Source of the DNA: Candidatus Tepidifontimicrobium thermophilum
GTDB lineage: Bacteria > Sysuimicrobiota > Sysuimicrobiia > Sysuimicrobiales > Sysuimicrobiaceae
NCBI GenBank assembly: GCA_031459915.1
Contig: JAVKHO010000001.1
Location: 25,492 to 89,491 of the forward strand
Length of the DNA: 64,000 nt
Reading direction: 5' to 3'
A program made the translations under genes and the position numbers. This document shows, piece after piece, positions 1 through 64,000 of this stretch (position 1 is its first letter; the number at the start of each line of letters is the position of its first letter). The notes beneath the pieces are model-generated. The model had not been told where the DNA came from. It did no database searches and worked only from the letters and a program-made list of their open reading frames with translations.

Positions 1-84
1 GAGCGGGCGCCATGGTGGTGGTGATCCGGGCGATCACCTCGTCCCGGGGTGCCCCCTTGATGACCGCGCGCACGTCGCCGGCCA
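1..84 (-). CDS. partial CDS, N-terminus of the gene after fliG; by position probably fliH. Runs off the window edge.
   Basis: In-frame GTG at 82-84 just after the fliG stop, with a G-rich stretch upstream. The translation reads VAGDVRAVIKGAPRDEVIARITTTMAPA. The identity is not established. Confidence 0.3.
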
Positions 85-94
85 CCGCGCCCCC

Positions 95-1105
95 CTACAC
101 CAGCACTTCCTCCTGGCCGCCGCGGGCGATGACGATTTGACCCGACTCCTCCAGCTGGCGCACCACGTTGACGATGCGGCCCTGGGCCTCCTCCACGTCC
201 CGCCGCCGCACGGGGCCCATCAGCTGCAGGTCCTCCCGCAGCCCCTCCGCCGCCCGCTGGCTCATGTTCCGGAAGATCTTCTCCCGCAGCTCCTCGCTGG
301 CGCCCTTCAGGGCCAGGGCCAGGTCCTTGCTGTCCACGTTGCGCAGCACGATCTGTACCGAGCGGTCGTCCAGGCTCAACAGGTCCTCGAACACGAACAT
401 GAGCTTCTTCACCTGGGCCGCCAGCTCGGGGTCCTTCTCCTCCAGCGCCTCCAGGATCACCCGCTCGGTGGCGCGGTCCGACTCGTTGATGATAGACACC
501 AGGGCCTGGACGCCGCCCACCGCGGTGAACTCCTGGGTGGGCAGGTTGACCAACTTGCTCTCCAGCGCCGCCTCCACCTCCCGGATCGTCTCGGGGGTGG
601 TGCGGTCCATCACCGCCACCCGCATGGCCACCTCCACCTGCAGCTCCCGCGGTAGGCTCGCCAGCACCGCCGCGGCCTGCGCGGGCTTCAGGTACGCCAC
701 CACCAGGGCGATGGTCTGCGGGTGCTCCTGCTGCAGGAGGCTCGCCAGCTGCGCGGGGTCCATCCGGCGGAAAGCGTCGAACGGGCTCACCTGTAGCGAT
801 GTGGTCAGCCGTTCGAGGATCTCCGCGGCCCGCTGCGGCCCCACGGACCGCTCCAGGAGTTCCCGGGCGTACTGCAGCCCGCCCACGGACACGTACTCCC
901 GGGCCAGGGCCATCTGGTAGCACTCCTGCACCACTTCCTCCCGCTCCTGGGCGGTGACCCTGGGCAGGTTGGCGATCTCGAAGGTGAGGGCCTCGATCTC
1001 CTCCTCCCCCAGGTGGCGCAGCACCGACGCCGCCAGCTCGGGGCCCAAAGACACCAGAAGCATGGCCGCCTTCTGACGTCCGCTGATGGCCTGTCGGGTC
1101 GCCAC
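95..1105 (-). CDS. fliG: flagellar motor switch protein FliG
   Basis: 336 aa, full-length FliG-like with a conserved C-terminal torque helix region. GTG start, and the gene abuts the fliF stop. Confidence 0.93.
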   Translation of the reverse strand: MATRQAISGRQKAAMLLVSLGPELAASVLRHLGEEEIEALTFEIANLPRVTAQEREEVVQECYQMALAREYVSVGGLQYARELLERSVGPQRAAEILERLTTSLQVSPFDAFRRMDPAQLASLLQQEHPQTIALVVAYLKPAQAAAVLASLPRELQVEVAMRVAVMDRTTPETIREVEAALESKLVNLPTQEFTAVGGVQALVSIINESDRATERVILEALEEKDPELAAQVKKLMFVFEDLLSLDDRSVQIVLRNVDSKDLALALKGASEELREKIFRNMSQRAAEGLREDLQLMGPVRRRDVEEAQGRIVNVVRQLEESGQIVIARGGQEEVLV

Positions 1106-1107
1106 AG

Positions 1108-2637
1108 CTACTTCTCCTGTATCCAGCTCTTGATCACCGCGGCGATGTCCGCGGGCCGCTCCTGCGCCATGCGCTGTAGCTCACGCCGCACCACGGCCTG
1201 CTGGCCTTCCTCGCGTTCCCGCAGGGCCCGCAGGATGCGCTCCTCCTCGTCCTCCTCGGCCGGCGGGGCAGCAGGCGCCACCGGGACCGGCTGCAGGGTC
1301 TCCACCTTCACCGGCGCGGCCCGGCGCCGGCGCAGGAGCACCAGCACCACCGCGAGCAGGGTCAGCAAGCCGGTACCGCCGGCCGCAGCCACCAGCCACA
1401 GGGGCACGCCCCGTCGCCCGTTTGCCGTCGGCGCCTCCGCCCGCGGGGCGGGGGACTCACTGGCGGCGGGGAAGTCCACGGCCTGCACCACCAGCACGTC
1501 GCCCCTGCGTCGGTCCAGGCCGAGGCCGGCAGCCACCGCGGCCTCCAGGGCCTGCACCGCCGCCTGCGGAACGCGGCGGTCCACTAGGACGGCCACCGAG
1601 AGCCGCCGGATGCCGCCCGTGGAGACCGCCCGCTCCACCCGCCGCGTGACCTGGTAAGTGGTGCGCGACTCCCTGCGCCGGTACTCGGAACCGGACGCTG
1701 TCGCCGGTGCCTGCGCGTACGAAGGCACGGACACCGTGGCGGGCCCACCCGGTGGGAGCCCGCCCCTCCCCGCGTACGACTCCTCCACCGTGACCTCGGA
1801 GGTGGGGGCGCGCTGGTCCGGTAGGAAGCTCTCCTGCTCCACCTGCCGGCGGCTGAAGTCCACCTCCGCACTGACCCGGGCCAGGGCCTTCCCCGGTCCC
1901 AGCACCTCGTCCAGCATGCTCTGCACCCGCTGCTGGAGGGCGGCCTCCACCTGCTCCCGCTCTCCCAACTGCACGGTGTTCACACCGGACGGGTCCTCCT
2001 GGCCCGCGGAGAGGAGCCGGCCCCGGGTGTCCACCACCGTCACCCGCTCGGGCGAAAGCCCCTCCACGCTGCTGGCCACGAGGTGCCGGATGGCCCGCAC
2101 CTGCCCGGCGCTCAGGCCTGCGCCGGGCCTCAGCGCCACCACCACCGAGGCGCTGGGAGAACTGGCCTCATCGCGGAACAGCCGGTCCTCGGGGATCGCC
2201 AGGTGCACCCGGGCGGACTCCACTGCGTCCAGGGTCTCGATACTGCGCACCAACTCGCCCGCCACGGCCCGCTGCAGGTTCACCCGCTGCACCAGTTCAC
2301 TGGCCCCGAAGCTGCTGCGGTCGAACAGCTCGAACCCCACCCCACCGGAGCGGGGGAGTCCCTGCGCGGCCAGCTGCAGGCGCGCGGCGTACACGCGCTC
2401 CCGCGGGACCTCCACGGTGGTGCCCGCGCCGGTGAGGCGGTAGGGCACGCCCATCTGCTGAAGGGCTTCCACCACGCGCGCCGCCTCCTGCACGTCCAGC
2501 CGGCTGTACAGGGGCACGAACTGCGGGCGCGCAAGCCAGCTCCACGCCGCCAGCGCCACCGCCGCCCCCGCGGCCACCAGCGCCACCACGCGCTTCCGCG
2601 CAGGAGACCAACCCGACCACGCCTGCAGCACCCGCAA
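1108..2637 (-). CDS. fliF: flagellar MS-ring protein FliF
   Basis: 509 aa. It has an N-terminal TM segment, a FliF periplasmic ring-building region, a second TM near the C-terminus, and a charged cytoplasmic tail. TTG start. Confidence 0.93.
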   Translation of the reverse strand: MRVLQAWSGWSPARKRVVALVAAGAAVALAAWSWLARPQFVPLYSRLDVQEAARVVEALQQMGVPYRLTGAGTTVEVPRERVYAARLQLAAQGLPRSGGVGFELFDRSSFGASELVQRVNLQRAVAGELVRSIETLDAVESARVHLAIPEDRLFRDEASSPSASVVVALRPGAGLSAGQVRAIRHLVASSVEGLSPERVTVVDTRGRLLSAGQEDPSGVNTVQLGEREQVEAALQQRVQSMLDEVLGPGKALARVSAEVDFSRRQVEQESFLPDQRAPTSEVTVEESYAGRGGLPPGGPATVSVPSYAQAPATASGSEYRRRESRTTYQVTRRVERAVSTGGIRRLSVAVLVDRRVPQAAVQALEAAVAAGLGLDRRRGDVLVVQAVDFPAASESPAPRAEAPTANGRRGVPLWLVAAAGGTGLLTLLAVVLVLLRRRRAAPVKVETLQPVPVAPAAPPAEEDEEERILRALREREEGQQAVVRRELQRMAQERPADIAAVIKSWIQEK

Positions 2638-2649
2638 GCCCCCCGCGCG

Positions 2650-2931
2650 CTACACCTGCATGCGCACCAGCTCCTGGTACGACTCCAGCAGCCGGTTCCG
2701 CACCTGGATGGCCAGCTGGAGGGCCAGGCCGGCCTCTTCCATGGCCACCATCACCGCGTGCACGTCGTCGGTCCGACCGTCCGCCAGGGCGGCCGCGGCA
2801 GCGTCCGCGCGGCGTTGCAGCTCGTCCGCGCTGCGCACCGCCCGCTCCAGAGCCTCCGCGAACGCGGAGAGGGTCTGCTGCAAAGGCGACGTCTGCGGCG
2901 GGCGTAGGGGGGCGATCCCGCGCACCTCCAC
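2650..2931 (-). CDS. fliE: flagellar hook-basal body complex protein FliE
   Basis: 93 aa, matching FliE in size and pattern. GTG start with a strong RBS (GGAAGGAGGTGA). Confidence 0.8.
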   Translation of the reverse strand: MEVRGIAPLRPPQTSPLQQTLSAFAEALERAVRSADELQRRADAAAAALADGRTDDVHAVMVAMEEAGLALQLAIQVRNRLLESYQELVRMQV

Positions 2932-2935
2932 GCCT

Positions 2936-3370
2936 TCACCTCCTTCCGAGCTCCAGGGCTTTGAGGATGACCTGCTTGACGGTGTTGAAGGCCACCGCGT
3001 TCAGCTCGTAGTTCCGGGCCGAGGCCATCAGGTCGGCCATCTCCATGACGGGGTCCACGTTGGGCAGGGCCACGAAGCCCTCGCGGTCCGCGTCGGGGTG
3101 ACCGGGGTCGTACACGCGCCGCGGCGGCGAGGGATCCTCCACGATGCCCGCCACCACGACGCCGCGGCTGTCGGAAAGCGCGTCCCCTCCCAGCGACGCC
3201 GCCAGCCGTTCCACGAGGGGCGCGAAGAACACCACGCGACGCCGGTAGGGCCCGCCCTCCGGGGTTCGGGTGGTATGGGCGTTGGCCAGGTTGGAAGTGG
3301 CCACCTCCATCCGCACGCGCTCTGCGGTCAGGGCCGAAGCGCTGGTGGCCAGGGCGCGGAACAGCGACAC
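2936..3370 (-). CDS. flgC: flagellar basal-body rod protein FlgC
   Basis: 144 aa. The N-terminal rod motif is SNLANAHTT and the C-terminal motif is ARNYELN. GTG start with a GAGGAGGAGG RBS. Confidence 0.9.
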   Translation of the reverse strand: MSLFRALATSASALTAERVRMEVATSNLANAHTTRTPEGGPYRRRVVFFAPLVERLAASLGGDALSDSRGVVVAGIVEDPSPPRRVYDPGHPDADREGFVALPNVDPVMEMADLMASARNYELNAVAFNTVKQVILKALELGRR

Positions 3371-3383
3371 CCTTCCTCCTCCT

Positions 3384-3731
3384 CTAGCGGCGCCCCTCCA
3401 GGATGGCGGAGCGCAGTAACTCCAGCTTGGCTGCCAGCAGGTTGGTCAGGGCCATGGCCTGCAGTGCGGTGCGGCTCAGTTCCGCAGCCTCTAGCTCGGG
3501 GTCCGGCTCGGTGCCGTCCGACCGCAGGAACGCGACCCCCGGAGCGGGGATTTGTTCGCCTGCGGCCTCCTCGTACAGCGCCCGGAGGGTAGCCCCGAAG
3601 TCCACGTCGACCCGCGCGTAGCCGGGGGTGTGGGCATTGGCCAGGTTGCCCGCCAGCACCGCGTGCCGCCGGGCCAGGGCCCTCAACGATGCCAGCAGGT
3701 ACTGGCCGGTAGCGTCCAGGACGTTGGCCAT
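3384..3731 (-). CDS. flgB: flagellar basal-body rod protein FlgB
   Basis: The 263-aa ORF call has a spurious N-terminal extension. The real gene is 115 aa and starts at MANVLDATG (ATG at 3729-3731), with the rod motif NLANAHTPGY. Confidence 0.85.
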   Translation of the reverse strand: MANVLDATGQYLLASLRALARRHAVLAGNLANAHTPGYARVDVDFGATLRALYEEAAGEQIPAPGVAFLRSDGTEPDPELEAAELSRTALQAMALTNLLAAKLELLRSAILEGRR

Positions 3732-3745
3732 GCCACCGGAGGGCG

Positions 3746-3761
3746 TTGCACAATCGGTGCC
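3746..3761 (-). promoter_or_regulatory. sigma54 (-24/-12) promoter upstream of flgB: minus-strand GGCACcgattgTGCAA
   Basis: Revcomp of 3746-3761 is GGCACCGATTGTGCAA. GG and GC are spaced exactly as in the TGGCACG-N4-TTGCW consensus. It lies in the 44-nt rpoN-flgB gap. The predicted TSS falls only about 5 nt before the flgB ATG, so the leader would be very short. Confidence 0.55.
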
Positions 3762-3775
3762 GCGGCGCGGCTCCT

Positions 3776-5182
3776 CTACACCGCGGCCTCGGACAACGCC
3801 GCGGCACGGCGCCGCGCCCGGGCGGAGGGGATCCGCGCCATCTCCCGGTACTTGGTGACCGTCCGCCGGGCCACCGCAAACCCCTCCGCCCTCAGCCGGG
3901 CCGCCAGCTCCTCGTCCGTGAGGGGCGCTAGCGGGTCCTCGCCCGCCACCAGCTGCCGGATCCGCTCCCGCACGGGAAGGCTGCTGTCGAAGAACACCTC
4001 GAAGGGCACCACCCGGCCGTCGGGCATCTGCACGAACTTCCCGCTCAGGGCCCGGCTCACCGTGGACTCCCAGACCCCCAGAGCCTCTGCCAGGCGGCTC
4101 AGGGTCAAGGGCTTCAGGTGCGCGGGCCCGTGGTCCAAAAACCCCCGCTGGTAGCGGACCAGGTACTCCGCGCACCGCTGCAGCATCGCGTTCCTACGCC
4201 GCACTGCCTCGATGAACAGCCGGCCCTTGCGGACCTGCGCCCGTAGCCGCTCCCGCTCCTCCGAGGTCAGCTGGCCCTGCAGGAACGCCTGGCGGATCAG
4301 GGGGTGGATCCTCAGCTGCGTCACTGCAGCACCCACCAGTTCCACCCGGTATCCGTCCTCCGTCCGGTGGATGGCCACGTCCGGCACCGCCAGCTCCTCG
4401 GGCCGGACCCGGTCCCCGCCGTGGTCCATGTGGAACGCCTCCGCAGGGTAGGCGACCAGGTGCCGCCGGATGTACCGCACCGCGGCGTGCACGTCTTCCG
4501 CCCGAACCCCCAACCCCGCGGCTACCGTACCGTACTGGCCCCGGCCCAGGGCCTCCAGGTAACCCGCCACCGCGGCCCGCGCCACACGGCGCAGCGGGCA
4601 GTCCGGCAGCCGTTCCAGCTGGAGCAGCAAACATTCCCGCACGTCCCGCGCACCCACCCCAGCGGGCTCGCACGCCTGCAGGGCCTGCAGGGCGCGCTCC
4701 ACCAGGTCCAGCGGCACCCGCAGCTCTGCCGCGACGTACGCCAGGTCCACGTCCAGGTAGCCGCGGCCGTCCACGTAGCCCACCAGGTGCAGGGCCACCC
4801 GCAGGACCGCGGGGTCCCTCACGTTCACCCGCAACTGCGCTTCCAGGGAGTCCAGCAGGTTGGCGGGAGCCGCCGCCCGGTCGAGGGCAGACGGCCGCTC
4901 CTCGGGCCGTTCGTGCCCATGCCACCTGTTCGCCCAGCTCCGCCAGCCGCCGAAGGCGAACTCCCCGCACCGGCTGCAGGTCACCCCTTCCACCGGGTGC
5001 CCGCAGTGAGGGCAGGGCACCGGCACCCGCTCCAGCACGGGGTTTTCCTCCAGCTCCTGCTCTACCCGGGCCAGCAGCTCCGTCACCGTCAGGGGAAGGA
5101 TGGCGTTCACCGCGAGGATGGTCTGCAGGGTCCTCGCCTCGACCGCGGGGACGCAAACGGCACGCACCTCTGCTCCGACCAT
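3776..5182 (-). CDS. rpoN: RNA polymerase sigma-54 factor RpoN, with a Cys4 insertion in region II
   Basis: 468 aa. It has a region I Leu/Gln-rich helix and a C-terminal RpoN box (ARRTVTKYRE). ATG start with a GGAGGGGTGA RBS. It carries an unusual CPHCGHPVEGVTCSRCGEF segment. Confidence 0.9.
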   Translation of the reverse strand: MVGAEVRAVCVPAVEARTLQTILAVNAILPLTVTELLARVEQELEENPVLERVPVPCPHCGHPVEGVTCSRCGEFAFGGWRSWANRWHGHERPEERPSALDRAAAPANLLDSLEAQLRVNVRDPAVLRVALHLVGYVDGRGYLDVDLAYVAAELRVPLDLVERALQALQACEPAGVGARDVRECLLLQLERLPDCPLRRVARAAVAGYLEALGRGQYGTVAAGLGVRAEDVHAAVRYIRRHLVAYPAEAFHMDHGGDRVRPEELAVPDVAIHRTEDGYRVELVGAAVTQLRIHPLIRQAFLQGQLTSEERERLRAQVRKGRLFIEAVRRRNAMLQRCAEYLVRYQRGFLDHGPAHLKPLTLSRLAEALGVWESTVSRALSGKFVQMPDGRVVPFEVFFDSSLPVRERIRQLVAGEDPLAPLTDEELAARLRAEGFAVARRTVTKYREMARIPSARARRRAAALSEAAV

Positions 5183-5257
5183 GTCACCCCTCCGTGCGCC
5201 GGTTTCTGCCTGCGCCGGCCCGCCCCCCTCGGTGCCGGTGCGGCCCTGCCGGGCCTG

Positions 5258-5609
5258 CTAGCGCAGAGCCCTCCGGATCGCCTCCACGAGCCGCGTCTGG
5301 TCGAAGGGCTTGACCACGAAGTCCCGCGCGCCGGCCTGGATGGCCTCCACCACCAGCGCCTGCTGTCCCATGGCGCTGACCATCACGATCCGCGCGGACG
5401 GGTCGCGGCGCAGGATCTCCCGTACCGCCTGCACCCCGTCCATCTGCGGCATGGTGATGTCCATGGTGACCACGTCGGGTTTTGCCTCCTCGTAGCGGGC
5501 GACGGCCTCTTCGCCGTTGCTGGCCTCCGCCACCACCTGGAAGCCGCTGTTGGTGAGGGCCTCCCGGATCATGGCCCGCATGAACAGGGCGTCGTCCACC
5601 ACCAGCACC

Positions 5610-5620
<11 letters not shown>
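5258..5620 (-). CDS. cheY: chemotaxis response regulator CheY
   Basis: 120 aa single receiver domain: VLVVDD ... DITMPQMDG ... K. Its start overlaps the cheA stop. Confidence 0.9.
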
Positions 5621-7526
<1,906 letters not shown>

Positions 7527-7531
7527 CGTCC

Positions 7532-8011
7532 CTAGGCGGTCTGCAGCTCGGCCAGCTCGCGCTGCTCGTGGACCTCCAGCACCCGCTGCAGGTCCAGCAG
7601 CAGGATCAGATCGTCCCCCTGCTTCGCCACGCCCCGCAGGAAGGCCACCTCCGAGGCCGCCAGCAGTTCCTCCGGCGGCACCACCGCGCTGTCCGGCAGC
7701 CGCATCACCTCCAGGACCGCGTCCACCACCATCCCCACCCGGCTGCCGTTCATCTCCACCACCACGATGCGCGAGGCCCCGTTCCGCTCCCCCGCCGCCA
7801 GTCCGAACCGGCGCCGCAGGTCGATCACGGGGATCACCTGGCCCCGCAGGTTGATGACCCCCTCCACGAAGCTGGGCGCCCGGGGGATCCGGGTCACCTC
7901 CTGCATCCGGATGATCTCGTGTACGTGCTCGATGGGCACCCCGTACCGTTCCCGGTCCAGGCGCACCACCACCAGCTGCTGTTCCTTGGTCTCCCCGCGC
8001 CGCGCGTTCAT
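7532..8011 (-). CDS. cheW: chemotaxis coupling protein CheW
   Basis: 159 aa single CheW domain. ATG start with a GGAGGTGAGGG RBS. Confidence 0.9.
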   Translation of the reverse strand: MNARRGETKEQQLVVVRLDRERYGVPIEHVHEIIRMQEVTRIPRAPSFVEGVINLRGQVIPVIDLRRRFGLAAGERNGASRIVVVEMNGSRVGMVVDAVLEVMRLPDSAVVPPEELLAASEVAFLRGVAKQGDDLILLLDLQRVLEVHEQRELAELQTA

Positions 8012-8014
8012 CCC

Positions 8015-9400
8015 TCACCTCCACGGCTGTCGTGCCTGCCACCGCTCGGCTTCCCGGCCCAGCTCCCCGGAGGCCAGACTGTCCGCGAAAGCCGACACCA
8101 CTTCCGGGTCGAACTGCGCGCCCCGCTGCCGGTGCAGCTCCTCCAGCGCCTGGCCCGGCAGGACCGGGCCCCGGTACACCCGGCCCGTGGTCATCACCTC
8201 GTAGGCGTCCGCCACCGCCAGGATCCGGGCGCCCGCGGGGATGTCCGTACCGGTCAGGCCCATGGGGTACCCGCGGCCGTCCCACCGCTCGTGGTGGTGC
8301 AGCACCCATCGCACCACGTTCTCTCCGAAACCCGCCGCGGACAGGATCTCCGCCCCCATGACGGTGTGGCGCTGGACGATCTGGTACTCCTCCGGGGTGA
8401 GCGGGCCTGGCTTGAGCAGGATGGTGTCGCTGATGCCGATCTTGCCCACGTCGTGCAGCATCCCCGCCACCCACAGGTCTTCCAGGTCCCGCTCCGAGAA
8501 CCCCAGCCGGCGGCCCACGGCCACCGCGTAGGAGGCCAAGCGCTCGCCGTGCCCCCGCAGCGAAGCCTCGTGCAGCTCGCACGCGTACGCCAGAGCCTCC
8601 ACCAGCCGCCGGTGGCCGTGCTGCAGCCTGCGGAGCAGGTCCACCTGAACCAGGGGAAGAGCCCCCACGATCCCCAGCACGTCCAGTAGCTCCCGCTCTT
8701 CCGGGCCGAAGGGCTGCCGGTGCGCGTCCCGCACCACCGTGAGGGCTCCCAGGGTACGGTCCGCGGTGGCCAGGGGTACGCTGGCCACGTGGGACTCCTC
8801 CGCCTCGGGGCCGACGGGTGCCTGCGCCAGGCTCACCGGGACCACGGTCCAGAACCCCTCTGCAGTCTGGGAGCCCCGTCGCTCCGCCATCGCCACCGCC
8901 AGGTCGGTCGCCTCGGGACACAGGGTGACCGCAGCTGCGCGGTCCGCACCCACCGTCACCCGCGCGATCTCCGCCAGCCTCCGCAGGACCGCTTCCGGGC
9001 TGCTGTCCGCGGGCACGAGCTCCCGCAGGCGCAGCAGCGGCTGGAGCACCTCCCTCCGGGCGGCCTCGCGGAGGCGGCGGAGGTGCACGACTGCCCGGCG
9101 CACTTCGCCGGCCAGGGTCTCCGGATCCAGGGGCCGCGCCACCACGCCGGCAGCACCCCACCGAACGGCTTCGGGTACCCGTTCCGGAGGCGCCACCGCC
9201 ACCACGGGGACGTGGGGGTAACGGGTCACCAGCCGGGATGCGTCCTCTGCGGGCACTTCGTCCACGTCCACCACCACCGCGTCCGCCTCCCACATCAGCG
9301 CCGCCGCCTCCGACCCGCACACCGAGGGGACGTGACGGAACTGGACGCCCGCGTGGCTCCCCCCCAACGCCACGCTGCCCACCACCACGCACCGAAGCAT
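8015..9400 (-). CDS. HD-GYP domain c-di-GMP phosphodiesterase with an N-terminal pseudo-receiver and a GAF-like domain
   Basis: The HD (LHDVGK) and GYP (HHERWDGRGYP) motifs are intact. The N-terminal REC-like fold has VVVGS in place of the acidic pair. The ORF call starts at 9466, overlapping the EBP stop. A sigma54 element at 9433-9448 argues for the ATG at 9398-9400 (MLRCVVVG) as the true start. Confidence 0.8.
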   Translation of the reverse strand: MLRCVVVGSVALGGSHAGVQFRHVPSVCGSEAAALMWEADAVVVDVDEVPAEDASRLVTRYPHVPVVAVAPPERVPEAVRWGAAGVVARPLDPETLAGEVRRAVVHLRRLREAARREVLQPLLRLRELVPADSSPEAVLRRLAEIARVTVGADRAAAVTLCPEATDLAVAMAERRGSQTAEGFWTVVPVSLAQAPVGPEAEESHVASVPLATADRTLGALTVVRDAHRQPFGPEERELLDVLGIVGALPLVQVDLLRRLQHGHRRLVEALAYACELHEASLRGHGERLASYAVAVGRRLGFSERDLEDLWVAGMLHDVGKIGISDTILLKPGPLTPEEYQIVQRHTVMGAEILSAAGFGENVVRWVLHHHERWDGRGYPMGLTGTDIPAGARILAVADAYEVMTTGRVYRGPVLPGQALEELHRQRGAQFDPEVVSAFADSLASGELGREAERWQARQPWR

Positions 9401-9432
9401 TTCCACGACGGCCGCGCTCCCGCGCAGCAGCG

Positions 9433-9448
9433 TTGCAAAGTCCGTGCC
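9433..9448 (-). promoter_or_regulatory. sigma54 promoter upstream of the HD-GYP/cheW/cheA/cheY block: minus-strand GGCACGGACTTTGCAA
   Basis: Revcomp of 9433-9448 is a good match to TGGCACG-N4-TTGCA. It starts 2 nt after the EBP stop codon. Confidence 0.55.
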
Positions 9449-9449
9449 G

Positions 9450-10652
<1,203 letters not shown>

Positions 10653-10753
10653 GGCTCCCCGGATCCGAAGAAATTGGGGAGTCGGGACGAGCGGACTCAG
10701 TCCGCCGTCCACGGCTCCCCCCGATGGGTCCCTCGGGACCCGCGAGGCGTCAC

Positions 10754-10768
10754 TGCAAGATCCGTGCC
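10754..10768 (-). promoter_or_regulatory. sigma54 promoter upstream of the EBP gene: minus-strand TGGCACGGATCTTGCA
   Basis: Revcomp of 10754-10769 is a perfect match to the TGGCACG-N4-TTGCA consensus. It begins 2 nt after the MCP stop. The implied leader is about 90 nt. Confidence 0.65.
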
Positions 10769-10769
10769 A

Positions 10770-12500
10770 CTACACCTGGAACCGGGCCACCACCCGCTCC
10801 AGGTCCTCCGCCACCCGCGCCAGCCGCTGGGCGCCACCGGACATCTCCTGGGTGCTGGCGGAGATCTCCTCCACCGCGGCGCCCACCTCCTCCGCGGACG
10901 CGGAGTTCTGCTGGGCGGTCTCGAGCAGCTTGCGCACCGTGGCCTCGATCTGCTGGGCGCTGGCGGACAGCTGCTGGGTGGCCGCCGACACCCCCTCCGT
11001 GCGGCCGGTCACATCGGCCACGCTCCGGCGGATGCGCTGGAACGCCTCGCCCGCTTCGTCCGCCAGCCGTACGCCCGTCTGCACCTCCTGGCTGCCGCGC
11101 TCCATGGCCCGCACCGCCCGCTGCGTCTCCTCCTGGATCTCCCGAACGATGTCCGCGATCTGCTCCGCGGCCTGGGCGGACTCCTGGGCCAGCTTGCGGA
11201 CCTCCTCAGCCACCACCGCGAAGCCCCTCCCCTGGTCTCCGGCCCGGGCCGCCTCGATGGCCGCGTTCAGGGCCAGCAGGTTGGTCTGGGACGCGATCTC
11301 CGTGATGAGTCCCACGATGCGCCCGATGTTCTTGCCCTTCTCTCCCAGCACGGACACCACCTGGGCCATCTCCTCCGCGGCGCGGCGGATCTCCCCCATG
11401 GCCTGTACGACCCGCTCCACCCGCGCCGCGCCCTCGGAGGCCGCCTCGTTGGCCTGCTGCGCGGCCTGCGCGGTCTGGCTGGTGTTGCCCGCCACCTCCT
11501 CGAGCCCCTGGCTGACCTGCTGGACCGTCTGGGTGGTCTCGTGCACGCTGCGGGCCTGCAGCTCCGCGCCGCTCGCGACCTCCTGCACCGCCCGGGCGAT
11601 CTCCCCGGCGCTGCGGGCCACCTGGTCGCTGGTGGCCGCCACCTGCCGCGAGGCGCCCGCCACCTCACCGGCGCTGTCCCGCAGCTGCTGGACCATCTCC
11701 CGCAGCGCGTCGGTGGCCGCCTGAAGGCCCGCGGCCATGCGTCCCAGTTCGTCCTGGCTGTAGACCGCCACCCGGTGCGTCAGGTCTCCCCGGCTGAGTG
11801 CAGCCACCGCCTCCTCCACAGCCCGTACCTGCGCGGTGAGCCGCCGCGTGGTGGCCCACCCGAAGGTGCCCGCGATCACCAGGCCGAGCAGCAGCACGCC
11901 TGCGATGTTCCGCCGCAGCTCCACGCCGAGTGCGGCGACCCGCTGCTCGCGGACCCTGGCTGCCTGCGCGAGCTGGTCCTGCAGCTGGTCCAGTTGCTCC
12001 CGGGCCGGGTCGAAGGTCCCGCGGACCTTCTGACGCCCCTGCTCCAGCGCGTCCCCGGAGGTCAGCAGCCCCTGTTCGTACTGGGACCGCAGGGCTCGGA
12101 TCTCGTCGCCCCAGGTCCGCACGCCGCTGGCGAACCCCGCGGCCAGCAACCGGTCCCGTTCCTCCTGCAGGAACTCCTGCGCCTTGGTCGCTCGGTCCAC
12201 CGCCTGCTTCAGGTTCTCGTCCATGAACTGGCTCAGCTCCTGGTACCGGGTGCGGTGGTTGGGGTCCGTGCCCAGCAGAGCGTAGAAGGCCGACAGGGCC
12301 TGGTAAGCGTCTCGGTCCGCCTGCAGGACGTGGTCCAGGGCGGCCAGCTCCCGCTGCACCGCCGCCAACTCTGCCCGCACGCGGTCCACCGCCCGGATCC
12401 CCATCCAGCCGCCGACCAGAGCCACCGCGCCCAGCAAGCTCAGGGCCACCAGGAGCTTCCACCGCACGGGCCAGTCCGCCACACGACGCCAGCGCTTCAT
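10770..12500 (-). CDS. methyl-accepting chemotaxis protein (two TM segments, periplasmic sensor, HAMP, MA domain)
   Basis: The 808-aa ORF call has a spurious 232-codon N-terminal extension. The real start is [10 protein letters not shown] (ATG at 12498-12500, RBS GGAGGTGAG). The C-terminal signalling domain is a canonical MCP domain. Confidence 0.9.
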
Positions 12501-12527
12501 CCGCCGCTCACCTCCACGCGCAGCGCC

Positions 12528-12542
12528 TGCAACCTCCGTGCC
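12528..12542 (-). promoter_or_regulatory. sigma54 promoter upstream of the MCP gene: minus-strand GGCACGGAGGTTGCA
   Basis: Revcomp of 12528-12542 gives GGCACG-N4-TTGCA with correct spacing. The TSS would fall about 17 nt before the MCP ATG. Confidence 0.6.
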
Positions 12543-12577
12543 GGAGCGCCGCCCGGATCTCGAACCAGACCGCCCGG

Positions 12578-12898
12578 CTACCGGTACGTGTCCAGGAAGT
12601 GCGGCTCGGCTGGAGCCACCACGGGCCGGAGCAGGTCCCGAAGCCGGCGGAGACGGTCGGTGACCCGCTGGTTCAGCCGCGCGGCCTCCTCCAGCAGCAC
12701 CAGCGCCTGTGCCCGCAGGTCTTGCAGCTCCGGCCTCGAGGGAAAAGGCAGCCGGTCCGCGGCGTCCATGGCCCGCTGCCGGGCCACCAGGTGAGCCAGC
12801 ACCGCCTCCCACTGTCCACGGTCCGCGGCCCGCGCCACCTCGCTCGTGCACCGCAGGACCTCCCGGCAGGCCTCCACGTACCGCTCCACTGGGTTCAC
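12578..12898 (-). CDS. small helical protein in the FliT position (putative flagellar export chaperone FliT-like)
   Basis: 106 aa. GTG start in a GTGA overlap with the fliS stop. It is the gene after fliD-fliS, as fliT is in Bacillus. The protein is all-helical and charged. The assignment rests on position only. Confidence 0.4.
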
Positions 12899-13278
12899 GA
12901 GACCTTCCCTCCCGCCCGGAGCTGCCGCTCCGCCTCCTGCCAGGCGTCCCGCAACTGCACCAGCCAGGCCCGCACTTGCTCCAGCTCCGCCGGGTCCTGG
13001 CGGCGCCGGGCGTCCGCCAGCCGCTCGAACATGAACCGGTAGAGGGCGAGGAGGCTGCGGGCCACGTCGTACCGCAGGTCCAGCGAACCCATGAGTTCCA
13101 GCAGTACCCGCTCGGCCCGGGTGACGCAGCGCCCCCCGGCTTGCGCGTCCCCCGACCGGTAGGCGCGGGCCGCCTCTTCCAGGAAGCGCACCGCACCGTC
13201 GTACAGCATCACCACCAGCTGGCCCGCGGAAGCGGTGGACGCGTGGAAGGACCGGTACGCGAGCGCGGCCTGGCTCAC
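12895..13278 (-). CDS. fliS: flagellin-specific chaperone FliS
   Basis: The ORF call is extended at the N-terminus. A GTG start at 13276-13278 in a GTGA overlap with the fliD stop gives a 127-aa protein with the FliS core motifs [18 protein letters not shown] and [10 protein letters not shown]. Confidence 0.85.
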
Positions 13279-14615
13279 GGATTGTTCCCCCCGAGCCTCC
13301 GGATCTGCATGGCGAGCCAGTCCCCCTGGCTCCGGAGCTGCCCGAGGCTCTTCTCCAGCTCCGTGAACATCCGCACGAGCTGGTCCCGCTTGCGCTCCAC
13401 CCGGTCCTCCCATCGACCGATCTGCTGGTCGTAGGTACGGATGCGGTTGTTGAGGGCGTCCACCGCGAGCCAGACCGGCCCGCCGGTCTTCACAAGTCCG
13501 TCCGCCATGTCCCGCACCTTCGCGCCGGAGGCCTCCAGCACCCGCCGCGCCTCGTCGAAGCGGCCCTGCAGGGCGTCGGCGAGCTTCGACTCGTCCAGGG
13601 TCAGCCTGCCGTCCCGGCCCACGCGCACCCCCAGGTCGCTCAGGCGCTTGAGGGTCTGACCTGCGACCTCGGTGCGCAGGACCGCGTCGGGAAGCTGTGC
13701 TTGGATCCGCTGGAGGGTCCCGTCGCCCTGCAGGGCCCCGCGCTGCCGGCTTTCCGGGTCGTACCGCCCGTACTGGCTGAGGCTGTCTACCACGTCGTTG
13801 TAGGCGGCCACGAAGTCCCGCACCGCCTTTTTGACGGCCTCCACGTCCTGTTCCACGGCGACCGTCACGGTCCCCGTGCCGGCCAGGGCCAGGGTGACCC
13901 CGGGCAGCAGGTCGGTGACCACGTTGGACGGCCGGCGCACGGTCACCGCGCCCGCCCCGGTCCCGAGCACTACCTCCGCGTCCTGCGCGGGGCTGACCTC
14001 GTTCGGAAAACTGAGGATCTCGGTGCCGCCCGCAAGCCCGCCCGTGTCCACCGCGATGGCGCCCGCAGCCCCGGAGGTCCGGGAGGTCAGCAGGAGCCGC
14101 CAGCCCCCGTCCACCTGCACGACCGCCGCGTACACCCCTGCACCGGCGGCGTTGACGGCTGCGGCGATCCCTGCCAGGGAGTTCTGGCCGCTTGTGATGG
14201 TGACGTCCGTAGCCTGCCCGTTCACGGTGACGGTGACCGTCCCGGTGCCGAACACCTGGGCGTCCTTGTCCGCATAGGTGTCGGTGCTGATCTGGTGGGC
14301 AGCCGCCAGGCGGTTCAGGGTGAGCGTGTAGGTCCCCGAGGGGGCGCCCGGGGAAGCCGAGGCCACCAGGACCCGGGTGTCGCTGCTGCTGGCCTTCGCA
14401 GCCTGGTAGGTGAGGGAGCGGGCCAGGGCGGCAGCCCGGTCCTCCAGGTTGCTCAACTTGGTGTTGAGGGTCCGCCAGGCCGCAAGACGTAAATTGGCTT
14501 CACTCTTGCGGGCTTCGAGCTTGCGGACCGGTGCCCGCTCGACCTCCAGGAGCTTGTTGATGACGTCCGTGGTGTTGAGCCCCGAGATCAGTCCGTCGAC
14601 GCTGAAGGTGGACAC
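13275..14615 (-). CDS. fliD: flagellar filament cap protein FliD
   Basis: 446 aa from a GTG preceded by GAGGAGGGG. The N-terminus (SVDGLISGLNT) and the C-terminal coiled region are typical of FliD. Confidence 0.85.
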   Translation of the reverse strand: MSTFSVDGLISGLNTTDVINKLLEVERAPVRKLEARKSEANLRLAAWRTLNTKLSNLEDRAAALARSLTYQAAKASSSDTRVLVASASPGAPSGTYTLTLNRLAAAHQISTDTYADKDAQVFGTGTVTVTVNGQATDVTITSGQNSLAGIAAAVNAAGAGVYAAVVQVDGGWRLLLTSRTSGAAGAIAVDTGGLAGGTEILSFPNEVSPAQDAEVVLGTGAGAVTVRRPSNVVTDLLPGVTLALAGTGTVTVAVEQDVEAVKKAVRDFVAAYNDVVDSLSQYGRYDPESRQRGALQGDGTLQRIQAQLPDAVLRTEVAGQTLKRLSDLGVRVGRDGRLTLDESKLADALQGRFDEARRVLEASGAKVRDMADGLVKTGGPVWLAVDALNNRIRTYDQQIGRWEDRVERKRDQLVRMFTELEKSLGQLRSQGDWLAMQIRRLGGNNP

Positions 14616-14684
14616 CTTCCCCTCCTCTGGCCCCTCCCTCGTGGGGTCCGGGCCTTCCACGAAGGACACGCAAACTCTGTGCCG

Positions 14685-14975
14685 CTACACCCGCACGTCC
14701 ACCCCGCCGGCTCCCAGCAGGAACTCCACCACCTGGTTGGGCGGGATGGTCCGGATGGTCTCGCCCGTGCGGGTGTCGTAGATCCGCACGAGAACCCGGC
14801 CTGTCCGCTCGTCCACGATGAACTGAGCCGCCACGTCCAGGGCCGAAGGAGCGGGCTGAGGCCGGTCCACCCTCGGACCCTGGCCGTTCCCGCGCACCCC
14901 CTTTTCCCGTGCGGGCTGCGGCTCGGCTGCCTCGGGCTTCTTCGGACTGATCGACCCGGGCGGAGGCACCTGCAT
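14685..14975 (-). CDS. flaG: flagellar protein FlaG
   Basis: 96 aa from an ATG at 14973-14975 (RBS GGGGAGGTGGTGA). The C-terminal motif DERTGRVLVRIYDTRTGETIRTIPP is the FlaG family signature. Confidence 0.75.
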   Translation of the reverse strand: MQVPPPGSISPKKPEAAEPQPAREKGVRGNGQGPRVDRPQPAPSALDVAAQFIVDERTGRVLVRIYDTRTGETIRTIPPNQVVEFLLGAGGVDVRV

Positions 14976-14994
14976 CGTCACCACCTCCCCGCCT

Positions 14995-15024
14995 GGGGGC
15001 GGGGCCCGCACCGGCCCCGCCCCC
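14995..15024 (-). terminator. perfect 12-bp GC inverted repeat (GGGGGCGGGGCC / GGCCCCGCCCCC, 6-nt loop) between the hag stop and the flaG RBS. Probably a partial terminator or attenuator.
   Basis: Seen directly in the sequence. No U-tract follows on the coding (minus) strand, which is common in high-GC genomes. Confidence 0.45.
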
Positions 15025-15035
15025 ACGCCTCCGCC

Positions 15036-16208
15036 TTACCGCAGCAGCTGCAGGACCACCTGCGGCGCGGCGTTGGCCTGCGCCAGCATGGCAGTCCCGG
15101 CCTGCAGGAGGATCTGGTTGCGGGTGAACACCACCATCTCCTGGGCCATGTCCGCGTCCCGGATCCGGGACTCCGCGGCCGTCATGTTCTCCTGGGCCAC
15201 GCCCAGGCTCGCCACGGTGTGCTCGAGCCGGTTCTGGGCCGCTCCGTACTTCCCCCGCTGCGTGGAGACCGTGTTCACCGCCGAATCCACCGCCGTCACC
15301 AGGGCCTGGGCGTTCGTCACAGTCTGGCTGCTGTTGAAGTTGTCCAGAGCCGCCGTGAGGCCGAGCGCGGCCACGTCGACCTTCGCGAAGGACACGCTGA
15401 TGGAATCTCCGGCCGCAGGGCCCACCTGGAAGTTCGCGCTGCCCGAGCCCGTGGCCGTAGTGATAGTGTCGTTCGCCGTCGCGGTCAGGGCTGTCACCAG
15501 GTTCGCACCCGTGATTCCGCCGCTGCTCGCCACGGTAATCTTCACGCCCAGCTGGCTGAAGTCCAGCACCTGGCTTCCGCCCGCCGAAATCGGGCCCACT
15601 GTGATCGTCTGGGCGGCCCCATCGGCCCGCGTCAGGGTGAGCGAGGTGCCACTGCCCGTCAGCGTGTAGGTGGTCCCCGGCCTCGCTGCGCTCACGTCCA
15701 CTTTGGTCACAAACGCGGACTCCCCGCCACCCGTGACGGCCAGGTTGTCCCGAAGCTCACTGGAGGTGTCCAGGGACGTGACCAGAGAGCCGTCCAGCAG
15801 CTTCTTGCCGTTGAAGGTGGTGCGACCGCTCACGTTGTCGATCTCCGCGCGCAGCTGCTGGATCTCCTGGTTGATGGCCTGCCGGTCCTCCGCGGAAAGG
15901 GTGTCGTTGGCGGCCTGCAGGGCCAGCTCCCGCATCCGCTGCAGCATGGCGTGGACCTCGTTGAGGGCGCCCTCTGCGGTCTGGATCATGGAGATGCCGT
16001 CCTGGGCGTTGCGGATGGCCTGTGCGAGCCCCCGCACCTGCGCCCGCAGCTTCTCGCTGATGGCGAGCCCCGCCGCGTCGTCCGCGGCGCGGTTGATGCG
16101 GAAGCCGCTCGAAAGGCGCTCCAGCGACTTGCTCAGGGCGTTGTCGGTGGCCACCAGGTTGCGGTGGGCGTTCAGGGCCGCGATGTTCTGGTTGATCCTC
16201 AGTCCCAT
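15036..16208 (-). CDS. hag: flagellin
   Basis: 390 aa. The N-terminus is MGLRINQNIAALNAHRNL and the C-terminus is ...QVVLQLLR, both flagellin termini. ATG start with a perfect AAGGAGG RBS. Confidence 0.95.
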   Translation of the reverse strand: MGLRINQNIAALNAHRNLVATDNALSKSLERLSSGFRINRAADDAAGLAISEKLRAQVRGLAQAIRNAQDGISMIQTAEGALNEVHAMLQRMRELALQAANDTLSAEDRQAINQEIQQLRAEIDNVSGRTTFNGKKLLDGSLVTSLDTSSELRDNLAVTGGGESAFVTKVDVSAARPGTTYTLTGSGTSLTLTRADGAAQTITVGPISAGGSQVLDFSQLGVKITVASSGGITGANLVTALTATANDTITTATGSGSANFQVGPAAGDSISVSFAKVDVAALGLTAALDNFNSSQTVTNAQALVTAVDSAVNTVSTQRGKYGAAQNRLEHTVASLGVAQENMTAAESRIRDADMAQEMVVFTRNQILLQAGTAMLAQANAAPQVVLQLLR

Positions 16209-16216
16209 GGCTTCGT

Positions 16217-16249
16217 TCCTCCTTGAACTGTGTTTTCCGGGCCTCCTTG
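16217..16249 (-). promoter_or_regulatory. hag 5' leader with two CAAGGAGG motifs (one is the Shine-Dalgarno). These are putative CsrA binding sites.
   Basis: The minus-strand leader contains gCAAGGAGGccc at 16242-16249 and tCAAGGAGGaac at 16217-16226. A GGA-loop hairpin (GGAGTCggaacaGACTCC) sits near the predicted 5' end. Confidence 0.4.
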
Positions 16250-16362
16250 CCCGTGTGGATTCGCCGGCTTTCTGCAGGCGGGCCGGCGCCGCCTTGAGGG
16301 TTTCCGTCGCAGCGTTCCGCTACGCCCCACCTGCCTTTCCTCGGAGTCTGTTCCGACTCCGG

Positions 16363-16390
16363 GTATCGGCAGGCAGGCGGCTACCCTTGA
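16363..16390 (-). promoter_or_regulatory. sigma28 (FliA/SigD-type) promoter for hag: TCAA-N16-GCCGATAC
   Basis: Minus strand: -35 TCAA at 16387-16390, -10 GCCGATAC at 16363-16370. It overlaps the 3' end of csrA. The leader is about 150 nt. Confidence 0.55.
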
Positions 16391-16659
16391 GGCTTTGTGT
16401 GGGGTTCTTCCTGGAGCACGCGGCCTGCGCCGTCTTTGGAGAGCGCGCGCCGGGCGGCCGCCACGTCGTCCGGGGCCGTGCAGGCCGCCTGGAGGTTCGC
16501 TTCCTGGATCTCCCGGTACACCTCGTCCCGGTGCACGGGGACCCAACGGGGCGCGGTGATGCCCAGCCGCACCTGCCCGTCGGAGATCTCCAGGACCCGG
16601 ACCTCCACGTCCGGCCCGATGCGGACCGCCTGGTTGGGCTTGCGGGTCAGCACCAGCAC
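16381..16659 (-). CDS. csrA: carbon storage regulator CsrA with a ~25-aa C-terminal extension
   Basis: The ORF call has a spurious N-terminal extension. The real start is the GTG at 16657-16659 (MLVLTRKPNQAVRIGPDVEVRVLEI...), with a GGAGGG RBS 6 nt upstream. The CsrA core is conserved. The protein is 92 aa, against the usual ~60-75. Confidence 0.85.
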   Translation of the reverse strand: MLVLTRKPNQAVRIGPDVEVRVLEISDGQVRLGITAPRWVPVHRDEVYREIQEANLQAACTAPDDVAAARRALSKDGAGRVLQEEPHTKPQG

Positions 16660-16670
16660 CCCGCGCCCTC

Positions 16671-17096
16671 CTACGCCGTGGTGAACAGCGGGTGGCGGAC
16701 GGAGTAGGAGGCGTCCGCCAGCACCTTCTGTCGGCCCAGCCGGCGGTTGGTGTTCACCAGGATCGGCGCCGCCAGGTTCGCGGTAGCCTGCAGGGGGTCC
16801 GACCGGACCGTCACCACCACCAGGACCGCCACCTCCTGAGGGCTTGTCACCGACAGCAGCTCCACGTCCTCGGGGTCGAGGGGCACCTCGTAGTTCTCGA
16901 ACAGGGTGAAGGGGTCGGCCACGGGCAGCGCCACCTCCGGGCAGTCCACCGACTGCAGCCACAGGAACACCCCTCCCGGCTCTCCCAGGAGCGCGAACCG
17001 CCGGGCCTCCGGGAAGCCCGGGATCCCCTCGGGGAAGTGGACCACCCGGTCCTCCTCCACCTCCACCACGCCCCAGTACCGGGTCCGGACCTCCAT
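16671..17096 (-). CDS. fliW: flagellar assembly factor FliW
   Basis: 141 aa from an ATG at 17094-17096 (RBS GAGGTGAG). The family pattern is FPEGIPGF ... FLWLQS. Confidence 0.9.
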   Translation of the reverse strand: MEVRTRYWGVVEVEEDRVVHFPEGIPGFPEARRFALLGEPGGVFLWLQSVDCPEVALPVADPFTLFENYEVPLDPEDVELLSVTSPQEVAVLVVVTVRSDPLQATANLAAPILVNTNRRLGRQKVLADASYSVRHPLFTTA

Positions 17097-17098
17097 GC

Positions 17099-17965
17099 TC
17101 ACCTCAAAAAGTCCACCAGCGACGGCTGGATGAGGCGCGCGCCTGCGGCCAGAGCCGCCTGGTAGACGTTCTCCTGCACCCGCAGGTTCATCACCACCTC
17201 CGCGATGTCCACGTCCTCGCGCACGCTCACGAGCTCGCGCAGCTGCACCTCGAACTCGCCCAGCCGCGCTTGCACCGTCTCCGCCCGGCTGGCGCGCGCC
17301 CCGAGCTCCGCCTGGGCCGTCAGCAGGTCTTCCAGAGCAGCGTCCAGCTGCGGGAGGGTAGCCCGCACCCCGTCGTGGTCGGCCGACTCCAGAGCCGCCT
17401 CCAGCGTCTGCGCCGCGGAGATCGCCCCGGAGAACGCCGAGTCGCCGGGCACCGTGGCCTCCAGCACGATGCCCCGGTCCACCTCGCGGCTCACGCGGCC
17501 CGCGTTGCCCAGGTACGTCCCGTCCGCTGCGAACGGCTCCGCGGTGGTCCGGGTCCCTCCGAAGACGTACTTGCCCGCCACCTGGGTGTTGCCGAGGGCC
17601 ACCAGTTCCCCGCCCAGCGCTTCCACCTCCGTGGCCAGGGCCTGCATGTCGGAGGATGAAAGCGTCCCGTTGGCTCCCTGGACTGCCAGCTCCCGGAGCC
17701 GCTGCAGCACCTGCACCGCGTCCTGCAGGGCCCGTTGGCCCGCGTCCAGGAGGGTTCTGGTGTCCTGCAGGTTCCGGGCGTACTGCTGGACGGCGTTCAC
17801 CGCGTCCCGCATCACCAGCACGGGCGGGAGGTTCGGCGGGTCGTCGGACGGCCGGTGCATGCGCCTGCCCGTGGCCAGCTGCTCCTGCAGCCGACTCAGG
17901 CGCTCCAGCCCGGCGTTGAGGTTCCGGAGGAAGTTCAGCGTGAGGCTGCCCAGGGTGACCCGCAT
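17099..17965 (-). CDS. flgL: flagellar hook-associated protein FlgL (HAP3)
   Basis: 288 aa with flagellin-like N- and C-terminal helices. It follows flgK with a 1-nt overlap. Confidence 0.9.
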   Translation of the reverse strand: MRVTLGSLTLNFLRNLNAGLERLSRLQEQLATGRRMHRPSDDPPNLPPVLVMRDAVNAVQQYARNLQDTRTLLDAGQRALQDAVQVLQRLRELAVQGANGTLSSSDMQALATEVEALGGELVALGNTQVAGKYVFGGTRTTAEPFAADGTYLGNAGRVSREVDRGIVLEATVPGDSAFSGAISAAQTLEAALESADHDGVRATLPQLDAALEDLLTAQAELGARASRAETVQARLGEFEVQLRELVSVREDVDIAEVVMNLRVQENVYQAALAAGARLIQPSLVDFLR

Positions 17966-19341
17966 CAGCGTCCCACCATGTCCAGAAGGGTTCGGAGCAT
18001 GTCGTCCACCGTCCGGACCGTCCGGGCTGCGGCTTCGTAGGCGTGCTGGAACCGGATCATGTCGGTCATCTCCTCGTCCAGGGAGACGCCGCTGGTGGCC
18101 TCCCGCCGCAGGCGGACCTGGTCCCGCAGCAAGTCCTGGTAAGCCACCTGCCGGCTGGCCTCCTGGGCCCGGACGCCCAGCTCCGCCACCAGGGACCGGT
18201 ACGCACCGTCCACCTGCTCAGCGCCCCTCAGCTGCGCGATCCGCAGCGCCACTTCTCCGTTTCCGGGTTCCCCGTCTCCGGTCCAGCTGCCGGCCGCCGC
18301 GATCCTCCGGGGGTCGCCGAGGATCGCGCCCGCCACGCGGACGGTGCGCGCGTCGGTCCCCTCGAAGAACGGCCCTCCCGGGTTTCCGTCGAGGTCGTAG
18401 CCGTCGTCGTGCAGGTCGTTCACGAGCTGCACGAGGTTGCGGGCCAGCGTGTCCAGGCGTTCCTGAAGGGCCTGCACATCCGCATCCCTGGCCCGCAGCA
18501 CCGCGGCCAGGGCCCCGCGCCGGACCGCCAGAGCCTTCCCGTCCGGCCACTTGAACTCGTGTACCCCACCGGGCGTGGGAGTCTCGATCTGGACGGCCGT
18601 GGTCCGGCCTCCGGGCCCCACCAGCTCCCGGCCCTGCAGGTACACCAGCAGCTCCCCGGAATCCGTCTGCGTGTACGTGACGTCCGCCAGCTCCTCCAGC
18701 TCGGCCAGGAGCTGCTCCCGGTGGTCCCGCAGGTCCAGGGCCCGCTGGCCGGAAACCTCCAGGCGGGCGATCTGGGTGTTCACGTTGGCGAGCTCGTGGG
18801 CGATCTGGTTGACGCGGTGGACGTGGCCCGTGGCCACCGCGTCCAGGTGCTGCCGCACCTGGTCGAGCCGGCCGGCGGCCTGGCGGAGGGCGTCCGTGAG
18901 CACCTGCGCCTGCTGGACCAGGGAGGCGCGGGCGGCCAGGGACTCCGGGTTCAGACTGACCTCCTGCCAGGCGTTCCAGAACCGTGCCAAAAGCTCCCCG
19001 AGCCCCACGTCGGAGGGCTCGGGGAACACCGCCTCCACCTGCGACCAGAAGTCCGCGCGGGCCCTCCACTCCGCGGAGCTCTGGCGGGCCTGGCGGAGCT
19101 GGCGGTCCAGAAACTCGTCGCGGGCCTGACGGAGTGAGGCCACCCGAACTCCCCCGCCCACCAGCAGCGGGGCTCCGAACCGCGACAGGCTGCCGGGAGG
19201 GGGAAGGGAGGAGAGCACCGCCTCCTGGCGTGTGTAGCCGGGGGTGTTCACGTTGGCGATGTTGTGACCGACGACGTCCATGGACCTCTGGTGGGAGGCC
19301 AGGGCCCGGCGCAGCAGCTCGATGGCGGAGAAGGTGGACAC
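17965..19341 (-). CDS. flgK: flagellar hook-associated protein FlgK (HAP1)
   Basis: 458 aa. The N-terminus has the rod/hook motif (NIANVNTPGYTRQ). GTG start with a GAGGAGGGAG RBS. Confidence 0.9.
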   Translation of the reverse strand: MSTFSAIELLRRALASHQRSMDVVGHNIANVNTPGYTRQEAVLSSLPPPGSLSRFGAPLLVGGGVRVASLRQARDEFLDRQLRQARQSSAEWRARADFWSQVEAVFPEPSDVGLGELLARFWNAWQEVSLNPESLAARASLVQQAQVLTDALRQAAGRLDQVRQHLDAVATGHVHRVNQIAHELANVNTQIARLEVSGQRALDLRDHREQLLAELEELADVTYTQTDSGELLVYLQGRELVGPGGRTTAVQIETPTPGGVHEFKWPDGKALAVRRGALAAVLRARDADVQALQERLDTLARNLVQLVNDLHDDGYDLDGNPGGPFFEGTDARTVRVAGAILGDPRRIAAAGSWTGDGEPGNGEVALRIAQLRGAEQVDGAYRSLVAELGVRAQEASRQVAYQDLLRDQVRLRREATSGVSLDEEMTDMIRFQHAYEAAARTVRTVDDMLRTLLDMVGR

Positions 19342-19350
19342 GCTCCCTCC

Positions 19351-19809
19351 TCACGTCCACCGGTCCACTACGAGGCTCGCGGGGCCGTCCGCACTCCGGG
19401 TCAAGATCCCCACGAGGTGGCGGACGTACTCCATGTGTGCCCGGACCAGCAGGGCGTTGGCCTTGTTGACGTCGGCCAGCTCCCGGAGGACTCCGGTCAG
19501 CTCGTGCCTCTGCGCCTCCAGGCGGCGGCCCACGTCCGGCGGGCTGGCGGCCACCAGCTCCCGCAGGCTCAGCTCCTGCACGGACCTCCCCAGGCGCTCG
19601 GCCACCAGCTCCAGCAGCTGCAGCCGTGCCCGTTCCAGGCCGCGGACCTGGCCGACGACCTGTTCCTGCTCGGCCACCAGGCGCTGCAGGCTCTGCACGT
19701 CGCCGCGCACCAGGGCCCGCTGCTCTTCCCGGGCCAGGTCCAGCAGCCGGCGGTGGGCCTCCGTCTCTTCCTGCAGCAGCCCCACCACGCTCTCAAACAC
19801 GTCGGTCAT
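19351..19809 (-). CDS. flgN: flagellar chaperone FlgN (YvyG-like)
   Basis: 152 aa helical protein between flgM and flgK, in the Bacillus order. Confidence 0.7.
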   Translation of the reverse strand: MTDVFESVVGLLQEETEAHRRLLDLAREEQRALVRGDVQSLQRLVAEQEQVVGQVRGLERARLQLLELVAERLGRSVQELSLRELVAASPPDVGRRLEAQRHELTGVLRELADVNKANALLVRAHMEYVRHLVGILTRSADGPASLVVDRWT

Positions 19810-20056
19810 GGCGTGCCCCCGCCGCCCGCAGGATGGCCCGTGCCAGGGCCTCTTCCGTCACGTGGTACCGGCCCTGCAGGATGGCCTCCCGCAGGGCCTC
19901 CAGCCGCAGCTGGCGCTCGTCCACATTCCGGTGCGGGTCGGAGCTGGAAAGTTCGACACGGTCCTCCGCGGGCGGCGCGGGCGCACCGCGCGGCGCGGAG
20001 GCACCGGAGGGGCGGTCCGGCGGTACGCCCGGAGGCCCCAGGGGGTCGATCCTCAC
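19793..20056 (-). CDS. flgM: anti-sigma-28 factor FlgM
   Basis: 87 aa with a proline-rich, disordered N-terminus and a C-terminal helix (RLEALREAILQGRYHVTEEALARAIL). GTG start with a GGAGGGTG RBS. The gene order matches Bacillus yvyF-flgM-flgN-flgK-flgL. Confidence 0.7.
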   Translation of the reverse strand: MRIDPLGPPGVPPDRPSGASAPRGAPAPPAEDRVELSSSDPHRNVDERQLRLEALREAILQGRYHVTEEALARAILRAAGARHDRRV

Positions 20057-20089
20057 GGCACCCTCCTGCTGGGTCGATTCACGTCCCCG

Positions 20090-20116
20090 TTATCGGCTCC
20101 GGAAGTCCTCACTTGA
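20090..20116 (-). promoter_or_regulatory. sigma28-type promoter for the flgM operon: TCAA-N15-GCCGATAA
   Basis: Minus strand: -35 TCAA at 20113-20116, -10 GCCGATAA at 20090-20097. It lies in the 66-nt gap between the yvyF-like gene and flgM. Confidence 0.55.
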
Positions 20117-20122
20117 GTCCTC

Positions 20123-20593
20123 CTACCACAGGTCGAACCGGCCGGGCACCGGCTCCCTGCGGACCCGCCGCCGCTTCGGCTGAGGCACGGGCTGGGGCCC
20201 GGAGCGGAGCGCCTCCTGCAGCTGGCGGACGGCCACCGCCAGCTCCACCCGGCACACCGCGCACAGTACCCCGAGCCGCACCGGCCGTCCGCACCGCCGG
20301 CACCGGACGGCCTCTCCGGCCACCACCAGCCTTCCCTCCCGCAGCCACCGGAGCACCCGCTCCACAGGTACCCCCGTCTGCGACGCGACCTCCTCCGCGG
20401 TAGCGGACCCGTGCTCCCTGATGAACTCCTGCACCCGCCGCAGCTGGGCGTGCTCCTCGCGCAGGCACTGGGCGCACTGCCCACGGACCAGCACCGTGGC
20501 CAGCCGGCCACAGAGGGGGCAGTTGACCACCGCATCCCAGCCCCCGCCGGTGCGACCGGAAAGCCTGCCAGACGAGTCCCGTGCGGGCTGCAT
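20123..20593 (-). CDS. YvyF-like flagellar operon zinc-ribbon protein
   Basis: 156 aa with an N-terminal CPLCG...CAQC pair followed by EE..LRRVQEFIRE...EGRL. This pattern matches the Bacillus YvyF family protein encoded immediately upstream of flgM. Confidence 0.65.
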   Translation of the reverse strand: MQPARDSSGRLSGRTGGGWDAVVNCPLCGRLATVLVRGQCAQCLREEHAQLRRVQEFIREHGSATAEEVASQTGVPVERVLRWLREGRLVVAGEAVRCRRCGRPVRLGVLCAVCRVELAVAVRQLQEALRSGPQPVPQPKRRRVRREPVPGRFDLW

Positions 20594-20608
20594 GCGCGTC
20601 GTTCCCCT

Positions 20609-20899
20609 CTACCGTGCCCGGCGCTCCAACGCCTGTTCGAGGAACCGGGCGAGCCCCAGACCTCCAGCGTGCGCCACCGCCAGGGCCAGCTGTTCGTCCA
20701 GCAACTCCCGCCACACGCTCCGGCCGGCGAAGGACTGCCCGGTATCCCAGGCCTCCGTGGCCCGGCGCATGGACTTCAGCATCTGAGCCAGCAACAGCGC
20801 CTCGAACTCCTGACTGACCTTCCGCAGCCGAACGAGCTCCCGGGCATCCTCGGGACGCCCGACGGATTCCCGGAGCGGTACCCGCGGGACGCCCGTCAC
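20609..20899 (-). CDS. FlgJ-like rod-binding protein, N-terminal domain only with no muramidase domain
   Basis: 96 aa with the rod-binding domain pattern SQEFEALLLAQMLKSMR...GGLGLA. Confidence 0.7.
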   Translation of the reverse strand: MTGVPRVPLRESVGRPEDARELVRLRKVSQEFEALLLAQMLKSMRRATEAWDTGQSFAGRSVWRELLDEQLALAVAHAGGLGLARFLEQALERRAR

Positions 20900-22011
20900 T
20901 GCACCACCAGCTCGCCCTGCAGGGCACCCGCGGCCTTGAGGGCCTGCAGGATCGCCACCAGGTCTCTGGGGCCCACGCCCAGGGCGTTCAGGGCCCGCGC
21001 CAGGTCCTGCACCGAGTTGGTCCCGGGGATCGGGACCAGAGCGCCGGGCTCCGGTGTGACGGTGACCTGAGTGCGCGGGACCACCTGGGTCTGGCCCGGC
21101 GAAAACGGAGGGGGTTGGGAGACCTGCGGCTCGCTACGGACCTCGATGCGCAGGTTGCCGTGGGCGATGACCACAGGCAAGATCCGGACCGCCCCGCCGA
21201 TGACCACGGTCCCGGTCCGCTCGTTCACCACCACGCGGGCGGGTGCGTCGGGGCGGAGGGTCACCGCCTCCACGCGGGCCACGAACGCCGCGAGGCCCCC
21301 CGGGTAGTCGGGAGGTACAGCGACGTCCACGCGCGCGGCGTCCACCGCGGTGGCCGGGGAGCCGCCCAGCGCACGGTTGACCGCCTCGGCCACGCGGGTG
21401 GCGGTGGAGTAGTCCGGTTGCAGCAGCACCAGGCTCACCACCGACGCCTCGCCCGCAGGGGTGGGGACGCCGCGTTCCACAATGGCCCCGCCGGGGATCC
21501 GGCCCACGGTCAGGTGGTTGATCTGCGCCTTGCTGCCGCCGGCCTGCTCTCCCGCGCCCCCCACCACCACGGGCCCCTGAGCGACCGCGTACACCTTGCC
21601 GTCCGCCGCCTGGAGGGGTGTCTGCAGCAGCACGCCCCCCACGAGGCTGCGGGCGTCGCCCAGGGAGGAGAGGGTCACGTCCAGCCGGTCGCCTTCTCGG
21701 GCGAAGGTGCCCAGCTCCGCGGTGGCCATGACCGCGGCCACGTTGCGCACCCGAAGCCTGCTGGCCGGGACCGTGACGCCGAGCCGCGCCAGCATGTTCG
21801 CCACGGACTGCACGGTGAAGAACGCGCCGGAACTGTCCCCCGTGCCCGCCAGCCCCACTACCAGCCCGTAGCCGAACAGCTGGTTGGCGCGCACGCCGGA
21901 GATCCGCGCGATGTCCTTCACCCGTACCTCGGGCACCTGCGCGCCGCCCGGAAGGGCCACCGCGGCCACCACCACCGCCAGTCCCAGCCACCTCGCCCAG
22001 GGCCTCACCAC
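20896..22011 (-). CDS. flgI: flagellar P-ring protein FlgI
   Basis: 371 aa with a signal peptide. The full-length FlgI pattern is conserved throughout. GTG start with a GAGGAGGTGG RBS. Confidence 0.95.
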   Translation of the reverse strand: MVRPWARWLGLAVVVAAVALPGGAQVPEVRVKDIARISGVRANQLFGYGLVVGLAGTGDSSGAFFTVQSVANMLARLGVTVPASRLRVRNVAAVMATAELGTFAREGDRLDVTLSSLGDARSLVGGVLLQTPLQAADGKVYAVAQGPVVVGGAGEQAGGSKAQINHLTVGRIPGGAIVERGVPTPAGEASVVSLVLLQPDYSTATRVAEAVNRALGGSPATAVDAARVDVAVPPDYPGGLAAFVARVEAVTLRPDAPARVVVNERTGTVVIGGAVRILPVVIAHGNLRIEVRSEPQVSQPPPFSPGQTQVVPRTQVTVTPEPGALVPIPGTNSVQDLARALNALGVGPRDLVAILQALKAAGALQGELVVQ

Positions 22012-22020
22012 ACCACCTCC

Positions 22021-22617
22021 TCACTCCAACCAGGAGAACAGAAAGCGCAGGAGGGCGCCGAAGCCGTCCAGCACCCACTGCAGGGGGTTGTTACCTGTGA
22101 ACGGGCGACGCGGCCCCTCCAGCACGATGCGCACGTCCGCCAGCCGGTCAGAGCTCACCGTGTTGTCCGCCTGCACGTCCAGCCGGCGCACCAGGCCGCT
22201 CACCCGCAGCCGGTACGGCTCGTCCCGGAGCAGCAGCGTCCGATCCCCCTCCAGCCTCAGGACGCCGTTCGGGAGCACCTCCGCAACCCGCAGGGTGACC
22301 CGGGCCTGAACCAGGACGGTGCTGCCCACCGCGCGGCTGGAGCTGGCGTCCTGCCCGGACTCAAACCCTGCGCCCGGGAGCAGGCTCAGAAAGCCGCTCC
22401 CGCCGCCCAGGTCCAGCTGGACCGACCGCGCCTGACTGGTCCGGCTCTGCGTCTGGGCGGCGACAGCCTCGTTCACCACCACCGTGACCAGGTCGCCCAC
22501 CTCGGAGGCCTTGTGGTCCGTAAACAGGGAACGGCCGTCCTGCGGCCACAGGGACTGCGCTGCGCCGGGCGAGCCCACCAGGATCGCCACCGCCAGACTT
22601 GCCAGCCACCTCCACAC
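22021..22617 (-). CDS. flgH: flagellar L-ring protein FlgH, with no lipobox Cys
   Basis: The real start is the GTG at 22615-22617 (VWRWLASLAVAILVG... signal peptide, RBS GGAGG). The FlgH core (...LRDEPYRLRVSG...) is conserved. The mature N-terminus has no cysteine. Confidence 0.9.
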   Translation of the reverse strand: MWRWLASLAVAILVGSPGAAQSLWPQDGRSLFTDHKASEVGDLVTVVVNEAVAAQTQSRTSQARSVQLDLGGGSGFLSLLPGAGFESGQDASSSRAVGSTVLVQARVTLRVAEVLPNGVLRLEGDRTLLLRDEPYRLRVSGLVRRLDVQADNTVSSDRLADVRIVLEGPRRPFTGNNPLQWVLDGFGALLRFLFSWLE

Positions 22618-22630
22618 GGCCCGGCCTCCG

Positions 22631-23137
22631 TCAGAAAACCACCGCCACCAGCCCGGGCTGCACCACCCGGGCCAGCACCTCCTTCCGGGTCGCAAGCACC
22701 CGGACCCGCACCACGTCGCCCGCGTCGCCGGCTTCCAGCGCCACGCCGCCCGCGCTCACCCGCACCGCGCCCACCGCGGCCACCACCCGCACCGAGGCTC
22801 CACGGCGGACCGCGGCGCTGCCCTCTTCCCGCCGCACCACAACCTCCCGCGCCCCCGTGACGGTCACCGCCCCGGGGTCGAACCCGGCTTCCCTCAGGGC
22901 CACCCGGACGTCTTCCGAGGTGATCCGTACGACCCCGCCCGGACGGAGGCCCTCCGCCACCACCACCGCCTGCAGGGCTCGCACCGCGCGGTCCGGGCCT
23001 GACACCGAAGCCACCTGCCCGAGGGTCACCTCCGCGGCCTCCACCCGCGCCGCGGACCGCAGCCGGACCACCGCGCCGCCCGCGGACGCGGCTGCTGCAA
23101 CGACCGCCACCAGCACGAGCGCCATGAGGGCTCGCAC
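22631..23137 (-). CDS. flgA: flagellar P-ring assembly chaperone FlgA
   Basis: 168 aa with a signal peptide and a SAF-type FlgA C-terminal domain. GTG start 2 nt after the flgG stop. Confidence 0.75.
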   Translation of the reverse strand: MRALMALVLVAVVAAAASAGGAVVRLRSAARVEAAEVTLGQVASVSGPDRAVRALQAVVVAEGLRPGGVVRITSEDVRVALREAGFDPGAVTVTGAREVVVRREEGSAAVRRGASVRVVAAVGAVRVSAGGVALEAGDAGDVVRVRVLATRKEVLARVVQPGLVAVVF

Positions 23138-23139
23138 GG

Positions 23140-23928
23140 CTACCTCCGCATGTTGTTGGCCTGGGCCATCATCTCGTCCGCGGTGCTCACCACTTTGCTC
23201 ACCGCCTCGTAGGCCCGCTGGGCCGCGATCATGCGCACCATCTCCTCCACCACCTGCACATTGGAGGACTCCAGGAAACCCTGGGCCAGGGTCCCCATCC
23301 CCTCGGAGCCCGGCTGCCCGGTGACCGCCTCGCCCGACGCGGGTGTGGGGACGAACAGGTTGCGGCCGATGGCCTCCAGGCCTGCGGGGTTAGTGAACCG
23401 GGCCAGCTCGATGCGGCCCAGCTCAGTCGGCGCGGACTCGCCGGGCAGGACCGCGGACACGATCCCGTTGGCGCTCACGGTGATCTTCGAAGCGCCCGGC
23501 GGGATGGTGACGTTGGGCTCCAGGAGGAGTCCGTCGCTGGTCACCAGCCGGCCTTCGGCGTCCAGCTTGAAGGTCCCGTCCCGGGTGTACGCCACGGTCC
23601 CGTCCGGCAGCCGCACCTGGAAGAACCCGTCTCCCTCAATCGCCAGGTCCAGGGGGTTCCCCGTGTATTGGAAGTCCCCCTGGCTGAACAGCCGCTGCAC
23701 GGCCGCCACACGGGTCCCCAGCCCCACCTGGCCCGAGGTGGGTACTACGCCCGCGTTGTCCGAGGGCGCGCCCGCGGCGCGGAACCCCAGGGACATCAGG
23801 TCCTGGAACTCCGCCCGGGCCTTCTTGAACCCGGTGGTGTTCACGTTGGCCAGGTTGTGTGCGATGACGTCGATCTCCGTCTGCTTGGCCACCATCCCGG
23901 TGGCTGCGGTCCAAAGAGCCCGAATCAC
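23140..23928 (-). CDS. flgG: flagellar distal rod protein FlgG
   Basis: 262 aa. The N-terminus MIRALWTAATGMVAKQTEIDVIAHNLANVNTTGFK and the C-terminal motif are canonical. Confidence 0.95.
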   Translation of the reverse strand: MIRALWTAATGMVAKQTEIDVIAHNLANVNTTGFKKARAEFQDLMSLGFRAAGAPSDNAGVVPTSGQVGLGTRVAAVQRLFSQGDFQYTGNPLDLAIEGDGFFQVRLPDGTVAYTRDGTFKLDAEGRLVTSDGLLLEPNVTIPPGASKITVSANGIVSAVLPGESAPTELGRIELARFTNPAGLEAIGRNLFVPTPASGEAVTGQPGSEGMGTLAQGFLESSNVQVVEEMVRMIAAQRAYEAVSKVVSTADEMMAQANNMRR

Positions 23929-23940
23929 CTGTGCACCTCC

Positions 23941-24654
23941 CTACGCGCGCGCCACATCCGCGAGGCGCGCCGCGGTCTCGTCCGCCACCTGCACGCAGCG
24001 CGCCGCGGCCTCGTACGCCCGCAGGCCCGCGACGAGCTGCACCAGCTCCTCCACGGGGTTCACCGAGCCGCGCTGCTGGAAGCCCGGCCGCACCCGTGCC
24101 CGAACTTCCCTCAGCTCGCTTTCCGGCGCCGCGTAAACGCCTGGCCCGACCACGGAAACCGCCTGTACCGGCACGTCCACCACCCGCAGCCGGCCTGCCA
24201 CCTGTCCCTTGATTTCGACCGCGCCGTCCGGCCGGACCCGGAACTCCTGCCCGCCTACCCGGATCGGACCCTCAGCGCCCTGCACCCGTACTCCCCGGAG
24301 GGTGAGGTAGCCCTGGGCGTCCACCTCCAGCCGGCCGGAACTGGCCAGGCGCCCCCCTTCCAGCAACACGAAGCCGCGGCCGTCCACAGCCAGGTCGCGT
24401 GGATCCCCGGTGGGGACCAGAGCTCCCGAGCGCACGTCCACCGCGGCCTGAGCGGGGCCCGGCCCTGAAGCCAGCGAGCCCAGCGGTGCGGCGTTGTCCC
24501 GCCGGAACACCGCCTGGGGCTCGCCCGGCCGCACCGCCACCAGCAGCCTGTGGAAACCGTCGGTTTCGGAGTTGGCCAGGTTGTGCGCCACCAGTTCCGC
24601 CCGCAGCTGCTCCGCAGACATGGCGGAAGCTGCGGCCCGCAAGGCCCGGAGCAT
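23941..24654 (-). CDS. flgF: flagellar proximal rod protein FlgF
   Basis: 237 aa from the ATG at 24652-24654 (MLRALRAAASAM..., RBS GGGAGG). It belongs to the rod protein family. Confidence 0.85.
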   Translation of the reverse strand: MLRALRAAASAMSAEQLRAELVAHNLANSETDGFHRLLVAVRPGEPQAVFRRDNAAPLGSLASGPGPAQAAVDVRSGALVPTGDPRDLAVDGRGFVLLEGGRLASSGRLEVDAQGYLTLRGVRVQGAEGPIRVGGQEFRVRPDGAVEIKGQVAGRLRVVDVPVQAVSVVGPGVYAAPESELREVRARVRPGFQQRGSVNPVEELVQLVAGLRAYEAAARCVQVADETAARLADVARA

Positions 24655-24693
24655 GCTGACCTCCCGCGTTCCGACTTTCCCAGCCGGAGGTAC

Positions 24694-24709
24694 TTGCACA
24701 GACGGTGCC
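24694..24709 (-). promoter_or_regulatory. sigma54 promoter upstream of flgF: minus-strand GGCACCGTCTGTGCAA
   Basis: Revcomp of 24694-24709. It is nearly identical to the flgB element, GGCACCG-N4-GTGCAA. The TSS would fall about 30 nt before the flgF ATG. Confidence 0.6.
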
Positions 24710-24800
24710 GCAGTCCCGCCCAGTCGGGCGGGCGGCCGACCGCCAAAATCGGTCGCCCACCCGATGGCGCCTGGACTTCACACGCAGGTTAGGATGTCAG

Positions 24801-24817
24801 CGGACCCGTCGGGTCCG
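24801..24817. promoter_or_regulatory. 17-bp palindrome CGGACCCG-T-CGGGTCCG in the flgF/cupredoxin divergent region
   Basis: Seen directly. It lies about 95 bp upstream of the flgF sigma54 -24 element. Nearby are a second hairpin (CGACCG-ccaaaat-CGGTCG at 24737-24755), a CACGCGTG palindrome, and a GTCGG(G)AAA direct repeat. Confidence 0.3.
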
Positions 24818-24916
24818 AAAAGCCCGGCGCTCACGGAGGGGTGGGCGGCCGGGCATTTTTTCACGCGTGTAAGAAACGTCGGGAAAGTCGGAAAAACCTA
24901 CCGGGAGGTGAGCGGG

Positions 24917-25270
24917 ATGAAGAGGTGGACGAGCCTGGCCCTGACCGTGCTGGCGGTGGCTGTGGCGGTGGGTGTGGGACTCGCGGGAGCCGCGCCCGCG
25001 GTGGTCAAGGTGACCGCCAAGGAGTTCGCCTTCGAGCCCAAGGAGGTCAAGGTGAAAGCCGGTCAGCCCGTGAAGCTGGTTCTGGAAAACAAGGGCGTCA
25101 TCGAGCACGACATCGTGTTCGACAAGCTCGGCGTGAAGACCGCCACGATCCAGCCCGGCAAGACCGCGGAGCTGACCTTCACGCCCAAGGCCAAGGGGCG
25201 GTACGGGATCTACTGCAGCGTGCCCGGGCACAAGGAGGCAGGTATGACCGGGACCCTGGTGGTGGAGTGA
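24917..25270 (+). CDS. secreted cupredoxin (type-1 blue copper protein, plastocyanin/amicyanin-like)
   Basis: 117 aa from ATG 24917 (RBS GGGAGGTG). It has a signal peptide and the Cu ligands H...CSVPGHKEAGM (Cys-x2-His-x4-Met). The upstream extension in the ORF call is spurious. Confidence 0.8.
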   Translation: MKRWTSLALTVLAVAVAVGVGLAGAAPAVVKVTAKEFAFEPKEVKVKAGQPVKLVLENKGVIEHDIVFDKLGVKTATIQPGKTAELTFTPKAKGRYGIYCSVPGHKEAGMTGTLVVE

Positions 25271-25285
25271 AAGGGGGTGAGGTCC

Positions 25286-26605
25286 ATGCGGCGGCTGGCG
25301 CTTCTGGCTCTGGTGGGGGTGGTGGCGGCCGGGGTTCTGTTCGTGGGGCCTCCGGCCGCCGCGCAGACCAAGAAGTTCGAGCTGGTGGCCACCCGCAAGA
25401 CCCTCGTCGTGGACGAGGGGGTGGTGTGGCGCGCGTTCACGTTTAACGGCCGGGTACCGGGGCCGCTCCTGGTGGTGGAGGAGGGCGACGAGGTGGAGAT
25501 CACGGTACGGAACGTGGACACCATCACGCACGGGCTCTCCATCCACGCCGCCAACACGCAGACGTCGCTGGTGGTGGGCAACATCCCCGCGGGGCAGAGC
25601 CGCACCCTGCGTTTCCGCGCCGACTTCCCGGGTGTGTACATGTACCACTGCGCGCCGGGAGGCCACGGGATCCTGGCTCACACCATGGGCGGGATGTTCG
25701 GCATGGTGGTGGTGGAGCCCAAGCGTACCAAGTACCGGTTGGAGGAGGAGCTGGGCCGGGCTCCGGACCTGCGGGTCTACGTGGTGCAGCACGAGGTCTA
25801 CGCGAGCGGTAAGGACTTCTCGGACGGCCGGGCCCTGTACGTGATGTTCAACGGGTACAACTTCCGGTACGTGAACCAGCCCATCCCCGCGCGTCCCGGG
25901 GACTACGTGCGCTTCTACTACTTGAACGTGGGGCCGAACCTCGTGGGCAGCTTCCACGCGGTGGGGGCGGTCTGGGAGTACGCGTACGCGGGCGGCAATC
26001 CCAGTAACGTCACCCGCGGCCTGCAGACCACCATCGCAGCACCCACGGACTCCTGGGTCATCGAGTGGCGCGTTCCCGCGGAGGGGCCGTTCCTGCTGGT
26101 CACCCACGCGTTCGGCACCCAGGCCATGAAGGGCGCGGTGGGCGTGCTCAGTGCCAACAAGGACGCGCCCAGGGTGGGCGCGGTGCGTCCCGAGGGTCCG
26201 AACCTGCCGCTGCCGGCCAGGCCCAAACGGGTGGTCGATCCCTTCGGGGTGGGCTCCTCGGACCTGGACGTGCCCGTGCGCACGCGGCCAGGTGATGCGG
26301 TGTTCGTCCGCATGGTGGGCAACAGCTACTGGCCCAAGGTCCTGGAGGTTCCGCTGGGCACGCGGGTCACGTGGGTGAACGAGGACGTGTTCGACCTGCT
26401 GGAGGGCGAGCGCACAGGCATGCACAACGTGACGGCTCTGCGGGGCCCTACCCGGCTGGCCTCGCCGCTCCTGAAGCACGCGGACCGGTTCACCTTCCAG
26501 GCCAGCCGGACAGGCGAGTACGAGTACATCTGCGCCATCCACCCGTACATGCGGGCCCGGCTGCGGGTGTACCGTCCGGGCGCGCAGGAGCTGGCGCGTC
26601 CCTGA
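25286..26605 (+). CDS. NirK-family two-domain cupredoxin protein (copper nitrite reductase-like) with a C-terminal fused cupredoxin domain
   Basis: Signal peptide. The T1/T2 copper motifs are THGLSIHAA (His-x4-His) and YHCAPGGHGILAHTMGGM (His-Cys...His...Met). Second-domain His residues are present (FHAVGAVWEY, LLVTHAFG). The C-terminal ~100 aa carries a further T1 site, YICAIHPYM. The residue at the position of the NirK catalytic Asp98 is Ser. Confidence 0.75.
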   Translation: MRRLALLALVGVVAAGVLFVGPPAAAQTKKFELVATRKTLVVDEGVVWRAFTFNGRVPGPLLVVEEGDEVEITVRNVDTITHGLSIHAANTQTSLVVGNIPAGQSRTLRFRADFPGVYMYHCAPGGHGILAHTMGGMFGMVVVEPKRTKYRLEEELGRAPDLRVYVVQHEVYASGKDFSDGRALYVMFNGYNFRYVNQPIPARPGDYVRFYYLNVGPNLVGSFHAVGAVWEYAYAGGNPSNVTRGLQTTIAAPTDSWVIEWRVPAEGPFLLVTHAFGTQAMKGAVGVLSANKDAPRVGAVRPEGPNLPLPARPKRVVDPFGVGSSDLDVPVRTRPGDAVFVRMVGNSYWPKVLEVPLGTRVTWVNEDVFDLLEGERTGMHNVTALRGPTRLASPLLKHADRFTFQASRTGEYEYICAIHPYMRARLRVYRPGAQELARP

Positions 26606-26622
26606 CCCGCCCGGAGGGAGTG

Positions 26623-26657
26623 GCGGGGAGGGCGGTCCGCCCTCCCCGCTTTTCTCT
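26623..26657 (+). terminator. rho-independent terminator: 13-bp perfect stem GCGGGGAGGGCGG-t-CCGCCCTCCCCGC followed by TTTTCTCT
   Basis: Seen directly. It lies between the convergent NirK-like and aconitase genes. Confidence 0.6.
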
Positions 26658-26661
26658 GCGG

Positions 26662-29415
<2,754 letters not shown>

Positions 29416-29518
29416 GGGGCATCACCTCACGCCAAGTGTGGACCGCCGAGCGCGTTCCCGGTCTATTGTACGCGGCGCCGGGCAGCCGGGCACGGCGCAG
29501 CCGAGGGAGCCAGGAGCG

Positions 29519-29594
29519 TGGCGCGCCCGGAGGGAATCGAACCCCCGACCAGAGGCTTAGGAGTCCCCTGCTCTATCCACTGAGCTACGGGCGC
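29519..29594 (-). tRNA. tRNA-Arg (anticodon CCU), CCA encoded
   Basis: Hand-folded cloverleaf: acceptor GCGCCCG/CGGGCGC, D-arm GCTC-AGTGGATA-GAGC, anticodon loop CU-CCU-AA, T-arm GGGGG-TTCGATT-CCCTC, discriminator G. Confidence 0.85.
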
Positions 29595-29640
29595 GTCCGG
29601 CAGGATTTTACCACCGCCGCAAAGGCGACCTCGCACCGCC

Positions 29641-30840
29641 CTACGAACCCGGCTCCGCCGCCGCAGGGCTCCACGTCTGTCGCGCCCTGGCCGCGCCCCG
29701 GACGATCAGCCACGCAGGGACCGCCACGCTGGCCAAAAGTACCGCCGCAACCCCCGCCAGCCCCAGGCGGCCAGCCAGCACGCTGCCGAGGACCGGGTAG
29801 CCCAGTACCGCACCCCGGGCCACGAACTCCGCCACTCCAAACCTCCGGCCCCGGTCCGCCACCGACGACAGGTCCGACAGCAGCGCGGTGGACGCCACCA
29901 CCCCCGCGGACCAACCCACGCCGACGAGGAACAGGAAGGCGGTGGCGCTCCAGAAGGCGGGAAAGGCTACGGAACCATACGCGGAGAGCCCTGAAGCCAC
30001 CAGCGACCCGAACATTACGGGCACGCGCCCCACCCGGTCCGCCAGCGAGCCCAGGGGGACGGAGAACGCGAACATCCCGATGCTGTGGACCGCGATGGCC
30101 CAGACGATGTCTGAGACCCCGTGGCCGTGTGCCCGCATGGCCACCGGTGCCACCGCCATGGACAGGGTCATCACGCCCCAGTTGGCCGCGTACGTGGCTA
30201 TCGCGGCAGGAAGCAGCGAGAGGCTTGCGGATTCGGCCTTTCCGGCACGGCTGTCCGCCTCGGCCCGCACGAGCCTCCCCAGCTCCATGGGGTCCGGCCG
30301 CAGCGCCCGCATCAGCGGCACGATCGCCGCCTGCAGCAGGGCCGCCACCACCCACGTCCACGTGATGGCCGCCACGTCACCGCCGGACAGTCGGGCGCTC
30401 ACCGAGGACACCACCGGCGAGATCAGAGCTCCCAGGGCGCTGGCGAAGAACAGGAGCCCCACCGCGCGGCCCCGCTGTTCCGGGGGGTGCATGTCCGCAG
30501 CGGCCACGGACAGCTGCCTCAGGGGAGCCGCCACCGCGCTGAGGAACAGGATCGCCGCGGCCACGCCCCAGGTGACGTGCAGGCGGAAGGCCCACGCCAC
30601 CAGGGCCGCCGCCACGGCCGCCAGGGCCGCGCTGCCGGCGAACACCGGCCCGCGGCCCAGTCGGTCCATCAGCCGGCCTCCAGGGTAGGCCGTGAGGAGC
30701 TGGCCCAGGCCGCTCAGGCTCAACGCCAGGCCCGTGAGCGCCACGTCGCCCGTCAGGTGGAGGAACATCACCCCGCCGAGGGCCGGGACCAGCTGGAAGG
30801 TGGCGGTGGAAAGCGCCTGCGAGGCGGCCAGCAGGCGCAT
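29641..30840 (-). CDS. MFS transporter
   Basis: 399 aa from ATG 30838-30840, with 12 predicted TM helices and an MFS-like charged loop. The N-terminal extension in the ORF call was rejected. Confidence 0.8.
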   Translation of the reverse strand: MRLLAASQALSTATFQLVPALGGVMFLHLTGDVALTGLALSLSGLGQLLTAYPGGRLMDRLGRGPVFAGSAALAAVAAALVAWAFRLHVTWGVAAAILFLSAVAAPLRQLSVAAADMHPPEQRGRAVGLLFFASALGALISPVVSSVSARLSGGDVAAITWTWVVAALLQAAIVPLMRALRPDPMELGRLVRAEADSRAGKAESASLSLLPAAIATYAANWGVMTLSMAVAPVAMRAHGHGVSDIVWAIAVHSIGMFAFSVPLGSLADRVGRVPVMFGSLVASGLSAYGSVAFPAFWSATAFLFLVGVGWSAGVVASTALLSDLSSVADRGRRFGVAEFVARGAVLGYPVLGSVLAGRLGLAGVAAVLLASVAVPAWLIVRGAARARQTWSPAAAEPGS

Positions 30841-30948
30841 GTGCCGCCGGACGGTGGGCCCGAGGTGGGGTGCGACCGAGGCCGTCAACACGACCAGTCT
30901 AACACGGGCTGCGTAGGGGACCGGCCTGGCCTGGCGAATGTTCTTCCC

Positions 30949-31674
30949 GTGCCCTCCGTGGTGGTCTCGCTGCACGACTGCGCACCGCCCCACCTGGACG
31001 GGTTACGAGCCCTCCTCCGCGCCCTGGACGGGATCGGCGCATTCCCCCGGGTGCTGAAGGTCGTCCCGAACTACGCGGGCAGCAGGCCTTTGCGGGCAAG
31101 CCCAGAACTCGTGCAGCTCCTGCATGTCGAGGTGGCCGCGGGCTCCGAGCTGGTGCTCCACGGCTACACGCACCGCACCGCGGGCCCGCTTTCCGGCGGC
31201 CTGGCTGCCCGCGTGCGCGCCCGCTGGTTCGCGCCTCAGGACGCGGAGTTCCTGAGCCTCTCCCCGGAGGAGGCGGACAGCCGGCTGCGGGCGGGCCTGG
31301 AAGAGCTCGCGGCCTGCGGCCTGAAGGCGGCCGGCTTCTGCGCGCCCGCCTGGCTCGCACCGCCGTGCACCGCGGACCTCCTGCGCCGCCTGGGCTTCCG
31401 GTACCACGTCACCATGGGCTCCGTGCACGACCTCGCCACAGGCCGGCGCGTGCCCACGCCGTGGTTCGGCGCGGTGGGTGCCGGAGGGGTGCACGAGCTG
31501 CTGGTCCACTTGGGTGGGTTTGCAGGCGCCTGGCTGAGCCGGACCGGCTACCCGGTGGTGAAGGCCTTCTTCCACCCTCAGCGGCCGGAGACCTGGGGTC
31601 CTCAGCTGGCCCGCCTGCGCCGCGCGCTGCGGGGCCGGCGGTGCGTCACCTACGGCCGGTTGCTGGATGCGTGA
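30949..31674 (+). CDS. DUF2334-type polysaccharide deacetylase-like protein
   Basis: The motifs VVVSLHDCAPPHLDGL and LHGYTH are typical of the DUF2334 family. The start is uncertain: GTG 30949, 30958 or 30961, none with a clear RBS. Its stop overlaps the next gene's start (ATGCGTGA). Confidence 0.55.
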   Translation: MPSVVVSLHDCAPPHLDGLRALLRALDGIGAFPRVLKVVPNYAGSRPLRASPELVQLLHVEVAAGSELVLHGYTHRTAGPLSGGLAARVRARWFAPQDAEFLSLSPEEADSRLRAGLEELAACGLKAAGFCAPAWLAPPCTADLLRRLGFRYHVTMGSVHDLATGRRVPTPWFGAVGAGGVHELLVHLGGFAGAWLSRTGYPVVKAFFHPQRPETWGPQLARLRRALRGRRCVTYGRLLDA

Positions 31675-32368
31675 ACCCGTGGTCTCCTTCGTGATCCCGG
31701 CCCGTGACGAAGCGCCCTACGTGGCCCGTGCCCTGGCCTCCGTGGCTGCCCAGGACTGGCCCGCGGCGGAGCTGGAGGCCGTGGTGGTGGACAACGGTTC
31801 CCGGGACGGCACGGCCCGGGTGGTGGAGGCGTTCGCGGCCCGGCACCCGGAGCTGGCGGTGCGGCTGGTCACGGAACCCGTGCGGGGGCGCGGCCGGGCC
31901 AAGAACGCCGGGGTCCGGGCGGCCCGGGGCTTGTGGCTGGTGTTCCTGGACGCGGACTCCGTTGCAAGCCCCGGCCTCGTCCACGCGGTGCTCCGCCGCG
32001 CGGAGGCAGGCTTCCCCGCGGGCAGCATCCGGGTGGTGGCGGACTCCCAGGACCCGCTGGACCGGGGCTTCTTCGCCCTTCTGGAGTTCGGCAAGCAGCG
32101 TTTCGGCATCCGCGCCCAGATGTTCTACTGTCGCCGGGACCTCTTCGAGCGGCTCGGAGGCTTCCGTGAGGACCTGGAGATCGCGGAAGACCTGGAGTTC
32201 CTGCGTCGGGTGCAGGCCGCGGGCGTATCGACCTGCCACGTGACCGAAGCGCACATCGCCACCTCGTGCCGCCGGCTGCGGGCCCTGCCGCTGCGCCTGG
32301 GCATGTTGCACACCTTCTGCCGGTGGGCCCTGGCCCACGTGGGGATCGGCCGCCGGTGGCCCTACTGA
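31667..32368 (+). CDS. family 2 glycosyltransferase
   Basis: 233 aa with the GT-A fold motifs VSFVIPARDE, VVDNGSRDGT and LDADS. Confidence 0.8.
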   Translation: MREPVVSFVIPARDEAPYVARALASVAAQDWPAAELEAVVVDNGSRDGTARVVEAFAARHPELAVRLVTEPVRGRGRAKNAGVRAARGLWLVFLDADSVASPGLVHAVLRRAEAGFPAGSIRVVADSQDPLDRGFFALLEFGKQRFGIRAQMFYCRRDLFERLGGFREDLEIAEDLEFLRRVQAAGVSTCHVTEAHIATSCRRLRALPLRLGMLHTFCRWALAHVGIGRRWPY

Positions 32369-32374
32369 GGTGCC

Positions 32375-32938
32375 GTGCGGGCCTGGCAGCGCCTTCTGGG
32401 GTTCCACCGAAGCGGGCGGGGACGCGCGGCAGGGCCCCTGCGGGTGTGGCTGTGGTGGGAGCGGCTCACCACGTGGTGGTGGCGCCTGCGGCCCGTCCGG
32501 GCGGGGGGCCTGCTCCTGTACTCGGTGCACCGGTGGAAGGGCCCCACCGTCCGGCTGCGCGAGGGGACCGTGGTGCGCCGCGGGGACCGGGTGGTCGAGC
32601 TGCACCTGCGCAACTCCGCTTTCCCCGAGCGTGCCACGGACTCCCCCTGGCCCCACCTGGCCGCGCTGCGGGAAGACCTCGCCTCCCTCCGCCAGCTCCT
32701 GATCCGGGACGGTGCCGTGGCCGCCCACGGTGTGACCCTCTTCGGGGAAGCCGCCCGCCGGCTGGGGTTCGAGGTCCGGCCCCTCCCCCGCACCTTTTGG
32801 TGGCACCTGGTGCGGTTCTTCCTGTGGGGCCTGCGGGCCGTCTACCACCCCGGCGGCAGGGGGCACAAGCCACCCCCGTGGCCCGCGGAGGTGTGGCTAC
32901 CCGTTGATACCCTACAGGGTAGGGTAAACGACCGATGA
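32375..32938 (+). CDS. YkoP-like protein
   Basis: 187 aa. The segment HRWKGPTVRLREGTVVRRGDRVVELHLRN resembles the Bacillus YkoP family core. This is recalled from memory and not verified. Confidence 0.4.
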   Translation: MRAWQRLLGFHRSGRGRAAGPLRVWLWWERLTTWWWRLRPVRAGGLLLYSVHRWKGPTVRLREGTVVRRGDRVVELHLRNSAFPERATDSPWPHLAALREDLASLRQLLIRDGAVAAHGVTLFGEAARRLGFEVRPLPRTFWWHLVRFFLWGLRAVYHPGGRGHKPPPWPAEVWLPVDTLQGRVNDR

Positions 32939-33013
32939 CCGCCCTCGGGCCGCCGTCGGATGGTCCGCGGCTCCGCGGTCCGCTACGCTCCAGGAGGAAA
33001 GGAGGCGAGCGCG

Positions 33014-34168
33014 ATGCACCGCGTGGTGATCCTGGGAGGAGGGAGTGGCGGCGTGGTGGCGGCCAAGCGGCTGGGGGAGTGGTCCCGGCCCGGCGAGGTG
33101 GAGGTGGTCCTGGTGGACCGGAGCCCCTGGCACGAGTACCGGCCCAGCTACCTGTGGGTGATGACGGGCAAGCGCGAGCCTGACGAGGTCCGGCGCCCGC
33201 TGAAGCTTCTGGAGGCGCGGTACGGCACGAGGGTGGTGCGGGCCACCGTCACCCGCATCGACCCGGAGGCCCGGCGGGTGGACACGGACGCGGGCTCGCT
33301 GGACTACGACTTCCTGATCGTGGCTCTGGGCGCCCTGCTGCGGCAGGATCCCCGCACGGAGGGCTTCGAGGGGCCGTGGGAGCTGGAGCACGCGGTGCGG
33401 TTGCGGGAAGCGCTGAGGGAGTTCCGAGGTGGGCACGTGGTGGTGGGCCCCGTGGAGTGGCCCTACCGCTGTCCGCCCGCGCCCTTCGAGGTGGCCTTCA
33501 TGATGCGCTACCTGGCAGACCAGCGCCACGTCTCCGAACGCACCCGCATCACGGTCTTCCACCCGTGGCAGGAGCCCATGGAGACCTTCGGCCCCCTCAT
33601 GGTGGAAGGGTTCCGGGCGTTTTTGCAGCAGTTCCGGGTAGAGTTCCAGGGCGGCTTCCAGCTGGCCTCCCACGACCCCGACTCGCGCGGGCTGCGTTCT
33701 GGGGACGGCCGCGCCCTGGAGTACGACCTGGCCATCCTGATCCCGCCCCACGCGCCCCCAGAGCCCGTCCGCAACTCGCCCCTGGCCGCTGCGGGCGGTT
33801 ACATGGACGTCGTCCTCCCCAGCATGGCCTCCCCGCGGTACCCGGAGGTGTACGGGATCGGCGACGTGGTAGCGCCCACCATCGGGCTCGGCATGGCCGG
33901 CGTCTTTGCCCACTTCCAGGCGGACCACGTGGTCACCCAGATCCTGGACCGGGTCCGGGGGGCCTACCTGGGCGAGCTGTACAACATGGTGGGCGTGTGC
34001 GTGATGGACACGGGCTACATGGGCGCCGCGGTGTGGTGCGACTTCACCGACAAACTCTACGGACGCGCCCCCTACCCCGACTGCCGCCTGCTGGGGGGGA
34101 TGCGGCTGTTCCGGTCCGTGAAGGTCGGGTTCGAGCGCCTGTGGTTTGCGAGCCTGTTCGGACGGTGA
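33014..34168 (+). CDS. NAD(P)/FAD-dependent oxidoreductase, sulfide:quinone oxidoreductase-like
   Basis: 384 aa from ATG 33014 (RBS GGAGG). The N-terminal Rossmann motif is VVILGGGSGG. It resembles the SQR/FCSD flavoprotein family. Confidence 0.7.
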   Translation: MHRVVILGGGSGGVVAAKRLGEWSRPGEVEVVLVDRSPWHEYRPSYLWVMTGKREPDEVRRPLKLLEARYGTRVVRATVTRIDPEARRVDTDAGSLDYDFLIVALGALLRQDPRTEGFEGPWELEHAVRLREALREFRGGHVVVGPVEWPYRCPPAPFEVAFMMRYLADQRHVSERTRITVFHPWQEPMETFGPLMVEGFRAFLQQFRVEFQGGFQLASHDPDSRGLRSGDGRALEYDLAILIPPHAPPEPVRNSPLAAAGGYMDVVLPSMASPRYPEVYGIGDVVAPTIGLGMAGVFAHFQADHVVTQILDRVRGAYLGELYNMVGVCVMDTGYMGAAVWCDFTDKLYGRAPYPDCRLLGGMRLFRSVKVGFERLWFASLFGR

Positions 34169-34183
34169 GGAGGAGGGGACGCC

Positions 34184-34630
34184 GTGACCGAGGTGAGCGC
34201 ACGTCAACCGGACCGGGAGGCCATGGACCGGCTGCTGGCCAAGCTGGCCGAGCACGCGGACGCGGTGGAGCAGCTCCTGGACGTAGTGGGACGGCTGCAG
34301 CGCAGCGGTCTGCTGGCCGCCCTGGACGGCGTGCTGGCGGAGTTCGACGAGCAGTTCAGCGCCGCTACCCGTCCGGAGCTCATGACCCTGCTCGCCAACC
34401 TCATGATGCTCCTGGGCGCCCTGGGCCAGGTGCGGTACGAGCCCCTGTTCCGGCTGGCCCTGTACGCGGCTCAGGCCGCCAACGAGAAGCTGGCCCGGCC
34501 GCGTACCCGGCCTCTGAGCCTTGGGGAGGCCTGGCAGGTGCTCCGCAGCCCGGAGGTGGCGCAGGCGCTGGAGGTGCTGGTGGCTGCCCTGCGGGCCATG
34601 CGAGGGCCGCAGCAGGCGTCCCCCGCCTAG
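34184..34630 (+). CDS. DUF1641-like helical protein, commonly paired with SQR-type flavoproteins
   Basis: 148 aa helical protein immediately downstream of the SQR-like gene. GTG start with a GAGGAGGAGGGG RBS. The family assignment is from memory. Confidence 0.45.
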   Translation: MTEVSARQPDREAMDRLLAKLAEHADAVEQLLDVVGRLQRSGLLAALDGVLAEFDEQFSAATRPELMTLLANLMMLLGALGQVRYEPLFRLALYAAQAANEKLARPRTRPLSLGEAWQVLRSPEVAQALEVLVAALRAMRGPQQASPA

Positions 34631-34639
34631 GCCGCCGCG

Positions 34640-35131
34640 TCAGCGTGGGAGGATCTGGCCCCGGATCTCGCCGCCCGGGTGGGCGACGGTGTGCACGTTC
34701 ACGTACGCCTCGCCCACGCGGACGCGTTCCAGCAGCGCCGAAAGGGGTTGCCGGGCCAGGGGCCCGACCAGGCTGGCGGCGGTGATGACGCCAGAAGCCA
34801 GCTCGCCGTCGAACCGGCCGGGCCTGAGCTGCGGCGGCGGCGCGGACGGGTACAGCCACACCACCACGGGCCCGTTCTGCCCGGGCGGAGCCACGTGGAT
34901 GTGTGCCATCTGCACGTTCACCGCCCGCGACACTTCGAGCCGGTAGCGGATGCTGTTCCCGTCCGCCGCCACCTCGAACGTGGCCACCCCCAGCGCCGGG
35001 GTCGCCACCGTGGGGACCTGCTCCCTGCCCCACAGGTGCGCCACGAACACGTTGGCACCTTGCGCCCTGGCCGCGGCCGCAGTTCCCAGCAGCGCCGCCA
35101 GCACCGCTACCCGGACTGAGATCCGTCCCAT
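34640..35131 (-). CDS. secreted CHRD domain protein
   Basis: 163 aa from ATG 35129-35131 (RBS GGGAGG). It has a signal peptide and the CHRD signature AHIHVAPPGQNGPVVVWL. The 491-aa ORF call is an artefact. Confidence 0.75.
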   Translation of the reverse strand: MGRISVRVAVLAALLGTAAAARAQGANVFVAHLWGREQVPTVATPALGVATFEVAADGNSIRYRLEVSRAVNVQMAHIHVAPPGQNGPVVVWLYPSAPPPQLRPGRFDGELASGVITAASLVGPLARQPLSALLERVRVGEAYVNVHTVAHPGGEIRGQILPR

Positions 35132-35178
35132 GATGGCCTCCCACCGCTTCGCTACCCGTCCATGGTGGGAGGGCCCCT

Positions 35179-37479
35179 TCACGGACGTGTCACGGTTTGG
35201 CTCTCCCGGACGGCCCGCCAGATCCGCTCGGCCCGAAGGGGGGTGTCCAGGTGCCGGACCCCGAAGGGCCGCAAGGCGTCCAGCACCGCGTTCGCGAACG
35301 CCGGCGTGGCACCGATGGTCCCCGCCTCGCCCACGCCCTTGGCCCCCAGCGGGTTGGTGGGAGACGGCGTCACCGTCCGGTGCATCTCGACCGCGGGGGC
35401 GTGCGCCGCCCGCGGCACCGGATAGTCCGCCAGGGTCACCGTCAGGGGCTGGCCTGCCGCGTCGTACACCACCTCCTCCATCAGGGCCTGGCCCATCGCC
35501 TGCACGATCCCGCCCTGGATCTGACCTTCCACCAGGAGCGGGTTGACGACCACCCCGCAGTCGTCCACGCTCACGTACCGCAAGACCCGCACCTGTCCGG
35601 TCTCCGGGTCCACCTCCACCACGCACAGGTGCGCGCCGAAGGGAGCCGTGGCCTGCTCGACCACGAAGCTGCCCTCCTCGTCCAAGCCGGGGCTCAGCCC
35701 GCTGGGCAGCCGGTTGGCCTGATAGGCGGCCTCCGCCACCTCCTCCACGGTGACCGCGCGGTCCGAGCCTCGCACTGCCACCTTGCCGTCCCGCAGCTCG
35801 ACGTCCCTCGGGGAAGCCTCCAGCAGGTGGGCTGCCACCCGCAGCATCTTCCGCCGCACCTTCTCTGCGGCCCGCAGTACCGCGGAGCCGCCCACCACCA
35901 GGGTCCGGCTCCCCGCGGTCCCCATGCCGGAGGGGATCGCCAGGGTGTCCCCTGAGATCACGTGGACGCGGTCCGGCGGGATCCCCAGCCGGTCCGCCAC
36001 GATCTGCGCGAACCCCGTAGCCCCCCCTTGCCCGTGGGGCGAGGTCCCGGTGAGCACCACCGCGCTCCCGTCCGGTGCCACGCGCACGCGGGCCGTCTCC
36101 CACCCGTAGGTGCACACCTCCACGTAGCAGGACAGCCCGATCCCCAAATAGCGGCCCCGCGCCCGTTCCTCCGCCTGCCGGCGGCGCAGCTCCGCGTACC
36201 CCGCGCGGTCCAGCAGTACCCGCAACGCCCTCCGGTAGTCCCCTGTGTCGTACCGCGCGCCGGTGGGCGCCTTGTACGGGAACGCGCTTTTGGGCAGCAG
36301 GTTGCGGCGCCGCACCACGGCCGGGTCCAGTCCCAGCTCCGCGGCTACCAGGTCCATCAGTCGTTCGAGATAGAAGGTGGCCTCAGGCCGCCCGGCGCCC
36401 CGGTACGCGCCCGTGGGCGTCTTGTGCGTGTATACCTCCACGACCTCCGCCTGCACGTGCTCGATGGCGTACGGGCCGGTGAGCACCCGCACCGTCAGGG
36501 CCGGGATGTCCACGGTGGTCGACAGGGTGTAGGCACCGATGTCCGCCAACAGGTGCGCCCGGAGGGCCAGCACCCTGCCCCGGGCGTCGCAGGCCACCTC
36601 GAAGCGGCCGGTCTGGGACCGGCCCTGGGCGGTGGCCAGCAGGTTCTCCCTGCGGGTCTCCACCCACTTCACAGGCCGACGGAGCCGCCGGCTCAGGTAC
36701 GCCACCAACACCTCCTCGGGATACGTGTTCAGCTTCGCGCCGAACCCTCCGCCCACGTCCGGTGCCACCACGCGGATCTGGTTGAGCCGCAGGCCCAGGA
36801 CGTCGGCCAGCGCATCCCTCAGGTCGTGGGGGACCTGTGTGGACGACCACACGGTCAGCAGTCCCCGCGCCCCGTCCCACGAGGCCAGCACCGCGCGAGG
36901 CTCCAGGGGGATGGCGGCCACCCGCTGCTGGCGGATCGTGGCCTGCACCACCCGGTGGGCCCGCGCCAAAGCCCCGTCCGGGTCACCGGCCCGCACCTGG
37001 CGACGGTAGGCCACGTTCGTGTGCAGCTCAGGGTGCACCAGCACCCGACCTTCCAGCGCCTGCGCGGGGTCCGTGACCGCCTCCAGCGGCTCGTAGCTCA
37101 CCTCCACCGCCGCCGCGGCGTCCTCCGCCTGAGCGCGGGTGGTAGCCACCACCGCCGCAACCGGTTCCCCCACGTACCGCACCGTCCCGCGGGCCAGGAC
37201 CGGGTGCAGGGCCAGCTTGGCGCCCCGCAGGCCCTCGGCGGGGACCCCCGGTAGGTCCACGTCTTCCCCGGTGAGGACTTCCACCACCCCGGCGACCCTC
37301 TCCGCACTTCGCGTGTCGACGGTGACCACCCGGGCGTGGGCGTGGGGGCTGCGGACCAGCGCCACGTGCAGCGTGCCGTCCAACGCCACGTCTTCCACGA
37401 ACGCGCCGCGCCCCTGAAGCAGCTTGGGGTCCTCCACGCGGCGGAGCCGTCGTCCCATCCACTGCGTGCCCTCAGCCAT
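35179..37479 (-). CDS. molybdopterin-dependent hydroxylase large subunit, form II CoxL-like (xanthine dehydrogenase/aldehyde oxidase family)
   Basis: 766 aa. It has the AYRGAGR active-site loop typical of form II CODH-like enzymes. No adjacent medium (FAD) or small (2Fe-2S) subunit genes are present. Confidence 0.85.
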   Translation of the reverse strand: MAEGTQWMGRRLRRVEDPKLLQGRGAFVEDVALDGTLHVALVRSPHAHARVVTVDTRSAERVAGVVEVLTGEDVDLPGVPAEGLRGAKLALHPVLARGTVRYVGEPVAAVVATTRAQAEDAAAAVEVSYEPLEAVTDPAQALEGRVLVHPELHTNVAYRRQVRAGDPDGALARAHRVVQATIRQQRVAAIPLEPRAVLASWDGARGLLTVWSSTQVPHDLRDALADVLGLRLNQIRVVAPDVGGGFGAKLNTYPEEVLVAYLSRRLRRPVKWVETRRENLLATAQGRSQTGRFEVACDARGRVLALRAHLLADIGAYTLSTTVDIPALTVRVLTGPYAIEHVQAEVVEVYTHKTPTGAYRGAGRPEATFYLERLMDLVAAELGLDPAVVRRRNLLPKSAFPYKAPTGARYDTGDYRRALRVLLDRAGYAELRRRQAEERARGRYLGIGLSCYVEVCTYGWETARVRVAPDGSAVVLTGTSPHGQGGATGFAQIVADRLGIPPDRVHVISGDTLAIPSGMGTAGSRTLVVGGSAVLRAAEKVRRKMLRVAAHLLEASPRDVELRDGKVAVRGSDRAVTVEEVAEAAYQANRLPSGLSPGLDEEGSFVVEQATAPFGAHLCVVEVDPETGQVRVLRYVSVDDCGVVVNPLLVEGQIQGGIVQAMGQALMEEVVYDAAGQPLTVTLADYPVPRAAHAPAVEMHRTVTPSPTNPLGAKGVGEAGTIGATPAFANAVLDALRPFGVRHLDTPLRAERIWRAVRESQTVTRP

Positions 37480-37549
37480 CCGCGACCTCCAACAGGCGTT
37501 CGGAGTCTATTCTACCGGCTTCGGGGGTAAACAGGATTGCGGAGCGACG

Positions 37550-38242
37550 GTGACGGTCAGTCCGGGAAAAGGGACCTTCGGAGTCCGAACTGTGGTCGCA
37601 CGGGGGGACCGGTCTAGCTCTCGAAGCCGGCTCGGCGTGGCGCTGTGGGCCACCGCGGCCCTGGTGCTGGTCGCAGGGCTGTGGGCCTCCGCCAGGCCCG
37701 GTCCGCCCACGAAGCCCCCCGCGGTCGTGGGCCAGCACGTGCCCCCTCAGACCCGGCCCACCGTCGCGCCACCCGCCCTCACGGAGCCCGCTCTCGCACG
37801 GGCCTACTGGGTCCGGCTCGGCCCCGTCGCGGACCTGCAGCAGCTGGGTAACCTGGCGGACCGGGTGCTGGAACGCCACGGGGTCGTCGGGCGCGTGCAG
37901 ACGGAGTGGACCGTGCGGTCGTTCCGCGTCACCTCCGCGGCCCTTCGGGCCCGCAGGGCCGCAGAGGAACGCTGCAGGCTGCTGGCGGCGGTAGGGCTTC
38001 CGTGCGACGTGCGGGCGCAGCCGGACGGCAGCTACCTCCTCGACTTCGGCGAGTTCCGGGACGGAGCCGCTGCGCAGCGAACGGCACGGGCGGTGCGGGC
38101 CCGCGGCTACAGCGCCGTGGTGCACCCTGTGAGGACCCCTTCCTACGCGGTGGTCGTGGGACCGTTGGACGAGCGGGCCGCCCTCGCCTTCGCCCGGACC
38201 CTGCACGAAGGCGGCGTCCCGTTCTCCCTCACCCGCCGGTGA
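37550..38242 (+). CDS. membrane-anchored SPOR domain protein
   Basis: GTG start at 37550 (GGAG upstream), one TM segment, a Pro-rich linker, and a C-terminal SPOR-like repeat pattern (YWVRLGPVADLQQLGNLADRV, YAVVVGPLDE). Confidence 0.55.
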   Translation: MTVSPGKGTFGVRTVVARGDRSSSRSRLGVALWATAALVLVAGLWASARPGPPTKPPAVVGQHVPPQTRPTVAPPALTEPALARAYWVRLGPVADLQQLGNLADRVLERHGVVGRVQTEWTVRSFRVTSAALRARRAAEERCRLLAAVGLPCDVRAQPDGSYLLDFGEFRDGAAAQRTARAVRARGYSAVVHPVRTPSYAVVVGPLDERAALAFARTLHEGGVPFSLTRR

Positions 38243-38279
38243 AGGTCGTGCCGCTGAGATCCGCCGCCGCGCTACACTG

Positions 38280-39245
38280 GTGGCCGTGAGCAGCAGGCCC
38301 TCGTGGTGGAAACGTCTGGAGCAGTGGCGTCAGGCCCTCCAGCAGTCCCTTCCACCTGCGGCCAGCCCAGACCCCGGTACGTCCGCTGAGGGACCGGCCG
38401 TGCCCAGCGCCCTCGTGGTGGGCAACTCCGTGCCCCCGTGGCTTGCGGACGGCCTCGGCTCAGGCTGCCGCGCAGAAGCGGCACCGCTTGCGGACGCCCT
38501 GGAGCTGCTGCGCACGGACCACTACGACCTGATCGTTCTCGACACGGAGTCCTGCGGCCGCCCCGCGCCCGACGCGGTACGCGCGCTCCGGGCGTACCGC
38601 CAGACCCCCATCCTGCTGCTGGCACCCCGCGCGCTGCGGGAGACGGTGGCCCTCGCCCTGGACGCGGGGGCCGACGAGTTCCTCTTCAACGACGGCCCGC
38701 CGAGCCGGGAGCTGGTGCGTCACGCGGTGGAGCACGCACTACTGCGCCGGAGCCTGCGCGAGCTGGCAGAGACCGATGTGGACCCCACGACGGGCCTCCT
38801 CAGCCCCGCGGCTTTCCGGAGGCTGTACGAGGAACGCAGGGCCCGCAGCCGTCTGTTCGGAGAGCGGTTCACGGTGCTGGTGGTGCAGGTGCTGGACGTC
38901 CCCCGGGTGCAGGCAGCGTACGGTGCTGAGGCGCTGGAGGGGATGCTGCAGCACGCGGCGGGCGCGCTGCGCGGAGCGGTCCGCAGCACCGACGCGGTGG
39001 CCCACCTGGGCCACGGAATCCTGGCGGCGCTGCTGGACAACGGGGACCGGCAGCGGGTGCAGTCCATCACCGACCGCATCCACGCCGAGGCACAACACTA
39101 CCGGCCCGTCCGCTACCCCGGTCTGCTGCTCCGGCTGCGGACCGCCCACGCCACCCTGGAGAACGGCGCGGACGCCCTCGGGCAAGCCACCCGCACCCTG
39201 TCCGCGGCGTCTGAGCCAGGCCCCGCGCCTAGCGCCGGCGGCTGA
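38280..39245 (+). CDS. response-regulator receiver plus degenerate GGDEF domain protein (GGDEF replaced by GHGIL, RxxD I-site retained)
   Basis: REC motifs are present (DLIVLD). In the C-terminal GGDEF fold, the segment VRSTDAVAHLGHGILAALL shows an RxxD motif 5 residues before the degenerate active-site loop. GTG start. Confidence 0.75.
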   Translation: MAVSSRPSWWKRLEQWRQALQQSLPPAASPDPGTSAEGPAVPSALVVGNSVPPWLADGLGSGCRAEAAPLADALELLRTDHYDLIVLDTESCGRPAPDAVRALRAYRQTPILLLAPRALRETVALALDAGADEFLFNDGPPSRELVRHAVEHALLRRSLRELAETDVDPTTGLLSPAAFRRLYEERRARSRLFGERFTVLVVQVLDVPRVQAAYGAEALEGMLQHAAGALRGAVRSTDAVAHLGHGILAALLDNGDRQRVQSITDRIHAEAQHYRPVRYPGLLLRLRTAHATLENGADALGQATRTLSAASEPGPAPSAGG

Positions 39246-41184
39246 TGGCCGCTACCGCCCCCGGGTTCTCCAGGGCGCTCAGGTCCCCCGGGTCCTGCCC
39301 GAGGTAGGCGGCCCGGATCACCCGCCGCATGATCTTGGCGTTGCGGGTCTTCGGCAGGTCGGGGACGAACTCCACCACCTCGGGCCGCAAAGCCCTGCCC
39401 AACCGCTGCGCCACCAGGTCCTGAAGCTCCTGCGCCAGCAGCTCGCTGGGCTGGTGGCCCGGCTTGAGCACCACGAAGCAGGCCACCGCCTCCCCCTTGA
39501 CCTCGTGGGGGATGCCCACCGCCGCGGCCTCGCTCACCGCGGGGTGTGTGACCAGCGCGGACTCCACCTCCGCGGGCCCCACGCGTTTGCCCGCCACCTT
39601 CAGGGTGTCGTCCGAACGGCCCAGGATGTACCAGAAGCCTTCCTCATCCCGTGCCGCCCAGTCACCGTGCACCCACACCCCCGGCCACCGGGACCAATAG
39701 GTCTCCAGGTAGCGCTGGGGATCCTTCCAGAACCCCTTGGTCATACCGGGCCAGGGTCTGGTGACCACCAGCTCGCCCACCTCGCCCGGCCGGGCGGGCC
39801 TGCCCTCCGCGTCGTACACGTCCGCGGCCATCCCCAGGCACGGCCCCGCGAACGAGCACGGCTTGCAGGGGTGGACCACGGTGCCGCAGACGATCCCGCC
39901 CGAGACCTCCGTGCCTCCCGAGTAGTTCACGATGGGGCACCGCCCCCGGCCCACGTGCCGGAAGTACCAGAGGTAGGGGTCCGGGTTCCACGGCTCGCCC
40001 GTGGAACCCAGCACCCGCAGGCTGTCCAGCCGGTAGCGGGCGGGCCAGTCCTCCCCGTGCCGCATGAGGGCACGGACCGCGGTGGGCGCGATCCCGAACA
40101 CCGTGATCCCGTATCGGTCCACCAGCTCCCACAGACGCCCGGGGTGGGGGTGGTCCGGCACGCCCTCGTACAGAACCATGCTGGCACCCAGGCTGAGCAC
40201 GCCTAAGACCAGCCACGGTCCCATCATCCAGCCCATGTCGGTGAGCCAGAACACCACGTCTCCGGGCTGCACGTCGAAGTGGAATGCCATGTCACAGCTG
40301 CCCTTGATGGGGAACCCCGCGTGCACGTGCACCGTCCCCTTCGGGCGCCCGGTGGTCCCCGATGTGTAGATGATCATGAAGGGGTCCATGGAACCCATGG
40401 GCTCTGTAGGAGCCTCGGGGGGCTGGCCGGCGGTGGCCTCGTGCCACCACACGTCCCGTCCGGCTTGCCACCCGTCCGTCCGGCCCACCCGGCGGACCAC
40501 CAGGAGGTGCTCCACGCTCGGCGACTCACGCGCCGCCTCGTCCGCCTGCCGCCACAGGGGGACCACCTGCCCCCGGCGGTAGAACCCGTCCGCGGTGATG
40601 ATGACCTTCGCCTCGCAGTCCCGAACCCGCGTGGCCACCGCCTCCGGGGCGAACCCGGAAAACACCGGCGTCACTACCGCGCCCACCTTCGCGCACGCCA
40701 GCAGCGCTACCGCCACCTCGGGAACCATCGGGAGGTAGAGGGCCACGCGGTCGCCCCGTCCCACCCCAAGCTGCCCCAGCGCGGAAGCGGCCCGGGATAC
40801 CTCCGCGTCCAGCTCCGCGTACGTGAGGCACCGCTGCGCCCCGTCCTCCCCCTCCCACCACAGCGCCACCCGGGACGCTGCCGGCGTGCCCCGGTACTTC
40901 TCCACTGCGTTGTGGACCAGATTCAGCTCACCCCCGCAGAACCACTCCGTCCACTCGATCCCCCGGCGGTCGTCGTACACCTGGTCATAGGGCCGGTACC
41001 ACCGGACGTCCATCTCCTCCAGCGCCGCCGGCCAGAACCAGACCGGTTCCTCCACCGACTTCCGGTACAGTTCGTCGTAGGAAGGCAGGCGGTGCCGCCG
41101 CATGAACCGGAAGATCCGGCTGCGCTCCACCACCTCCGGGCTCGGACGCCACACCACCTCGCCGCCCAGCACCGTCGTCTCCAT
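39229..41184 (-). CDS. acs: acetyl-CoA synthetase (AMP-forming)
   Basis: 651 aa from ATG 41182-41184. The AMP-binding motif is YTSGTTGRPKG, and the protein matches the Acs family in length and C-terminal lysine region. Confidence 0.9.
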   Translation of the reverse strand: METTVLGGEVVWRPSPEVVERSRIFRFMRRHRLPSYDELYRKSVEEPVWFWPAALEEMDVRWYRPYDQVYDDRRGIEWTEWFCGGELNLVHNAVEKYRGTPAASRVALWWEGEDGAQRCLTYAELDAEVSRAASALGQLGVGRGDRVALYLPMVPEVAVALLACAKVGAVVTPVFSGFAPEAVATRVRDCEAKVIITADGFYRRGQVVPLWRQADEAARESPSVEHLLVVRRVGRTDGWQAGRDVWWHEATAGQPPEAPTEPMGSMDPFMIIYTSGTTGRPKGTVHVHAGFPIKGSCDMAFHFDVQPGDVVFWLTDMGWMMGPWLVLGVLSLGASMVLYEGVPDHPHPGRLWELVDRYGITVFGIAPTAVRALMRHGEDWPARYRLDSLRVLGSTGEPWNPDPYLWYFRHVGRGRCPIVNYSGGTEVSGGIVCGTVVHPCKPCSFAGPCLGMAADVYDAEGRPARPGEVGELVVTRPWPGMTKGFWKDPQRYLETYWSRWPGVWVHGDWAARDEEGFWYILGRSDDTLKVAGKRVGPAEVESALVTHPAVSEAAAVGIPHEVKGEAVACFVVLKPGHQPSELLAQELQDLVAQRLGRALRPEVVEFVPDLPKTRNAKIMRRVIRAAYLGQDPGDLSALENPGAVAAISRRR

Positions 41185-41275
41185 GCGCAACACCCCCGAT
41201 CCCAGGTTTTGCCGCCGCGGGCTCCCCTTCCTCCGCCCTTGACCCCGAAGCCCGGGCGAGCGCTATGCTCGCCGC

Positions 41276-42019
41276 GTGGAGCGTACGATCCCTGCTCCTG
41301 TGGAGCGGGCCCTCGCGGCGCTGGAAGCCGAGGTGGTAGCCTGCCGCCGGTGCCCCCGCCTGGTGGCCTACCGTGAGCAGGTGGCCCGGGAGAAGAAGCG
41401 GGAGTACCGGGACTGGGCGTACTGGGGCAGGCCGGTGCCGGGCTTCGGAGACCCGCAGGCCCGGGTGCTGGTGGTGGGCCTCGCGCCCGCGGCCCACGGG
41501 GCCAACCGCACCGGCCGCATGTTCACCGGGGACCTGCCCAACGGAGCGTCCGTGTGGCTGGTCCGCACCTTGTACCGGACGGGCTTCGCCAACCAGCCCA
41601 CCAGTCTGCACCGGGACGACGGGCTGCGCCTGCACGACGCGTACGTCACCGCCGCGGTCCGGTGCGCGCCTCCGCAGAACCGCCCCACGCCGGCGGAGCT
41701 GGAAAACTGCCTGCCGTTTCTGGTGCGGGAGCTCGTAACCCTGCCACGGGTGCGGGTGGTGGTGGCGCTGGGGGCTGTGGCGTTCCAGGCAGTCCTCAAG
41801 ACGTTCGCACACCTGGGGGTGCAGCTGCCGCGCCCCAGGCCGCCGTTCGTGCACGGAACGGTGTACCGGTTCGCAGGGACCGTGGCCGGACGGCCGGTGC
41901 CGGCCGTGCTCTGCACGTACCACCCCAGCCGCCAGAACACGCAGACGGGCAAGCTCACCGCGCGCATGCTGGAGGCGGTGTTCCGGAAGGCCAGGCGGCT
42001 GGCGGAGGAGGACCGGTGA
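41276..42019 (+). CDS. uracil-DNA glycosylase, family 5 (UdgB)-like
   Basis: The motif GLAPAAHGANRTGRMFTGD is the family-5 variant of the UDG motif A. The CRRCPRL iron-sulfur ligands are also present. Confidence 0.8.
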   Translation: MERTIPAPVERALAALEAEVVACRRCPRLVAYREQVAREKKREYRDWAYWGRPVPGFGDPQARVLVVGLAPAAHGANRTGRMFTGDLPNGASVWLVRTLYRTGFANQPTSLHRDDGLRLHDAYVTAAVRCAPPQNRPTPAELENCLPFLVRELVTLPRVRVVVALGAVAFQAVLKTFAHLGVQLPRPRPPFVHGTVYRFAGTVAGRPVPAVLCTYHPSRQNTQTGKLTARMLEAVFRKARRLAEEDR

Positions 42020-42474
42020 ACGACGAGGTGTGGATGAGGGTGGCCCTGGAAGAGGCCGAGCGGGGAGCCGGCTACGGCGAGGTCCCCGTGGGCTGCGTGG
42101 TGGTACTGGGCGACCGGCTGCTGGCCAGGGCCCACGACCGGCGCGAGTCCCTGCGCGACCCAACCGCCCACGCGGAGATCCTGGCCCTGCGTGAGGCCGC
42201 ACGCGCGGTGGGCAGCTGGCGCCTGGAAGGGTGCACGGTGTACGTGACCACAGAACCCTGTCCCATGTGCGCGGGCGCTCTGGTCCTGGCACGGGTCCAC
42301 AGGCTGGTGTACGGAGCCCCAAGCCCCAAAAGCGGCGCGGTCCGGACCCTCTACCGCATCGCGGACGACCCGCGGCTCAATCACCGCGTGGAGGTCACCG
42401 CGGGGGTGCTGGAGGCGGAAGCGCAGGCCCTCCTGCAGCGTTTCTTCCGGGGGCTGCGGGAGGCAGAAGCCTAA
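42016..42474 (+). CDS. tadA: tRNA-specific adenosine deaminase TadA
   Basis: 152 aa from the GTG at 42016 (GTGA overlap with the udgB stop, RBS GGAGGAGG). The deaminase motifs HAEILAL and TEPCPMCAGA are present. Confidence 0.85.
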   Translation: MNDEVWMRVALEEAERGAGYGEVPVGCVVVLGDRLLARAHDRRESLRDPTAHAEILALREAARAVGSWRLEGCTVYVTTEPCPMCAGALVLARVHRLVYGAPSPKSGAVRTLYRIADDPRLNHRVEVTAGVLEAEAQALLQRFFRGLREAEA

Positions 42475-42865
42475 TCCGCGGCCCCTTCCGCCTCCGCGCG
42501 CAGTGCCTCCGCCCCGCGCCGCACCTCCTCGAGGGCTTTCTCCACCCCTTCTTCCTCCGCCCTGGCCGTGGGCCTCACGCAGCTCCTGGGGACTCAAGGC
42601 AGGTTCCCGGCCACGAGGCGGTAGGCCCGGGGGCCCTCCTTGCGGGTCCAGGTCGAGAACGCACGCCGGGCCTGCCGGTACGCCACCCAGCGGGCCAGCC
42701 GCTCCCCTTCCTCCCGCGGCCTTGCGCGGACGCCGCGCGGCCGAGATGCCCGTAGGGGCATGGCCCGTCGCCAGTTCTCCCGCAGGAGTCCCTGAGTGTC
42801 CTGTCCAGCTCTGGCGCCAGTGTACCCGCCGCCGGGATCCCCCCACGGTACAATGACAGTGGGCC

Positions 42866-42954
42866 GGAGGGGTGCACCGAACTGGCTAAGGGGCCGGTCT
42901 CGAAAACCGGTGGCCCTCGGGGCCTTGTGGGTTCGAGTCCCACCCCCTCCGCCA
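42866..42954 (+). tRNA. tRNA-Ser (anticodon CGA), class II with a long variable arm, CCA encoded
   Basis: Hand-folded: acceptor GGAGGGG/CCCCTCC, anticodon stem CCGGU/ACCGG with loop CU-CGA-AA, variable arm UGGCCCUCGGGGCCUU, T-arm GUGGG-UUCGAGU-CCCAC. Confidence 0.8.
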
Positions 42955-43449
42955 TCGCAAGCACGTCCTCCACGAGCCAAGTCAGCTCCTCCCCCGTGTG
43001 AAGAAGCAGCCCGGCACGGCAGCGCCGGCCGTACTCCTTTCGGAACGCGCGCAGGGCTTCCACGTGCGACGGTCGCAGCCTCGGGGTGGCCTTCACCTCG
43101 ACGGGCAGCAGCCCCTGAGGGGTCTCTACGACGAAGTCCACCTCCTCCCCGTAGCGGTCCGCCAGTGCAGGACCTCGCCACGTTCCTGCCGCCCGTCTCG
43201 CCACACCAGCAGGTCCAGGAGCACCAGGTTCTCCAGGAAGGCCCCCGAAGGCTCGGGACTCCCGCTGAGGTGCAGCGCCAGCCCCACGTCGCCCCAGTAC
43301 AGCTTCGGCCGTTTCATCAGACGACGGGTCCGGCTCACCGCGTAGGCGGGAACACGGATAAGGACAAAGGAGACGCCCAGGAGGTTCAGGTACCGGTGGC
43401 CGGTGGCCCGAATGACAATCTTCCACGCGGTGAAAAGATGCAACCCCAC
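42955..43449 (-). pseudogene. truncated and frameshifted C-terminal remnant of a DUF4143-type AAA+ ATPase gene
   Basis: Two adjacent minus-strand frames carry ...KRPKLYWGDVGLALHLSG...GAFLENLVLLDLLVWRDG and ...YGEEVDFVVETPQGLLPVEVKATPRLRPSHVEALRAF... These match the conserved C-terminal ~160 aa of this family. The N-terminal ATPase region is absent and the frame switches near 43190. Confidence 0.5.
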
Positions 43450-43499
43450 CGCCTGAGCCGGACGGTCGGTTCACCCCCCACGGCCAGCCTCAAGCAGGT

Positions 43500-44207
43500 T
43501 CAGGCCCCCGCGAACCGGCGCCAGTTCTCCTCCTGCATTTCGGGTTCTGCAGGTACGTGGTCGGGGCAGTCCACCCGCAGAAGGCCGTCCCCGAAGGGGG
43601 CGTCCACGAAGTCGCAATGGTGGGGAGCCGCGGGGTCCGGGTGGGCGTACGGCCGGAAGTAGCGGCACGTCACGCACATGCGCGAGACGGGGATGCGGCC
43701 GGCGCGCTGCAGCTCCCGGATGGTCTTCAACAGCACCCGGAGCAGGGTCGCCTGCTCCGCCTCGGGGAGGGACCGTACCGCCCGCAGGAGGAAGTCGGAC
43801 CAGCCGGCCACCCGGTCGGCCTCCCGCCGGCCCGCGGCGGTGAGCACCACCTGTCGGGCTCGACCGTCCTCCGCGGCCCGGACCTTCCGGACCAGCCCCT
43901 TGCGGACCAGGGAGTCCGTGGACTCGCTGGCGGTGGCAGGGGTTACCGCCAGGGCTTCTGCTACTTCGGAGACCCGGGCGCCCTGCCTCCCGCGGAACCG
44001 CAGGTAGCTCAGGATCTGCGCCTGCGTGGGCGTGAGGCCCCGCGCCAGGGCTCCCTCCCACGCCTCGCTGCGCAACGCCGTGCCGATCCGCACCAGGGCC
44101 TGGGCCACACGCTCCGCGGTCCGCTCTCGGTCTCCGAACGGCCCGCCGCTTCTCCCTGCGTTCGCCACCGTCCCCTCCCTTGACGCCTCCTGCCCTCCAT
44201 GGTACAT
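43500..44207 (-). CDS. MarR family transcriptional regulator with a Cys/His-rich C-terminal extension
   Basis: The winged-helix MarR core is LTPTQAQILSYL...VSEVAEALAVTPATASESTDSLVRKGLVRK. About 60 extra C-terminal residues contain CVTCRYF...HHCDFV...CPDH. Confidence 0.8.
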   Translation of the reverse strand: MYHGGQEASREGTVANAGRSGGPFGDRERTAERVAQALVRIGTALRSEAWEGALARGLTPTQAQILSYLRFRGRQGARVSEVAEALAVTPATASESTDSLVRKGLVRKVRAAEDGRARQVVLTAAGRREADRVAGWSDFLLRAVRSLPEAEQATLLRVLLKTIRELQRAGRIPVSRMCVTCRYFRPYAHPDPAAPHHCDFVDAPFGDGLLRVDCPDHVPAEPEMQEENWRRFAGA

Positions 44208-44208
44208 A
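44180..44208 (+). promoter_or_regulatory. sigma70-like promoter TTGACG-N17-TACATA for the downstream cupredoxin-like gene. It overlaps the divergent MarR start codon.
   Basis: Seen directly: -35 at 44180-44185, -10 at 44203-44208, then the RBS TAGGAGGTG and ATG 44241. Confidence 0.45.
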
Positions 44209-44240
44209 GTTCGCAGTCCAAATCAAATAGGAGGTGGGCT

Positions 44241-44651
44241 ATGACGGTCCGTCCTGTCGCCCTGCTCGCGGCTGCTGCCGTCCTCGCCCTGGCCGTGGCC
44301 ACCGTCCCCGCGCCTGCCCCGGCGGAGTCCGCCCCCGTGCGCCGCTACCACGTGACGATGAAATTCTGGAAGGCCACGGTGGCGGGCGTCCCTACCATCG
44401 CGGTCACGAACCTCCCCGCGGACGCGTTTGCCTACGAGGGGGAGACAGTGGAGTTCGTGGTCCGCAACGAGAGCCCCATTCCGGAAGGGTTCGCCATCGA
44501 CGCCTTCGGGGTCAAGGAGGTCCTCCAGCCTAAGGAGACCAAGACGATCCGGATCCGCGGCGTGCGCCGGGGCGCCCACACCATCTACTGCCACCTGCAC
44601 CCGATGAGCGTGCACTACACCGGGACCCTGCTGGTGGCTCCCCGGCGCTGA
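44241..44651 (+). CDS. secreted cupredoxin-like protein
   Basis: 136 aa with a signal peptide. The C-terminal segment YCHLHPMSVHYTGTLLV matches the cupredoxin Cys-His-Met ligand pattern. The strong RBS and promoter support expression. The function is unknown. Confidence 0.55.
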   Translation: MTVRPVALLAAAAVLALAVATVPAPAPAESAPVRRYHVTMKFWKATVAGVPTIAVTNLPADAFAYEGETVEFVVRNESPIPEGFAIDAFGVKEVLQPKETKTIRIRGVRRGAHTIYCHLHPMSVHYTGTLLVAPRR

Positions 44652-44655
44652 CCGG

Positions 44656-45099
44656 TCAGATCTTCAGGTCGATGATGGCCGAGACCCCGACCCCCACCAC
44701 CCGCCGCAGTCCCTTCCACGGCTCCAGGCTGTCCACGGGGATGAGGGCGCGGATCTGGAACACCCCCTGGTAGTTGGCGTCCAGGGCCGCCACCGCCTCC
44801 ACCCGCTGCACGGCGGCCCTGGGCCCCGCCACCTGGGCGGCCCCGATGGCCGCCCGGCCCGGTGCACTCAGGCCGATGGACACGCTGAGGATGGGCACCA
44901 CCTTGGTGGTCTGCCGGGTCGCGGCGTCGCGGGACAGCAGCAGGGAGTTGATGAAGTCGTTGATCTGCGGCCCGAAGGTGCGCACCGCGTAGCCGATCCC
45001 GAACACCTTCACCAGCTGCAGGATGTCCTGCGCGTGGGCGACCCCGGCCAGCGCCACCAGCGCCGCCAGGGTCAGAGCTACCACCCGAATCCGCCGCAT
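44656..45099 (-). CDS. hypothetical secreted protein
   Basis: 147 aa with a signal peptide (ALVALAGVAHA-QD). No family recognised. It is third in a three-gene minus-strand cluster. Confidence 0.5.
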   Translation of the reverse strand: MRRIRVVALTLAALVALAGVAHAQDILQLVKVFGIGYAVRTFGPQINDFINSLLLSRDAATRQTTKVVPILSVSIGLSAPGRAAIGAAQVAGPRAAVQRVEAVAALDANYQGVFQIRALIPVDSLEPWKGLRRVVGVGVSAIIDLKI

Positions 45100-45135
45100 G
45101 GGCTCCCTCCCGTGGAGTGTCGGGGTGCGTCTTGC

Positions 45136-45693
45136 CTAGAGGTACGCTGCGCGGCGCCGCAGGGTTCTGCCTTCCGCCCGGGTGCCGGACGGACGGGGCT
45201 TGAACACCCCGACGATGGCAACCTCGGCACCCCGGGAGCCCCGGCGCAGCCCCACCAGAAGACCCTTGCTCGTCCACTCCAGGTAGCCGCCGCCCAGCCA
45301 CTCCGGGTTCGTTCCGTACGCGCCCAGGAACTCCAACAGCGTGCTGCCCACGCCCACGCTGCCCTTGAGCCGGAACCGAGGGTCGTCGGTGACCACCGCG
45401 ATGACCAGGCCGGGCGTCTTGGTGGGCTCCCGCTCGTCCTCGTAGAAGTAGTAGTCGTACGCGCAGATCCCCACCCCGTCGTCCACGTTGCACACCTCGC
45501 GGCCGGCGTCCCGGGCCTGGTCCCGGGTCTGCCCGAACCCCGCCGCCACCTGCGCCGCTTCGTCCATGGCCATCCCGATGCGGGCCGCGCCGATGGCCTC
45601 CCCGGGCACGATCTCCCCGAGGCCCGTCTGCGCCGCAAGGGGTCCTGCTAGGGCCACTGCCGCTGCCACCGCCACCCAGCTCACCCGAGCCAT
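45136..45693 (-). CDS. hypothetical secreted protein with a Cys pair
   Basis: 185 aa with a signal peptide and a CNVDDGVGICAYDYYFYEDE segment. No family recognised. Confidence 0.5.
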   Translation of the reverse strand: MARVSWVAVAAAVALAGPLAAQTGLGEIVPGEAIGAARIGMAMDEAAQVAAGFGQTRDQARDAGREVCNVDDGVGICAYDYYFYEDEREPTKTPGLVIAVVTDDPRFRLKGSVGVGSTLLEFLGAYGTNPEWLGGGYLEWTSKGLLVGLRRGSRGAEVAIVGVFKPRPSGTRAEGRTLRRRAAYL

Positions 45694-45717
45694 ACCACCC
45701 TCCTCCTCCGTACTTGC

Positions 45718-46425
45718 CTATAGCGTCCCGCGCCGGCGACCGGCCCGCAAGCGATCGGCTCTGCCTGCCCGCCCGGAGGCGACCCTCCACGCTGCCCACG
45801 CGACCCCGGCCCAGCCCGCCAGGTACAGGAGCCAGGGGAAGGTCTGGGGCCGGGCGGCCACCGCCGCCTGCCATCCGTCGCCCAGCCGGCTCAGGGCCGG
45901 AGCCATCACCGCCCCCAGGGCCGCAGCAGATCCCACGCAGGCCAGGACCACGCTCAGCGGATCCACCCGCACGGCAGCTCCGGACTCGCCACGGACCGCC
46001 ACGGTCGCACCGAACACCGCGAGCAAAATCGCTGCCAGCACCGGGGCCCACACGGGCGCCCACCACGGCAGGGGGATCAGGAACAGGAGGTCCCAGTCCT
46101 GAAAGGACCGCGGGAAGCCCACCAGAAGGCTCAGCCACACGTAGTACGCCAGGTCCCACAGGCCCCACGCGTACAGGAACGCTCCCCACCGGGCAGGCCG
46201 GCTCCGCCCCGCCGCCTGCCCCACGGCGAACAGCATCGCCAGGGTCGCCGCCTCCCGGCCCAGCTCCACCCACCCCAGGGGATCCGGCTTCGTGGGCACG
46301 TCCCGCAGGAGATCCGTGATTCCGTACAGCCGGCGCAGGTACGCCACCACCGCGGCCTCCGCGTACCCCATGGCCACCGCGTAGCCGGTCACCGCCCAGG
46401 CGCGCCGTAGGAGGTCCCCCGACAC
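45718..46425 (-). CDS. hypothetical integral membrane protein
   Basis: 235 aa with about 6-7 hydrophobic helices. It is Trp-rich (WGLWDLAYYVWLSLLVGFP, LPWWAPVWAPV). No family recognised. Confidence 0.5.
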   Translation of the reverse strand: MSGDLLRRAWAVTGYAVAMGYAEAAVVAYLRRLYGITDLLRDVPTKPDPLGWVELGREAATLAMLFAVGQAAGRSRPARWGAFLYAWGLWDLAYYVWLSLLVGFPRSFQDWDLLFLIPLPWWAPVWAPVLAAILLAVFGATVAVRGESGAAVRVDPLSVVLACVGSAAALGAVMAPALSRLGDGWQAAVAARPQTFPWLLYLAGWAGVAWAAWRVASGRAGRADRLRAGRRRGTL

Positions 46426-46469
46426 GTTTTCGCCCTCCGCGCTACCCTGGGGGAGGGAGGTCGCAGGCC

Positions 46470-46862
46470 ATGACGGAGTTCACGGTCCGCACCCGCCGGA
46501 AGCGCGAACTGGTGGACATCACCGACCGGGTGGAGCAGGCGGTGCGCGCCTCCGGGGCCCAGGAAGGCATCTGTTGCGTGTACGTACCCCACGCGACCGC
46601 GGGTGTCGTGGTGAACGAGAACGCCGACCCGCAGGTGTGCGAGGACCTGCTGGACGCGCTGGCCAAGCTGTTCCCGGACGGCGTGTGGCGGCACGACCGG
46701 GTCGACAACAACGCCAGCGCGCACCTGAAAGCAGCCCTCACCGGCCCGGGCCAGGTGATCCCGGTCCACCAGGGGCGGCTGGCCCTGGGCCGGTGGCAGG
46801 CGGTGATGCTGGCGGAGTTCGACGGGCCCCGCGAGCGACGCGTCATCGTGGTGGTCCGCTAG
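46470..46862 (+). CDS. yjbQ: YjbQ/UPF0047 family protein (secondary thiamine-phosphate synthase-like)
   Basis: 130 aa with the characteristic ITD..E.AV..SG..EG.C.VYVPHATAG...NEN.DP....D pattern. Confidence 0.85.
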   Translation: MTEFTVRTRRKRELVDITDRVEQAVRASGAQEGICCVYVPHATAGVVVNENADPQVCEDLLDALAKLFPDGVWRHDRVDNNASAHLKAALTGPGQVIPVHQGRLALGRWQAVMLAEFDGPRERRVIVVVR

Positions 46863-47028
46863 TTCTTTCCTCGAGGATCGTCGCCGGCTGGCCGCGTTGT
46901 GCCGCGAGCTGCCCCGGGATTGCCGTTCCGCGGCGAAGTGCCCCCCGGAAGCTTGCCCGGGGTGTAGCCAACGTCCCGACGTCTATGGTCACCACCCGTT
47001 TCGCAGTTCTCCTGCCAGGGAGCGGTTC

Positions 47029-48798
47029 CTATCCTTCCCCCTCTCCCACCCGGACGGCCCGGCGGCGGGCACGCTGGTACAGCTCCCAGATCTCGTCCAC
47101 CGTAGTGGCGTCCTCGGGCCGCTTGTCGTCCCGGTACCGTCCGGTGAAACGGGGGAAGCGCAACGCCAGCCCCGCGCCTTCCTTCACCCGGCTCCATGCC
47201 ACGGTGTGGGTGGGCGACAGGGTGATCTCCGCTCCCACCACCTCGAGCACCAGGGCCGGGTGGAACCACACGTCTGGCTCCAGCTTGGAGTCCACCCGCG
47301 GCGGCCTGCGGTCGACCTGGTAAGGGCGGAGCCGCTGGGGCAGCTGCGCCAGATCCTCGTCGGAAAACCCGCTACCCACCTTGCAGAAAGTCCGGAAGGT
47401 GTCCTCGGACGGGTCGTAGGCCGCCACCAGCAGGGCCCCGTACGTCCCGCTGCGGCGGCCGCGTCCGTAGAAGGCCCCCACCACCACCAGGTCCAGGGTG
47501 TCCTGAAGCTCGGTGCGGTACTCCCTCTTGTGCTTGATCCACAGCCAGCCGCGGGCGCCGGCCTGGTAGACGGCGTCCTCGGCCACCGACTTGCACAGAA
47601 CCCCCTCACAGCCGTCCGCCACGGCCTGCTCGAAGAACGCGTCCAGCTCCTCCACACTGCGCACCAGCTTCCAGGTGGCCAGCTGCAGCCGGTCCCCGGG
47701 CTTGATAGCCCGCTCCAGGGCCCGTCGCCGCTCCAGGTACGGCCGACGGGTCAGGTCGCCCCCCTCTCCGTACAGCAGGTCGAAACAGAACAGGCCCACC
47801 GGGATGCGCCTTGCCGCCTCCTCGATCCCGTACTTGCGGCGCCGCTGCATGAGTTCCTGGAACGGCCGCAGCTCTCCGGACTCGGGGTCCACGGCCACGA
47901 TCTCCGCCTCCAGGATGGCCCGCTTGGGTCGCAGCCCGTGCTGCAGCAACTCCACCGCGTCCGGGAACTGCTCCGTGATGTTCTCCAGGCGCCGCGAGAA
48001 CAGCACCACCTTCCCGTCCAGGCGGTGGGCCTGCACCCGCTCGCCGTCGTACTTGTACTCCGCGGCGCACACCCCGCCCAGCTTTGCCAGGATCTCCTCG
48101 CCGGTGGCCAGCCGCTGCGCCAGCATGGGCCGCACCGGGTGGCCGGGACGGACCTCCATGGCCTCCACCGCCGCCACCCCGCCGCGCACCAGGGTATCGG
48201 CCACCAGCCCCAGGTCCGAGCAGATGTTGTACGCTCGCTCCAAAGGCGCCCGGTTGGCCCGGCCTCCCGCGTACACCTCCGCCAGGGCGTCCAGGATGGA
48301 GGCATCCCCGACGCCCAACCGCAGCTTGCCCGTGACCGTGCGGACCAGGTAGCGGGCCTCCAGCGGCGTGGCGCGGCGCAGGAGGTCGGCCAGGGAGGAG
48401 ATCTTCTGGGTCTGGGCCCCCTTGCCGGATGCCTGGGCGATGGCCTCGAGATGGTCGAACACCTCCTGCACGGTCAGGTGGGACCGGCGGGCCCCTCTTT
48501 CGGCCAGCAGCTCCTCCGCCACCGTGCCCAGGTCGCCTCGGCGCCGCAGCAGCGACTGCACCCGGTCCTCCGCCACACCCGCGGCCTCCGCCACCGACCG
48601 GGCGGCCAGCTTCTCCGCCAGGCCGATCTCCACTCCCGCGAAGTCCGGCGCGATCTTGCCCTGACACAGGTACACCACCTTGCGCAGCAGGGGCTTGGGC
48701 GTTTCCCCGAACAGCTCCGCCAGGACCTCGATGAGCTTCAGCCGGGCAGAGGTCTCCTCGAGCCTCTGGTACGCCTGCGCCAGGCGCGTGTACTGCAT
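47029..48798 (-). CDS. ATP-dependent DNA ligase (LigB-type, archaeal/eukaryotic-like)
   Basis: 589 aa from ATG 48796-48798. The adenylation motif I is EYKYDGERVQAH. DNA-binding, adenylation and OB domains are present. The N-terminal 80 codons of the ORF call were rejected. Confidence 0.85.
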   Translation of the reverse strand: MQYTRLAQAYQRLEETSARLKLIEVLAELFGETPKPLLRKVVYLCQGKIAPDFAGVEIGLAEKLAARSVAEAAGVAEDRVQSLLRRRGDLGTVAEELLAERGARRSHLTVQEVFDHLEAIAQASGKGAQTQKISSLADLLRRATPLEARYLVRTVTGKLRLGVGDASILDALAEVYAGGRANRAPLERAYNICSDLGLVADTLVRGGVAAVEAMEVRPGHPVRPMLAQRLATGEEILAKLGGVCAAEYKYDGERVQAHRLDGKVVLFSRRLENITEQFPDAVELLQHGLRPKRAILEAEIVAVDPESGELRPFQELMQRRRKYGIEEAARRIPVGLFCFDLLYGEGGDLTRRPYLERRRALERAIKPGDRLQLATWKLVRSVEELDAFFEQAVADGCEGVLCKSVAEDAVYQAGARGWLWIKHKREYRTELQDTLDLVVVGAFYGRGRRSGTYGALLVAAYDPSEDTFRTFCKVGSGFSDEDLAQLPQRLRPYQVDRRPPRVDSKLEPDVWFHPALVLEVVGAEITLSPTHTVAWSRVKEGAGLALRFPRFTGRYRDDKRPEDATTVDEIWELYQRARRRAVRVGEGEG

Positions 48799-48809
48799 CG
48801 GACCGGCTC

Positions 48810-49010
48810 CTACTCCCTGGATCGCAAGAGCTCCGCCACCGGACGCCCCAGCAGCAGCCGTCCCAGCTTGCGGTGGCCGATCTTCAGGTAGTGGCGGCGC
48901 CACACCTCCACCACCTCCTCCTTGGTCCGAGCCGCGTCGAGCTCCTGCTTGACCTGCTCGAGGTACCGACGCTCCTCGTCGGGGTCTGCGAACACCGGTT
49001 CCCTTGCCAT
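48810..49010 (-). CDS. small hypothetical protein upstream of, and co-oriented with, the DNA ligase
   Basis: 66 aa from ATG 49008-49010 with a strong GAGGAGG RBS. It stops 11 nt before the ligase start. No family recognised. Confidence 0.4.
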   Translation of the reverse strand: MAREPVFADPDEERRYLEQVKQELDAARTKEEVVEVWRRHYLKIGHRKLGRLLLGRPVAELLRSRE

Positions 49011-49100
49011 GGGTGACCTCCTCAGACCGGACTCCCACCCGGGCTTCGACGGTTCTGCGGAGCGCTCCTCGGTCGTCCGGAGGCCCGCCACCGCCGTATC

Positions 49101-50294
49101 ATGCTAAGTATGACGCACGCGGCGCGGCAGCGGCCTTCATTCGCGGACCCGCAGACCTACCGACGCCTGGTGGTCAAGGTGGGCAGCGCGGTGCTGGCCG
49201 GCCCGCACGGCCTGGACCAGCCCGTGCTGGACCGGCTGGCGGACGAGCTGGCGGGGCTGAGGGCCGAGGGACGGGAGGTGGTGGTGGTCTCCTCCGGAGC
49301 GGTGGCCGCCGGAGTCGCCCACCTGGGGCTTGTGGAACGGCCCGCCACCATCCCCGCCAAGCAGGCGGCCGCCGCGGTGGGCCAGCCGCTGCTGGTGCGC
49401 GCGTGGGAGCAGGCGTTCGGGCGCCACGGGGTGTCGGTGGCCCAGGTGCTCCTCACCGCCCCGGACCTGGCGGACCGCTCCCGCTTCCTCCACGCCCGCC
49501 ACACCCTGCAGACGCTGCTCAGGTGGGGCGTGGTGCCCGTGGTGAACGAGAACGACACCGTGGTGGTGGAGGAGGTCCAGTTCGGGGACAACGACCGGCT
49601 GTCCGTCCTCATCGCCACCCTGGTGGGCGCGGACCTTTTGGTGCTGCTGTCGGACGTGGAGGCGTTGTTCGACCGGGATCCCCGTACCCACCCCCAGGCC
49701 CGCCCCATTCCGTGGGTGGAGCGGGTCGACCGGACCCTGCTGGAGTCCGCCGGAGAGGCTCCCAACGAGGTCGGCAGCGGCGGGATGCGCAGCAAGCTGC
49801 TGGCCGCGGAAAAGGCCCTGGCCGCGGGGATGCCGCTGCTGCTGCTGCCAGGCCGTCGGGCGGGGGCCCTGCGCGCCGCGCTGTCTGGCGAACCCGTCGG
49901 CACGCTGTTCTGGGGTGGCAGCCGGCGGTACGCGGGCCGCAAGCTGTGGCTGTACCAGCTCCCCAAGCCCGCGGGAGAGCTGCTCTTGGATCACGGCGCC
50001 GCACGGGCGCTGCGGAAGGGCGGAGCTTCCCTGTTGCCGGCAGGCGTCCGCGGGGTCCGGGGACAGTTCGGGGTAGGCGACCCGGTCCGGTGCCTGGACC
50101 CCGACGGCCGCCTGGTGGGCGTGGGGCTGGTGAACTACAGTGCGGCGGAGATCGACCTCATCAAGGGCCTGCACACCCGCGACATCGAATCGCGTCTGGG
50201 GTACAAGCACTCCGACGAGGTCATCCACCGGGACCACTTCGCCCTGGCCAGTGAGCTGGAGGCGGAAGAGCACGCGGTACGGGGGTCGGTATGA
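49101..50294 (+). CDS. proB: glutamate 5-kinase with a C-terminal PUA domain
   Basis: 397 aa with the canonical ProB N-terminal kinase motifs and a PUA domain. Confidence 0.95.
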
Positions 50295-51550
50295 TCGACG
50301 TCACGAGCCAGATCCGTGAGATGGCCGTCCGCGCCCGGCAGGCAGCCCGGGCCATGGCGTCGGCACCTCCCGCGGCCAAACGGGACGCGTTGCTGGGGCT
50401 GGCACAGTTGCTGGTGGACTCCTGGCCGGAGGTGGCCGAGGCCAATCGTGCGGACCTGGAGGAGGCAGCCGCCGCGGGGCTGTCCCGGGCGAAGCTGGAC
50501 CGGCTGCGGCTGGACCAGAGGGTCCGGGACGACCTGGTGGAGGGCCTGCGGCAGGTGGCCCACATGCCAGACCCGGTGGGCGAGATCGAGTCCCTGTCCG
50601 TCCGGCCCAACGGACTGCGCGTGGGCCGGATGCGGGTGCCCCTGGGCGTCATCGGGATGGTGTACGAGGCACGGCCCGGCGCCACCGTGGAGGCCAGCAG
50701 CCTCGCGGTGAAGGCCGGCAACGCCATCCTCCTCCGGGGCGGCAAGGAGGCCCTGCGCAGCAACCGGGCCCTGGTGGCGCTGTTCCGTCGGTCGCTGAAG
50801 GAAGCCGGCCTTCCGGAGGACGCGGTGCAACTGGTCCCCCACACGGACCGCCAGGCGGTGGTGGAGATGTGCCGCCTCGCGGGCTACCTGGACGTCCTCA
50901 TCCCGCGGGGCGGGGAGGAGCTCATCCGCTTCGTCCAGGAGCACGCGCGGATGCCCGTCCTGGCGCACGCGAGGGGCGTCAACCACCTGTACGTGGACGA
51001 AAGCGCGGACCTCCAGATGGCGGTCCGCGTCGCGGTGAACGCGAAGGCCCAGCGGCCGGCCACCTGCAACGCACTGGAGAAGGTGCTCGTCCACCAATCC
51101 GTCGCGCCCGACTTCCTCCCCCTGCTGGCGCGGGCCATGGCAGAGGCGGGTGTGGAACTTCGCGGGTGCGCCCGCACCCTGGAGCACCTGCCCCAGATCC
51201 GACCGGCCACGGAAGCGGACTGGGAAGCCGAGTACCTGGACCTGATCCTGGCGGTGAAGGTGGTGGACTCCATGGACGAAGCGCTGGCCCACATCGCCCG
51301 CTACGGCTCCAACCACACGGAGGCCATCGTCACCCGCGACCACGCCCGGGCGCTGCGTTTCCTGCGGGAGGTGGACGCCTCGCTCGTCCTCGTGAACGCC
51401 AGCACGCGGTTCAACGACGGCTTCCAGCTCGGACTGGGTGCGGAGATCGGCATCAGCACCAGCAAGCTGCACGCGTACGGGCCGATGGGCGTCCGCGAGC
51501 TCACCACCACGAAGTTCGTGGCCCTGGGAGACGGGCACGTGCGTACCTGA
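50291..51550 (+). CDS. proA: gamma-glutamyl phosphate reductase
   Basis: 419 aa, ATGA overlap with proB, aldehyde dehydrogenase-fold ProA family. Confidence 0.95.
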
Positions 51551-51567
51551 CGCACGGTCCCCGGCGG

Positions 51568-52977
51568 TTGGACCTTGCGGTGCGCGTCCGAGGACGCGAT
51601 TCCGTCGCCGTCTGGTGGGTCCGCAGGGACCTGCGCCTGCACGACAACCCTGCTCTCCAGGCAGCCCTGCGGGCCGGCACGGTCGTTCCCGTCTTCGTGC
51701 TGGACCCGGTCCTGACGTCGGTGAGCCGCCGGCGCACCGAACTGCTGGTGGCTTACCTACGAGCCCTGGACCGCTCGCTCCGAGAAATCGGTAGCTCCCT
51801 GGTACTCCGGAGAGGCCGGCCTTCCGAGGTCCTGCGCGCCCTGGTTCAGACCTCGGGCGCCCGCGTCGTGTACGCGCATGCCGACGTGTCGCCTCTGGCC
51901 CGGCGCCTGGAGGCTGAAGTGGCGCGCAGCGTCCAGCTGGAGTTGGTGGGCTGGCCCACCGCCTTCCCGCCGGACGCGGTCCGGACCGCAGCAGGAAGGG
52001 GGTACACCGTTTACGCCCACTACCGCCGACGGGTGCTGGGGCAACCTCTGAGCGGGCCGCTCCTGCCTGCGCCCGTGCACCTCCGGCCCCACGGGCTCCC
52101 CTCGGAGCCCCTTCCGCAGAGCCCGGTCGCCCACTCGGACGGCGAAGCGGAAGCCCGCCAACGCCTGCGTCGGTTCGTCGCCGGAGCCGTCTTCCGCTAC
52201 CACCGGGACCGGGACCGGCTGGACGTGGAGGGGACTTCCCAGCTCTCCGCCTACCTGCGTTTCGGAGTCCTCTCGCCCCGGGTGGTCCTCCGTACCGCGG
52301 GGGAGGCTGCTGAAGCGGCACCGGACCCGGAATCCCGCCGCGGAGCTCAGCGGTGGCGCGACGAACTGCTGTGGCGCGAGTTCTTCGCTCACGCGCTGTT
52401 CCACTCCCCGCACGCCCGAAACCGGCCCCTCCGCCCGGGAGCCCGCGAGCCCGTGTGGGACAACGACGAGCGGCTCTTCCGGGCCTGGTGTGAGGGCCGC
52501 ACGGGTTACCCTCTGGTCGACGCTGCCATGCGGCAGCTCAACGAGACGGGCTGGATTCCCAACCGTGCCCGCATGGTCGCCGCCTCCTTCCTGGTGAAGA
52601 ACCTGCTGGTGGACTGGCGGTGGGGCGAGGCGTACTTCTTCCGGCAGCTCGCGGACGGCGATCCGGCCTCCAATACCGGCAACTGGCAGTGGGTGGCGGG
52701 GATGGGTGCGGATGCGGCACCGTATTTCCGGGTGTTCAACCCCGTCCTCCAGGGCCACCGTTTCGACCCGGACGGCCGCTACGTCCGGCGTTGGTTGCCT
52801 GAGTTATCAAGGGTCCCGGCACCATACGTCCACGCTCCGTGGACCCTGCCCAGAGACGACCAGGTGGCCTGTCGGTGCCGGGTGGGGCGGGATTACCCCG
52901 CTCCGGTCGTGGATCTCCGCGCTTCCCGAGACCGGGCTGTGGATCGCTACAGGCGCGCCCGGGATCCCTCACGGTAG
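51568..52977 (+). CDS. phr: deoxyribodipyrimidine photolyase (CPD photolyase/cryptochrome family)
   Basis: The N-terminus is WWVRRDLRLHDNPAL and the FAD-binding C-terminal motifs WREFF and GWIPNRARMVAASFL are present. The start is uncertain: TTG 51568 or GTG 51580. The 702-aa ORF call is extended upstream. Confidence 0.85.
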   Translation: MDLAVRVRGRDSVAVWWVRRDLRLHDNPALQAALRAGTVVPVFVLDPVLTSVSRRRTELLVAYLRALDRSLREIGSSLVLRRGRPSEVLRALVQTSGARVVYAHADVSPLARRLEAEVARSVQLELVGWPTAFPPDAVRTAAGRGYTVYAHYRRRVLGQPLSGPLLPAPVHLRPHGLPSEPLPQSPVAHSDGEAEARQRLRRFVAGAVFRYHRDRDRLDVEGTSQLSAYLRFGVLSPRVVLRTAGEAAEAAPDPESRRGAQRWRDELLWREFFAHALFHSPHARNRPLRPGAREPVWDNDERLFRAWCEGRTGYPLVDAAMRQLNETGWIPNRARMVAASFLVKNLLVDWRWGEAYFFRQLADGDPASNTGNWQWVAGMGADAAPYFRVFNPVLQGHRFDPDGRYVRRWLPELSRVPAPYVHAPWTLPRDDQVACRCRVGRDYPAPVVDLRASRDRAVDRYRRARDPSR

Positions 52978-52986
52978 AATCGGGTT

Positions 52987-53448
52987 GTGGAAGAGGGCGG
53001 ACGGGCCTACCTGCCGGTGGTCCAGGACGCTTTCGGCCGCCGGCTCGACCTGGCAGAGCTCGCGCACCGTGGCTGGCTCGTCCTGTTCTTCTACCCCAAG
53101 GCCGGCTCGCCCGGATGCTCCCTGCAGGCCCGCAGGTACAGGGCTCTGGAGGAAGAGTTCCGGAGGCTCGGCGCCACCCCGGTGGGCGTGAGTCCGGACC
53201 CAGCCCCGGCGCAGTGTGCTTTCGCGGAGCGCACCGGCCTCACGATGCTGCCGGACCCCGAGGGGGCTCTCGCCCGGGCTTACGGGGTCCGGCGGTTCTT
53301 GGGCGTGCTCAGCCGGGACACCGTCCTCGTGAACCGCTACGGCCGGGTGGAACGGATCTGGCGCCGCGTGAACCCTCTGCGTGACGCAGACCGAGTCCTG
53401 GCCTATCTCCGGGACCGGCAAAGCCAGGATGCTCACCAATCGGGATGA
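52987..53448 (+). CDS. bcp: peroxiredoxin, BCP/PrxQ-type
   Basis: 153 aa with the motif FFYPKAGSPGC around the peroxidatic Cys. Confidence 0.8.
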   Translation: MEEGGRAYLPVVQDAFGRRLDLAELAHRGWLVLFFYPKAGSPGCSLQARRYRALEEEFRRLGATPVGVSPDPAPAQCAFAERTGLTMLPDPEGALARAYGVRRFLGVLSRDTVLVNRYGRVERIWRRVNPLRDADRVLAYLRDRQSQDAHQSG

Positions 53449-53483
53449 GGCTTGTTGCACACGTATGTTCGCTTTTTTGCCTT

Positions 53484-53495
53484 ACTAACATTAGT
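53484..53495. promoter_or_regulatory. inverted repeat ACTAA-ca-TTAGT in a short AT-rich stretch immediately upstream of the TetR start. Putative TetR operator.
   Basis: The region 53461-53502 is strikingly AT-rich in a ~70% GC genome. The palindrome lies 8 nt before the ATG. No Shine-Dalgarno is present, so the mRNA may be leaderless. Confidence 0.35.
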
Positions 53496-53502
53496 TAAAT
53501 TT

Positions 53503-54093
53503 ATGACCGTGCCCGGCACCAGGGAGCACATCACCAGGGAGCACATATTGGATGTGGCCTCGTCGCTCTTCATGGAGCACGGTTATGCCGCAGTATCGCT
53601 GCGCAGAATCGCCGAGGCCGTGGGCCTCCGGACCCCGTCCCTGTACACGCACTTCCCAGGCGGCAAGGAACAGCTGTACGTTGAGGCCTCCGAACGGGCG
53701 CTGGCCCAGTACCGGGAGGGCATCGAATCCGCGGTGCGGTCGACCCCGGATCTCCGCCAGGCCCTGTGTGCGGCTGCGCGCTGGCTACTCACCCAACCAC
53801 CGATGAATCTCGCTCGTATGGTCAGGACCGACCTGACGCGGCTGTCGCCCGCCCACCAGCGGCGACTGGTGGCAAGGGCCTTCGAGTGCCTCATCCAGCC
53901 GCTCCTCCGCTGGGCCGAGGACGCGGCGGCCCAGGGGGAGATTCGAGGAGAGCACGTCCCGTTCGTCGGGCCGGTGTTCCTGGTCGCCACCGAGGGGTTG
54001 CCGGAGGCCGCGCGGTACTCCGGCATTCCAGCGGAGCGTCTGGCGGAAGGGGTGGTGGACCTACTCCTGGACGGTGCCAGGCGGCGGACGTAG
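53503..54093 (+). CDS. TetR family transcriptional regulator
   Basis: The TetR HTH is ILDVASSLFMEHGYAAVSLRRIAEAVGLRTPSLYTHF. It is the first gene of a TetR-HlyD-ABC operon. Confidence 0.85.
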   Translation: MTVPGTREHITREHILDVASSLFMEHGYAAVSLRRIAEAVGLRTPSLYTHFPGGKEQLYVEASERALAQYREGIESAVRSTPDLRQALCAAARWLLTQPPMNLARMVRTDLTRLSPAHQRRLVARAFECLIQPLLRWAEDAAAQGEIRGEHVPFVGPVFLVATEGLPEAARYSGIPAERLAEGVVDLLLDGARRRT

Positions 54094-54095
54094 AG

Positions 54096-55658
54096 ATGGT
54101 GCAGCGTCGGACCCTCCTCCCCCTGTTCGCACTCTTGTTCCTGGCAGCAGCAGGATGGCTCTTGCGCCCCCCTCCCGTCGTCGAAGTGGCTCGCCCGGTT
54201 GTTCGGGACGTACGGGAAGTCGTGGTAGCGACAGGCCGCCTGGAGCCCCGGCGATCCACGCCGCTCGGCTTTGAAGACCGCGGGACGATTGGGTGGCTCT
54301 TTGTGCGGCGGGGCGACCGGGTGGTCGCGGGCCAGCCCCTGGCCAGCCTCGACCCTGCACTCGCCCTACAAAACCTGCGCGAGGCCGAAGCTCGGGCCGA
54401 GACCGCCCGCAGGGAGCTCGAGCGGGTGCGCCGCGGGGCGCCGAGTGAGGAGGTGGAGAAGGCGCGAGCCCACCTGGTGGCCGCAGAGGTCTCAGGCCGC
54501 CTCCAGGTCCGGGCCGCTCGGGAGCGGCTGGAGGACCTCCGCACGGGGCGAGCTGAGGCGGTACGCAGCGCGGTGGCGGCGGTCGAGCAGGCCGAGGCCG
54601 CGCTGCGGGCCGGCCAGGACGGTTTGCGGGCCCAGCAGCTGGCGCTCCGGTCAGCGTCTGCAGCCCGCGAGCAGCTGGAGGCCGATCTGCGACGGGTCGA
54701 GGCGCTCTACGCCGCAGGCGCCCTGGCGGCGGCGGAGGTAGAGCGCGCTCGCCTTGCCCTGGAGCGAGCCCGCGCCGACGAGGAGGCGGCCCAGGCCCGG
54801 GCGCTCGCGGAGGAGGCGCGCTTGCGGATTGCCGAGCAGCAGGTCCTGGTGGCCCGCGAGCAGGCACGTTTGGCAAGGAAGCCTGGCTCCGCCGCGCAGC
54901 TGGCGGCGGCCCGGGCCGAGCTCCGGGCGCTGGAAGCCCGGGTGGAGGCAGAGGTGCGCGCGGCCCGGGCGACCCTGGCCGCGCTGCTCCGCGCCCCCCG
55001 CCCTGAAGAGGTTCGTGTAGCGGAGGCTCGGCACCGTGAGGCACTTGCGGCGCTCCGTAACGCACGGGAGCGGCTCGCCCGCACGACCCTCCGGGCCCCG
55101 TACGGCGGTGTGGTCGTGGACGTCCACCGGGAGGTGGGCGCCGCGGTGCTCGCCGGGGAAGCTGTCGTCACTCTGGCTGACCCTCGCTCCTTTGAAGTTG
55201 TGGTTGACCTGGACGAGGACAACTTGCCCCAAATTCGGATCGGGCAACGGGCTACCCTGGTTTTCTCCGGCGGAGGGCGTGCCACGGCGGCGGCCCGCCT
55301 CGTGGACATCGACCCGCGGGTAGACCCCCAAAGGGGCACAGTCCGGTTGCGCCTCCAGCCGCTCGGACTCCCGGCCTTTGCCCGCGTGGGCATGACTCTC
55401 GACGTGAACCTGGAGGTCGCGTCGTGGCCGTCCGCCCTGGCTGTACCCGCTGAGAGCGTCCTTGCAGCGTCCTCCGGTTCCTCGGTCCTCGTAGTCCAGT
55501 CTGGTCGGGTGGTAGCCCGGCGTGTGAAGGTCCTCGGTCGATCCGATCGGTGGGCCGCCGTGGAGGGCCTGCGCCGAGACGATCTCGTGGTTCTGGACCC
55601 GACGCGGATCCGCGAGGGAATTCGGGTCCGCGTCCGCCTGCTCCGGCTGGAGGAGTGA
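54096..55658 (+). CDS. HlyD/membrane-fusion-protein family periplasmic adaptor
   Basis: 520 aa from ATG 54096. It has an N-terminal TM segment, a long Ala/Arg/Glu coiled coil, and a C-terminal beta-barrel region. Confidence 0.8.
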   Translation: MVQRRTLLPLFALLFLAAAGWLLRPPPVVEVARPVVRDVREVVVATGRLEPRRSTPLGFEDRGTIGWLFVRRGDRVVAGQPLASLDPALALQNLREAEARAETARRELERVRRGAPSEEVEKARAHLVAAEVSGRLQVRAARERLEDLRTGRAEAVRSAVAAVEQAEAALRAGQDGLRAQQLALRSASAAREQLEADLRRVEALYAAGALAAAEVERARLALERARADEEAAQARALAEEARLRIAEQQVLVAREQARLARKPGSAAQLAAARAELRALEARVEAEVRAARATLAALLRAPRPEEVRVAEARHREALAALRNARERLARTTLRAPYGGVVVDVHREVGAAVLAGEAVVTLADPRSFEVVVDLDEDNLPQIRIGQRATLVFSGGGRATAAARLVDIDPRVDPQRGTVRLRLQPLGLPAFARVGMTLDVNLEVASWPSALAVPAESVLAASSGSSVLVVQSGRVVARRVKVLGRSDRWAAVEGLRRDDLVVLDPTRIREGIRVRVRLLRLEE

Positions 55659-55661
55659 GCT

Positions 55662-56900
55662 GTGGTCCAGTTCGCCTGGATGCTGGCACTGCGGCAGCTG
55701 CGCTCCGCACCCCGGCAAAGCGCCCTTGCCGCCAGTGTCGTCGCCGTCAGCGTGGCGCTCGTGGTGTTCCTGAATGCTTTGATCGGAGGCCTGCAGCGCC
55801 GCCTCCTGGAGACCACCACGGGCGGCATCCCGCACGTGGTCTTGGAGCCGGCCCCTCGAGAGCCCACCCCGGTCTGGGTCCTGCGCCCCTCCTCGGATCC
55901 TCTCTACGTGGGGACCCGGTCCACCCGCGAGCTGCGGACCCGATCCATCGAGAACTGGAGGAGCTGGGTGAGGTGGTTGGAGGCTGTCGACGAAGACATC
56001 GCGGTCGTGATCCCCACGGTCGAGGGCCCAGGGGTGTTAACTCGCGAGACCCGCACGGAGCCCATCCGGGTCGTCGGCGCGGACCCGGACCGCTTTGACC
56101 GGGCGTTCGGACTCCAGCAACGGCTCGTGGCTGGGCGCTACTTGGGACTGGCCGGGGGCGAGGCTGTACTTGGGTACCGCTTAGCCGACCGGTTGGGGCT
56201 ACGGCTCCGGGATCGGTTCCGGGTGACCGGTCCCGCCGGGACCTCGACGCTGCTGGTCGCCGGCATCGTCCGTACCGGATTTTCCAGGCTCGATGACGGA
56301 GTTGTCTTCGTCCCGCTGCGCCAGGCGCAGTCCATGCTCGGGCTTGGCACCGCGGTCACTACGCTCTCCGTGCGGCTCCGCAGGCCCTTCGAAGCGGACC
56401 GTCTGGCGAACCGCATCGCCCTTGTCGCCCCCTTCGAGGCCCGGTCGTGGATGCGGGAGAATCGGCAGCTGCTCGCGGGGCTCCAGGCCCAATCCCAGTC
56501 CTCCTTTGTCATCCAGTTCTTCGTCACCCTCGCGGCGGGCTTCGGAATCGTGAGTATCCTCATCACCAACGTGCTCGCCCGCGTCCGCGAGATCGGAATT
56601 CTCCGCGCCATGGGCGCCACGAGATCGCAGATCCTCGAAGTGTTCGCCCTGCAGGGAACGTTTTTGGCCCTTACGGGCGGCTTGGTGGGTGCGGGGGTCG
56701 GGGTGGGTCTGGCGCTTCTTTTCTACCAGGCCCGGGCGTCTGCGGCCCAACCGGGCATCGAGGTGTTCCCTGTGGACCTCAACGCGCGTTTGGTCTTGGG
56801 TTCGGTCGTCCTCAGCGTGGTCGTAGGCACCCTAGCCTCCCTCGTCCCTGCCCGGCAGGCTGCGGCTGTGGACCCTATCCGTGTGATCCGCTCGACCTGA
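55662..56900 (+). CDS. ABC transporter permease, FtsX/MacB-type
   Basis: 412 aa with 4 TM segments, a large periplasmic domain between TM1 and TM2, and an FtsX-like C-terminal region. Confidence 0.85.
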   Translation: MVQFAWMLALRQLRSAPRQSALAASVVAVSVALVVFLNALIGGLQRRLLETTTGGIPHVVLEPAPREPTPVWVLRPSSDPLYVGTRSTRELRTRSIENWRSWVRWLEAVDEDIAVVIPTVEGPGVLTRETRTEPIRVVGADPDRFDRAFGLQQRLVAGRYLGLAGGEAVLGYRLADRLGLRLRDRFRVTGPAGTSTLLVAGIVRTGFSRLDDGVVFVPLRQAQSMLGLGTAVTTLSVRLRRPFEADRLANRIALVAPFEARSWMRENRQLLAGLQAQSQSSFVIQFFVTLAAGFGIVSILITNVLARVREIGILRAMGATRSQILEVFALQGTFLALTGGLVGAGVGVGLALLFYQARASAAQPGIEVFPVDLNARLVLGSVVLSVVVGTLASLVPARQAAAVDPIRVIRST

Positions 56901-56901
56901 C

Positions 56902-57591
56902 ATGGAGCACATCCTTTACCTCGACCGGGTCTGCAAGCTGTACCATGAGGGTGTACCCGTGTGGGCCCTGCAGGACGTGGACCTCGCGGTCCGTCCCGGC
57001 GAGTTCGTGGCTGTGGTCGGCCCCTCCGGGTCTGGCAAGACCACGTTGCTCAATATCATCGGCCTGCTCGACCGTCCGACATCCGGCCGTGTGATCTTGG
57101 CCGGGCGCGACGTCTCGAACCTCTCCGAGAACGCCCGCTCTGTGCTCCGGCGCGACCTCATCGGCTTCGTCTTTCAAAACTACTACCTGCTGCCGGAGCT
57201 GACCGTCCTCGAGAACGTCCTGCTGCCGCTGCGTCTCCGGGGCCCTGTCTCCGCTCCGGATCGCGCCCGCGTGGAGGGCCTCCTGGAGCGCGTGGGCCTC
57301 GCGCCGTACGGACGCGCCTTCCCCTCCCAGCTGTCCGGAGGCCAGCAGCAGCGCGTCGCCTTGATCCGCGCTCTGGCGAATGACCCGACCCTCGTGCTCG
57401 CCGACGAGCCCACCGGGAACCTGGACAGCCAGAGCGGCTGGGCGGTTTTCGACCTAATGCGGGAGCTGAACCGGGCCACCGGAAAGAGCTTCATCATGGT
57501 GACTCATGACGAGCGGTTCGCCAGGCAGGCTGACCGAGTCGTCCGCATCGAGGATGGCCGCATCCACACCGAGCTCGCATCTAGGCCCTGA
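56902..57591 (+). CDS. ABC transporter ATP-binding protein, MacB/LolD-type
   Basis: Walker A GPSGSGKTT, the signature LSGGQQQRV, and Walker B LVLADEPT. Confidence 0.9.
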   Translation: MEHILYLDRVCKLYHEGVPVWALQDVDLAVRPGEFVAVVGPSGSGKTTLLNIIGLLDRPTSGRVILAGRDVSNLSENARSVLRRDLIGFVFQNYYLLPELTVLENVLLPLRLRGPVSAPDRARVEGLLERVGLAPYGRAFPSQLSGGQQQRVALIRALANDPTLVLADEPTGNLDSQSGWAVFDLMRELNRATGKSFIMVTHDERFARQADRVVRIEDGRIHTELASRP

Positions 57592-57719
57592 GGGCCTGAG
57601 GGCGTGTTCGCGGTGGAGACGTTTGTCGCTGCAGCCAGCGGCTCCGGCACTTCGGTCTCTCAACAGTTCCGGTTGCGTTACGCCCGGGAGCAAGGCTGTC
57701 GCCACCGAAACAGTGCGCC

Positions 57720-58538
57720 ATGGCTGAAGGGCCTCAGGTTCACCGCATTGCCGACAGCCTGCGACGCGCCCTGGCCTCCCGCGTCCTGGACGAGGTCCAG
57801 CTTACGCCTGCGCGGCTGCGTCACCTGGAGGGCTCCCTTGTGGGGCGCCGCGTCTGCTACGTGGAAGCCCACGGGAAGCACCTCCTCATCGCCCTGGACC
57901 GGGGCCTCACGTTACACTCCCACCTGATGATGTGGGGGCGGTGGGAGATCTCCGGCCCCTCTGACCCTCCCCGCAAGGGCACCGGCCGCCTGTGGGCTCG
58001 CCTCCGGGCCGGCAGTCGCGTGGCCACCCTGTTCAACGGACCCGTGCTGGAGCTGCTCTCGCAGGACGAGCTGGCCGCCCACCCGGTGCTCACCGCCCTC
58101 GGCCCTGATCCCCTGCGCGACGACTACCGGCGTGAGGACGTCCTCCACCGAATCCAGCAGCCTCCGTGGGCCCAGGCCAGCCTAGCCCACGCCCTGCTCG
58201 ATCAGCGCCTCTTCGCGGGAGTCGGCAACATCTACAAGAGTGAGGTCCTCTGGCAGGCTCGCCTCCACCCGCTCCGCACCCTCGACAGCCTGGACCCGGA
58301 AGAACGAGATCGGCTCCTGCAGGTCGTGGAGTCGACCCTGCGCACCGCGTACCGGCAGCGCTTCGGGACCCTGCCGCGGCGGCTGTGGCGCACGGTGGGC
58401 CCGTTCGCCGTCTACGGTCGGTCGGGGCAGCCCTGCCTTTGGTGCGGCACCACCCTCCTGCGCCTGGACACCGGACGCGCGACGTACTTCTGCCCTTCCT
58501 GCCAGCCCGCCAAAGGGTCCCTCAGACCCCGGGAATGA
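57720..58538 (+). CDS. Fpg/Nei family DNA glycosylase (formamidopyrimidine-DNA glycosylase/endonuclease VIII-like). Position 2 is Ala, not the canonical Pro.
   Basis: The N-terminus is MAEGPQVHR, with the H2TH fold and a C-terminal Cys4 zinc finger (CLWCG...CPSC). Confidence 0.85.
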   Translation: MAEGPQVHRIADSLRRALASRVLDEVQLTPARLRHLEGSLVGRRVCYVEAHGKHLLIALDRGLTLHSHLMMWGRWEISGPSDPPRKGTGRLWARLRAGSRVATLFNGPVLELLSQDELAAHPVLTALGPDPLRDDYRREDVLHRIQQPPWAQASLAHALLDQRLFAGVGNIYKSEVLWQARLHPLRTLDSLDPEERDRLLQVVESTLRTAYRQRFGTLPRRLWRTVGPFAVYGRSGQPCLWCGTTLLRLDTGRATYFCPSCQPAKGSLRPRE

Positions 58539-58584
58539 CCACGGGCGGCAGCGACCGGTCGCGTGGCACCCGCACGCACCCCGT

Positions 58585-59043
58585 CTATTGTCCAAACCGC
58601 TTCAAGACCACGCGCTCCCGGTAGTCGAAGATCGCCTGAAGCCGCGAGCGCACGGCCCGTCCGACCGCCACGTGCCCGGCCCAGCCTCCGGGGAGCAGGT
58701 AGACCACTAGGTCCCGCACCTCCACTCCGTGCCCTGAGGCACGGAAGTGGTGTTCGTGGTGCCACAGGCGGTAGGGCCCGATGCGCTGCTCGTCCACAAA
58801 CCGGACCCCCTCCTGGACGTGGGTGATCTCCGTCACCCACACCCACGCAGGGCCTGGGAACGGTCGCACCCGGTACTCGATGAGCAACCCAGGGTACATC
58901 CGATCAGGCACAGGTGACACGATTTGCAGGTCCAGCCACGGTGGCGTGATCTCGCGGAGGTTCCGCGGGTCCGCGAAGAATTCCCAGACGTCGTCCAGAG
59001 ATGCCCGAAGCCGGACCACCCGCTCCAGCCGTTGGAGCTTCAA
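58585..59043 (-). CDS. SRPBCC (START/polyketide cyclase-like) family protein
   Basis: 152 aa. TTG start immediately after the upstream TIGR01777-like gene stop. The two families are often adjacent or fused. Confidence 0.65.
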   Translation of the reverse strand: MKLQRLERVVRLRASLDDVWEFFADPRNLREITPPWLDLQIVSPVPDRMYPGLLIEYRVRPFPGPAWVWVTEITHVQEGVRFVDEQRIGPYRLWHHEHHFRASGHGVEVRDLVVYLLPGGWAGHVAVGRAVRSRLQAIFDYRERVVLKRFGQ

Positions 59044-59952
59044 CTACCTCTCCCCCAGGGCCGACCGCAGTGCCGGCTCCAGCTCCGGGTAGCGGAACTC
59101 GAATCCCGCCTCCAGCAGGCGCCGGGGGATCGCCCGCTGACCGGACAGCAACACCTCGTCCGCCATCTCACGCCCCAGGACCCAGCGCACCGCGAAGGCG
59201 GGCACCCGCAAGAACGCCGGCCGGCGGAGCACCCGTCCCAGGGTGCGCGCGAACTCCGCGAACGTCACCGCGCCGGGCGCGGTCAGGTTGACCGGGCCTT
59301 CCACCGACGGCGTGTTCAAGACGAACTCCACCCCGCGCAGCCAGTCCTCCAGGGCGATCCAGCTCACGCCCTGACGCCCGTCGCCCACCGGCCCGCCCAG
59401 GCCCAGACGGAACACGGGCAGAAGAGGTGCCAGGAAGCCCCCCCGGCCGCTCAGAACAGGGCCCGTGCGCAGCAGCACGGTGCGAATCCCCGCCCGCCGT
59501 GCCGGCTCCGTGGCCGCCTCCCAGTCCACGCACAGCGACGCGAGGAAGCCCCGCCCCGGCAGCGCGGTTTCGTCGACCGCCTCCTCGAAAGGCCGGCGAC
59601 CGTAGTACCCCGTGGCCGAGGCCGAAAGGAACACCCTGGGCGGTTGCGCGAGCCCGCTGAGGGCCTCGCTCACCAGCCGGGTCGCGTCCACCCGGCTGGT
59701 GCGCAGCTCGCGCTTGTGCGCTTCGGTCCAGCGGGCGGGCGCGATGCGGGCGCCGGCCAGGTTCACCACGGCGTCGCAGCCTTCCAGCGCTGCGGCCTCG
59801 AGCTGCCCGCGGGCCGGATCCCACCGCACAACACCGGGACCCGGTTTCCGGCTGACGGGCACGACCGCGTGGCCCGCCTCCCTCAGGCGTTCCGCCAGCG
59901 ACCGCCCGAGCAGTCCTGTGGCCCCCGTGATGGCAATCCGCACCCCCGCCAA
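59044..59952 (-). CDS. TIGR01777/YfcH-like NAD-dependent epimerase family protein (SDR fold plus DUF1731)
   Basis: The N-terminal Rossmann motif is IAITGATGLLG. The C-terminal DUF1731-like region is present. Confidence 0.75.
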   Translation of the reverse strand: MAGVRIAITGATGLLGRSLAERLREAGHAVVPVSRKPGPGVVRWDPARGQLEAAALEGCDAVVNLAGARIAPARWTEAHKRELRTSRVDATRLVSEALSGLAQPPRVFLSASATGYYGRRPFEEAVDETALPGRGFLASLCVDWEAATEPARRAGIRTVLLRTGPVLSGRGGFLAPLLPVFRLGLGGPVGDGRQGVSWIALEDWLRGVEFVLNTPSVEGPVNLTAPGAVTFAEFARTLGRVLRRPAFLRVPAFAVRWVLGREMADEVLLSGQRAIPRRLLEAGFEFRYPELEPALRSALGER

Positions 59953-60015
59953 GATAGGCCATCCCGGCCGAGGCGCTCAACCGCGGCCGGCCCTGGTATC
60001 CTAAAGGTTGCGGCC

Positions 60016-60111
60016 GGAGGGGTGCGGGAGTCCGGCTGATCCGGCGCGCCTGGAGAGCGCGTAGGCGGGCTAAAACCCGCCTCGTGGGTTCAAATCCCAC
60101 CCCCTCCGCCA
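60016..60111 (+). tRNA. tRNA-Ser (anticodon GGA), class II, CCA encoded
   Basis: Hand-folded: it shares the acceptor and T-arm with tRNA-Ser(CGA). The anticodon stem is CGCGC/GCGCG with loop CU-GGA-GA, and there is a long variable arm. Confidence 0.7.
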
Positions 60112-60127
60112 CGACACTCGAGGCGCC

Positions 60128-60829
60128 GTGCGACCACAGGCCGTCTTCTTCGACCTGGACGACACCCTGGTGGACGAGACTGGACTGATGTCGGACTGCG
60201 TCCGCCAGGTGGCGGAGGAGCTGCAGGAGGTCTACCCCTTCCTGCCCGCGGACCTGATGGTCCGTGCCTACCTGGAAGCGTCCCTGGAGCTGTGGAAGCG
60301 TGTGACCCCGGCCCAACCCGGGGTCACCATTCCCCTCATGCGACGCTGGACGTGGGAGGAGGCCCTGCGCCGCCTGGGTTTCCGCGGGCCCGTAGACCCC
60401 TTCCTGCAGCGCTACACCGCCCTCCGGGACGGCCAGGTGCGGACTTTCCCGGACGCGAAGCCTGTCCTGCTGGAGCTGCGCCGACGCGGCTACCAGACGG
60501 GTCTCATCACGAACGGCGAGACCGCCCTCCAGCAGTGGAAACTGGACGCCACGGGACTGAGCGAACTCCTGGACCCGGTGGTGACCAGCCAGGAGCTGGG
60601 CCGCAGTAAGCCCGACCCCGCGGTGTTCGTGGAGGCCGCCCGACGCGCGGGCGCAGAGCCCCATCGGTGCTGGATGGTGGGCGACCTGCTGCACGCGGAC
60701 GTGGCCGGGGCCCTCGCGGCGGGCATGACCGCGGTGTGGGTGCGGCGCCGGCACCACCCGGGCGACGCGGCCGGGCGGCCCCACCACACGGTGGACACCC
60801 TGTCCGAACTCCTGACCCTCCTGCCCTGA
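60128..60829 (+). CDS. HAD superfamily hydrolase
   Basis: Motif I is FFDLDDTLVD, motif II is LITNG, and motif III is K...GD...D. Confidence 0.75.
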   Translation: MRPQAVFFDLDDTLVDETGLMSDCVRQVAEELQEVYPFLPADLMVRAYLEASLELWKRVTPAQPGVTIPLMRRWTWEEALRRLGFRGPVDPFLQRYTALRDGQVRTFPDAKPVLLELRRRGYQTGLITNGETALQQWKLDATGLSELLDPVVTSQELGRSKPDPAVFVEAARRAGAEPHRCWMVGDLLHADVAGALAAGMTAVWVRRRHHPGDAAGRPHHTVDTLSELLTLLP

Positions 60830-60858
60830 CCGCGGCCGACTCGGTCCCGCCGTCGGCC

Positions 60859-61887
60859 CTACAGCACCCGGGTGACCTTCCGCAATCCGCGAGGCCGGTC
60901 CGGGTCGGTCCCCCGCCGCACGCCGAGGTGGTAGCTGAACAGCTGGACCGCTACCGCGTAGACGTGGGGGGTGAGTTCCTCCGGGGTCCCCGCCGGCACC
61001 TCCAGCCCGTGCTGCACGCAGCCCAACACCGCAGGGTCGGAGGACACCACCGCCACCTGGGCTCCCCGCCGGCCCAGCATACGCACCACGTCCTGGAGGT
61101 GTCTCCGGGCCCGACCCGGTGAGGCGACCACCAGCACCGGGAACCCCGGCCCCACCAGCGCCACGGGGCCGTGCAGGAAGTCCGCGGACGACAGGGCCTC
61201 CGCGGGCAGGTACGCGGCTTCCTTCAGCTTCAGGGCCGCCTCCCGAGCGGTGGCGTAGTTGTACCCGCGCCCCGTGACCACGCACGCGGCCGCGCCCTCC
61301 CACCGCCGCGCGAGGTCCGACGCCGCGTCCTCCACCCTCAGCGCGGCGGCCACCTGGCCGGGGAGTCGTTCGTGCGCGCTCACTAGCCGCCGGTCTTTTG
61401 CAGCTTCGGCTGCCAGCACGCTGAGCACGAACAGTTCCGCCACGTACGTCTTCGTCGCGGCCACGCTGCGTTCGCGGCCCGCGTACAGGGGCAGAACAAC
61501 GTGGCTCTCCCGGGCGAGGGGGGAGTCAGGGTCGTTCGTCACCGCCACCGTGAACGCCCCGCCCTGACGCCCGCGCCGGAGGAACGTCACCACGTCGGGG
61601 GACCGGCCGGACTGGGACAGGCCGACCACCCAACTGCCCCGCAGGCGCAACCGTCCCCTGTACAACGTGACCACGGACGGGGCTGCGAGGCTGACCGGCA
61701 CGCCCAGGGTCGCCTCCCACAGGTACCGTCCATACAGGGCCGCGTTGTCGGACGATCCGCGGGCCACGAAGACCACAAGCCCGGGGGGATCCAGCCGCCA
61801 CCGCGCCGCCAGCCGCCGCGCCAGCGGTCGGACGTCGTCCCACAGCCGCTCCAGGACCGCGGGCTGCTCCTGGATCTCCGCGCGCAT
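60859..61887 (-). CDS. tandem-SIS domain sugar-phosphate isomerase/deaminase (AgaS/GlmS C-terminal-like)
   Basis: Two SIS subdomains are present (VFVARGSSDNAA and VVTGRGYNYATAREAALKLKE). The preferred start is the ATG at 61885-61887. The ORF call runs to 61983. It lies in the murQ-anmK operon context. Confidence 0.65.
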   Translation of the reverse strand: MRAEIQEQPAVLERLWDDVRPLARRLAARWRLDPPGLVVFVARGSSDNAALYGRYLWEATLGVPVSLAAPSVVTLYRGRLRLRGSWVVGLSQSGRSPDVVTFLRRGRQGGAFTVAVTNDPDSPLARESHVVLPLYAGRERSVAATKTYVAELFVLSVLAAEAAKDRRLVSAHERLPGQVAAALRVEDAASDLARRWEGAAACVVTGRGYNYATAREAALKLKEAAYLPAEALSSADFLHGPVALVGPGFPVLVVASPGRARRHLQDVVRMLGRRGAQVAVVSSDPAVLGCVQHGLEVPAGTPEELTPHVYAVAVQLFSYHLGVRRGTDPDRPRGLRKVTRVL

Positions 61888-61904
61888 CCAGCGGCCTGGC
61901 TGCT

Positions 61905-63047
61905 TCAAGGGAGGGTCAGGTCTCCCAGGATGACGGGCCTGCGCGCCCCCGTGGCGGAGGGGAGGTTCCCCGGCATCCCCCATGCGGTCATGGCCGCCAG
62001 TACGGCAAACGCCACGGCCTCCTTGAAGTCCGGATCCACCCCCTCTTCCGCCGTGGTCCGCACGGGGACGGGAGCCAGCGCCTCCTGGATCCAGCGCACG
62101 AGGGTCCGGTTGTGCACTCCGCCCCCACTCAGCAGCACCTCATCCACCTTCCCGAGGAAGCGGTACGCGTCCGCCACCGTCCGCGCGGTCAGGTAGGTGG
62201 CAGTAGCCACCAGGTCTGCGTCGGACAGCCCCCGCTGGCGCCCGCGCTCCACCAAGCCGCGCGCGTAGTCAAGCCCGAAGACTTCCCGGCCGGTGCTCTT
62301 TGGGGGCGGCTGCCGGAAGTAAGGGTGGCCGACCAGCTCCTCCACGAGGCCGAGGTGCGGAGTCCCCGCCGCCGCCATGCGCCCGCCCTCATCGTACCGG
62401 GCACCCGTGAGCAGGCGGACCACGCCGTCCACCACCATGTTCCCGGGGCCGGTGTCGAAGGCCAGCACCCCGTCGGGCCCACCGCCTGCGGGGAGCCAGG
62501 TCACGTTGCTGATGCCGCCCAGGTTCTGCACCGCCCGGCTGCGGTGCGGGTGGCTGAACAGCAGCCAGTCCACGTAGGGGACCAACGGCGCCCCCTGTCC
62601 GCCCGCGGCCACGTCGCGGGCCCGGAAGTTGCTCACCACGGGCAGCCCCGTGCGCTCCGCGATCACCGCCGCCTCCCCGATCTGGAGCGTGCTGTGTCCC
62701 GGCACGTGCCAGACCGTGTGTCCGTGGGACCCGATCAGGTGGCAGCGCTGGGGCTGCACCCGTGCGCGGGCCAGGGCCGCCAGCACCGCCTCCGCCAGCT
62801 GCTCGCCCACCTCGAAGTTCCACCGGCAGACCTCCTCGGGGCTGGTCCCGGGACTCGCCAGGCGCAGCAGAGCTTCCCGCACCGTGTCGCTGTACGGCTG
62901 GGTCCACGCAAACAGCGTGCGCACGCGCAGCCGCTCGGCCCGCTGTACCTCGACCACCGCCACGTCCACGCCGTCGCAGGAGGTACCGGACATGACCCCG
63001 ACCACGCACAGGGCCGACTCCGGGTGCGGCCAGCGGAAGTCCGTCAC
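61905..63047 (-). CDS. anmK: anhydro-N-acetylmuramic acid kinase
   Basis: 380 aa from GTG 63045-63047 (GTGA overlap with the murQ stop, RBS GGGGGAG). The N-terminus is VMSGTSCDGVDVA. The 595-aa ORF call is extended. Confidence 0.85.
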   Translation of the reverse strand: MTDFRWPHPESALCVVGVMSGTSCDGVDVAVVEVQRAERLRVRTLFAWTQPYSDTVREALLRLASPGTSPEEVCRWNFEVGEQLAEAVLAALARARVQPQRCHLIGSHGHTVWHVPGHSTLQIGEAAVIAERTGLPVVSNFRARDVAAGGQGAPLVPYVDWLLFSHPHRSRAVQNLGGISNVTWLPAGGGPDGVLAFDTGPGNMVVDGVVRLLTGARYDEGGRMAAAGTPHLGLVEELVGHPYFRQPPPKSTGREVFGLDYARGLVERGRQRGLSDADLVATATYLTARTVADAYRFLGKVDEVLLSGGGVHNRTLVRWIQEALAPVPVRTTAEEGVDPDFKEAVAFAVLAAMTAWGMPGNLPSATGARRPVILGDLTLP

Positions 63048-63946
63048 GTCTCCCCCAACGCCACGCGGACCTGCCCGCCGGCGGCCTGGAGCCTGGCCTC
63101 GGCTTCCTCCGGCCCACAGCCCGTCCGGGCCATGACGATGGCCACCTTCACGTTGCGGCCCGCCCGCTCCAGCCACTCCTCCGCCTCGCGCGCGGACACC
63201 CCTGCCGCCTGCGCCACGATCCGGCTGGCCCGCGCCACCAGCTTGCGGTTCAGGGGCCGGACGTCCACCATGAGGTTCCGGTAGACCTTGCCCAGCCGCA
63301 CCATGGCCGCCGTGCTCAGCATGTTCAGCACCATCTTCTGAGCAGTCCCCGCCTTCATCCGCGTCGAGCCGGCCACCACCTCCGGACCGGTCCGGACGAC
63401 CACCACTACGTCCGCCAGCGCCTCCATGGGCGAACGGGGGTTGTTGCACACCGCGACGACCGCGCAGCCCGCCTCCCGGGCCGCGCGCAGGGCCCCCAGC
63501 ACGTAAGGAGTCCGGCCGCTGGCGGCGAGCCCCACCACGACGTCGCGAGCCGACGGGGCGTGGGCCCGCAGGTCCTCCGCGCCGAGTTCTGCGTCGTCCT
63601 CCAGCTCGGAGCTCGCCTCCACCGTGGAGTTGATCCCGCCCGCCACCACCACCTGGACGGAGCCGGGTTCCACCCCGAAGGTGGGCACCCACTCTACCGC
63701 ATCCAGCCAGCCGATCCGGCCGCTGGTGCCTGCGCCTACGTAGAACACGCGTCCCCCGCGTGCCAAGCGGTCCGCCACCAGCTCCGCGGCGCGCGCCACC
63801 GCCGGCAGCGCCTCCCGGACGGCCCCGGCCACGGTGGCGTCCTCCTCGTTGATGAGCCGCACCACCTCCGCCACGGGCAGCCGGTCCAGCTCCAAGCTAC
63901 GGGGGTTGGGCTGTTCTGTTTCCAGGTCGTCCAGCGTCCCGCTCAC
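63044..63946 (-). CDS. murQ: N-acetylmuramic acid 6-phosphate etherase
   Basis: 300 aa from GTG 63944-63946 (RBS GAGGAGG). It has the single SIS domain motif VGAGTSGRIG and matches the MurQ family in length. Confidence 0.85.
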   Translation of the reverse strand: MSGTLDDLETEQPNPRSLELDRLPVAEVVRLINEEDATVAGAVREALPAVARAAELVADRLARGGRVFYVGAGTSGRIGWLDAVEWVPTFGVEPGSVQVVVAGGINSTVEASSELEDDAELGAEDLRAHAPSARDVVVGLAASGRTPYVLGALRAAREAGCAVVAVCNNPRSPMEALADVVVVVRTGPEVVAGSTRMKAGTAQKMVLNMLSTAAMVRLGKVYRNLMVDVRPLNRKLVARASRIVAQAAGVSAREAEEWLERAGRNVKVAIVMARTGCGPEEAEARLQAAGGQVRVALGET

Positions 63947-64000
63947 GTCAACCTCCTCACACCATCTCCGCCACCGCGTCGAAGAAAGCACGGCGGAACC

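Follow-up and report, generated by a model that had tools for sequence, protein, structure and literature searches.

The question raised by this locus is what an HD-GYP gene is doing inside a flagellar and chemotaxis cluster, that is, where its protein begins, which of its domains have kept their chemistry, from which promoter it is expressed and what it may contribute to motility. The window (the whole 64,000-nucleotide stretch of DNA analysed here) carries the gene on the minus strand, and an earlier note, made from the letters of the DNA, had placed it between a sigma-54 activator gene and cheW-cheA-cheY, a position which is confirmed (Table 1). The answer that we consider probable is that the gene codes for a c-di-GMP-type HD-GYP phosphodiesterase with a dead receiver, starting at GTG 9406, transcribed from its own sigma-54 promoter as well as by read-through, and made together with the flagellar and chemotaxis proteins.

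Table 1. Features of the HD-GYP locus, in window coordinates.
Feature	Position	Strand	Remarks
rpoN (sigma-54)	3776-5182	-	75 nt downstream of cheY; TIGR02395 280.2 (cut-off 277.35)
cheY	5258-5620	-	120 aa, canonical receiver; 11-nt overlap with the end of cheA
cheA	5610-7526	-	638 aa
cheW	7532-8011	-	ATG 3 nt past the HD-GYP stop; Shine-Dalgarno GGAGGTGA overlaps the end of the HD-GYP gene
HD-GYP gene	8015-9406	-	preferred start GTG 9406-9404, 463 aa (MEMLRCVVVG...); stop TGA 8017-8015
Alternative HD-GYP start	ATG 9400-9398	-	461 aa (MLRCVVVG...)
HD-GYP catalytic domain	8066-8632	-	about residues 259-447; Pfam, Foldseek, alignments to 4mcw, 5z7c, 4r8z, 9rbz
GYP motif HHHERWDGRGYP (HHERWDGRGYP)	8264-8299	-	
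HD motif	8450-8455	-	
GAF domain	8705-8998	-	about residues 137-234; Pfam, secondary structure, PmGH alignment
Long alpha5/linker helix	9023-9124	-	residues 95-128, continuous in models; pseudo-receiver to GAF
Pseudo-receiver	9125-9406	-	residues 1-94; models, Foldseek, hhalign, canonical alignment
20-codon N-terminal extension, judged spurious	9407-9466	-	overlaps the 3' end of the activator gene, holds the promoter
Shine-Dalgarno-like GGGAG	9417-9421	-	10 nt from GTG 9406, 16 nt from ATG 9400
Sigma-54 (-24/-12) promoter CGGCACGGACTTTGCA, HD-GYP gene	9434-9449	-	GG 9448-9447, GC 9436-9435; exact core GGCAC-N5-TTGC
Sigma-54 activator (bEBP)	9450-10652	-	400 aa from ATG 10652 (NCBI also 400 aa)
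Sigma-54 promoter TGGCACGGATCTTGCA, activator gene	10754-10769	-	abuts the MCP stop codon
Sigma-54 promoter, MCP gene	12528-12543	-	MCP CDS 10770-12500
Sigma-54 promoter CGGCACAGAGTTTGCG, fliD	14669-14684	-	fliD CDS 13275-14615; abuts the flaG stop codon

Start codon and domain order of the HD-GYP protein

In the ORF list of the window the gene appears as a 483-aa frame (8015-9466, minus strand), and NCBI records of identical sequence mostly carry the same length (MDQ7800695.1 and others), with one record at 461 aa (P0126, MDR7579740.1). The earlier note had judged the 9466 start to be probably wrong, and rightly so, the 20-codon extension being not conserved and containing a promoter; on comparative grounds the 483-aa database start is an over-extension by about 20 codons. 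As the true start it had proposed ATG 9400, and here the relatives speak for another codon, GTG 9406-9404, located two codons upstream, which is the best start call that the alignments allow. The start of the orthologues is conserved as GTG-GAR (M-E-x-L/I-R-C), and Cys6 is invariant among them; in two loci (L085 and L086) no start codon precedes the conserved GTG in frame and, because Cys6 is invariant, the in-frame GTGs downstream are unusable. In L001 and L086 the frame is closed by stop codons 51 nt before the start. Initiation at ATG 9400, with a 461-aa product, is possible but unlikely: this codon would be the stronger initiator, is located downstream of the promoter just as GTG 9406 is, and corresponds to the form annotated in the single 461-aa record, but the equivalent codon is CCG in relatives that are 95% identical (CCG, ACG, CAG or CGG across relatives), all of which begin at the GTG two codons earlier, as they must in L085 and L086, and its distance from the Shine-Dalgarno-like GGGAG exceeds the 5-10 nt found elsewhere in the cluster (cheW 6, MCP 10, fliD 5, rpoN 6).

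With regard to the domains, the earlier note had read the protein as a receiver-like N-terminus without the acidic pair, a GAF-like region, and intact HD and GYP motifs, and each of these assignments is borne out. Despite the lack of a Pfam Response_reg match in the window protein (sub-threshold matches are found only in relatives), the AF2 model of residues 1-128 (pLDDT 91.1) retrieves receivers as all of its top 50 Foldseek matches in the PDB (TM 0.6-0.7), and hhalign aligns the N-terminus to CheY with 94% probability (E 1.3e-7); the FleR receiver is also matched (E 6.8e-4). In the models the domain adopts the CheY-like (beta/alpha)5 fold minus alpha1, with beta1 followed by a beta-hairpin replacing alpha1 and then by alpha2 to beta5. 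The active-site quintet of receivers (D12, D13, D57, T87 and K109 in CheY numbering) is incomplete, D57 alone being kept (as D47): in the alignment with canonical REC-GAF-HD-GYP proteins the acidic pair DD has become GS, the Thr87 position is occupied by Ala and accompanied by a 3-residue deletion, and the Lys109 position holds Arg in the window protein and P, S or L in relatives. Phosphotransfer is thus not expected, since the acidic pair, Thr87, Lys109 and alpha1 are all lost.

The central domain scores 24.7 bits with Pfam GAF (cut-off 22.4), over residues 157-265 in 483-aa numbering, and is matched by GAF_3 and GAF_2 as well; from here a modelled helix (H235-277) runs into the HD-GYP domain, which is recognised by HD_5 (1.4e-39; 136 bits, cut-off 27.2) and by the HD family (2e-21), with both MLHDVGK and HHHERWDGRGYP in the translation. 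An exhaustive search of representatives with the N-terminal 255 residues returned only 3 at E <= 1e-10. Two canonical REC-GAF-HD-GYP proteins of equal size and domain order (P0152 and P0160) align with it end to end. A scan of genome contigs with the family alignment was swamped by generic HD-GYP patterns and gave L001 as the sole true orthologue; the contexts of the other orthologues were collected through exact-protein look-ups.

Catalytic site, neighbouring activator and likely substrate

The nearest relatives in the PDB are characterised HD-GYP phosphodiesterases, namely PmGH (4mcw), V-cGAP3 (5z7c), PA4781 (4r8z) and DvhD (9rbz). In the alignment to 4mcw, seven of the eight metal ligands of PmGH are identical (H189, H221, D222, H250, H276, H277 and D305), while the eighth, E185, is replaced by Ser within ...HEASLRGH...; the HD and HHExh(D/N)GxGYP motifs, as well as the substrate-binding Lys (K332 of LLKPG), are invariant throughout the orthologue family. 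E185 is the third-metal ligand that marks the trinuclear subclass, able to take c-di-GMP through to GMP, whereas the two-metal HD-GYP enzymes stop largely at pGpG, several of them being weak in vitro (bioRxiv 10.1101/2021.11.05.467447); given the change of E185 to Ser, a two-metal (binuclear) site is expected and the protein falls outside the trinuclear subclass. It is most likely a cytoplasmic HD-GYP phosphodiesterase with c-di-GMP as its substrate. Within the 64-kb window, motif and Rfam scans revealed no GGDEF gene, no PilZ gene and no c-di-GMP riboswitch; two tRNAs are the sole Rfam matches.

The order activator, HD-GYP, cheW-cheA-cheY, rpoN is conserved in relatives, with 3-17 nt between the HD-GYP gene and cheW in all loci; in the most distant relative (L087) the activator, HD-GYP and rpoN genes are found and the che genes are absent. 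No terminator-like site was found between the HD-GYP gene and rpoN, and a scan of positions 3000-16000 for terminators and sigma-70 promoters yielded nothing relevant. Co-transcription with the che genes, as put forward by the earlier note, is plausible in view of the 3-nt gap and the lack of a terminator; because L087 keeps the trio without che, the HD-GYP gene is at least as tightly tied to the activator and rpoN. Besides CheA, no partner histidine kinase is apparent.

The activator, whose ORF extends back to GTG 10712, consists of a degenerate receiver, an AAA+ domain and a lid (Sigma54_activat at 3.9e-70 and AAA_lid_14 in Pfam), and lacks a DNA-binding domain: no C-terminal HTH was found by Pfam, all nine orthologues terminate 10-20 residues past the lid, and the NCBIfam matches stop 50-85 model positions short of the ends of the NtrC, AtoC and FlgR models. 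Its GAFTGA loop reads GAYTHA, and its receiver has EP for DD and Gly at both the phospho-Asp and the Lys109 positions. Binding of c-di-GMP in the manner of FleQ was considered and rejected, R185 alone being kept among the FleQ contacts (motif list from PMC9303241), while R144 is changed to D, N186 to S, E330 to F and R334 to K. In the leader of the activator gene a conserved hairpin has one covarying pair only and is not established. The N-terminal domains of the activator and of the HD-GYP protein align to each other (hhalign 97%, E 3.9e-11) better than either does to CheY (94-96%), and paralogy of the two pseudo-receivers may be taken as a lead.

These observations bear on two other readings of the protein. 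According to the first, it would not act as a c-di-GMP hydrolase in vivo, degrading instead 3'3'-cGAMP or pGpG, or acting chiefly as a partner that binds nucleotides and contacts the activator through the related pseudo-receivers; the cGAMP-specific V-cGAP3 is almost as close in sequence as PmGH, the two N-termini resemble each other more than CheY, and the trio persists without che in L087. Nevertheless, this is improbable, as the invariance of the catalytic residues across the family argues for retained catalysis, and BLASTP gives only weak pairwise similarity (E 0.016) between the pseudo-receivers, whose composition is biased towards Ala, Val and Arg. According to the second, which is quite improbable, activator, HD-GYP protein and sigma-54 would form a self-reinforcing cassette, with sigma-54 promoters driving the activator gene as well as the transcription unit HD-GYP(-che)-rpoN. 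The dead receivers would provide the contact by which the phosphodiesterase binds the activator, and a GAF signal or local turnover of c-di-GMP would directly gate sigma-54 activation; if true, a c-di-GMP enzyme would here act on a bEBP by protein-protein contact, unlike the nucleotide binding of the FleQ type.

Sigma-54 promoters of the cluster

The element CGGCACGGACTTTGCA lies inside the 9466-start ORF, directly after the TGA of the activator gene (9452-9450). It matches TGGCACG-N4-TTGCW at 11 of the 12 specified positions, and its GG and GC are exactly 10 nt apart, the spacing characteristic of sigma-54. The exact core GGCAC-N5-TTGC occurs four times in the 64 kb, against 0.76 copies expected, and every one of these copies is on the coding strand in an intergenic gap of the flagellar/che cluster, which also encodes the sigma factor (rpoN) and the adjacent AAA+ activator that sigma-54 requires. 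Upstream of the HD-GYP orthologue the core is exact in eight of nine related loci and carries one mismatch in the remaining one (L082), with all copies on the coding strand and 25-37 nt separating them from the HD-GYP start; among HD-GYP proteins that are 47-95% identical, the -24/-12 bases are the sole invariant block of the intergenic alignment and their flanks diverge. By comparative evidence, then, CGGCACGGACTTTGCA is a real sigma-54 promoter; the earlier note had recognised it as such, although its coordinates (9433-9448) were one base off. From the usual -12 geometry the transcription start is predicted at about 9424-9422, which would give a leader of only about 17 nt with the Shine-Dalgarno at its extreme 5' end.

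The shortness of such a leader, together with the read-through to be expected anyway in the absence of a terminator between the activator and HD-GYP genes, might suggest that the element is inactive and that the HD-GYP gene is expressed solely from promoters farther upstream. This is very unlikely: the -24/-12 bases alone are kept in an otherwise divergent spacer, the MCP gene likewise has 28 nt between the GC and its start codon, as measured for GTG 9406, and the gaps that hold the motif in L081 and L084 are longer (87 and 139 nt) and non-coding. That the motif is merely coding, and the real product the 483-aa form from GTG 9466, is hardly credible even if the frame is open and was chosen by several gene callers and NCBI records, since the extension shares 17 nt with the activator gene, either has no counterpart or could not exist in orthologues (stops in L001 and L086, no upstream starts in L085 and L086), and its stretch, 9407-9466, is conserved as DNA in a promoter pattern rather than as protein.

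To return to the reading preferred here, the HD-GYP gene would be transcribed from its own promoter, opened by the adjacent activator which lacks a DNA-binding domain, and by read-through from the sigma-54 promoter of the activator gene, on one transcript probably shared with cheW-cheA-cheY and possibly with rpoN. The phosphodiesterase would in this way be produced along with the late flagellar and chemotaxis proteins, its presumed role being to bring down the c-di-GMP level once the cell turns to swimming, and second-messenger control of motility at this locus is a reasonable inference. In evolutionary terms the protein probably descends from canonical REC-GAF-HD-GYP response regulators, having lost the phosphorylation chemistry of the receiver; with that chemistry lost, control is expected to come from the GAF domain or from a partner protein, not from phosphotransfer.

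Relation to known systems

The locus is a degenerate offshoot of the canonical REC-GAF-HD-GYP regulators set in a sigma-54 flagellar regulon; its novelty is modest, and the system belongs to a known type. Its value lies in the correction of a start-codon error carried by many database records (463 aa, not 483 aa) and in the provision of four comparatively validated sigma-54 promoters for an uncultured, high-GC, Armatimonadota-labelled lineage, for which no description of a sigma-54 regulon was found in the literature searched. Behind these promoters lie late flagellar genes, a chemoreceptor, the chemotaxis core, the activator and probably rpoN itself; the design of the activator is enhancer-independent, and the predicted c-di-GMP-type phosphodiesterase is wired into the same transcriptional programme.

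The closest match overall is PmGH of Persephonella marina (4MCW; Foldseek E 3e-17 over 364 columns including the GAF-like domain, phmmer E 4.6e-36), which likewise has a GAF domain directly N-terminal to the HD-GYP domain via a long helix and shares all but one of the metal ligands; the window protein differs from it in the Ser at E185 and in the extra N-terminal pseudo-receiver. The succession of a receiver fold, a central GAF-like sensor and a C-terminal HD-GYP domain is shared with the RpfG/RpfX/RpfY-type regulators (REC-HD-GYP, REC-PAS-HD-GYP and REC-DUF3369-HD-GYP, e.g., Xanthomonas RpfG and V. cholerae VCA0210; Galperin & Chou, bioRxiv 10.1101/2021.11.05.467447), from which the window protein is set apart by a receiver devoid of the acidic pair, Thr87, Lys109 and alpha1. 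Membership of the RpfY type was rejected, because PF11849 (DUF3369) gives no match at E <= 0.01; the central domain is a GAF.

As for the activator, its receiver-like domain followed by AAA+ and its end after the lid recall the Group-5 bEBPs (FlgR of Helicobacter/Campylobacter and CtcC of Chlamydia; PMC7175178), as do promoters that, in three of the four cases, follow so closely on upstream genes that an enhancer has no space, an arrangement consistent with an activator lacking a DNA-binding domain; in contrast to FlgR and CtcC, its receiver is degenerate and its loop reads GAYTHA for GAFTGA. With the FleQ/FlrA systems of Pseudomonas and Vibrio the locus has in common an activator with a non-phosphorylatable receiver-like N-terminus placed over flagellar genes, and the linking of c-di-GMP metabolism to the same sigma-54 flagellar regulon; unlike FleQ and FlrA, the window activator has neither a DNA-binding domain nor the c-di-GMP contacts of FleQ, and the link is provided by a co-expressed degrading enzyme, not by a c-di-GMP-binding regulator. 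The connection between c-di-GMP, sigma-54 and flagella would thereby be extended beyond the Proteobacteria, in a different form.

The flagellar and chemotaxis cluster and its sigma-54 promoters

A large flagellar and chemotaxis cluster occupies the minus strand of the window (see table). The DNA is so GC-rich that long artefact ORFs appear in six-frame lists, and two of these were rejected: a 1260-aa frame (5610-9392, minus), in which the HD-GYP/cheW region is read out of frame and fused to cheA, and an 808-aa "MCP" (10770-13196, minus) extending back over fliT and fliS, the real MCP having 576 aa from ATG 12500. The flgI and flgH genes (P and L rings), whose presence indicates a diderm-type flagellum, were found together with a flgM-like anti-sigma-28 gene (20896-22755 and 19793-20089 for this group, both minus), so that a sigma-28 tier probably exists alongside that of sigma-54. 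Two tRNA genes (29522-29594, minus; 42866-42951, plus) are the sole Rfam matches at the gathering threshold in the window, where no c-di-GMP riboswitch was found.

Genes and sigma-54 promoters of the cluster, in transcription order
Feature	Position	Strand	Remark
flgF, flgG, flgH, flgI, flgM, flgN, flgK, flgL, fliW, csrA, flagellin, flaG		minus	first in transcription order
sigma-54 promoter of fliD	14669-14684	minus	adjoins preceding stop codon
fliD	13275-14615	minus	after flaG; then fliS, fliT
sigma-54 promoter of MCP gene	12528-12543	minus	34 nt past fliT stop
MCP gene	10770-12500	minus	after fliT
sigma-54 promoter of activator gene	10754-10769	minus	adjoins preceding stop codon
sigma-54 activator gene	9450-10652	minus	after MCP gene
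sigma-54 promoter of HD-GYP gene, CGGCACGGACTTTGCA	9434-9449	minus	directly after activator TGA (9452-9450)
HD-GYP gene	8015-9406	minus	after activator gene
cheW	7532-8011	minus	after HD-GYP gene
cheA	5610-7526	minus	after cheW
cheY	5258-5620	minus	after cheA
rpoN	3776-5182	minus	after cheY; then flgB, flgC, fliE, fliF, fliG

The 64 kb contain four exact copies of the core GGCAC-N5-TTGC against 0.76 expected (only 2 of 100 shuffles reached that number); all copies lie on the minus strand, in the short intergenic gaps before the fliD, MCP, activator and HD-GYP genes, which together span about 250 nt and in which, by a rough estimate, about 0.0015 hits are expected by chance. The activator and fliD promoters adjoin the preceding stop (TAG-TGGCAC and TAG-CGGCAC), as does that of the HD-GYP gene (TGA-CGGCAC); given the promoter before it, the activator gene appears to be auto-activated.

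Nine related loci (L001, L081-L088) encode HD-GYP orthologues that share 47-95% identity with the protein of the window, and in eight of them the exact core lies upstream of the orthologue, L082 having GGCAG-N5-TTGCA; these copies are all on the coding strand, 25-37 nt from the start, and in the spacer alignment only the -24/-12 bases and the start GTG-GA are invariant or nearly so. The core also precedes the fliD, MCP and activator genes in most of these loci. Since, moreover, rpoN passes its equivalog cut-off and a bEBP gene adjoins the HD-GYP gene, the comparative evidence is strong that the sigma-54 promoter proposed for this gene in the earlier note is functional; transcription would start at about 9422-9424. 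The most divergent locus, L087 (GCA_016210785.1, 1-4013), has a perfect TGGCAC-N5-TTGCA before its HD-GYP gene.

Start codon and architecture of the HD-GYP protein

Translation probably begins at GTG 9406-9404, the conserved start codon. The family N-terminus reads (M/V)-E-x-(L/I)-R-C with Cys6 invariant, which places the start at or before residue 4; near-identical relatives are annotated at 463 aa ("MEPLRC..."). The GGGAG at 9421-9417 stands 10 nt from this GTG (5-10 nt in neighbouring genes), and the 28 nt from the promoter GC are identical to the spacing of the MCP gene. The ATG at 9400, preferred in the earlier note and used by one NCBI record of identical sequence (461 aa), is a distinctly weaker candidate: it is codon 3, replaced by CCG, ACG, CAG or CGG in relatives, and lies 16 nt from GGGAG. 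The same note had rightly doubted the 9466 start, which is very improbable even though several NCBI records (MDQ7800695.1 and others) carry the exact 483-aa sequence, because L085 and L086 contain no in-frame start codon upstream of the conserved GTG and L001 and L086 have an in-frame stop 51 nt upstream; the L083 gene call is over-extended through the promoter, as in the window. The GTG start, two codons before the ATG, is therefore adopted.

The earlier reading of the domains as pseudo-receiver, GAF and HD-GYP proved correct. Pfam detects HD_5 (1.4e-39), HD (2e-21) and GAF (24.7 bits; cut-off 22.4), and among solved structures the nearest relatives are HD-GYP phosphodiesterases that have been characterised, namely PmGH (4mcw, E 4.6e-36), V-cGAP3 (5z7c), PA4781 (4r8z) and DvhD (9rbz). 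Foldseek aligns the full-length AF2 model (pLDDT 87.8) with PmGH across 364 columns (E 3e-17). All of the PmGH ligands H189, H221, D222, H250, H276, H277 and D305 are kept in the alignment to that protein, and neither the HHExxDGxGYP motif nor the LLKPG lysine varies within the family; we infer phosphodiesterase activity on c-di-GMP. E185 of PmGH, which holds the third metal, is Ser, and the protein is accordingly assigned to the binuclear subclass, whose reaction tends to end at pGpG (Galperin & Chou, bioRxiv 10.1101/2021.11.05.467447).

A model of residues 1-128 (pLDDT 91.1) has only receiver domains among its best 50 PDB matches, including CheY4, NtrX, PleD and the receiver of the HD-domain protein 3hv2, and the N-terminal profile matches that of CheY (94% probability, E 1.3e-7). 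Aligned with canonical REC-GAF-HD-GYP proteins (P0152, P0160, P0030, P0082), this domain has GS in place of the DD pair, a short beta-hairpin where helix alpha1 is expected, Ala at the Thr87 position beside a 3-residue deletion, and Arg at the Lys109 position (Pro, Ser or Leu in relatives); the sole retained active-site residue is D47, the Asp57 equivalent. The architecture is a known one, from which this protein descends in degenerate form. A REC-GAF-HD-GYP relative, P0146 (498 aa), retains Lys109 and a receiver scoring 28.5 bits, just under the Pfam cut-off of 30.2; this intermediate form suggests stepwise receiver decay in its branch. The N-terminal 255 residues retrieve just 3 of 1.84 billion representative proteins at E <= 1e-10; full-length relatives form 17 clusters at 90% identity, from sources named as Armatimonadota MAGs, one being "bacterium HR31".

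The sigma-54 activator and its leader

No DNA-binding domain is present in the activator or in any of its orthologues, all of which stop directly past the AAA+ lid; they thus belong with the FlgR and CtcC-type bEBPs, a class without this domain (PMC7175178); such an activator fits promoters adjoining upstream coding sequence. Its GAFTGA loop is GAYTHA (GA[YF]T[HN]A in the L081-L088 orthologues). The N-terminus, which hhalign matches to CheY at 96%, is a degenerate receiver in which EP replaces DD and Gly occupies the places of Asp57 and Lys109; in profile comparison its resemblance to the HD-GYP pseudo-receiver (97%, E 3.9e-11) exceeds that of either domain to CheY, the signal in pairwise comparison being weak. 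Unlike FleQ, the activator does not keep the c-di-GMP contact residues in sequence comparison.

The activator start is ambiguous (10650-10714): the contexts of the two candidates, GGGGAGCCGTG (10712) and GGGGAGCCATG (10652), nearly duplicate each other, with only 2 nt from SD to start in either; relatives and NCBI favour the 400-aa form from ATG 10652, and in the closest relative, L088, the gene is called truncated (359 aa). The leader (about 10715-10745, minus) carries a hairpin, GGGTCCC-ga-GGGACCC, followed by the invariant GGGGGGAG, conserved among the window, L001, L081, L083-L086 and L088 with one covarying pair only; a GC hairpin of similar kind is conserved in the leader of fliD. As csrA and fliW lie in the same cluster, both hairpins could be CsrA sites.

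Operon, working model and comparison with known systems

The position of the HD-GYP gene between the activator and cheW-cheA-cheY holds beyond the window, the order activator, HD-GYP, cheW-cheA-cheY, rpoN being kept in L081-L086 and L088. The gap to cheW is 3-17 nt in all loci with that pair, and no terminator-like site was found in the window from the HD-GYP gene down to rpoN, which makes the co-transcription with the che core claimed earlier likely. The transcript possibly includes rpoN, across a 75-nt gap between cheY and rpoN containing neither a sigma-54 motif nor a terminator; rpoN may then owe part of its expression to a transcript that depends on its own product, sigma-54, making a positive feedback loop. 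Downstream of the cheY stop codon comes a GC-rich hairpin, GGCCCggcaGGGCC. L087 has REC, REC-type activator, HD-GYP and rpoN in succession, with no che genes between, so that the deeper association of HD-GYP is with the activator and sigma-54.

Most likely, sigma-54 and an enhancer-independent activator would turn on the HD-GYP-che(-rpoN) transcript together with the activator's own gene, the chemoreceptor gene and the late flagellar genes; the phosphodiesterase would then reduce c-di-GMP while the cell turns motile, and a protein partner or the GAF domain, rather than phosphorylation, would tune its activity.

Of most practical use are the corrected annotation and a clean group of sigma-54 promoters from a lineage that is uncultured. 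In Pseudomonas and Vibrio the connection of flagella with c-di-GMP and sigma-54 is classical (PMC9303241); described families comprise REC-HD-GYP (RpfG), REC-PAS-HD-GYP (RpfX), REC-DUF3369-HD-GYP (RpfY) and GAF-HD-GYP (PmGH) (bioRxiv 10.1101/2021.11.05.467447), and canonical REC-GAF-HD-GYP proteins exist in databases. The present system differs from these in its dead, alpha1-less receiver, in the conserved placement of a sigma-54 promoter that has a bEBP devoid of a DNA-binding domain on one side and the che core with rpoN on the other, and in its lineage.

Follow-up and report, generated by a model that had tools for sequence, protein, structure and literature searches.

Does a NirK-fold protein that carries serine at the usual catalytic-Asp position, and that has an extra cupredoxin fused to its C terminus, reduce nitrite, and is the small cupredoxin encoded directly ahead of it the electron donor? 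This question is raised by a gene pair in the window (that is, the whole 64-kb stretch of DNA analysed), whose source lineage is represented by hot-spring metagenome-assembled genomes (MAGs) of Candidatus Sysuimicrobiota (CSP1-3). Within this lineage nirK, norB, nosZ and narG were reported in Sysuimicrobiaceae, which has been called the denitrifying family of Sysuimicrobiota (PMC11604079). The best explanation of the pair, to which a probability of roughly 0.8 is assigned, is an operon of two genes with which a thermophilic Sysuimicrobiaceae bacterium reduces nitrite to NO in the periplasm, the cupredoxin feeding in the electrons.

A conserved two-gene unit for secreted copper proteins

The unit consists of the following features, all on the forward strand.

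24904..24910, +, ribosome-binding site of the cupredoxin gene (GGAGGTG), 6 nt before ATG 24917
24917..25270, +, cupredoxin gene (117 aa; ATG 24917, TGA 25268-25270), encoding a secreted type-1 copper protein
25271..25282, +, nirK ribosome-binding site (AAGGGGGTGAGG), within the 15-nt intergenic gap
25286..26605, +, nirK gene (439 aa; ATG 25286, stop 26603-26605), encoding a predicted TsNirK-type three-domain copper nitrite reductase
25286..25363, +, nirK signal peptide (aa 1-26; MRRLALLALVGVVAAGVLFVGPPAAA, cleaved before Q), Sec-type by inspection
26622..26657, +, intrinsic-terminator-like hairpin plus T tract, closing the two-gene unit

The open reading frames confirmed what the sequence-only reading had described, namely a secreted 117-aa cupredoxin, a gap of 15 nt and a 439-aa secreted NirK-like protein. 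Each gene has its own ribosome-binding site and one terminator is shared after the pair. The terminator, which had likewise been proposed, is formed by a hairpin at 26622-26650 (13 pairs, 11 of them G-C) followed by TTTTCT, and is separated by 12 nt from the stop codon of the aconitase gene (26662-29415), which converges on the pair from the minus strand. The start of nirK is the ATG picked by gene callers on six MAG contigs; an alternative in-frame GTG at 25277 sits within the ribosome-binding site. By inspection, the N-termini of both proteins are Sec-type signal peptides. A Tat signal for NirK was considered and rejected, as the arginine pair (residues 2-3) is not kept across 120 relatives, where Sec and lipoprotein signals are found.

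The cupredoxin and nirK are genuine conserved genes rather than chance open reading frames: the GC3 of the pair is 0.92 and identical proteins were found on 17 contigs. Both GC and GC3 match the rest of the window, so that composition is uninformative on horizontal transfer, and a claim of such transfer depends on the published phylogeny (PMC11604079). In the window the pair is surrounded by flagellar genes and aconitase. Genes of the nor, nar or nos type were not found within the 64 kb (Pfam on 20 further open reading frames), which counts against the preferred reading, nor were copper-chaperone genes (Pfam, and tblastn with the Sco1, PCuAC, VKOR and CopC of relative locus L089).

A TsNirK-type protein with serine at the catalytic position

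Three domains were delineated in NirK (residues in 439-aa numbering throughout).

25364..25717, +, domain I (aa ~27-144), with the core T1CuN site, two T2Cu ligands and the sensing loop
25769..26152, +, domain II (aa ~162-289), with HisCAT His224, ValCAT Val226, Gln247/Thr248 and His274
26228..26581, +, domain III (aa 315-432), a C-terminal amicyanin-like cupredoxin

The NirK-type copper ligands listed in the sequence-only reading are all present: His82-x4-His87, His121-Cys122...His132...Met137, and the domain-II residues His224 and His274. In domain I, the T1CuN site is made of His82, Cys122, His132 and Met137 (codon 25694-25696) and the T2Cu ligands are His87 and His121, with the sensing loop reading H82-G-L-S85-I-H87 (Ser85 codon 25538-25540); these residues map onto His75, Ser78, His80, His114, Cys115, His125 and Gln130 of TsNirK, the enzyme of Thermus scotoductus SA-01. 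Domain II gives His274 as a T2Cu ligand to the adjacent subunit, and His87, His121, His274 and His224 are invariant in a 30-sequence alignment (alignment A1). The extra C-terminal cupredoxin also stood up, with its CAIHPYM motif at residues 416-422 and the T1CuC ligands His380, Cys416, His419 and Met422; the amicyanin model TIGR02657 matches this domain at aa 356-429 of a 442-aa form (E 2.8e-10), and Glu375 is the counterpart of TsNirK Glu385 on the path from T1CuC to T1CuN. Thus the three-domain architecture, suggested earlier as a class III-like NirK with a built-in donor domain, was confirmed. The same is true of the replacement of Asp98 by serine, as Ser85 falls in the column of residue 98 of Geobacillus NiR (D in wild type 3wia, N in the D98N mutants 9kws/9kwt) and there is no Asp at this position.

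The best solved relative of NirK is TsNirK itself (PDB 6HBE; phmmer E 1.3e-163 over residues 13-437), with which it shares 57% identity over 448 aligned columns (BLASTP) and every copper-ligand position. An AF2 model of NirK (pLDDT 86.8) likewise returned 6hbe as the first-ranked Foldseek match (TM 0.84-0.86 over 428 columns). Common to the two proteins are a signal peptide, NirK domains I and II, a linker and the C-terminal amicyanin-like cupredoxin, together with the H-G-L-S-I-H loop and its SerCAT, the T2Cu histidines, HisCAT, ValCAT, the Gln-Thr pair and the Glu on the inter-copper path. They differ in the axial ligand of the core T1Cu (Met137 in NirK, Gln130 in TsNirK), in the domain II-III linker, which is ~17 residues shorter in NirK, and in context: NirK has a cupredoxin partner and is without adjacent nar/nir genes, whereas the Thermus gene lies in a nar/nir region, with Rrf2, radical-SAM, cytochrome c and narCGH as neighbours.

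TsNirK carries 3.2 Cu per monomer and reduces nitrite (kcat 65 s-1, Km 27 µM, catalytic efficiency 2.4e6 M-1 s-1), re-oxidising pseudoazurin when nitrite is present, although it turns over ~7-12x more slowly than classical NirKs, and an 'alternative nitrite-reduction mechanism' was proposed for it (Opperman et al. 2019, PMC6400189). In the literature searched, nothing on TsNirK or SerCAT was found beyond that 2019 paper. The sequence-only reading had implied that losing Asp is unusual or could hint at another substrate, and had set robust nitrite reductase activity in advance as the observation that would tell against it; such activity is found in TsNirK, which has the identical loop. Since serine and a C-terminal cupredoxin together are the signature of the TsNirK clade (6HBE; PMC6400189), whose crystallised member is active, the idea that the loss of Asp is unusual or indicates another substrate is not supported. 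The protein is an ordinary member of a family already crystallised and assayed, in which neither the serine nor the fused domain is new. The analysis established sequence, fold, linkage of the genes and conservation of the ligands. For NirK itself, the predicted nitrite reductase activity, trimer and copper distances are drawn by analogy from TsNirK as the only experimental source, and the analogy likens a Met-axial member to a Gln-axial one, the latter being the one with known kinetics.

Across the family, of which a relative occurs in at least 246 GTDB species, serine occupies the AspCAT position in 120 of 120 database relatives, and serine plus the C-terminal HCHM site are found together in each of the 89 three-domain loci examined, the most distant having 47% identity; a two-domain NirK (locus L092) has Asp at the catalytic position. 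The Gln axial ligand of the core type-1 copper was highlighted as unique in TsNirK (PMC6400189). However, it does not define the clade, as the axial residue is Met in 72 and Gln in 48 of the 120 relatives. Four-domain relatives were also sought, and the C-terminal tails of the 546-578-aa members proved to be low-complexity or membrane-anchor sequence with no added copper domains. Against TIGR02376, the NCBIfam NirK equivalog, NirK scores 155.9 bits (cutoff 296.3); the assayed TsNirK reaches only 144.5 bits, thus the cutoff shuts out the whole clade.

Other NirK-type enzymes resemble the protein in part. The cupredoxin-cupredoxin core is common to classical two-domain NirKs (AcNiR, AxNiR and Geobacillus GtNiR, the last with ~34% identity and TM 0.78-0.84 on target), as are the His2-Cys-Met T1Cu, the Cys-His bridge, the interface T2Cu with three histidines and HisCAT; the differences from these are the serine in place of AspCAT and the added C-terminal copper domain. 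A redox partner tethered to a NirK core is also found in RpNiR (3ziy) and PhNiR (2zoo), which are C-terminal cytochrome c fusions, and in the four-domain Br NirK (6the), but there the tethered domain is a haem c, joined by a cupredoxin in Br NirK, AspCAT is kept and identity is ~28%. In the HdNiR type (Hyphomicrobium denitrificans 2dv6; also 6tfd), the NirK core receives electrons from an additional type-1 copper cupredoxin, as is proposed here; however, that cupredoxin is fused N-terminally and AspCAT is kept, while here its counterpart has a gene of its own and the domain that is fused sits at the C terminus. Between the two cores the match reaches E 6e-36 only.

The upstream cupredoxin and competing explanations

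The type-1 copper ligands of the 117-aa cupredoxin are His64, Cys100, His105 and Met110, the first three being present in all 120 homologues and Met110 in 119. Its Pfam matches are PF13473 Cupredoxin_1 (64.1 bits; cutoff 27) and PF00127 Copper-bind (48.2 bits; cutoff 21.2). The closest solved relatives are the tethered N-terminal domains of the HdNiR-type NirKs 2dv6 and 6tfd (E 8e-13 and 1.3e-12), with the H...C-x4-H-x4-M ligands aligned to those of the HdNiR N-terminal domain. In all five diverged Sysuimicrobiota loci (among them L007, L008, L009 and L089), the gene immediately ahead of nirK is an orthologue of this cupredoxin despite rearranged upstream flanks, and it is only in Sysuimicrobiota that such orthologues adjoin nirK. 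The cupredoxin is probably the periplasmic electron donor to the nitrite reductase. As for the dedicated partner claimed in the sequence-only reading, the co-oriented gene 15 nt upstream stands, while its dedication is plausible and would be specific to Sysuimicrobiota.

By homology to TsNirK, NirK would be homotrimeric, each subunit binding three coppers. The entry point for electrons would be the C-terminal type-1 copper (His380/Cys416/His419/Met422), which would lie near the surface. From there they would hop ~14 Å to the core type-1 copper (His82/Cys122/His132/Met137) and be passed on, by way of the bridge between Cys122 and His121, to the type-2 copper, which would be held by His87 and His121 together with His274 of the neighbouring subunit; it is at this copper that nitrite would be converted to NO. 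Protons would come from Ser85, His224 and a water network (Gln247/Thr248), with Ser85 representing the normal state of the clade and no defect. Most likely, the separately exported cupredoxin would pick up electrons from the respiratory chain and hand them to domain III, so that the two proteins would form a relay of three type-1 coppers. In vivo, the pair would thereby take part in denitrification.

The invariant serine could instead mark a different chemistry, in which the NirK fold serves a physiological reaction other than nitrite reduction (for example, oxidation of a nitrogen intermediate or redox of another small molecule) and the cupredoxin is either acceptor or donor. This is very unlikely, even though the proton-donating Asp is replaced in every member, TsNirK lags behind classical NirKs in rate and would, in the view of Opperman et al., work by another mechanism, and family members are spread over many organisms and settings in which no denitrification genes are obvious nearby. 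An attempt to assign the Rrf2 and CRP/FNR neighbours of family members to NsrR or Dnr gave superfamily-level matches only. Against the idea, TsNirK does reduce nitrite at the catalytic efficiency given above, and the Thermus homologue is located in a region for nitrate/nitrite respiration. A precedent for other chemistry is Nmar_1354 (PDB 9CCK), an archaeal two-domain multicopper oxidase that turns hydroxylamine into nitroxyl and is the third-ranked fold match to NirK, with a trimeric cupredoxin-fold core and a 'dangling' C-terminal T1Cu domain; however, it is only 22% identical (TM 0.55), reduces O2 and has a trinuclear T2/T3 cluster, whose H-x-H ligands are missing in NirK. The same feature bears on a copper-homeostasis module, made of a CopI-like periplasmic cupredoxin and a Cu(I)-detoxifying multicopper oxidase, which is highly improbable: no H-x-H motif for a trinuclear cluster was seen on inspection of the NirK sequence, the T2 site is mononuclear (H-x4-H, H-C-A) and the bridge is H121-C122-A123 in place of the His-Cys-His triad that serves such a cluster. 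CopI (NF051440) is the top NCBIfam match of the cupredoxin (E 1.5e-17), but this assignment was rejected at 64 bits against a cutoff of 280, the best stretch being the C-terminal 40 residues around a generic type-1 site, and the CopA model gives 36 bits (cutoff 479) and the CueO model 23 bits (cutoff 525). The NCBI name of the family, 'multicopper oxidase domain-containing protein', fits such a module, as do the genes beside relatives (Sco1, PCuAC and CopC flanking nirK in L008 and L089, and CsoR and CueP in L094), yet copper chaperones would be equally expected near an enzyme with nine coppers per trimer. For the nitrite-reductase reading, the chaperone genes of L008 and L089, and Sco1 adjoining the family gene in 17 archaeal loci, are supporting context.

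It is also possible, though unlikely, that NirK is a nitrite reductase to which the upstream cupredoxin is no dedicated donor, being a periplasmic carrier of general use to oxidases and other enzymes or a gene co-transferred horizontally with nirK, and that the electrons reaching domain III come from a cytochrome c or straight from a complex in the membrane. Paralogues of the cupredoxin at 58-60% identity stand alone (L090) or behind a COX2-COX1-COX4-COX3 cluster for an aa3-type oxidase (L091), thus the carrier family is not NirK-specific; a cytochrome c gene rather than a cupredoxin gene is near the Thermus nirK, and an adjacent cupredoxin is missing in ~85% of family loci. On the other side, the 15-nt linkage is kept in the five diverged Sysuimicrobiota loci, pseudoazurin donates electrons to TsNirK, and non-orthologous small cupredoxins were independently recruited beside family members in other phyla (amicyanin-like in L093, pseudoazurin-like in L094, and also in L063, L064, L075 and L085).

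Upstream elements and meaning for the family

Three elements were annotated upstream of the cupredoxin gene.

24748..24765, +, palindrome ATCGG-N8-CCGAT, with the outer 5+5 bases kept in the five diverged Sysuimicrobiota loci
24790..24795, +, -10-like hexamer TAGGAT (TACAAT/TACGAT in relatives; alignment A2)
24801..24861, +, two conserved hairpins

The palindrome may be a regulator-binding site. A canonical -35 hexamer is absent at 16-18 nt from TAGGAT, and a sigma-70 consensus scan upstream of the pair gave no promoter. The first hairpin is CGGACCC-GTC-GGGTCCG (24801-24817); the second is long and rich in G+C (24822-24854), is followed by T6 at 24856-24861 and resembles a terminator, ~55 nt ahead of the start codon of the cupredoxin gene. 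A leader attenuator is one possible role; it could also be a relic terminator of the Sco1-PCuAC-VKOR-CopC operon that is present in relatives. An Rfam scan of the whole window at gathering thresholds found tRNAs only, and a permissive scan of 24600-25000 gave chance-level matches only, hence the conserved hairpins fit no known RNA family. Together, the palindrome and the terminator-like hairpin make up a conserved 130-nt element, which could represent a kind of regulatory leader, not described so far, for copper enzymes. Two bolder and independent possibilities, which are quite unlikely, are that such a leader exists here and that the invariant serine marks a chemistry or role distinct from respiratory nitrite reduction; the serine may, for example, tune proton delivery to hot or alkaline habitats, or another nitrogen oxide may be the substrate. 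If the serine did mark distinct chemistry, the relay of three type-1 coppers encoded by the Sysuimicrobiota operon would have been built for that purpose.

For the preferred reading of cupredoxin-fed nitrite reduction, the value of the finding lies mainly in annotation. As the clade falls under the NirK equivalog cutoff, pipelines label it as multicopper oxidase, and its nitrite-reducing potential is easily overlooked or taken for a dead enzyme in hot-spring, groundwater, soda-lake and archaeal genomes. The pair lends support to the published view of Sysuimicrobiaceae as denitrifiers and nominates a specific cupredoxin as candidate electron donor. Moreover, as a Met-axial variant of the Ser type, NirK would be well suited for comparison with TsNirK in work on how the enzyme is tuned by its axial ligand and by the serine.

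Gene layout and identity of the large protein

A cupredoxin gene and a nirK gene are linked in tandem on the forward strand, with the following features in and around the pair:

23941-24699, minus strand: flgF, flagellar rod gene, divergent and upstream of the pair
24917 (ATG) to 25270 (TGA), plus strand: cupredoxin ORF, 117 aa, with GGAGGTG six bases before the ATG
25286 (ATG) to 26605, plus strand: nirK ORF, 439 aa, its ATG preceded by a 15-nt spacer containing AAGGGGGTGAGG
26622-26650: hairpin of 13 pairs (11 G-C), then a T tract, 3′ of the nirK ORF
26662-29415, minus strand: aconitase gene, convergent and downstream of the pair

The ORFs, spacer and terminator were all re-found as described in the sequence-only reading, which was right in coordinates, lengths and spacing, and gene callers' starts for the identical protein on six MAG contigs agree with these ATGs.

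In Pfam the large protein (window NirK) matched only generic Cu-oxidase and cupredoxin domains. Its top NCBIfam model was the copper-containing nitrite reductase TIGR02376 (E 1.6e-45, residues 30-293), followed C-terminally by an amicyanin-like match. Among solved structures searched by phmmer, TsNirK, the NirK of Thermus scotoductus SA-01 (PDB 6HBE), was far ahead (E 1.3e-163, residues 13-437), and classical NirKs came next (~1e-47), spanning the first 295 residues only. BLASTP identity to TsNirK was 57% over 448 columns. An AlphaFold model built from a 30-sequence alignment (mean pLDDT 86.8, pTM 0.84) also retrieved 6hbe first in Foldseek (TM 0.84-0.86, 428 columns). Against an NCBIfam NirK cutoff of 296.3 bits, window NirK scored 155.9 and the assayed TsNirK 144.5; the whole TsNirK clade is below this cutoff, and its members are therefore labelled 'multicopper oxidase domain-containing protein'. 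A trinuclear-cluster oxidase was ruled out, as window NirK has no His-x-His motif and carries Ala after Cys122; it is only 22% identical to 9CCK, an archaeal oxidase with a pendant cupredoxin.

Catalytic serine and copper sites across the family

In phmmer alignments, Ser85 (H-G-L-S-I-H) shares a column with the Asp of wild-type Geobacillus NiR 3wia (H-S-M-D-F-H) and with the Asn of the deposited D98N mutants 9kws and 9kwt, and its position is thus unambiguous. This upholds the Asp-to-Ser replacement that had been put forward for checking by alignment. TsNirK has the same sensing loop (His75-Gly76-Leu77-Ser78CAT-Ile79-His80) plus a C-terminal amicyanin-like type-1 copper, with 14.1 Å between the C-terminal (T1CuC) and core (T1CuN) type-1 coppers, 12.6 Å between T1CuN and the type-2 copper (T2Cu), and 3.2 Cu per monomer; on nitrite its apparent kcat is 65 s−1 and its Km 27 µM, and it re-oxidises pseudoazurin when nitrite is present (PMC6400189). 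All residues named in that study have counterparts in window NirK:

Residues of TsNirK and their counterparts in window NirK
T1CuN ligands: His75, Cys115, His125; His82, Cys122, His132
T1CuN axial ligand: Gln130; Met137
T2Cu ligands: His80, His114, His267; His87, His121, His274
Catalytic HisCAT, ValCAT: His216, Val218; His224, Val226
Water network: Gln239, Thr240; Gln247, Thr248
T1CuC-to-T1CuN path: Glu385; Glu375
T1CuC ligand: His390 (only the neighbouring Arg389 is named in the paper); His380

The remaining T1CuC ligands of window NirK are Cys416, His419 and Met422. The sole difference among the mapped residues is the core axial ligand, Gln130 in TsNirK versus Met137 here. The sequence-only reading was correct in describing a NirK with a tethered partner and Ser for Asp, but the alternative substrate it also entertained has little support, since the protein matches a type known to be active on nitrite.

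At E ≤ 1e-10, 478 relatives were retrieved from 5.8 billion proteins. In an alignment of the best 120 of these (55-100% identity, nearly all 420-580 aa), Ser occupied the catalytic position in 120 of 120, and the His-Cys bridge and every copper histidine were invariant. As core axial ligand, 72 of the 120 have Met and 48 have Gln, so the Gln reported as unique in TsNirK is a subclade trait; at least seven members carry Gln for Met at the C-terminal site (C-x-x-H-P-Y-Q). Scanning one genome per GTDB species, at least 246 loci encoding a relative were found, in bacteria (Thermus, Trueperaceae, Chloroflexi, Acidobacteria, Fraserbacteria, Spirochaetaceae, Verrucomicrobia, Bacteroidetes and Crenothrix) and archaea (Aigarchaeota/Caldarchaeum and Sulfolobales/Desulfurococcales). 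Ser and a complete C-terminal His-Cys-His-Met site occurred together in all 89 three-domain loci examined (down to 47% identity), whereas the lone two-domain NirK of that set (L092) has Asp. Ser and the C-terminal cupredoxin are therefore inherited together and characterise a single established clade.

The small cupredoxin and the flanks of the pair

The small cupredoxin scored above the Pfam cutoffs for Cupredoxin_1 and Copper-bind, and its His64, Cys100, His105 and Met110 are invariant or nearly so across 120 homologues. Among solved structures it is closest not to free cupredoxins but to the NirK-tethered N-terminal cupredoxin domains of the Hyphomicrobium type (2dv6, 6tfd; E ~1e-12). A match to CopI fell far under cutoff, covered the copper site alone and was rejected. 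In every diverged Sysuimicrobiota locus (L007, L008, L009 and L089), the gene directly upstream of nirK encodes an orthologue (69-83% identity); paralogues, which are more distant (58-60%), are solitary or follow an aa3-type oxidase cluster. In other phyla, the small cupredoxins that adjoin family members are non-orthologous: L093 has one of amicyanin-like type downstream, L094 (Spirochaeta dissipatitropha) has one of pseudoazurin-like type 43 nt upstream, and L063, L064, L075 and L085 have others; the two-domain NirK of L092 also has one alongside. No cupredoxin adjoins the gene in about 85% of family loci. Because cupredoxin neighbours recur across phyla and TsNirK oxidises pseudoazurin, the small cupredoxin is best read as the probable donor to window NirK.

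Aconitase follows the pair in every Sysuimicrobiota locus compared, and flgF flanks it upstream in the window and in Bacterium HR32. Five diverged Sysuimicrobiota loci share a conserved stretch of about 130 nt ahead of the cupredoxin gene:

Window: 24745-24875
L007: ~1420-1550
L008: ~9480-9600
L009: ~520-650
L089: ~4860-4980

This element comprises a palindrome (ATCGG-N8-CCGAT), a −10-like TACAAT/TAGGAT, a GGACCC/GGGTCC hairpin and, ~55 nt ahead of the start codon, a long G+C hairpin with a trailing T-run. Compensatory change was seen at one base pair only, and Rfam gave no match. The element may act as a leader attenuator or as an operator of the cupredoxin-nirK pair; alternatively, it could be the retained terminator of the co-oriented Sco1-PCuAC (PF04314)-VKOR-CopC operon that precedes it in L008 (6632-9482) and L089 (2012-4859), in place of the flagellar genes of the window, from which that operon is absent. 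With the aconitase side fixed, a rearrangement breakpoint between these two loci and the window falls exactly at the element.

Among relatives, a Sco1/SenC gene lies against the 3′ end of the TsNirK-type gene, abutting or overlapping it, in 17 loci of Aigarchaeota, Caldarchaeum and Nitrososphaerota (L022, L024, L027, L028, L031-L034, L036, L037, L040-L044, L056 and L065) and overlaps it in a further Aigarchaeota contig (L095), which suggests a conserved maturation partner. Rrf2-family and CRP/FNR-family regulators lie near the family gene in Thermus, L093 and L094 (an assignment to NsrR or Dnr was sought for them and not reached), and in Thermus nirK adjoins narCGH. These neighbours fit, rather than prove, a copper-demanding enzyme under anaerobiosis or NO control.

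Proposed electron path and the host lineage

Judging from their signal peptides, both proteins would be exported by Sec; signals among the relatives are of Sec or lipoprotein type. The respiratory chain would reduce the small cupredoxin, which may dock at domain III of window NirK, and electrons would pass from T1CuC to T1CuN and via Cys122-His121 to T2Cu, where nitrite would be protonated via Ser85, water and His224 and NO released. Ligands, fold and gene linkage come from the present analysis; the activity, trimer and copper distances assumed here are carried over from TsNirK alone; we infer the donor and the physiological role of the pair.

Identical NirK proteins occur on contigs of MAGs including GCA_031460165.1 and GCA_031458555.1, and the closest match among species representatives is that of Candidatus Sysuimicrobium calidum (92%), ahead of Bacterium HR32 (88%) and a Candidatus Sysuimicrobiota bacterium (85%). 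The 64-kb window holds no further nitrogen-cycle genes besides the pair. Its other contents include:

1-24700, minus strand: large flagellar, chemotaxis and sigma-54 cluster, including FliG, FliF, RpoN, a sigma-54 activator, an HD-domain protein, CheW, MCP, FliD, two flagellins, CsrA-FliW, FlgK/L, FlgN/M, and L- and P-ring FlgH and FlgI
32960-34168, plus strand: sulfide:quinone-oxidoreductase-like flavoprotein (Pyr_redox_2, weak FCSD_central match)
34640-35131, minus strand: CHRD-domain protein (coordinates inferred from database loci L001/L002, not from reading the window)
35179-37479, minus strand: 766-aa molybdopterin-binding subunit, xanthine/CO dehydrogenase family
47029-49038, minus strand: 669-aa ATP-dependent DNA ligase with all three Lig1-type domains (DNA_ligase_A_N, _M, _C), an archaeal/eukaryotic-style architecture in a bacterial genome

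The presence of the ring proteins FlgH and FlgI implies that this phylum (NCBI kingdom Bacillati) has an outer membrane, and the trio at 32960-37479 resembles energy-metabolism genes.

The genus is placed in Candidatus Sysuimicrobiaceae, for which nirK, norB, nosZ and narG/nxrA were already reported; the phylum description also notes flagellar and chemotaxis genes, restricts denitrification within the phylum to this family and regards its nirK as horizontally acquired (PMC11604079). The window is in line with this account. It adds modestly to what is known: a Met-axial member of the TsNirK type, found in an uncultivated phylum of thermophiles and partnered by a lineage-specific cupredoxin gene.
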